Below are positions 1-27,150 of a stretch of 27,150 bases of DNA, one piece after another. Origin of the DNA: a bacterium (GTDB taxonomy: Bacteria; Arandabacterota; Arandabacteria; Arandabacterales; JALGWA01); NCBI GenBank assembly GCA_050125095.1, contig JASFEA010000024.1:1-27150 (forward strand), read 5' to 3'. Made by a program: the position numbers and the translations under genes. Within the stretch, counting starts at the first letter, position 1. Each line of letters starts with the position of its first letter. The notes under the pieces are model-generated. The model did no database searches, had not been told where the DNA came from, and saw only the letters and a list, made by a program, of their open reading frames with translations.

Positions 1-180
1 CGGCCCCGATACGAGGTTGATGTACCCGGGGAGCATCGCCTTAAGGCCGTGCCGGAATATGGCCACGGTGTGGGTGCCGCAGAACTCCATGATGTTCCAG
101 CGGCGCGTAGTCGCCTTCGCGATATTGCCGGCTATGTTCCTGGCCAGCTCGCTCTCGCGGAAGGCCGAGGAGAGTCTCAT
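1..180 (-). CDS. hypD: Hydrogenase formation protein HypD, N-terminal part (runs off the left edge)
   Basis: Not in the ORF track. Manual translation from ATG at 180 gives MRLSSAFRESELARNIAGNIAKATTRRWNIMEFCGTHTVAIFRHGLKAMLPGYINLVSGP, with the HypD 'ME.CGTHT' and 'SGP(GCPVC)' motifs. ATGA overlap with the hypC stop at 177-180. Confidence 0.93.
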   Translation of the reverse strand, partial: MRLSSAFRESELARNIAGNIAKATTRRWNIMEFCGTHTVAIFRHGLKAMLPGYINLVSGP

Positions 181-395
181 TGGCCGAAGACCTTTCGCAT
201 GAGCTCGAGCGTCTCGAGCGCCTCTTTCTCCTCCAGCTTATGTATGGCGAACCCGGCGTGCACGAGCACGTAGTCGCCGACCTCCGCGGGCCGGTCGATG
301 ATCTCGAGGCTTATCTCCCTCATCGCGCCTCCCACGTCAGCCTTCGCCCTGGTGCCGTCTTTTTCCTTAATAAGCGCAGGTATGGCCAGACACAT
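177..395 (-). CDS. hypC: Hydrogenase assembly chaperone HypC/HupF
   Basis: 72 aa, N-terminal MCLAIP and 'VGDYVLVHAGFAI' motifs; lies between hypF and hypD. Confidence 0.97.
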   Translation of the reverse strand: MCLAIPALIKEKDGTRAKADVGGAMREISLEIIDRPAEVGDYVLVHAGFAIHKLEEKEALETLELMRKVFGQ

Positions 396-407
396 CTTCT
401 CGTCCCC

Positions 408-2750
408 CTAGCTTTCCTGGCCCAGCTTGGCCCGGGCCACCACTACCTGGCCGAAACTGATGCCGCCGTCATTGGCGGGCACGTGCTTGTTGATGATGAC
501 ATTGAAGCCCGACTCCGAGAGAGTCAGTTTGAGATTCTTGATGAGGTATGCGTTCTGGAAGCAGCCCCCGCTAAGGGCCACAGTCTCGAGGCCCTCCCTG
601 TCCCTGAGCCTTACGGCCGCGTTGTGCAGCGAGTGGACCAGCCAGTTATGGAATCTCGCGCTCACCCGGCCCGGCTCGGTCCCGCGCTTGAGATCGCGCA
701 CTATGCCGGCAATGAGAGGAGCCGTTTCGATTATCAAGGGCCCGCCGCCTGAGATTGTTGCCGGGTAGGCGCCGCCCTCGCTCTCATTCAGAATCATCTC
801 GAGCTCTATGGCCGCCTGTCCTTCGAAGGTGATGCTGCGCCTCACGCCGCAGAGAGCCGAGACGGCGTCGAAGAGCCGCCCGCAACTCGAAGTCACCGGG
901 CAGTTTATTCCCTTCTCGAGAGCCTGCCTCACGAGGTGAACCTCTTCCTCGGGCCGCCCGAGAAGCGCCGCCAGGGCGCTATCGCCGGGCTTGAGGACGC
1001 CGGCTTCTATCTCGCCTCTGTCAACCGCGTTCATGACATGCGAAAGCGCCATTCGCCACGGCTCACGCACGGCGCGCTCGCCTCCGGGCATGCGCACCGT
1101 CTCTATATGCCCGGCCCTACTGTAGTCGGCGCGCGTCGCAATCAGCGCCTCTCCTCCCCACACCGTGCCGTCGGGTCCGTAGCCTGTTCCGTCGAGCGAG
1201 AACCCAATAACCGGGCCCTCTATTCCCGCCTCGCCGAGGCAGCTCGCGATATGCGCGTGATGATGCTGCACGGCGATCTTGCCCGGGCCGTCCAGCTCGA
1301 GCGCATACTGCGTGCTAAGGTAATCCGGATGGAGGTCATGCGCCACCACCTCAGGCTCGACCTCAACTATGTCCTTAAGATGCGCCACGGTGGACTTGAA
1401 GAACTCATATGCTTCGAGATTCTCGAGGTCCCCCACGTGCTGGCTCGGGAACACCTGGTTTGAGCGCGTGATCGCGACCGAGTTCTTGAGATGCGCGCCG
1501 CAGGCGAGTATAACCTCGCCTCCATCCTCCAGGTCCACGGGCAGCGGCACGAAGCCGCGCGAGCGCCTCGAAAAGAGCATCTCGTCGTCGATGACGCGCA
1601 CCACCGAGTCATCGCAGCGGCAGAGTATCTCCCTGTTGTGGTCGAGATAGTAATCGGCGATGTCTCCCAGCCTTCTTACGGCGTCGCCCAAGTCTATGGC
1701 TATGGGCTCCTCGCTTATGTTGCCGCTCGTCATGACGAGCGCGATGAGCACGGTGCCGAGCAGCATATGATGGACGGGCGTGTAGGGGAGCATGACGCCG
1801 ACGTATTTATTGCCGGGTGCAACGGCTTCCGCGACAACGCCCGAAGGTTTCTTTCTCAATAGAACGATGGGCCGCTGCGGTCCCGTGAGCACCTGCTCTT
1901 CCGCCTGGCTCACCTCGGCGTAGGTGCGCACCGTCTCGACGCTCGCGGACATGATCGCGAGCGGCTTCTCTTCGCGCCGCTTGCGCTCCCTGAGTGTCCT
2001 CACGGCCTCGTCGTTGGTGGCGTCGGCTGCCAGGTGAAATCCACCCAGACCCTTTACTGCGACGATCCTGCCATCAGCCAGGTGGCCTATTGCCGCCGAG
2101 ACGGGGTCGTCGCATTCAATCACGACTCCGCCCGAGTCCCTGAGTACGACCTCGGGCCCGCATACCGGGCAGGCGTTTGGTTCGGCGTGGAAACGCCGGT
2201 TCAGGGGGTCCGTATATTCCCTGCCGCATTCGGGACACAGCGGGAAAACGTTCATGGTGGTGTTCCTGCGGTCGTAGGGCACGCTCCTTATGATGGTGTA
2301 GCGCGGCCCGCAATTGGTGCAATTTGTGAACGGGTAGCGGTATCTCCTGTCGCCCGCGTCTTTCATCTCCTTAAGGCAGTCCTCGCATGTCGCGATGTCG
2401 GGAGATATGAGCGTGGTGCGTTCGGCTGAGGCCGAGCTCTCCTCTATAATGAACTCGGTGTCGTCTCTGGTGTCGACGAAGTTGGCCGTCATGGTGTCGA
2501 CCCTGGCCTGGACGGGCTTCTCGTTTACGATGGCCGAGAGGAACGCGGAAAGACGCCGTAGTTCGCCTTCAACCTCGATCTCGACGCCCTGAGGGTTATT
2601 CAGGACGAAGCCGGTGAGGGCCTCCCTGTGGGCTATGCGGTAAATGAACGGACGGAATCCAACGCCCTGAACGATTCCGGCTACAGAGATTCTCAGCCTT
2701 GCGCGCTCGCACGGGTCTGCCTCTTCTCTGCCAATCTCGATTTGAGCCAT
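408..2750 (-). CDS. hypF: Carbamoyltransferase HypF
   Basis: Acylphosphatase 'GIVQGVGFRPF', Zn fingers (CEDC..CTNC, CPEC..CPVC), YrdC 'KGLGGFHL' and Kae1-like 'QHHHAH', 'DGTGYG', 'PANDGGISFGQ'. Start placed at ATG 2750 (MAQIEI); the ORF track start at 2786 is also possible. Confidence 0.96.
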   Translation of the reverse strand: MAQIEIGREEADPCERARLRISVAGIVQGVGFRPFIYRIAHREALTGFVLNNPQGVEIEVEGELRRLSAFLSAIVNEKPVQARVDTMTANFVDTRDDTEFIIEESSASAERTTLISPDIATCEDCLKEMKDAGDRRYRYPFTNCTNCGPRYTIIRSVPYDRRNTTMNVFPLCPECGREYTDPLNRRFHAEPNACPVCGPEVVLRDSGGVVIECDDPVSAAIGHLADGRIVAVKGLGGFHLAADATNDEAVRTLRERKRREEKPLAIMSASVETVRTYAEVSQAEEQVLTGPQRPIVLLRKKPSGVVAEAVAPGNKYVGVMLPYTPVHHMLLGTVLIALVMTSGNISEEPIAIDLGDAVRRLGDIADYYLDHNREILCRCDDSVVRVIDDEMLFSRRSRGFVPLPVDLEDGGEVILACGAHLKNSVAITRSNQVFPSQHVGDLENLEAYEFFKSTVAHLKDIVEVEPEVVAHDLHPDYLSTQYALELDGPGKIAVQHHHAHIASCLGEAGIEGPVIGFSLDGTGYGPDGTVWGGEALIATRADYSRAGHIETVRMPGGERAVREPWRMALSHVMNAVDRGEIEAGVLKPGDSALAALLGRPEEEVHLVRQALEKGINCPVTSSCGRLFDAVSALCGVRRSITFEGQAAIELEMILNESEGGAYPATISGGGPLIIETAPLIAGIVRDLKRGTEPGRVSARFHNWLVHSLHNAAVRLRDREGLETVALSGGCFQNAYLIKNLKLTLSESGFNVIINKHVPANDGGISFGQVVVARAKLGQES

Positions 2751-3373
2751 TCTATCCACTCTTCCAGGCCTTCTCCGGTCTTGCATGAGACCTTGAAAAC
2801 CGTAAGGTCGGGCTTGATGCGCATCGCGTTTTCAATTATCGCGTCCGGGTCCGAATCCACGTACTCCACAAGGTCGGTCTTGTTGACCACCAGCACTTCG
2901 GAAGCCGCGACCATGGGCGGGTATTTGAGAGGTTTGTCATCGCCTTCGCCGACGGCGATAAGGAGGACCTTGAGGTCCTCTCCCAGGTCGTACGGAGCCG
3001 GGCAGACCAGGTTGCCGACGTTCTCCACGATCACCAGGTCAAAGGGCCTGTCCTTGTAAGGCGTGAGCTTCTTGTCCACCATCTTGGCGTCAAGGTGGCA
3101 CGCCCCGCCCGTGGTTATCTGCACCGCGTCCACGCCGTGCCTCGCCACGCGCCGGGCGTCGTTCTCGGTCATAATGTCCCCGGTCAGGACCAGCATGCGG
3201 AGCTCATCCCGGAGCCGCTTGGCCGTCTCTTCAATGAGCATGGTCTTTCCGGATCCCGGCGAGCTCACCAGGTTCAGGACGAACGTGCCCTCTTTCGCGT
3301 ACTTCTCGCGATTGGCGCGGGCCAGCCTCTCGTTCTCTGAGATGACCTTCTTTTCAAGCTCCACTCGCTTCAA
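2693..3373 (-). CDS. hypB: Hydrogenase nickel incorporation GTPase HypB
   Basis: P-loop SSPGSGKT, 'GGACHLDA', 'ENVGNLVCP', 'DKPLKYP', NKTD; TTG start; no His-rich N-terminus. Confidence 0.97.
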   Translation of the reverse strand: MKRVELEKKVISENERLARANREKYAKEGTFVLNLVSSPGSGKTMLIEETAKRLRDELRMLVLTGDIMTENDARRVARHGVDAVQITTGGACHLDAKMVDKKLTPYKDRPFDLVIVENVGNLVCPAPYDLGEDLKVLLIAVGEGDDKPLKYPPMVAASEVLVVNKTDLVEYVDSDPDAIIENAMRIKPDLTVFKVSCKTGEGLEEWIEWLKSRLAEKRQTRASAQG

Positions 3374-3374
3374 C

Positions 3375-3716
3375 TCACTCTACCTCCACTTCCTTCAGGT
3401 TTATGTCACTTCCTATGACGACGTCGAACTTGCTGGAGTTGCAGTGCGGACAATGGAAGTTGTCCATCCTGACCTCATATTCCTTTTGACATTGTCTGCA
3501 TCTGGCCCTCGGCTTTATCTCCACTACTTTAAGATGCGATCCCTCAAGCCTTGTTCCGCGCGTAATCACCTCATAGCAGAACTCGAGAGAGTCCCTCTCG
3601 ACGCCGGCCAGGAGCCCGATCTCGACGACCACCTCTCCGACCTTTTTGGCCTTGTTGTCTTCCGCCACCCTCTTCACGACGCCCATGATGTCAGTGGCTA
3701 TCCCGAGTTCATGCAA
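3375..3716 (-). CDS. hypA: Hydrogenase maturation nickel metallochaperone HypA
   Basis: MHE N-terminus, two CxxC (CRQC, CPHC), 113 aa, TTG start. Confidence 0.96.
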   Translation of the reverse strand: MHELGIATDIMGVVKRVAEDNKAKKVGEVVVEIGLLAGVERDSLEFCYEVITRGTRLEGSHLKVVEIKPRARCRQCQKEYEVRMDNFHCPHCNSSKFDVVIGSDINLKEVEVE

Positions 3717-3719
3717 CTT

Positions 3720-4184
3720 TCAACCGCTCCCACCCTGAAGGTCGCGGGCGATCCGGCCGGCGATGTCGCCCACCTTCTCCGCGAGGGCCTCCGACATGCT
3801 GTCCCCGATGGTCACGGGGTCTTCAACCTCAATGCCGTATATCAGTATCTCCCCGGGTATGTCGGCGCCGGTCACGCGGCCCACTTCGATGGCCCTCAAG
3901 AAATTCATTCCGTGGCTGTATACAGTCCGCTGGGTCTGGAGTCCGGGGTCCACATCCACCCTCCTTACCGTGCCCGGCGGGAACTTGCCGGTCACCATGG
4001 CGTCGATAATCACGGCCCGGTCGTAGCCGATTACGCAGTCGAGCACGTCGAAACCGCCCGACGCCGAGAGGTCCCCCTCCAGCCCCGGGACAAGGCGCAA
4101 TACCTCCTCAGCCACCCTGATCCCTATGGCGTCGTCAGACATAATGGGATTGCCAAGCCCAATGAGGATAGTACGTGCTGCCAT
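3720..4184 (-). CDS. Hydrogenase maturation endopeptidase (HycI/HybD family)
   Basis: 'LIGLGNPIMSDDAIGI', 'IIDA' and 'SHG' motifs of peptidase A31; within the hyp cluster. Confidence 0.93.
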   Translation of the reverse strand: MAARTILIGLGNPIMSDDAIGIRVAEEVLRLVPGLEGDLSASGGFDVLDCVIGYDRAVIIDAMVTGKFPPGTVRRVDVDPGLQTQRTVYSHGMNFLRAIEVGRVTGADIPGEILIYGIEVEDPVTIGDSMSEALAEKVGDIAGRIARDLQGGSG

Positions 4185-4234
4185 ATGAGGTCGGCGCTCT
4201 GCCAGTGCCCCGTAGAGAAACGCAGGAGGCCAGC

Positions 4235-4729
4235 CTATTCGCTGGCGGCAAGTGCCTCTTCAAGCTCCTTCTGTAACTCCCCGGATTCGGCCTTGACCGT
4301 CTCGAGAAGCTCGGGCCAGTTCAGCGGACCGAGCTCCCTGATCTGGGCTGTCATGTTCGTGACGACGTCCACGAATTTCTTGCCTTCGGCGGCGGAAACC
4401 CAGTGCAGCTGGAAACGCTCTTTCTCGATGCCGTATTGCTCCAGGAGCTTCGACAGCATTCTCGCCCTGGCCAGTGTCTTGTAATTGCCTTCCAGGTAAT
4501 GGCAGTCGCCGGGATGGCATCCGCCTATGAGGACGCCGTCCGCACCCTTCGCGAAGGCGGTCAGTACGAAAGTCGGGTCGACCCTGCCGGAACACATCAC
4601 CCTGATGGGAATGAGGTTCGGCGGGTACTTCATACGGCTGGTGCCGGCGAGGTCAGCGCCGGTGTAGGTACACCACTTGCAGAGAAATCCAACTATTCTC
4701 GGTTCGAATTTCTTGTCCGGACCCTTCAT
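4235..4729 (-). CDS. mvhD: Hydrogenase/heterodisulfide reductase [2Fe-2S] subunit, MvhD/FlpD family
   Basis: 'IVGFLCKWCTYTGADLAGTSRMKYP', 'RVMCSGRVDP', 'GADGVLIGGCHPGDCHY', 'WVSAAEG'; RBS GAGGAG upstream. Confidence 0.93.
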   Translation of the reverse strand: MKGPDKKFEPRIVGFLCKWCTYTGADLAGTSRMKYPPNLIPIRVMCSGRVDPTFVLTAFAKGADGVLIGGCHPGDCHYLEGNYKTLARARMLSKLLEQYGIEKERFQLHWVSAAEGKKFVDVVTNMTAQIRELGPLNWPELLETVKAESGELQKELEEALAASE

Positions 4730-4761
4730 ATTGCTCCTCTCTTATGTTGACAACCCGTCAT

Positions 4762-4790
4762 ATTCTAAAAGGGCGCTCAGGCTTGGTCAA
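4762..4790 (-). promoter_or_regulatory. Putative sigma70 promoter of the mvhD-hyp operon
   Basis: Minus strand TTGACC (4790-4785), 17 nt spacer, TAGAAT (4767-4762). Confidence 0.6.
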
Positions 4791-4794
4791 TAAT

Positions 4795-5451
4795 TTAATC
4801 GCCGGTCTCCCGGGCGGGCTCGGGCTCTGTCCGGACCGCCGCTTCCCCCGGCGCGGCCCCTCTCCCGGCTGCTTTATCGGCCTCCCCTCCTTCACCGTCC
4901 TCCCCCGCTTCCCCGGCCATATCGTCCCCCTCGTCCCCGGCCGACTCTAAAATGGCCTGCAGGTGTTTTCTCAAGAGCACCTCGTCGCCGGGCCGGTAGC
5001 CCTTGTTCCTGTGGTACTGGCTGCGGTCGGGAAGGATGATAATGGTCGTGGGGATGGCCCTCACGTTAAAGCCCTTGGCCAGGCGGGTGTCATGGTCGAT
5101 GTAGGCGGGGACCGTCAACTCCTGCTTCTCGAGGAAGGTCTTGACCCTGCCCGCGTTTCTCTTCATGTCCACCGAGACCGCTGCGAACTGAACCCCCTTC
5201 GGCGCGAATTCGCGGTATAACTTCTCCAGATGAGGCATCTCTAGCTTACATGGAGAGCACCACGTGGCCCAGAAATTGATTACCAGGGGCCCCTTATCAA
5301 GGAGGCTGTCAATGGCCACCTCTTCACCATACAGGCCGGTCAGCATCACTCCCTCAAAGACAGAGGACTGGTCCTTCTCTCCCGCACAGACAGGCTGCGC
5401 TATAGCCCAAACGGCACAAAAAAATAACGCCGACAATATCGATTTGTTCAT
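4795..5451 (-). CDS. TlpA/ResA-family thiol-disulfide oxidoreductase, exported, with acidic low-complexity C-terminal tail
   Basis: Signal peptide, 'INFWATWCSPCKLEMP', cis-Pro 'RAIPTT'. ATG at 5451 preferred over TTG at 5454. Confidence 0.9.
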   Translation of the reverse strand: MNKSILSALFFCAVWAIAQPVCAGEKDQSSVFEGVMLTGLYGEEVAIDSLLDKGPLVINFWATWCSPCKLEMPHLEKLYREFAPKGVQFAAVSVDMKRNAGRVKTFLEKQELTVPAYIDHDTRLAKGFNVRAIPTTIIILPDRSQYHRNKGYRPGDEVLLRKHLQAILESAGDEGDDMAGEAGEDGEGGEADKAAGRGAAPGEAAVRTEPEPARETGD

Positions 5452-5457
5452 CAACTT

Positions 5458-5528
5458 AGTCTAGCAATCGGAAAGGCCAAAGTCAAGTTGAACAAGTCCT
5501 TGACATACCGCCGCTTAGGCCCCAGAAT
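5458..5528. promoter_or_regulatory. Divergent sigma70-like promoter pair
   Basis: Minus: TTGACT (5486-5481), 17 nt, TAGACT (5463-5458). Plus: TTGACA (5500-5505), 17 nt, CAGAAT (5523-5528). Confidence 0.55.
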
Positions 5529-5535
5529 TGCTGGC

Positions 5536-7068
5536 ATGAAGTACCGCGAGACTCTGTTATTGCCGGCAATAATGGCGCTTCCCGCCGTGGCGCTTGCTTT
5601 CGTGGAAGTCACGAATATCTCGGTGCGTCCGGCGGCTTTCTCACCCAACGGCGACGGCGTAAGCGACTCCACCGTCGTGAGCTTCACGACCTCGAGCGAG
5701 GCCAAGAGCGTCCGGCTCTTTATCGACGTGGTGGACGCCTCGGAAGACACGGTGGCGGTAATCGCCGACGGCGGAGAATACGGCACGGGTGAGACCGAGT
5801 TCACCTGGGACGGCTTCATGACGGGCGGAGCTCCCGCGCCCGAGGGCGTTTATCAATTCGTGATCGTGGCGGCAGACGATCACTACACCACGCCGCCCTT
5901 CTCGGCCAGCGCGAGGCTGGATGTCACGCCGCCCCACTTCACGACCTATATACACCCGAATCCGTACACCCCCGACCTCCCGCTCGCCGACTCGTTGCTC
6001 ACAGTCGAGTTGAGCGTGACCCAGGCCGAGGGAGGCGACCTGATAACGGCCACCATCAGCACCCGGGAGCCGCCCGAGACATTGTGCACCCGCTCCCTGG
6101 CGCCCGCGGACTCCACGTACATATGCGAGTGGGACGGCAGGCAAAGCGACGACGGCCTGTACGACATTTACGTGCGGTCAAGCGACCCCGCCGGCAATTC
6201 CATGGAAGCTTACTATGAAGTCGATCTCGACGTGGAGGCGCCCGCCATAAGCATAGAGAGCCCGGCGGAGAGCTTCCTCAATTACATACCCGCCTCTTAC
6301 TGGGTGACGGCGACCGACCGCAACGGCGTCGATTCGCTCAAGGTAAGGTTCTATGCGGGAAGCGAGTACATGGTGCCCGGGGGCTACCCGCAGCCCGAGT
6401 GTTGCTACGATTGGCCCGAGTCGCTTCGCATAGAGGACGAGTTCCTGCTTGAATGCGTGGCTCTCGACGGCGTCGGCCGCTGGGGCTCGAGCTTCAGGTC
6501 GGTGCTGGTCGATACGACCACGCCCGAACGCCCGGCAATAGAGGCCCTGCCGGAGAAAGTCGGGACGGCCGCGCTCCCCGTTGAGGGAACGGGCACGGCC
6601 GGTGACTCGGTAATGGTCTATGTCAACGGCGCGCTCAAGAAGCGAGCGAAGATCTCGGCCGCCGGAAGCTGGTCGGTTACCTTGACTCTCGATCTCGGCG
6701 TGAACACCATATATGCGGTCTCGTCAGACCTTGCGGGCAATGTGTCCCAGCCGTCCGATACGGTTCAGGTCGAGTACACCGAAGCCACGGGCATTTACGT
6801 CCCGGAGGAGTTCACAGGGGACTCGACCATAGAGATCAACCTCGCCAGGGAGGCCAGCCGCATAGTCATAAGGATATTGAGCCTCGAGGGCAGTTACATA
6901 ACGGCCATAACCGAAGACAATCCCGACCTCTACAACGAGATCGACTGGGATCTCACGGACGCAGGCGGCAAGCAGGTCAAGAACGGCATATATGTCCTGG
7001 TGATAGAGGTCGCCTACCCGGACGGCGGCAGCGAGATCGACAAGAAGGCGGTAATAGTATCGAGATGA
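5536..7068 (+). CDS. Secreted protein with repeated FlgD-Ig/bacterial Ig-like domains and a T9SS-like C-terminal domain
   Basis: Signal peptide from ATG 5536 (MKYRETLLL..VALA). FlgD-Ig-like modules 'AFSPNGDGVSD..TWDG..PEGVY', 'PNPYTP..WDG..DGLY' and C-terminal 'WDLTDAGGKQVKNGIYVLVI'; Big-type 'D.AGN.S' and 'VDTTTP' linkers. Confidence 0.75.
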   Translation: MKYRETLLLPAIMALPAVALAFVEVTNISVRPAAFSPNGDGVSDSTVVSFTTSSEAKSVRLFIDVVDASEDTVAVIADGGEYGTGETEFTWDGFMTGGAPAPEGVYQFVIVAADDHYTTPPFSASARLDVTPPHFTTYIHPNPYTPDLPLADSLLTVELSVTQAEGGDLITATISTREPPETLCTRSLAPADSTYICEWDGRQSDDGLYDIYVRSSDPAGNSMEAYYEVDLDVEAPAISIESPAESFLNYIPASYWVTATDRNGVDSLKVRFYAGSEYMVPGGYPQPECCYDWPESLRIEDEFLLECVALDGVGRWGSSFRSVLVDTTTPERPAIEALPEKVGTAALPVEGTGTAGDSVMVYVNGALKKRAKISAAGSWSVTLTLDLGVNTIYAVSSDLAGNVSQPSDTVQVEYTEATGIYVPEEFTGDSTIEINLAREASRIVIRILSLEGSYITAITEDNPDLYNEIDWDLTDAGGKQVKNGIYVLVIEVAYPDGGSEIDKKAVIVSR

Positions 7069-7994
7069 GGACAGTGACCCGCGTAGTGTTTGTTTCAGTT
7101 GCGCTTGTTCTCGCTCTATCGGCGGCCGCCCCGGCTCACGAAGGCAGGGGCGGCATCGACGCCCTGCCCGTAACGTCGACGCGGGGGCTGGCACTCGGCG
7201 AAACGGGCCTCACCGAGATAGGCGAAGCCGAGGCGTTCATGAGCAATCCCTCGTGCCTCCCGTCCATGACCGGGCACCAGGTAAGGGTCACTTACGGCAC
7301 CTGGTTCGGCGGCCTGACATCCTCCCGGACGGTTCTGGTCTACGCCACCGCGCTCGGCGGCAAGGTCGATTACCCCGGCGACCCCAGCGTGGGAAGGCGC
7401 TTCGGCCTGGGCATCGCCCTGGACCGGACGGGCGTCGAGCTCTCGCAGGGCTCCGGCTGGGCGGCCAACGTCCTGTATGTCGGGCTCGCCTGGGCTCCGG
7501 TGCCCTACGTGTCGATGGCCCTGGCTCCCAAGTTCATCTTCTCCTCATCCGACCTGCCCGGCGGCGAGGTAAGCGGATACGCAATCGACTGGGGCCTCAG
7601 ACTCGATCTCACGGGCAGAGCCGGCCTCGGATTCGTGACGCGCAATATCCCGGGAAGCGCCGGCTGGAAAGACGGTGAGAGCGAGAATCTCCCGGCCGTG
7701 TATTCCTTGGGCGCCCATTACGTCCTACCCTACGACCTCAAGGCGGAGTTAATGTTCGCGGCCTCCGGCAACGTGGACAACAGGCTGGGCCTGGGAATCG
7801 AGGCGCCCATCCTGGACTCCATGCTCTGCGTGCGATTCGGGATCTCATGGATTTCGGGTGACGAGTCGAGGAGCGCTCCAACCGCGGGATTGGGCATCGA
7901 TCTCGATGTGCTTGATTTCGATTATGCCCTCAAGCTCGACCAGGACTGGGCCACCGGGACCACCCATCGCGTTTCCATCCGCCTCGATTTCTAG
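7065..7994 (+). CDS. PorV/PorQ-like (FadL-fold) outer-membrane beta-barrel protein
   Basis: Signal peptide; 'STRGLALGE..A..AF.NP..L' matches the PorV-type N-terminal motif; alternating beta-strands; ends 'FDYA..THRVSIRLDF' with terminal Phe; ATGA overlap with the upstream gene. Confidence 0.72.
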   Translation: MRTVTRVVFVSVALVLALSAAAPAHEGRGGIDALPVTSTRGLALGETGLTEIGEAEAFMSNPSCLPSMTGHQVRVTYGTWFGGLTSSRTVLVYATALGGKVDYPGDPSVGRRFGLGIALDRTGVELSQGSGWAANVLYVGLAWAPVPYVSMALAPKFIFSSSDLPGGEVSGYAIDWGLRLDLTGRAGLGFVTRNIPGSAGWKDGESENLPAVYSLGAHYVLPYDLKAELMFAASGNVDNRLGLGIEAPILDSMLCVRFGISWISGDESRSAPTAGLGIDLDVLDFDYALKLDQDWATGTTHRVSIRLDF

Positions 7995-7999
7995 GCGTC

Positions 8000-8899
8000 A
8001 TGGTCTCTCCGGAATCACTCGAGTACTTCGAATACAGCCTCGAAAATTGCCTGCTCTGTCCCAGGAAGTGCGGCGTCAACCGCGTCAAAGGCGAGCGCGG
8101 ATACTGCGGAGCGGGACCCGAAGTGATGGTATCGAGTATAACGGTTCACACCGGCGAGGAGCCACCTATATCGGGAACCGCCGGCTCGGGCACGGTCTTC
8201 CTGACGGGCTGCAACATGCGCTGCGTGTACTGCCAGAACTACCCCATAAGTCAGATGGGCCACGGCAATACCATTGGCGGAGACGACCTTGCTTCAGCCA
8301 TGCTGAAGCTCCAGTCGCGGGGCGCGCACAACATCAATCTCGTGACTCCCGTCCAGCATATCGCCGGCGTCGTCAGGGCTATAGAGATCGCCAGGCGGCG
8401 CGGTCTGAAGCTGCCGCTGGTCTACAACACAAGCGGATACGAGTGCCCCGAGACCATAAGCATGCTGGAGGGCGTCGTGGACGTCTACCTCGCCGATATG
8501 CGTTACTCCGACCCCGTGATGGCCGGCCGCTACTCGGACGCTCCCGACTATGTTCATCATAACAGAATCGCAGTCAGGCGGATGTTCGAATCCGCCGGCT
8601 TACTGGAGGTGGATGGCGGCATCGCAAAGCGCGGCCTCATAATACGCCACCTCATCCTCCCCGGCGGCATTGCGGGCACCGGGCGTACCTTCGAGTTCCT
8701 GTCCCGCGAGGTCTCGCCGCTGGTTCACGTGAGCCTCATGTGCCAGTACTTCCCGGCGGGCAGGGCCCTGGACATTCCCGAGGTTTCGCGCCGCATCACC
8801 CCGGCCGAGTACCGCGAAGCCGTCCTGCTCCTGGAGCGCTACGGCCTTGAGAACGGCTGGGTCCAGGACATGCAAGGCGAAACCGGCCCCGTGGCCTGA
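8000..8899 (+). CDS. Radical SAM protein, PflX-like
   Basis: 'CLLCPRKC..R..G..GYC', 'HTGEEPPISG..GSGTVF..GCNMRCVYCQN', 'GAHNINLVTP', 'GLIIRHLILPG'. Confidence 0.88.
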   Translation: MVSPESLEYFEYSLENCLLCPRKCGVNRVKGERGYCGAGPEVMVSSITVHTGEEPPISGTAGSGTVFLTGCNMRCVYCQNYPISQMGHGNTIGGDDLASAMLKLQSRGAHNINLVTPVQHIAGVVRAIEIARRRGLKLPLVYNTSGYECPETISMLEGVVDVYLADMRYSDPVMAGRYSDAPDYVHHNRIAVRRMFESAGLLEVDGGIAKRGLIIRHLILPGGIAGTGRTFEFLSREVSPLVHVSLMCQYFPAGRALDIPEVSRRITPAEYREAVLLLERYGLENGWVQDMQGETGPVA

Positions 8900-8948
8900 G
8901 GGCCGGACTGATATTGACCCGGGTCTCCTTCCCGACACCGCGAGCGGC

Positions 8949-8977
8949 CTAAAGGCGGCCATGAATCAGGCCGATAC
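8949..8977 (+). promoter_or_regulatory. Putative sigma28 (FliA/SigD-type) promoter
   Basis: CTAAAG at 8949-8954 (TAAA 8950-8953), 16 nt, GCCGATAC at 8970-8977, versus consensus TAAA-N15/16-GCCGATA(A/T); 44 nt upstream of ATG 9022. Confidence 0.55.
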
Positions 8978-9021
8978 AAAGGTGAAGAGAAGCTAAGTAG
9001 TTGAAAACTAAGGGGAAGTGC

Positions 9022-9780
9022 ATGCCTGAGATGAATCTCGGGGGTGTGCTGTGCGGCAAAGGGGATAGTGCCGCCGATTCGGCGTCTGACCCCGTGCCCA
9101 CTTGCATCCACTCCGATGACCTGTTCGACGAGGTTGCCGGGAGACCCTATGTGGGTCTTCTTCACCGCCTGTCCGGGCTCGGGCTCTCCCAGGGGCCGCC
9201 CGACGAGACCGTAAAACGCATGCTGGGAGCACTTGCCCGCGGCCTCAGGGCCAATCTCGCCTGCATCGTGAGGCAGAATGACGGCGATCTCGTGTTGACA
9301 CGCCACTCGACCAGAAGCGCGCATTCGCTCGGGGGAGACACCCTATCGGCCGCGGAGGACCCCGTCCTCCGGGCGTTCATAGAGAACGGATGCCCCGCAG
9401 TATGTGAGGCCGTCCGGGAGTCATGCGGCGAGACGGGTTTCTTCAGAAGGGGCCTTTCCATCTCGGCATTTGCCCTGTTCCCGGTGAACGACCCGGAATG
9501 CGAACGCCGCGGACTGCTTATCACCTGGAAGGAGGCCGCGCCGAATCTCGGGTCCGAACACCTGGTCGCCCTGGGCTCGATGGCGAATCTAGTCGGCGCG
9601 GTTCTCAAGATGAGCAGGCTGACGGATGACCTCGAGTTCGAGCGCGATTCGCGCCGGAGATACACCAGGCTCATCGCGGGAAGAGAAGTGAGGATGGCCG
9701 AGCTCAAGAGCGAGAACGCCAAGTTGAAAGAACTGGTAATGGAACTCAGCCACAAGATAGGCGACCTGGAGCGAGCATGA
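9022..9780 (+). CDS. GAF-like domain protein with C-terminal coiled coil (no recognisable output domain)
   Basis: GAF-like pattern 'GLSISAFALFPV..RRGLL..L..LGSMANLVGAVL' followed by the heptad-rich 'GREVRMAELKSENAKLKEL'. ATG 9022 follows a purine-rich RBS (AGGGGAAG); the ORF track starts at TTG 9001. Confidence 0.6.
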   Translation: MPEMNLGGVLCGKGDSAADSASDPVPTCIHSDDLFDEVAGRPYVGLLHRLSGLGLSQGPPDETVKRMLGALARGLRANLACIVRQNDGDLVLTRHSTRSAHSLGGDTLSAAEDPVLRAFIENGCPAVCEAVRESCGETGFFRRGLSISAFALFPVNDPECERRGLLITWKEAAPNLGSEHLVALGSMANLVGAVLKMSRLTDDLEFERDSRRRYTRLIAGREVRMAELKSENAKLKELVMELSHKIGDLERA

Positions 9781-12017
9781 GCGACTTCTTTCACGACCGG
9801 AAAACGACGCTCCTGACCAGGCTCCTATACGAGCTTCCGGGCCTGGAAGCCGCGTCCAAGGAGGCCGTGGCAGAGTCGGTTTCGCGCTTTCTGGAGGAAG
9901 CCGTCAAATCCCTCGACATACAGGGGGCAGCCATAATTATCCGCGACGAGCGCCCGGCCGAGACGCTGGCGAAAGTCGGAATCAGGGACGAAGTCCTGAG
10001 CGGAATCATGGAGTGCATAGAGGGCATAAGGGCGGGCGGCGATGCCTCCCCGGCGGGGGCGCTGCAGCCGACCGCAAGGCAGACCTCCACTCATGTTGTT
10101 CTCAAACACCGCGACCAGACGATTATTGCTTTCCCGTTCCACTCCGCCAACGCCAGGACAATGTGGAGTGTGTTTATCCCCACCGACGAGCTGCCCGAGG
10201 ACGTGCGGCAGACGCTCTTTGTCATAAGCAGGCACATTCACCGTTCAATCGACATGGCGCTTTTCATGAACGACGTTCAGAAACCCCTGGAGGACCTGGA
10301 CAAGCGCACGCAGGAACTCAAGGAGATGGAGGTCTCATCCCTCAACATGATGGAAGATCTCCAGAGGAAGAACCGCGAGCTCCATATGCTCAACCAGATC
10401 ATATACGAGATATCCAAGTACACGGATCTGGCCACCCTCACTTCAAGAGCTGTCGAGGCGGCCTCGAGCATTTGCGACGGCGCGGGTTCATATGTCTACG
10501 TCTTCAACGAGGACGCGGGAGTTTTTGTGCCCTACATAACGGCCGCGGGCGCCGATATCGTCGACCGCGAGAGCGTGGGAATAAGGTCTTCCAGCAGGCT
10601 GATGCAGAGGATGCTGGCGTCGGACGAAATACCCTTCAATCCGAAGGACCCCGACTTCGACCTCCCTATCATAGAGGCACTGAAGTGCAAATCATTCATA
10701 GGCATACCGCTCAAGTCGAAGGAGAGGGTCCTGGGCTTCCTCTTCGTGTACGAGACCAGGTGGCACAGGATATTCACGTCGGACGAGAAGGCCAATCTTA
10801 AAGCGCTGGCCAGCACACTCGCGGTAGCCATGGAAAACGCAGGCCTCATCTCCAAGATCACCGAGCAGATGGAAGAGCTCAGCGTTCTCAAGGAGTACGT
10901 CGAGGCGGTGGTGGAAAGCGTCGACCTGGGCATACTGGTTGTGGACAAGAGTCTCAACATCACCATGTTCAACAAGGGTTTCGAGAAGCTCTACGGCTAT
11001 AAGAAGGAGGAGTTCCTGGGCAGGAAGCTCTTCGACGCGTTCTCGCACCTCAAGGCGCAGGGCTTCGACAAGATCGCGGCGCAGGTTCTCGGCGGCACGC
11101 CGTTCATACGCCACAACTGGCGGCGGAGCATACTGGACGGCCGCGAACGTGTCCAGAACATAAGGGTCTTCCCCCACCGCGATGCGCGCGGGACCATAAT
11201 CGGGGGCGTCATCATAATCGAGGATATCACCGAGAAGGCCAATCTCGAAAACCAGCTGGCCCAGTCGGAGGCGAAGTTCAAGAACCTTGTGGAAGACCTC
11301 GCCGACGGTTATTTCATAGCCATCAATGGCAAGGTGGCCTACGGCAACAAGGCCGCCATAGAGATGACCGGCCTGGGCGGCACCGACCTCATAGGCATCG
11401 AAGCCGTCACGCTATTCGATCCGGACTTCCTCTTCCCGAGCCCCGGCGAAGAACTGCCGCAGACAATAAGAAGCGAGACAAAGCTCGTGCATTCCACGGG
11501 CACCTGGATACCCGTGGAGGTGACGGTCAACGCCTGCAACTATGAGGGCTCCGACGCTCTCTCAGTGGTCGTCAGGGACATCACCGAGCGCAAGAAGTTC
11601 GACAATGAGCTGCAGCAGAAGAACCGGGAAATGGGAGCGAGAGCCGAACAGATCACGCGCCTCAATCTGGAGCTCGAGTCAACGGTGCAGCGGCTGAAGG
11701 AGTCGCAGGAGAACCTGATCGAGTCCGAGAGGCTGGCCGCCATGACCGAGACCGCCGTGGCCGCGAACCACGAGATCAACAACCCGCTGTTCTCCATTCT
11801 CGGCCAGTCCCAGCTCCTTATCAGAAAATACGGGACGGGCGATGAGGAGACATTTGAGAGGCTGAAGGCCATAGAGGAAGCGGCGCTCAGGATCGCCTGC
11901 GTCACCAAGAAGCTCGCCAATCTCGTCGACCCGGTCATAAAGGAATATCCCGGCACCAAGAACTCGATGATCGATCTCGAGAGCTCGGTGACCAAGCCCA
12001 CGGACACCGACAACTAG
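9777..12017 (+). CDS. GAF-PAS-PAS sensor with HisKA (DHp) domain but no HATPase_c domain
   Basis: GAF ('[24 protein letters not shown]'), two PAS domains ending 'EDITE' and 'RDITERK', H-box 'NHEINNPL'; stops about 80 aa after the His. ATGA overlap with the upstream gene. Confidence 0.85.
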
Positions 12018-14020
12018 CCTCCGAACACCCCCCTGAAGTAATCCATATGAAGCGTCGCGAGCACGGCCCCGAAAACCAGCGATACCACGCCCATCAGCTT
12101 TATGAGGATATTCATAGACGGGCCCGAGGTGTCCTTGAAGGGATCTCCCACCGTGTCGCCGACCACGGCCGCCTTGTGGGCGTCGGAGCCCTTGCCGCCC
12201 AGATTGCCTTCCTCTATCCACTTCTTGGCATTGTCCCAGGCGCCACCGCCGTTGGCCATCATGATGGCTAGGAGAACGCCGGTGACAGTTGCGCCCGCCA
12301 GCAGCCCGCCCAGGGCCTCGGGGCCCAGCACTATGCCCACGATAATAGGCGATATCACCGCGAGCACGCCGGGGACGATCATTTCCCTTAAGGCGCCGCG
12401 GGTAGCTATGTCAACGCATCTCTTGGGGTCGGGCTTGGCAGTGCCTTCCATGAGCCCGTTGATTTCCTTAAACTGCCGTCTCACTTCCTCGACCATGCTG
12501 AAGGCCGCCCTGCCCACGGCGCGCATCGTCAAGGCCGCGAATATGAAAGGAAGCAGGCCGCCGAGGAAGAGCCCTATCACGGTCGCCGGCCGCTTGATGT
12601 CAATTGACTCCAGGCCCACCTTCTGCGAGTAGGCCGTGAAGAGGGCGAGCGCCGTGAGCGCCGCCGAGCCGATGGCGAATCCCTTCCCCATCGCGGCCGT
12701 GGTATTGCCGAGCGAGTCGAGCTTGTCGGTGATCTTGCGGATGTCCGGACCCAGGCCGCTCATCTCGGTTATGCCGCCCGCATTGTCGGCGATGGGTCCG
12801 TAAGCGTCCACCGACATGGTCATGCCGATGGTGGCGAGCATGCCCACCGCCGCCATGCCGATGCCGTAAACGCCGGCGAAGAAGTAGGCGAAGTAAATCG
12901 CGAGCACAATCGCCAGTACGGGAAGCGCGGTGCTCAGCATGCCTATCGAGAGCCCCGAGATGATATTGGTTGCGACTCCTGTCTTGCTTGACTCCGCTAT
13001 CACCCTGATCGGCGGGCCCGAAGTGTAATACTCCGAGAAAGCGCCGATGGCGACGCCCGCGATGATGCCGCAGAAGACCGCCCAGGCGTAGCCCGTCTCG
13101 ATGCCGAGCCTGCCGGTGGCGATGAAAGTCACTATGATAAGAAGCACGACCGCCACATATGCCGAGAGGCGGAGCACTTTCTGCGGGTCGTAAGACTGAA
13201 ACGCTCTTACCGCGAAGGTGCCGATGAAAGACGCGATGGTCCCGAGGGCCACGATGAGGATGGGAAATATCATGAGCCTGGTCTTGGTGACCTCGTCCAG
13301 GGCTAGAGTCGCGGCGATCGCGATGCTCGCCACGACAGAGCCCACATACGACTCGAAGAGGTCAGCTCCCATGCCCGCTGTATCGCCCACGTTATCGCCC
13401 ACGTTATCGGCGATTACCGCCGGGTTCCTCGGGTCGTCCTCCGGTATGCCGGCTTCGACCTTGCCCACGAGATCCGCGCCCACGTCAGCCGACTTGGTGT
13501 ATATGCCGCCCCCGACTCTCGCGAACAGCGCGATGCTGCTCGCGCCCATGGCGAATCCACTCAGGACCTGAGGGTCATGGCCCGACAGCAGGTAGAATAC
13601 GGAGACGCCCAGCACTCCCAGGCTCGCCACGGACATGCCCATTACCGCCCCGCCGGTGAAAGCGACAATCAGGGCCTTGCTCTGGCCTTCGGTCGCGGCC
13701 TGGGAAGTCCGGACGTTTGCCTTTGTGGCGGCCTTGAGCCCGAAGAAACCCGCAAGCATCGAGGAGAAGGCGCCCGCGAGGAAGGCGATGCCGGTCCTGT
13801 ACCCTATGGCCAGGGACAGCACGACAAACAGCACGGCGACGAATACGCCCAGGCTGGCGTACTCCCTCTTAAGGAAGGCCATGGCCCCGTCGTGGATCAT
13901 TCCCGCGATCTCCTGCATGAGATCGCTTCCGGCCGGCTTCCTCTTTATCCAGACGTACAGAATAGCCGCGTAGATGATCCCTATGATTCCAACGATTATA
14001 CCCAGTTGGGCAACGTTCAT
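12014..14020 (-). CDS. hppA: Membrane-bound K+-dependent pyrophosphatase, probably Na+-translocating
   Basis: '[20 protein letters not shown]', 'DNVGDNVGD', 'GGAWDNAKK', '[14 protein letters not shown]'; GNTTAA marks the K+-dependent type; 'DLFESY' carries the Glu typical of the Na+-type; RBS GGAGG. Confidence 0.96.
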
Positions 14021-14078
14021 CGCGATCCTCCGTAGTTATGCCTTGCCTGAGTCTAAAAAACCTGATCCAGAGCATATG

Positions 14079-14107
14079 AAGCTATCGGGAAAGGTAATAG
14101 AGGTCAA
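14079..14107 (-). promoter_or_regulatory. Putative sigma70 promoter of hppA
   Basis: Minus strand TTGACC (14107-14102), 17 nt, TAGCTT (14084-14079). Confidence 0.4.
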
Positions 14108-14112
14108 GCAGA

Positions 14113-16389
14113 TTAATCGTCGGCGCCCGTAACCCATCCCCGCCGGATGGGAAGCCGTTTGACCCTCTTGCCGAGGGCGCTGGAAACGGCATTGGCGATG
14201 GCGGCCGCGGCCGGTATGGTGGCCGGCTCGCCCAGCCCCTTCACGCCGAACGGCCCGTCCGAGGATATGCATTCTATGAAGTCCACGCCGATCCTGTCGC
14301 AAACGTCGAGTGAAGTCGGAAGCAGATAAGTGGAGAACTCGCTGGAAGTGATATAGCCGCCGGAGTGGCTGTAGTTCTCAGTCAGGGCGAATCCCAGTCC
14401 CTGCGCCACGCCTCCTTCCACCTGAGCCGCAGCGAGGGTGCGGTTCACGATCCGGCCGCTGTCATGCGCTGCGTGGAATCCGACGACGTCGACACTCCCC
14501 GTTCCGGTGTCCACCGTGACCTCGGCCACCTGCGTGGCGAATGAGTAAACATGATACGCTTTCCCCTGCCCCGTGTCCGGATCGACGAAGCACTCCGGGA
14601 CCGCGTACCAGCCCGTATCGGCAAGGTCAACCCGCCTCGAGAGGCACTCGGCGAGAACCTGGTCGAAGGTGACAGAATCGCCCGATGCTTCCCTCCTGAA
14701 AACGCCCTCCGAAGGGACGAACTCCGAGCCGCCGCCCAGCATTGCGCTTGCGGCGCCGACCATCCTCTCCAGGATCTTCCCGCAGGCGTCCACAACCGCG
14801 TTGCCGCTTACTATCGTCGTCCTCGAGGCCACCGTCGGGCCCGAGTCCGGCACAATGTGGGTGTCCACCGGATGAACCGTGACCCTCTCCGGGGAAACGC
14901 CCAGCGACTCGGCGGCGATCTGGCCCACCACGGTCAGGGCGCCCTGGCCCATCTCGGTGCAGCCGATAAACACGCTAACCGACCCGTCCCTGAGGATCTC
15001 CACCTTCGCCCCGCCCCTGTCAATTGCCCGGCCGATGGCGCCCAGGCTCACTCCGTAGTGCATGCTGGCGACGCCGATGCCCCGCAACCGGCCGTCCCCG
15101 TCTTCGGCGGCCTCCGGCCGCCCCCTCCGGCCACCGCTGCCGCCCGCTGCGATGAAATCGGCAGCCGACTTCAAAGTCTCCTCCAGCCCGACGCTTTCCT
15201 CAAGCACCTGGCCCGTCGCCGTCACAGAGCCGACTTTCAGGGCGTTCTTCATCCGGAACTCAACGGGGTCCAGACCCAGGGCCTTCGCGGCCTCATCCAT
15301 CATGGCCTCACATGCGAAACAGACCTGCGGCTGCCCGAATCCCCGCATGGCCCCGCTGGGCGGAGAGTTGGTGTAGTAACCCCGCGTCCTCACGCGCACA
15401 TTCGGGATCTCATACGGACCCGCCGCGTGCACGGTGGCGCGATAGAGCACTATGGGAGACAGCGTCGTGTAAGCGCCCACGCCCGCCGCTATTTCCGCGT
15501 CTGTGAACATGATCCTGCCGTCGCGCGAGCACCCCATGCGATAGCTCATGCGCATGGGATGGCGTTTGGATGAATAAATCAGGTCCTCTTCCCGCGAGAG
15601 AACGAGCCGCACCGGCCGGCCCGATTTCACCGCCAGCACAGCGGCGCGCGCACCTATCTCGGAGGGCACGTCTTCCTTGCCCCCGAATCCCCCGCCCAGC
15701 GGGAGCTGTATGACGCGCACCCTGGCAAGCTCGAGCCCGAGACAGCGGGCAACGGCCTCTCTCACGTAGAAGGGGCACTGGCCCGTGATGAATATCTCCA
15801 TTGAACCGTCGGAGCCGGGCACTGCCAGCGCTCCCTGAGTCTCCAGATAGGCGTGTTCCTGTACGGGCGAGTCAAAGACCTTTTCGATCACGACGTCGCT
15901 GGTCCGCTCGCCCTCGCTTATGTCTCCCTTGATGAGCAACCGGTCGACGGCTATGTTGCCCCCCTCATGGATCTCCGGCGCGTCCGGCCCGAGGACGGAT
16001 TCAAGGTCTGGAGCGGGGGCGAGGTCTTCATAATCCACCGCAACCAGCGAAGCCGAGCGCCGCGCGGTGTCGGCGTCAGAGGCGCCGACTATGGCGACGC
16101 AGTCGCCCTCATAGCGCACCCGGTCGCAGGCGAAAAGGGGCTGGTCGGCAGCGAGAAGGCCTATCTGGTTCTCCCCCGGAACGTCGGCGCCGGCAGCGAC
16201 GCATTCCACGCCGCCCGAGGAGATCGCCCGGGAAAGCGAAATCGACTTGATGACCGCGTGCGGCCGCCGGGCAAGCACCATGCACGCATGGAGCATGCCC
16301 GGGACCTGGACGTCAGGCAGGTACCTCGTTGCGCCTCTGGCCTTCGCCGGCCCGTCGGGCCTTTTTATGCCTTCTCCCAGCGTGCTCAA
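14113..16389 (-). CDS. Xanthine dehydrogenase family molybdopterin-binding subunit
   Basis: 'KARGATRY..D', 'QEHAYLET', 'GGGFGGK', 'AMRGFGQPQ', 'EMGQG', 'VASRTT', 'QVEGGVAQGLG', 'GVKGLGEP'; TTG start with RBS GGGAGG. Confidence 0.93.
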   Translation of the reverse strand: MSTLGEGIKRPDGPAKARGATRYLPDVQVPGMLHACMVLARRPHAVIKSISLSRAISSGGVECVAAGADVPGENQIGLLAADQPLFACDRVRYEGDCVAIVGASDADTARRSASLVAVDYEDLAPAPDLESVLGPDAPEIHEGGNIAVDRLLIKGDISEGERTSDVVIEKVFDSPVQEHAYLETQGALAVPGSDGSMEIFITGQCPFYVREAVARCLGLELARVRVIQLPLGGGFGGKEDVPSEIGARAAVLAVKSGRPVRLVLSREEDLIYSSKRHPMRMSYRMGCSRDGRIMFTDAEIAAGVGAYTTLSPIVLYRATVHAAGPYEIPNVRVRTRGYYTNSPPSGAMRGFGQPQVCFACEAMMDEAAKALGLDPVEFRMKNALKVGSVTATGQVLEESVGLEETLKSAADFIAAGGSGGRRGRPEAAEDGDGRLRGIGVASMHYGVSLGAIGRAIDRGGAKVEILRDGSVSVFIGCTEMGQGALTVVGQIAAESLGVSPERVTVHPVDTHIVPDSGPTVASRTTIVSGNAVVDACGKILERMVGAASAMLGGGSEFVPSEGVFRREASGDSVTFDQVLAECLSRRVDLADTGWYAVPECFVDPDTGQGKAYHVYSFATQVAEVTVDTGTGSVDVVGFHAAHDSGRIVNRTLAAAQVEGGVAQGLGFALTENYSHSGGYITSSEFSTYLLPTSLDVCDRIGVDFIECISSDGPFGVKGLGEPATIPAAAAIANAVSSALGKRVKRLPIRRGWVTGADD

Positions 16390-16460
16390 TCAACAACCTC
16401 CCTTTGACTCACCGCGCTTCCCCGAGTTTGTAACCAGTCCCGCGTTTTGTCAACACAACA

Positions 16461-16515
16461 TAAATGAAAAGCCCGCCGGCTCCCGCCAGTCGGCGCTGGC
16501 CGGCGGACTCATTTA
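16461..16515 (-). terminator. Probable intrinsic terminator after trxA
   Basis: Stem CCGCCGGC/GCCGGCGG, extendable to TAAATGA/TCATTTA, followed on the minus strand by UUUU (AAAA at 16467-16470). Confidence 0.55.
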
Positions 16516-16538
16516 GATTGTAGGAGCGGCCGTAACGG

Positions 16539-16865
16539 CTACAACTCGGACTCGATTTCCTTCTTCAGCTCTTCCTTGGGATGGGCTCCGACCAGTGTCT
16601 TGACAGCCGAACCGTTCTTAAAGAGCATGAGAGTCGGGATGGCCCTTATACCGTAAGCCTGTGCCGTCTGCTGGCTATCGTCGACGTTGACTTTGCAGAC
16701 CTTGAGCTTGCCGTCCAATTCATGTGCGATCTCGTCGACGATCGGGCCCACGATCTTACATGGTGGGCACCAGTTCGCCCAGAAGTCCACGAAGACGGGT
16801 GTCTCGGATTTGAGTACTTCGGCATCGAAGTTGGCATCGGTTACAGTATGCACTTTGTCGGACAT
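16539..16865 (-). CDS. trxA: Thioredoxin
   Basis: 108 aa, 'VDFWANWCPPCK', 'KVNVD', 'YGIRAIPTLMLFKNG'. Confidence 0.95.
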   Translation of the reverse strand: MSDKVHTVTDANFDAEVLKSETPVFVDFWANWCPPCKIVGPIVDEIAHELDGKLKVCKVNVDDSQQTAQAYGIRAIPTLMLFKNGSAVKTLVGAHPKEELKKEIESEL

Positions 16866-16898
16866 TCTAACCCCCTTGATTTACTTCCGGCTACGGGT

Positions 16899-17678
16899 TT
16901 ACCTGGGAACCTCGAACTCGGCCTTAATAGGCGCGGTGTCGTTGCGGGCCCTGTCCCTTACCTGAACCCAGAAGGTGTACTTCCCGTCGCAGGTGGCCCC
17001 GGGAATAAATACCGAGTACTGGTAGTAGGCACCTATACTGCCGTCGCCGGTGTCATAGGTCATGCCGTACTCCCACTCGAGCTCCTCGTCATCGAAACAA
17101 CCCGGCCCCACCATTCTGACCTGGAACATCAGCGACTCGGGTGGGCTCGCCGCGCGGGCTTCCGGCCATGGCAGTGGCCCAACGCCTTCGACCCCGCTCG
17201 GAGCTATGTCATGCGCGAAGACTCTGTAGTTGGCTGTGAAGTCCTGCTTCGGCACCTTGCCAGGCGGGGCCCAGAGCGAATCCAAAACAGGCGCGTTGGG
17301 ATCGAACCTCACCGTGAAGTTTCTCGTGATGACAGTCTCAGCATCCCGGGGATCCACTACCCGCACCCTGAAGTTGAAAGTCGAATCCGGCAGATCCAGG
17401 AGGTCATGAACGGTGTCGTATACCCTGAACCAGTCATCTTCACCGGCTCCCAGGGTGTCCAGCTTGACGTAGGTCGCTCCCATCCCCAGATCGTCATCCC
17501 AGTCACTCGCCTTCCACTCGAAGCTGGTGGCATTCGAGAAGATCACGGCGCTCTCAGCCGGCGCCGTCTCAAACCACACCCTCGGAGGAATATTGTCGCC
17601 GCGCTGGATCTCCTCCACGCAGCCGGCACCCACGAGTATACCTAATAGAAGCATCAGCATCAGCTTGGTGTATTTCAC
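16899..17678 (-). CDS. Lipoprotein of unknown function with two Ig/FN3-like beta-rich modules
   Basis: Lipobox 'LVGAGC' after a hydrophobic stretch; 'FEWKASDWD', 'F.FRVRVVD', 'GKYTFWVQVRDRARN'; GTG start with RBS GGAGG. Confidence 0.75.
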   Translation of the reverse strand: MKYTKLMLMLLLGILVGAGCVEEIQRGDNIPPRVWFETAPAESAVIFSNATSFEWKASDWDDDLGMGATYVKLDTLGAGEDDWFRVYDTVHDLLDLPDSTFNFRVRVVDPRDAETVITRNFTVRFDPNAPVLDSLWAPPGKVPKQDFTANYRVFAHDIAPSGVEGVGPLPWPEARAASPPESLMFQVRMVGPGCFDDEELEWEYGMTYDTGDGSIGAYYQYSVFIPGATCDGKYTFWVQVRDRARNDTAPIKAEFEVPR

Positions 17679-17710
17679 CTATAGAACCTCCCGTTATGTT
17701 TTCCAAATAA

Positions 17711-17740
17711 ACTATAACTATGTACCAGATTTGTTGTCAA
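17711..17740 (-). promoter_or_regulatory. Putative sigma70 promoter of the lipoprotein (and possibly trxA)
   Basis: Minus strand TTGACA (17740-17735), 18 nt, TATAGT (17716-17711) in an AT-rich intergenic stretch. Confidence 0.55.
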
Positions 17741-17776
17741 CACCTATAGTCTCGGGCCGTGTTCAGTCCGGCCGCA

Positions 17777-19150
17777 TCAGGGCTGCGCGCGCCTCCTCGA
17801 CCACTTCCTGAGCAGGTCCGCGGCCTCCTCCCGGGAAACCGCCCTGCCCCTTCTGAGCACTGTCCGGCACAGGTATTCCTTTGCGCGACCCACCTCCGGG
17901 CCCGGCGCGATCCCCAGTATCTCCATTATCCGCACCCCGTCCAGGGGGGACTCGAATGACACATCCCTCGCCTCCATCTCGGCCGTGACTGTCCTGATTC
18001 TCTCTCTCAGCCTCCTCACCGGCGTACCCATTCTCGCGTCAGGCGCATGCGCCCTCCGGTCGGCTGCGGCGAGGTCGAGAACGTCGCCCAGGGCGCTCCC
18101 CATCTTCTTCATGAAGCGCCTGACGGCGGCGTCCGTCCAGGAATCGGAGTAGTTCACCATGTGATTCTCGATGAGGAAAGCCACTTCGTTTGTCAGGCGA
18201 ACTGGGAACTTGAGGCGCGCCAGCACCGCGCGAGCCCAGGCGGCCGATATCTTCTCGTGGCCATAATAGACCATGCGGTTTCCCTTGCGCCTCCTCGCCT
18301 CGACCTTGCCGATGTCATGAAGCAGCGCCGCAAGCCGGAGCCGCAGTTCGGAGCGCACATAGGCGGTTGTCTTCAATGTGTGAGTGAGTAGATCGTAGGC
18401 ATGGTATGGACTGCCCTGCTCGAAACCGGCCGTCGCGGAGAGTTCCGGAAGCAGCATCTTAAGGAGCCCCGCTGCCTGCATAAGGGTGAAAGAGGACTGC
18501 ACGCGGCCCGAGACGAGTATTCGAACGAGTTCGTCTCTTACCCGCTCGGCGGCCGGCCTCGAAATCAGATATGCCATCCTCCCCATGCTGTCTCTGAGTC
18601 CGGAGTCTATTGAAAAGCCGAGCGTGGCCCGCAACCTTACAGCCCTCATCAATCTCAAGGGGTCCTCGGCGAAGGGCGTGAAACGATCGGGGTATGGCCT
18701 GAGCTTCTTCGCCCTGAGGTCGCGCTTGCCCGCGCCAGTGGGGTCCAGGACGGCAGCACCGGCGAGGCCGCGAAGGCGGGGTTCGAGCTTCACGTAGAGG
18801 CAGTTCACGGTGAAGTCCCTGCAGAGGGCGTCCTCCGACGGACTTCCCCTCATGGGGGCTATCTCGACTTCGATATTGCCGTCATTCACAAAGACCGTTT
18901 CGGAACGTCTGAATACCACGGGTGTCGAGAAGCCGTGCCGCCTGCTCAAGTAACGCGCGAGCCGCGCAGGCCCCATGCCACTGACGGCTATATCGATATT
19001 GGACGATACGTTTCCCAGGAGGGCGTCTCGCACGGCGCCGCCGACCAGGTAACCGGCTGCCCCATTCGTCTTGAGAAAGAGGCCGATGTCGGCAAGCACG
19101 CCCATATACGGCTCCCGCTCCGGCCGACGCGACTTCGAGCGGGGCGTCAT
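17777..19150 (-). CDS. Class II tRNA nucleotidyltransferase/poly(A) polymerase family protein with HD domain (atypical active site)
   Basis: 'YLVGGAVRDALLG', 'RDFTVN', 'EDPLRLMRAVR', 'AERVRDEL'; HD domain 'H..D...H..LAALLHDIGK..GHE'; 'LGIAPGPEVG'. ATGA overlap with the upstream gene. Confidence 0.88.
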   Translation of the reverse strand: MTPRSKSRRPEREPYMGVLADIGLFLKTNGAAGYLVGGAVRDALLGNVSSNIDIAVSGMGPARLARYLSRRHGFSTPVVFRRSETVFVNDGNIEVEIAPMRGSPSEDALCRDFTVNCLYVKLEPRLRGLAGAAVLDPTGAGKRDLRAKKLRPYPDRFTPFAEDPLRLMRAVRLRATLGFSIDSGLRDSMGRMAYLISRPAAERVRDELVRILVSGRVQSSFTLMQAAGLLKMLLPELSATAGFEQGSPYHAYDLLTHTLKTTAYVRSELRLRLAALLHDIGKVEARRRKGNRMVYYGHEKISAAWARAVLARLKFPVRLTNEVAFLIENHMVNYSDSWTDAAVRRFMKKMGSALGDVLDLAAADRRAHAPDARMGTPVRRLRERIRTVTAEMEARDVSFESPLDGVRIMEILGIAPGPEVGRAKEYLCRTVLRRGRAVSREEAADLLRKWSRRRAQP

Positions 19151-20124
19151 ATCAAGAGCCCCGCAACTTCATCGGGGCTCATTCGCACGGACGAGATGGC
19201 GCGCGGACCGCCCGGCCCGATGAACTTCATGCCTATCGCCGGGCTCGACTTATCGTCGCCATACCTCGCGACCATGGAGGCCGCGAGGTCGAGCTCCAAC
19301 GCCGCATCGGGTCCCGTGAGGACGGCGCTCGGGCCGGGGCAGCTCACGGTTATTATTGCCAGGTCACCTTCACCGAGCGACTTGAGGAGTCTCTCGTTCT
19401 CCCTCTGGTTCCTGCCGATCACGAGCTTTGAGCCCCCGGGCAGCCGGAAGTGCCGGCCCGTCTTGAGGCGGGCCGCCTGCACCATGGAGAGGTCCCCGTG
19501 GGCGATCAGGTCCCGAATGCGTTTTGAATAGCCCGGATCGGTGAGCAGGCAACCTCCCGCCGGAGTCGAATAGTGCTCAAGGCCCAGGTCTTCGGCCAGC
19601 CGCATCTGCACCGCGCGCGACCTCCCGCTGATGGCCAGAAGCTTCTCGCGGTCGACCCACCCCTCCTTCTCGGGGATAGTCTCGGGCAGCAGCCTGGCCG
19701 AGAGAGGCCTGAGCAGCAGACCGTCGAGTCCGCTTTCCTTCTCGATATGCCTTAAGGTATTCATCCGCTGGGACATGGGGCGCTGGCCCGCCACCTCCCC
19801 CGTCACCACGAAGGAGGCGCCCACGTCCGGCATGAGAGCCGCGGCCTTTCGCAGCATGTGTATGTGGCAGTCGATGCAGGGATTGGCGTTCCTGCCGTAC
19901 CCGTGGCCTGGATTCCTGACTATATCGAGGTATTCCTCGCCCATGGGAACGTCGATGTACTCGATGCCCATCCACCTGGCGGTCACCTCCGCCGGCGACT
20001 CGCCCTCGCGCCCCCAGAAGGGAGATATGAAATGGGCGGCGACCGGCTCGATGCCCTGCTGTCTGATCAGCATTATGGCGAGGCTGCTGTCCAGCCCGCC
20101 TGAATGTAGACATATAGCCTTCAT
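19147..20124 (-). CDS. PP-loop tRNA sulfurtransferase-like protein (THUMP-less ThiI/MnmA-like)
   Basis: 'SGGLDS' PP-loop, 'NPCIDC', 'TGEVAGQRPMSQ', 'LRPLSA', 'PAGGCLLTD', 'GRHFRL..KLVIGRN..EN'. Confidence 0.82.
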   Translation of the reverse strand: MKAICLHSGGLDSSLAIMLIRQQGIEPVAAHFISPFWGREGESPAEVTARWMGIEYIDVPMGEEYLDIVRNPGHGYGRNANPCIDCHIHMLRKAAALMPDVGASFVVTGEVAGQRPMSQRMNTLRHIEKESGLDGLLLRPLSARLLPETIPEKEGWVDREKLLAISGRSRAVQMRLAEDLGLEHYSTPAGGCLLTDPGYSKRIRDLIAHGDLSMVQAARLKTGRHFRLPGGSKLVIGRNQRENERLLKSLGEGDLAIITVSCPGPSAVLTGPDAALELDLAASMVARYGDDKSSPAIGMKFIGPGGPRAISSVRMSPDEVAGLLI

Positions 20125-20137
20125 GAAGGGGCCCGCC

Positions 20138-21160
20138 CTATTTCAGGACTTCTTCCAGGAATCGCCTGGCCTGCTTGACCAGTTCGGGAACGGGGAGATC
20201 AAACGGACATCTCTCGGCGCACTCTCCGCATTCGGTGCACCCGCGCGCCTTCTCGAGTAGGTCCCTGAAAACGTCCTGCTGTATGAAAACGTCGCCTATG
20301 CGCTCCCTTATGGTCTTCATATGCAGAAGAAAGGATATGGGTATGCCGCTCTCGCACGGTTGACAGTAGTCACATCTACGGCAGTAGAGCCTGCCGGCCC
20401 GGCGCCTGACTTCTTCAATGCGGGCGAGGTCCCGGTCTGATAGAACGCGGTCAGCCGAGGCCGCCGCGACATTCATCCTCACCTCGTCGACCGAGCCGGG
20501 GCCGGGTATCACCACGGCCTGGGGTATCAGGAGGGCGTGCCTGATGGCGATGTCGTAGTCGGTGATTACGCCGCCGGCCAGGGGCTTCATCGCGATGACT
20601 CCCACGTCTCTCTCCACCGCCATGGGTATCACCTCGTCGGCGGCCTCCGGCTCCAGGAAGTTGTAAAGAACCTGAACGGTGTCGAACCCGTCGTCCTCCA
20701 GCGCCGTCTTGAAGATGTCGAGATGATGGCTGGTGATGCCGATGGAGCCCAGGCGCCCTTCTTTCCTAAAGCCCTCCAGTACCTCAACCCCGCCCCCGGC
20801 CGCCATAAGGCACCCGTAATCCTCCTCCTTATTGACGCAATGAAGCTGGTAGAGGTCGATGCGGTCGACGCCGAGCCGGGAGAGGCTGAGCTCGAAGTCG
20901 CTCCTCACGCCTTCCGGGTCGCGCCTGGGAGTCTTTGAGGCGAGGACGACTTCGGCGTCCAGGCCCGCGAGCGCCGCGCCGATCTTCTCTTCACTGTCGC
21001 CGTAACCGCGGGCCGTATCTATGAAGTCGACCCCGAGGGCGACCGCCTCCCGGACGACGCTTACCGCCTGGTCCTTGCCGATCCTCTGTATGGGGATGCC
21101 CCCGAAACCCAGGCAGGAGACCTCAAGCCCGGTTCTCCCCAGCCTCCTCTTTTCAAGCAT
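20138..21160 (-). CDS. Aldo/keto reductase with C-terminal 2x[4Fe-4S] ferredoxin domain
   Basis: 'LGRTGLEVS.LGFGGIPI'; catalytic tetrad in 'DTARGY', 'ASK', 'QLH'; 'IAMKPLAGG'; CRRCDYCQPC and CTECGECAERCP. Start at ATG 21160 (MLEKRR). Confidence 0.92.
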   Translation of the reverse strand: MLEKRRLGRTGLEVSCLGFGGIPIQRIGKDQAVSVVREAVALGVDFIDTARGYGDSEEKIGAALAGLDAEVVLASKTPRRDPEGVRSDFELSLSRLGVDRIDLYQLHCVNKEEDYGCLMAAGGGVEVLEGFRKEGRLGSIGITSHHLDIFKTALEDDGFDTVQVLYNFLEPEAADEVIPMAVERDVGVIAMKPLAGGVITDYDIAIRHALLIPQAVVIPGPGSVDEVRMNVAAASADRVLSDRDLARIEEVRRRAGRLYCRRCDYCQPCESGIPISFLLHMKTIRERIGDVFIQQDVFRDLLEKARGCTECGECAERCPFDLPVPELVKQARRFLEEVLK

Positions 21161-21217
21161 AGCATTTCCCTTCCTCGTATAACTCAATATCACATCTGGG
21201 AAAGGCGGCTTCAATAC

Positions 21218-21256
21218 AAAAAGCGCCCGGATTAGGGCGGGGATGTGCCCGGGTGC
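21218..21256 (-). terminator. Probable intrinsic terminator downstream of the 21303-21932 gene
   Basis: Minus-strand GCACCCGG...CCGGGCGC stem (one mismatch) followed by UUUUU (AAAAA at 21218-21222). Confidence 0.5.
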
Positions 21257-21302
21257 GGCGGACCGCTATGTCCATAGCGGTAATGTCGGCACGCGCCTGC
21301 TA

Positions 21303-21932
21303 CTACCGGAACATGGCCTTAATGCCGCCCCATGTGGTAGGCTCTGTTGCCACCAGGGGCGGCCCCATATACGGCACGAAACCAATCGCCGCGTAGAAGA
21401 CGCTGTCCACCATGATCTCCTCATAATCGTGATGCCAGCAGCCTATCAGCGATATTCTGTCACCCGGAGTGGGAAGAATCTCGAGTTCACCGGGACCTGT
21501 TGCGGTAAGCCATGCCCACGCGGGGATCAGGAAGCCCGTCCCGTCATTTCCGGGCTGGCATTGGTTATATACAATTGATATCCAGTCGCCGGGCTCCCTG
21601 ATATCGCCGAGGTTGTTGTCGGCGCATACGAACGTGTACCAGGTACTGCCCCACTCGCCCGGCCAGTCCAGTGCAAACTCGACTCCCTGGGTCTCATCGA
21701 AACTGAAAACCACCACGAAGAAGTCGAAGTCGCATGGAAACTCCGCCGACATCCAGTAGTTGACGAAGTCCTGCCTGTCGTTGAGGACCGGCATGTTCTT
21801 GGAGCACCCTCGTTCTTCATGCAGCTCTATATGAAGGCCGAGTTTGACATGCTGGTTCAACAGACCCGCCCCCGCAGGGCAGGCGACGAGAACACAGCAA
21901 AGCGCGAATACAGATAGAGAGCGAACTCGCAT
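21303..21932 (-). CDS. Secreted hypothetical protein ending in 'VATEPTTWGGIKAMFR'
   Basis: Signal peptide, strong RBS AGGAGGAGG (21948-21940), Trp/Cys-rich beta-type domain, distinctive C-terminal tag. Confidence 0.8.
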   Translation of the reverse strand: MRVRSLSVFALCCVLVACPAGAGLLNQHVKLGLHIELHEERGCSKNMPVLNDRQDFVNYWMSAEFPCDFDFFVVVFSFDETQGVEFALDWPGEWGSTWYTFVCADNNLGDIREPGDWISIVYNQCQPGNDGTGFLIPAWAWLTATGPGELEILPTPGDRISLIGCWHHDYEEIMVDSVFYAAIGFVPYMGPPLVATEPTTWGGIKAMFR

Positions 21933-21953
21933 GGTAGCACCTCCTCCTATTCA

Positions 21954-22027
21954 ACTATAGTAAGAAAGCGAGATCATGCAAATGGTCTTTATTTGAGGTT
22001 GCGATGGCTCGCCGAAGCCCCTATACT
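21954..22027. promoter_or_regulatory. Divergent sigma70-like promoters
   Basis: Minus: TTGCAT (21981-21976), 16 nt, TATAGT (21959-21954). Plus: TTGCGA (21999-22004), 17 nt, TATACT (22022-22027). Confidence 0.55.
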
Positions 22028-22057
22028 CCGTTTTCGTAAGCCACCTGAGAGTAAGAT

Positions 22058-23296
22058 ATGAGCGGGAAGACCGGCAATTACATTCTGATAGGCATGGTCG
22101 CGGGCGGCCTGCTCGGTGTCGTCGGCGGCTATTTCGCCCCCCATGCCCTGCTCACAATCAGATTCCTGGGGACCATATTCCTCAATGCTCTCAAAATGGT
22201 CGTGGTCCCGCTCATCATCGCGTCCATGATAGTCGGCGTAACGTCTCTGGGGGATATACGCAGACTCGGGCGGACGGCCGGCAAGACTCTGCTCTATTAC
22301 ATCGTGACGACGGGCGCGTCTGTCATAATCGGCATCATTCTGGTCAACTTGCTCAGGCCGGGCGCGGGCATCGAGAGTTTCGGAAGCTACGTCCCCGACT
22401 TGGTCGCCGAAAGCGAGTCCAAGACACTTGTCGACGTGCTCGTGAGCCTGGTTCCCGACAATATCGTGGCGGCGGCGGCCGAGGGAAGAGTCCTGCCCCT
22501 CATAGTCGTCTCGCTCATCTTCGGCGCCGTCCTTACGACGCTCGGGGAGAAGGGAAGACCCCTCATAGAGGTCTTCAGGGGCCTCAACGCAGCCACCATG
22601 AGAATCGTGGAGATAATCCTCTACTTCGCCCCTGTCGGCATACTCGCGCTCATCGGCGGCATCGTCGCCGAGAATCGAGATACGCTGGGCGATCTCGCCT
22701 CGGGCCTGGGCCTATATGCAATAACCGTCATAGTCGGATTGCTGATACATGCCGTGGTCATTCTACCTTTGATACTCAGGGCTTTCGGCCACAAGAACCC
22801 ATTACGCTACTTCGCCAACATGATACAGTCCCTCGCGACGGCCTTCACGACGGCTTCATCGTCGGTGACGCTGCCGGTCACATTCGAATGTGTCGTGGAC
22901 CGCAACCACGTGGACTCGAGGGCTGCCTCTTTCGTGCTGCCCCTGGGGGCGACAATCAACATGGACGGCACCGCCCTGTATGAGGCGGTGGCCGCCATCT
23001 TCATTGCGCAGATATACGGCATCGACCTCTCGGCCGGCCAGCAGGTCATCATCTTCCTTACCGCCACGCTGGCGTCCATAGGCGCTGCCGGGATACCGCA
23101 TGCGGGCACGGTAACCATGGTCTTCGTGCTGACAGCGGTGGGACTCCCCCTCGAGGGGATAGGTCTTATCTGGGCAATCGACTGGTTCCTGGACCGCTGC
23201 AGAACCACGGTCAATGTATGGGGCGACTCCGTGGGCGCGGCCGTCATAGGAGAGACGCGGGAAATCAGAGAAGGGGCACCGGCAGCGGATTCTTGA
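22058..23296 (+). CDS. Dicarboxylate/amino acid:cation symporter (DAACS, GltP/GltT family)
   Basis: 'FLNALKMVVVPLI', 'AFTTASSSVTLP', 'LPLGATINMDGTALY', 'ASIGAAGIP', 'DWFLDRCRTTVNVWGD'. Confidence 0.96.
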   Translation: MSGKTGNYILIGMVAGGLLGVVGGYFAPHALLTIRFLGTIFLNALKMVVVPLIIASMIVGVTSLGDIRRLGRTAGKTLLYYIVTTGASVIIGIILVNLLRPGAGIESFGSYVPDLVAESESKTLVDVLVSLVPDNIVAAAAEGRVLPLIVVSLIFGAVLTTLGEKGRPLIEVFRGLNAATMRIVEIILYFAPVGILALIGGIVAENRDTLGDLASGLGLYAITVIVGLLIHAVVILPLILRAFGHKNPLRYFANMIQSLATAFTTASSSVTLPVTFECVVDRNHVDSRAASFVLPLGATINMDGTALYEAVAAIFIAQIYGIDLSAGQQVIIFLTATLASIGAAGIPHAGTVTMVFVLTAVGLPLEGIGLIWAIDWFLDRCRTTVNVWGDSVGAAVIGETREIREGAPAADS

Positions 23297-23321
23297 CAGC
23301 AACCTCATTCGCGGATATAGT
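23293..23321 (+). promoter_or_regulatory. Near-consensus sigma70 promoter overlapping the symporter stop codon
   Basis: TTGACA (23293-23298), 17 nt, TATAGT (23316-23321). Confidence 0.65.
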
Positions 23322-23419
23322 GCCTGAGACGCGGCAACGCCGTGTATCCCCTGGTAATTCCGTATTGCCTTGTCCCCTGCTCTATTTGAAGCCACATGTT
23401 CCGGGAGTCCTGAGAGCGC

Positions 23420-25723
23420 ATGCACTTGCACGCAGCCAGCAACAGGGTTCTACTCAAGGCGGCGCCGGCACTGGCGGCTCCGGCCATGGTCGCTCTGGCG
23501 CTGGCGGCGCTTGCCCCGGCCACCCTTTCATTCGCCCGGGAACCGGAGGCTCCAACCGCAGAGGACAGGACTCCGCATCGCATACCGCGCGTGGAGTGCG
23601 AGGTCAGGGCCGACGGCTTCCTCGACGAGCCCTGCTGGGAAGAGGCACTGGTTATGCGCCTCGATTTCGAGGTCAGACCGGGCGAGAACGTCCCGCCTCC
23701 GGTGGCCACCGAAGTGCTGCTTGCATACAACGCCTCAAGCGTGCTGGTGGCTTTCAGGGCATATGACCCCTCGCCCCACCTCATCCGGGCGCGCCTCACC
23801 GACCGCGACCGGCTCTGGGACGACGAATGGGTCGCCATAAACTTCGACACATTCAATGACCAGCGGCGCTCGTTTCTCTTCGTGGTGAATCCCCTGGGAG
23901 TGCAGGCCGACGACATCGAGGTCGAGGGCTCCGACTCATGCCCGTTTGACGCGATATGGGACTCGGGCGGCCGGATAAACGAAGAGGGCTATTTCGTGGA
24001 GATGGTCATACCGTTCCGGGCCCTGAGATTCCAGCGCAGCAGCGAGGACCAGGTCTGGGGTGTCGACGCCATAAGGAGTTACCCGCGGGCCGTGCGGCAT
24101 CATATAGGTCTCTTCCCGAGAGACCGGAACAACAACTGCTATCTCTGCCAGGCCGAGAAGATAGTCGGCTTCGCGGGGGCGACGCCCGGCAGGGGCCTCG
24201 AATTTGACCCCACTGTCTCGCCCCGCAAAACCCAGGCGCGCGAGAGCGTGGGCGGGGAGAGCATTTCGCAGGGCGAAATGAAGGACGTCGAGAACAAGGT
24301 GGATGTCGGTGTCACGGGCAAATGGGGATTCACTCCCAACCTCACCTTGTGCGGGACGGTCAATCCCGACTTCTCCCAGATTGAAGCCGACGTATTCCAG
24401 CTCGACCTAAACACCCAGTATGCACTCTACTACCCCGAGCGAAGACCATTCTTCCTGGAAGGGATGGACATGTTCGACTCGCGGTTGAGATTCGTATACA
24501 CGCGGGCCCTGGCAGATCCCGAATGGGGAATCAAAATAACCGGCAAGGAGGGCTCGAATGTAATCGGCTTCTTCACCGTCGAGGACGCTTTGACCAATCT
24601 CCTATTCCCCAATGCCTACTACTCGTGGGAAGGCTCTCTGGCGGAACCCTCGCATGGAACCGTGCTGCGCTACCGCCGCGACTTCAGCCAGTCGGCATCG
24701 ATGGGCTTCTTCATAACCGACCGCGAGGGCGAGGCCTATTACAACAGGCTGGCCAGCATAGACGGCAACTTCAGGATAACGCAGAAAGACCGCCTGCGCT
24801 TCGAAATACTCGGAACTCACACGCTCTACCCCCATGAGGTCGCGGCCGAGCAAGACCAGCCCACGGGCAAGTTCAGCGGCACGGGCATCGACGTTTACTA
24901 TTTCCATAACACGAGCACCCTGGACTGGTATGGCGTGGCGCGCAGGCTCACGCCCGGCGTGCGCGCGGATCTCGGTTACAGACCGCAGGTCGACTACAAC
25001 TTCGGGGAGGGCGGCCTCGGATACACATTCAATCGCTCGGCGGGTGGCTGGTGGACGATGCTCAACTTCGGCGGAAGCTACCAGTACGAGGAGACCACCA
25101 CGCATGAGCTCATCCAGAAGGGCACTTCGTTCTGGTTCAACTATACTGGACCCAGAGAGTCATTCGCCGACATGAACGTCTATATAGCCGATAACCGGTG
25201 GGGTGGTGAGAATTATCCCATAGAGAGGGTCTTCATCGGCGGCGGCTTCTGGCCGACGGGACGGTTGTATCTGGAAGTGGGCTGTGTTACCGGGGACAGG
25301 ATCGACTACGAGAACTCGCAGGCCGGAGATGAACTACAGGTGGTGCCGCATATAAACCTCAAACTCGGTCTCAACCTGGACATCATCTACGAGCATGAAT
25401 ACAGGCGCCTGGACGTTGCCGGCGGCCGCCTCTTCACGGCAAACCGTGACTACCTCAGGATGGTATATCAGCTGAACAGGCGGACCTTCTTGCGCTTGAT
25501 ACTCCAATACGTAAGTGAGGACTTCGATCCCGACCTCTATATCGAAGAGCATGCTGCCGGGCGGCGGCAGGTCCTTACGCAGTTCCTGTTCTCCTACAAG
25601 ATAAATCCGCAGACGGTGCTCTACCTGGGATACTCGGACGCCTATAAGGGGAACGACGAATACGCCGTAAAGCAAGACAGCCGCACGTTCTTTGCCAAGA
25701 TAGGCTACGCGCTCATACTGTAG
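23420..25723 (+). CDS. CBM9/DOMON-like + DUF5916-type outer-membrane beta-barrel protein
   Basis: Signal peptide; N-terminal 'ADGFLDE..W', 'DTFND.RR..F.VNPLGVQAD', 'EMVIPF..LRF'; then 'TVNPDFSQIEAD', 'YPERRPFFLEG'; C-terminal 'FSYKINPQTVLYLGYSD..FFAKIGY'. Start uncertain (23420 or 23486). Confidence 0.85.
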   Translation: MHLHAASNRVLLKAAPALAAPAMVALALAALAPATLSFAREPEAPTAEDRTPHRIPRVECEVRADGFLDEPCWEEALVMRLDFEVRPGENVPPPVATEVLLAYNASSVLVAFRAYDPSPHLIRARLTDRDRLWDDEWVAINFDTFNDQRRSFLFVVNPLGVQADDIEVEGSDSCPFDAIWDSGGRINEEGYFVEMVIPFRALRFQRSSEDQVWGVDAIRSYPRAVRHHIGLFPRDRNNNCYLCQAEKIVGFAGATPGRGLEFDPTVSPRKTQARESVGGESISQGEMKDVENKVDVGVTGKWGFTPNLTLCGTVNPDFSQIEADVFQLDLNTQYALYYPERRPFFLEGMDMFDSRLRFVYTRALADPEWGIKITGKEGSNVIGFFTVEDALTNLLFPNAYYSWEGSLAEPSHGTVLRYRRDFSQSASMGFFITDREGEAYYNRLASIDGNFRITQKDRLRFEILGTHTLYPHEVAAEQDQPTGKFSGTGIDVYYFHNTSTLDWYGVARRLTPGVRADLGYRPQVDYNFGEGGLGYTFNRSAGGWWTMLNFGGSYQYEETTTHELIQKGTSFWFNYTGPRESFADMNVYIADNRWGGENYPIERVFIGGGFWPTGRLYLEVGCVTGDRIDYENSQAGDELQVVPHINLKLGLNLDIIYEHEYRRLDVAGGRLFTANRDYLRMVYQLNRRTFLRLILQYVSEDFDPDLYIEEHAAGRRQVLTQFLFSYKINPQTVLYLGYSDAYKGNDEYAVKQDSRTFFAKIGYALIL

Positions 25724-25741
25724 CGCATATCCCGTGAAGGG

Positions 25742-27148
25742 CTACTTCACGAGGACGATGCGAATCGTCTCCACCTCGTTGCCGTATATCATGCGGGCGA
25801 AATACACTCCGGAGGCCACGCTGGCACCCCTCGAATCGGCCCCGTCCCACGTGGCGACGTGCTCACCCGCCGCAGCGTGTGCGTCCACAAGCACTCTTGC
25901 CGAGCGGCCGAGGACATCATGAATGGTTATATGCACCCTGCCGGGCAGGGGAATCGAGTAGCGGATATTCACCCCGCTCGCCGGCTGGCCCCCCCCTTCG
26001 GTCTCGCCGAGGAGCTCGAGGGCCGGCCCCGCACCGGGCCGCGCGGGTTTCATTCCCGGTGGCATGACCTCCTGCGTCTTGTGCTCGCCGAGACCGCAGC
26101 CGATGTCAAGCGCCCCGACCAGGCAGGACAGCTGACGCCTGGCGCAGGGTGAAGTGGGCTGCAGGGAATAGACGCCCGCCGCGGGATCGCAGAGGCGCGG
26201 GTCCAGTGAGAAGTTGTCGCCGCCATTGGTGCCGCATATGGCGTCGCCACCGGCATTGCCGTACACATCTGTCGATGAGATGGTGGGATTGGCTCCGGTC
26301 ACGCAATAGACGCCTCTGCCCGAGGCCGTGTTCGCCACTACGGAGGCAGTTACGCTTCCGGCGCTGGTCGCGTCGTAGAAGAGGCCGCCCGCGCCGGTGT
26401 TGCCGTATATGGTGCAATTCTCAATGGCCGGCGACGAACTGATGCTGCTGATGCCGCCGCCCGCGCCCAGGGAGTTGCCTACGATTATGCAATTGGCGAT
26501 CGTCGGCGACGAGGAGTTCATGAATATACCGCCGCCGGTGCCGGGGCCCTGGGCGCCCTTGATCGTGAAGCCGTCGATGCGCGTGGCGCCCCCCACGCCG
26601 GTCAATGTGAACACGGACGAGTGGACGCCCTGGGCGTCGATCACCGTGCCCGCCGGGCCGGCCTCGCTGAGGATATGGAGGTTCTTGTTGACCGTGAGCC
26701 CGCCCTCATTGTACGTGCCGGGCTCGACCAGGACGGTGTCGCCGGCCGCCGCCGAGTCCAGGGCGGCATCTATGGTTGGGGCGTCCGTGGGCACGCGCCA
26801 TGTGCGGTTCTCGGTATTTACCGTCGCCCGGACCCTCACGCCCGTATCGCAGTTCTCGCAACCGCCCACCGACTTGATGTCGGTCCAGCTGCTTCCGCTG
26901 GAGCTTATATAGCAGGAATTGGAGGTCGGCGTGCCGTACGAGTCGATGGCGATCGGGTAGGTGTAGGTGAAATTGGTGAGCTTGACGACAGCGTATATAT
27001 CGTCGCCCGCCGATACCGAAAGGGGCGTCGTGAGCTCCACGGATATGTATCCATGTTCATCACGACCGTGGTTGAGTTCGCTCGCCAGGAGGTTGGACAG
27101 CGACGTCCCGTTGAAGTCATCATATATGTAGACGTCAACGTCCGAGGT
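25742..27148 (-). CDS. C-terminal part of a large secreted protein: lectin-like domain, right-handed parallel beta-helix, and FlgD-Ig (T9SS-like) C-terminal domain
   Basis: Frame is open to the window edge (TSDVDVYIYDDF..GYISVELTTPL..), so the GTG at 27040 is internal. 'VPTDAPTIDAALD..GDTVLVEPGTY', 'IDGFTI..GGGI..SSPTIANC' beta-helix; CTD 'IRYSI..I.DVLGR..R.LVD..WDG.D..G..VASGVYFARM..IVLVK'. Confidence 0.85.
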   Translation of the reverse strand, partial: TSDVDVYIYDDFNGTSLSNLLASELNHGRDEHGYISVELTTPLSVSAGDDIYAVVKLTNFTYTYPIAIDSYGTPTSNSCYISSSGSSWTDIKSVGGCENCDTGVRVRATVNTENRTWRVPTDAPTIDAALDSAAAGDTVLVEPGTYNEGGLTVNKNLHILSEAGPAGTVIDAQGVHSSVFTLTGVGGATRIDGFTIKGAQGPGTGGGIFMNSSSPTIANCIIVGNSLGAGGGISSISSSPAIENCTIYGNTGAGGLFYDATSAGSVTASVVANTASGRGVYCVTGANPTISSTDVYGNAGGDAICGTNGGDNFSLDPRLCDPAAGVYSLQPTSPCARRQLSCLVGALDIGCGLGEHKTQEVMPPGMKPARPGAGPALELLGETEGGGQPASGVNIRYSIPLPGRVHITIHDVLGRSARVLVDAHAAAGEHVATWDGADSRGASVASGVYFARMIYGNEVETIRIVLVK

Positions 27149-27150
27149 CG

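Follow-up and report, generated by a model that had tools for sequence, protein, structure and literature searches.

The window analysed here, that is, the whole 27,150-nucleotide stretch of DNA, is contig C24 of a genome held in 268 contigs (3.35 Mb, 60% GC, 91% complete, 3.5% contaminated). It carries on its reverse strand a gene for a 209-aa protein (hereafter the window protein) and, further along, a gene whose product ends in a T9SS-type C-terminal domain (CTD) (Table 1). Positions 21303-21353 comprise the stop codon and final 16 codons of the window protein (VATEPTTWGGIKAMFR), whose C-terminal end as a whole reads FVPYMGPPLVATEPTTWGGIKAMFR. At the other end of the chain, MRVRSLSVFALCCVLVACPAGAG was called as a Sec-type signal peptide by our own heuristic; the A-x-A-G with which this peptide ends is conserved in the family alignment, and its Cys is not conserved in the family. 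A Pro-rich stretch (PYMGPPLVATEP) precedes the C-terminal tag. The 209-aa ORF therefore bears out a sequence-only reading of this DNA, which had described a signal-peptide protein with a Pro-rich linker and a short tail. That reading had also seen no transmembrane segment, and indeed only eight residues follow the tag Trp, leaving no room for one.

Table 1 Features of the window protein and of the neighbouring CTD-bearing gene.
Feature	Position	Strand	Basis
Tagged-protein gene, 209 aa, ATG start	21303..21932	(-)	ORF list; stop codon 21303-21305
Sec-type signal peptide, residues 1-23	21864..21932	(-)	Heuristic; AF2 N-terminal helix, residues 2-15
Passenger domain, residues ~30-183, beta-sandwich	21384..21845	(-)	AF2; weak cohesin-like fold matches
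Linker and tag, residues 190-209, GPPLVATEPTTWGGIKAMFR	21306..21365	(-)	Profile A1 match, 44.4 bits; detached low-pLDDT tail
Tag core WGGIKAMFR, residues 201-209	21306..21332	(-)	Column counts; low-confidence helix 201-207
Neighbouring CTD cargo, frame off window edge	25745..27148	(-)	Own CTD HMM, frame residues 391-468

The AlphaFold2 (AF2) model of the window protein, based on a 15-row alignment, placed residues ~30-183 in a beta-sandwich (pLDDT 70-88) and residues 192-209 in a detached tail (pLDDT <50), where residues 201-207 are drawn as helical. No Pfam or NCBIfam match was found for the passenger, and its Foldseek matches to cohesins in the PDB were weak (E ~1e-3, TM 0.45-0.58). Ten homologs of the window protein were identified, nine of which align across the tail, and all nine have the tag at their end. 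Two paralogs of ~730 aa share its N-terminal domain, which is followed by DUF11 repeats with the tag at the far end.

The tag and its carriers in the genome

The tag has a consensus of ~18 residues, [CG]GP[ST]A[TV]EP[ST]TWGxIK[AS][LM][YF]R-COOH, and between 52 and 62 ORFs of the genome end in it, the number varying with the looseness of the pattern. When 26,725 six-frame ORFs of at least 60 aa (3.81 M residues) were searched with the core [ST]WG.[IVLM]K..[FYW], 53 matches were obtained; 52 of these lay within two residues of the stop codon, one lay at three and none was internal. Residue frequencies predict 0.17 such matches anywhere and 0.0036 at a C-terminus. A looser pattern yielded 58 ORFs, permitting F for W raised the number to 62, and profile A1 (30 columns, built from 54 tails) found 57 sites. 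Roughly 2% of the genome's genes bear the tag. Tandem tags were rare, with three copies in P0002 and two in P0011. The residues W, G and K are invariant across the 58 carriers, and in the linker E is present in 47/58 and P in 35/58. Wherever two tags have the same residue, the codons nevertheless differ in 51% of comparisons (5,427/10,686), and the invariant Gly is encoded by all four codons, which points to selection on the peptide and not to a DNA repeat.

With their last 28 residues removed, the 58 carriers fell into 30 BLAST clusters. Signal-peptide-like N-termini were called in 51/58 carriers versus 891 of 2,306 background genes (39%) by a heuristic of our own that is crude and over-calls; the seven carriers without a call are fragments for the most part, including two at contig edges. 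The carriers have a median length of 290 aa, and Cys makes up 4.0% of their mature regions versus 1.4% genome-wide. Their Pfam domains include Beta_helix/Chlam_PMP, DUF11, X25, CBM_20, LTD, PD40, RTX repeats, FlgD_ig and, in one carrier, a periplasmic-type Metal_resist/LTXXQ domain, while 35/58 gave no Pfam match at all. The tag stays with the end of the chain, irrespective of the domains that precede it. These results agree with the sequence-only reading, which had placed such termini on many unrelated secreted proteins and had suggested a motif search with a check for signal-peptide enrichment: the motif extends well beyond the orthologs of a single protein, and the proteins that bear it are predominantly ones with signal peptides. 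A lipoprotein reading was rejected, as lipobox-like signal peptides were limited to 7/51 carriers.

Most tagged genes are dispersed, and no untagged neighbour is conserved across phyla. No recurrent untagged neighbour of tagged genes was found in this genome (G000); across 20 regions of five other genomes, an RND pump and a Ser/Thr kinase-TPR protein were the sole recurrent ones, and we took these to be coincidental.

The tails were also compared with sorting signals of known type. Their alignment showed neither an LPXTG or Gly-Gly motif nor a hydrophobic segment, and the 58 tails lack the features of PEP-CTERM, having no transmembrane helix, no Arg cluster, a single terminal Arg and no match to a PEP-CTERM model. 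In this respect too the initial assessment, that the tail is not LPxTG, PEP-CTERM or GlyGly-CTERM, was upheld. The outer-membrane beta-signal fits no better: the tail ends exactly at Arg in 44/58 carriers and at Lys in 6/58, not at a terminal aromatic residue, and the passengers are of beta-helix, beta-sandwich and propeller types. Even at E <= 0.1, none of the 58 tails is covered by a model from Pfam or NCBIfam, and searches of the full-text literature returned no description of the motif, of sorting signals in these phyla, or of a second PorU. Judged by its sequence, the tag belongs to none of the known sorting-signal classes and, as far as two family libraries and the full-text literature show, it is undescribed. 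The resemblance of E-P-[ST]-[ST]-W to the start of many PEP-CTERM signals raises the idea that an exosortase processes the tail as a degenerate PEP-CTERM signal. The architecture of the 58 tails argues against this, as does the exosortase itself (Exosortase_EpsH, PF09721), found in 0/18 genomes of the home phylum, 10 of them at least 90% complete; we regard this explanation as effectively refuted and its probability as negligible.

The amphipathic helix envisaged in the sequence-only reading fared less clearly. A helix was drawn for the core in two independent AF2 models, of the window protein and of the largest tagged family (pLDDT 45), and in both it has low confidence (pLDDT <50). Such a helix would suit a non-catalytic anchor, in which an interfacial amphipathic helix, with a face of W, I, L/M and Y/F flanked by K and R, holds the protein on the outer membrane or LPS, or in which the tag is a scaffold-docking peptide. 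MinD and FtsA offer examples of membrane-targeting helices at the C-terminus, avidity binding would fit the rare tandem tags, and the weak cohesin-like fold of the window passenger points in the same direction. Against an anchor of this kind stand the low pLDDT of both modelled helices and the nature of the conservation, since generic helices conserve a pattern, whereas the tag has invariant W, G and K and a linker conserved across phyla. It would also leave unexplained how surface-type passengers cross the outer membrane. Overall, we consider an anchor of this kind improbable.

The tag and the T9SS C-terminal domain

The genome encodes a T9SS, with SprA (501 bits), PorU (542 bits) and a PorV-like gene adjoining PorU, as well as six PorV-like barrels beyond that one. 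A T9SS-type CTD (NPNPF...GVYFYRL...TxKxVLLR), detected with our own HMM, ends 152 proteins with a median frame of 716 aa. None of the 160 proteins matched by this HMM is tagged, and no protein in the crude gene set has both CTD and tag. In one edge fragment, the tag comes after an internal FlgD_ig domain.

The two kinds of ending nevertheless occur on related proteins. Passengers homologous to those of CTD proteins were identified in 12/47 tagged proteins, representing at least four families, and the passenger of the CTD protein at the edge of the window is itself homologous to the tagged beta-helix proteins. Alignments between tagged and CTD proteins reach the last structural cysteines and then diverge, one paralog ending in CGPTRAEPTTWGKMKAMYR and the other in a linker plus CTD. 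Two pairs of adjacent genes, on C32 and C17, have such alternative endings. These comparisons show that the tag, as encoded, is interchangeable with the ~80-aa T9SS CTD on homologous passengers, and the alternative endings are the strongest evidence that tag and CTD are analogous modules. The tag looks like an address label able to replace a large T9SS domain. The counts (152 CTD proteins, ~58 tagged proteins, none with both) and the shared passengers also directly support the earlier proposal that a second class of cargo exists alongside the FlgD-Ig CTD proteins. The role of the tag itself in export or anchoring we infer from these patterns.

The idea that the tag mimics the last strand of the CTD (motif E) was rejected on the basis of a C-terminus-anchored PSSM of the last ten CTD residues, on which tags (median -16) scored close to background C-termini (-19) and far below CTDs (+18). 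Both endings have a conserved Lys, at -4 in the tag (invariant in 58/58) and at -5 in the CTD (117/148 in this genome). As described in PMC10994853, CTD recognition in F. johnsoniae involves a folded 7-stranded domain that buries ~1,850 A2 inside SprA/PorV and in which a single Lys, close to the C-terminus, is nearly invariant; set against the burial described there, a peptide of 9-18 residues could not reproduce it. The 'short' CTDs of Prevotella intermedia, as presented in PMC11969387, still hold motifs B, D and E, and are therefore not the tag. A predicted complex between canonical PorV (residues 23-335, 13-row alignment) and a 30-aa tail alignment scored 0.00 against a mark of 0.32, without controls, and is uninformative.

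Distribution across lineages and neighbouring C25 peptidases

In the home GTDB phylum, represented by 18 species in the genome collection used, the tag was found in 18/18 genomes, at 13-56 sites each (profile A1, E <= 1e-4), while the same profile found no tag in 23 distant genomes. In a wider sample outside the home phylum, it was found in 6/383 genomes (E <= 1e-8). A second small phylum, which holds a MAG labelled 'Gemmatimonadota', has the tag in 9/9 genomes, and a third phylum, which holds MAGs labelled 'Latescibacteria' and 'Fibrobacteraceae', has it in at least 37/121 sampled genomes at a threshold (E <= 1e-7) strict enough that some tag-negative genomes may be false negatives. The number of tag sites was 32, 12, 31, 18 and 1 in five genomes of other lineages and 4-66 in each of five further genomes; seven genomes of other phyla had 12-66 profile sites (E<=1e-4 to 1e-3).

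Among 1.84 billion cluster representatives, 698 proteins matched the tag profile at E <= 1e-3, and for the best 150 of these 698 the core lay at most 12 residues from the C-terminus in 142, the exceptions carrying short extensions or tandem tags. The public names of 10 matches from this search describe the passengers only. A degenerate DNA pattern run against species-representative genomes recovered at least 124 stretches, where a hand estimate gave ~1 chance match. Titles among the matches listed include Candidatus Eisenbacteria/Eiseniibacteriota, Krumholzibacteriia, Latescibacterota, Zixiibacteriota, Gemmatimonadota and 'Fibrobacteraceae', or simply 'bacterium'. The sequence-only reading, which had placed such termini in Eisenbacteria, Krumholzibacteriota and Poribacteria-like lineages, was accordingly right for the first two, and Poribacteria appeared in none of the 80 titles listed. 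The tag is therefore real, abundant, modular and clade-restricted, being confined to a few FCB-type candidate phyla.

This distribution bears on a further explanation, in which the tail would serve quality control or regulation in the periplasm, with a PDZ-type protease (Ctp, Prc or DegS-like) as its reader, and would play no part in localisation. PDZ domains read free C-termini, and a free C-terminus appears to be needed here, with 44/58 tails ending at R; the carrier with a periplasmic-type Metal_resist/LTXXQ domain is likewise in keeping with such a role. The conserved module is, however, 18 residues long and not 3-5, it stands in for a secretion domain on homologous passengers, and it occurs in few phyla, whereas proteases of this type are near-universal. 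We judge a role of this kind very unlikely.

SprA was present in every genome tested for it, namely this genome and the 121-genome sample of the third phylum (121/121). Since SprA is universal in a phylum of which only part has the tag (at least 37/121), coupling of the tag to the T9SS is not specific, and SprA was rejected as a discriminator of tag-bearing genomes. This genome also encodes two secretins, which offer another possible route across the outer membrane. One of the two lies in an apparent pilus-type cluster, as read from gene sizes only.

A second PorU-like gene (C154) encodes Propeptide_C25, Peptidase_C25 and a CTD. In G043 (three tagged genes, 176 bp gap), G041 (124 bp), G047 (3 bp), G048 (70 bp) and G122 (105 bp), tagged genes are followed directly downstream, on their own strand, by a reciprocal-best ortholog of C154, and canonical porU-porV pairs are found elsewhere in these genomes. 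Coordinates alone suggest further adjacency of tag and C154 ortholog in G042, G065, G136, G161 and G165; G044 has a C154 ortholog without an adjacent tagged gene. All 18 home-phylum genomes encode this paralog, as do the five genomes of other phyla in which orthology was checked, and five further genomes have a match at E<=1e-48 with orthology unchecked. At the 20 loci of C154 orthologs in the home phylum, no adjacent tagged gene was found. In G002, a tag lies ~3.3 kb upstream of the C154 ortholog, on the same contig and strand.

A second arrangement involves a peptidase on C3 composed of C25, CARDB, FG-GAP, Beta_helix and CTD, directly upstream of which lie the tagged genes L001 and L002. At 10/11 evaluable loci of its home-phylum orthologs, one tagged gene or a pair of them immediately precedes the peptidase gene. 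The two small tagged families concerned in the home phylum are mutually related (hhalign 99.4%) and unrelated to the family on the C154 side (hhalign 2.5%, and 58.6% over the signal peptide only). What the C154 and C3 arrangements have in common, in three phyla together, is the tag and a C25-CTD enzyme. All 15 sequences compared within the PorU-like family retain His968 and Cys1006.

Several observations temper the weight of these arrangements. Those inside one phylum are inherited and not independent, and with about nine C25-like genes in this genome a single tag adjacency is unsurprising on its own. More broadly, a tagged gene lies directly upstream of 7/152 CTD genes (4.6%) versus 29/2,726 other genes of this genome. 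In a replication set of five further genomes, adjacency of tag and C25 was found in one, and both extra Eisenbacteria/Krumholzibacteria genomes were without it; no C25 gene was found near the Eisenbacteria tag clusters examined. When a PorU HMM was used, at least two PorU-family matches were present in 30/37 tag-positive versus 57/84 tag-negative genomes (Fisher p = 0.19). A search for the PorU-like paralog with a protein query matched 109/121 genomes at E<=1e-40, a threshold that fails to separate it from canonical PorU. The genomic link between the tag and C25 peptidases is thus suggestive only. That these enzymes handle the tag is a tentative proposal, in which they would be its best candidate readers.

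These results leave some room for a sorting tag read by dedicated machinery unrelated to the T9SS and C25 enzymes, such as an outer-membrane receptor, a transpeptidase or a secretin route. The strict C-terminal position and the invariant W, G and K point to recognition by a specific protein. The T9SS parts do not follow the tag (neither SprA nor PorU-family copy number does), two secretins are present, and the tag is unlike the CTD. On the other hand, neither this genome nor the 20 regions of five other genomes yielded a conserved untagged neighbour; the passengers are shared with T9SS cargo, SprA occurs in all tag-bearing genomes tested, and one of the secretins appears to belong with a pilus. 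We therefore view separate machinery as rather unlikely.

A proposed sorting role and its parallels

Taken together, these data make it very probable that the tag is a genuine sorting or anchoring tag. Whether it is functionally tied to the T9SS secretome we see as evenly balanced. The reading we prefer, at slightly better than even chances, is that of a modular, linear C-terminal sorting tag, read by an envelope factor and defining a second cargo class, for which C25 peptidases would be the best candidate readers. In the proposed sequence of events, Sec export and oxidative folding of the tagged protein would come first. The folded passenger would then present the conserved extended linker, GP-S/T-A-T/V-E-P-S/T-T, followed by the 9-residue core, W-G-x-I-K-A/S-L/M-Y/F-R, which would have to end at the free carboxyl terminus. 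A conserved envelope factor could read this flexible tail as a free-ended peptide and decide the fate of the protein at or beyond the outer membrane, whether surface attachment or release, so that tagged proteins would form a second class of cargo beside the CTD cargo. PorU-related C25 peptidases, themselves T9SS cargo, might clip or transpeptidate the tag as PorU does CTDs. In the T9SS-bearing FCB lineages, then, a conserved envelope factor most likely reads the free-ended tag and thereby settles what becomes of this second kind of cargo at the surface. A more specific form of this proposal, which we put forward as a possibility short of likely, is that, in several uncultured FCB phyla, the tag is a transmembrane-less signal of ~18 residues that marks a second class of T9SS-associated cargo. 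Dedicated PorU-like C25 'sortases' may read it and either clip the tagged protein or attach it, or else the cargo may be carried across the outer membrane by CTD-bearing C25 proteins to which the tag binds.

LPXTG, PEP-CTERM, GlyGly-CTERM and the T9SS CTD each led to a processing enzyme and to a pathway of cell-surface biogenesis. To our knowledge, the Eisenbacteria, the Krumholzibacteria, the Latescibacteria-type lineages and the two small phyla that bear the tag have few or no cultured members. In these bacteria the tag profile could serve as a predictor for a hidden part of the secretome, including adhesin-like beta-helix proteins, starch-binding modules, surface proteins with DUF11 and a large family rich in Cys. 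The interchangeability of tag and CTD, together with the operon link to PorU-like peptidases, makes the sorting of surface proteins in non-Bacteroidota FCB bacteria testable. If true, a tag read or carried by C25 enzymes would be a sorting principle new for any Gram-negative secretion system.

Compared with known systems, the tag shares with MinD/FtsA-type helices a short terminal helix (in a low-confidence model) that has a hydrophobic face and flanking basic residues; those helices, in contrast, act at the cytoplasmic face and conserve only a pattern, whereas the tag belongs to exported proteins, with some of its residues invariant and its linker conserved. It is like PEP-CTERM, GlyGly-CTERM and LPXTG in being a short C-terminal signature found on many unrelated secreted proteins, tens per genome, in being clade-restricted and in being encoded at times beside a putative processing enzyme. 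In those three systems a transmembrane helix and a basic cluster follow the motif, and the tag differs in having neither. The tag-adjacent enzymes resemble PorU in their Propeptide_C25/Peptidase_C25 domains, their CTD and their invariant His/Cys pair, and differ from it in their scores (99-156 bits versus 451-542 bits for canonical PorU, with a cut-off of 420) and in their location away from a PorV gene. The tag differs from the T9SS type-A CTD in length (~18 versus ~80 residues, with no HMM similarity), in its absence from most T9SS-bearing genomes sampled and in its predicted structure, which is disordered or helical and not the 7-stranded beta-sandwich described in PMC10994853. It nonetheless resembles the type-A CTD in its C-terminal position on Sec-exported proteins of FCB-group bacteria, in its modular use over many passenger families, in a conserved Lys a few residues ahead of a basic C-terminal residue, albeit at -4 in one and -5 in the other, and in its genomic link to PorU-family C25 peptidases.

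Tagged proteins and their tag variants

The largest tagged family in the window's genome (G000) consists of ten proteins of ~290 aa, which also carry the top-scoring tags. Their Cys, Trp and Tyr content is very high and their genes frequently lie in tandem pairs. Searches of Pfam and NCBIfam returned no match to this family, and its AlphaFold2 model (pLDDT 45) did not give a usable fold. A variant of the tag in which the Trp is replaced by Phe or Leu (T[FL]GS[IM]KA.[FY]) was C-terminal in five further ORFs of this genome, most of which have a short extension after it; the three on contig C52 are paralogs of one another. Among the global matches to the tag profile, four metagenomic proteins (P0002, P0011, P0058 and P0109) have the tag core in two or three copies, arranged either in tandem or at a mid-protein position as well as the C-terminus. 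A TAG stop codon was commoner in the cargo genes of G000, being used by 38/58 tagged genes and 110/155 genes encoding the T9SS-type C-terminal domain (CTD), against 924/2,245 background genes.

For three tag-bearing loci (L062, L083 and L122, in genomes G042, G041 and G043, respectively), GTDB grouping contradicts the NCBI organism names. One GTDB phylum holds both 'Fibrobacteraceae' and 'Latescibacteria' MAGs, and the 'Gemmatimonadota' MAG falls within a GTDB phylum of 9 genomes.

Cargo-like features of the window

The passenger domain of the window's tagged protein matched cohesin modules in its fold, weakly but consistently. It is also found in six paralogs in the genome, two of which are fused to DUF11 repeats. 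The CTD-like segment of the 546-aa frame in the same window is internal, not C-terminal.

Coordinates and locations of the features described
Feature	Location	Strand	Remark
Passenger domain	window 21384-21845	-	
546-aa frame	window 5428-7065	+	CTD-like segment at residues 462-528
Largest tagged family	G000 C46, C76, C80, C148, C204, C218		L024, L031, L032, L034, L035, L046, L047, L053, L055, L056
Variant-tag ORFs	G000 C52 (three), C167, C230		
PorV-like barrel	G000 C39:17511-18528		PorU-adjacent
PorV-like barrel	G000 C2:59208-60264		
PorV-like barrel	G000 C14:23781-24765		
PorV-like barrel	G000 C71:11752-12877		
PorV-like barrel	G000 C2:43805-44816		
PorV-like barrel	G000 C187:626-1778		
PorV-like barrel	G000 C65:16624-17560		
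PorU-like paralog	G000 C154:4540-7290	-	orthologs in L237-L250
PorU-like paralog (L189)	G043:C1:2725494-2729602	-	split into overlapping frames of 624 and 897 aa

PorU-like paralogs and PorV-like barrels

Upstream of the PorU-like paralog in the home phylum, both in G000 and at the orthologous loci, lies a conserved neighbour, whose product is ~500 aa or longer and has the C-terminus ...GYFKGLAQEKLNEL. The split of the G043 paralog is due to a frameshift or to an error in assembly, or else the gene is a pseudogene. Seven PorV-like outer-membrane barrels were identified in G000, each scoring under the NCBIfam cut-off, and only the copy on contig C39 neighbours PorU. The additional PorV-like shuttles could serve different cargo classes.
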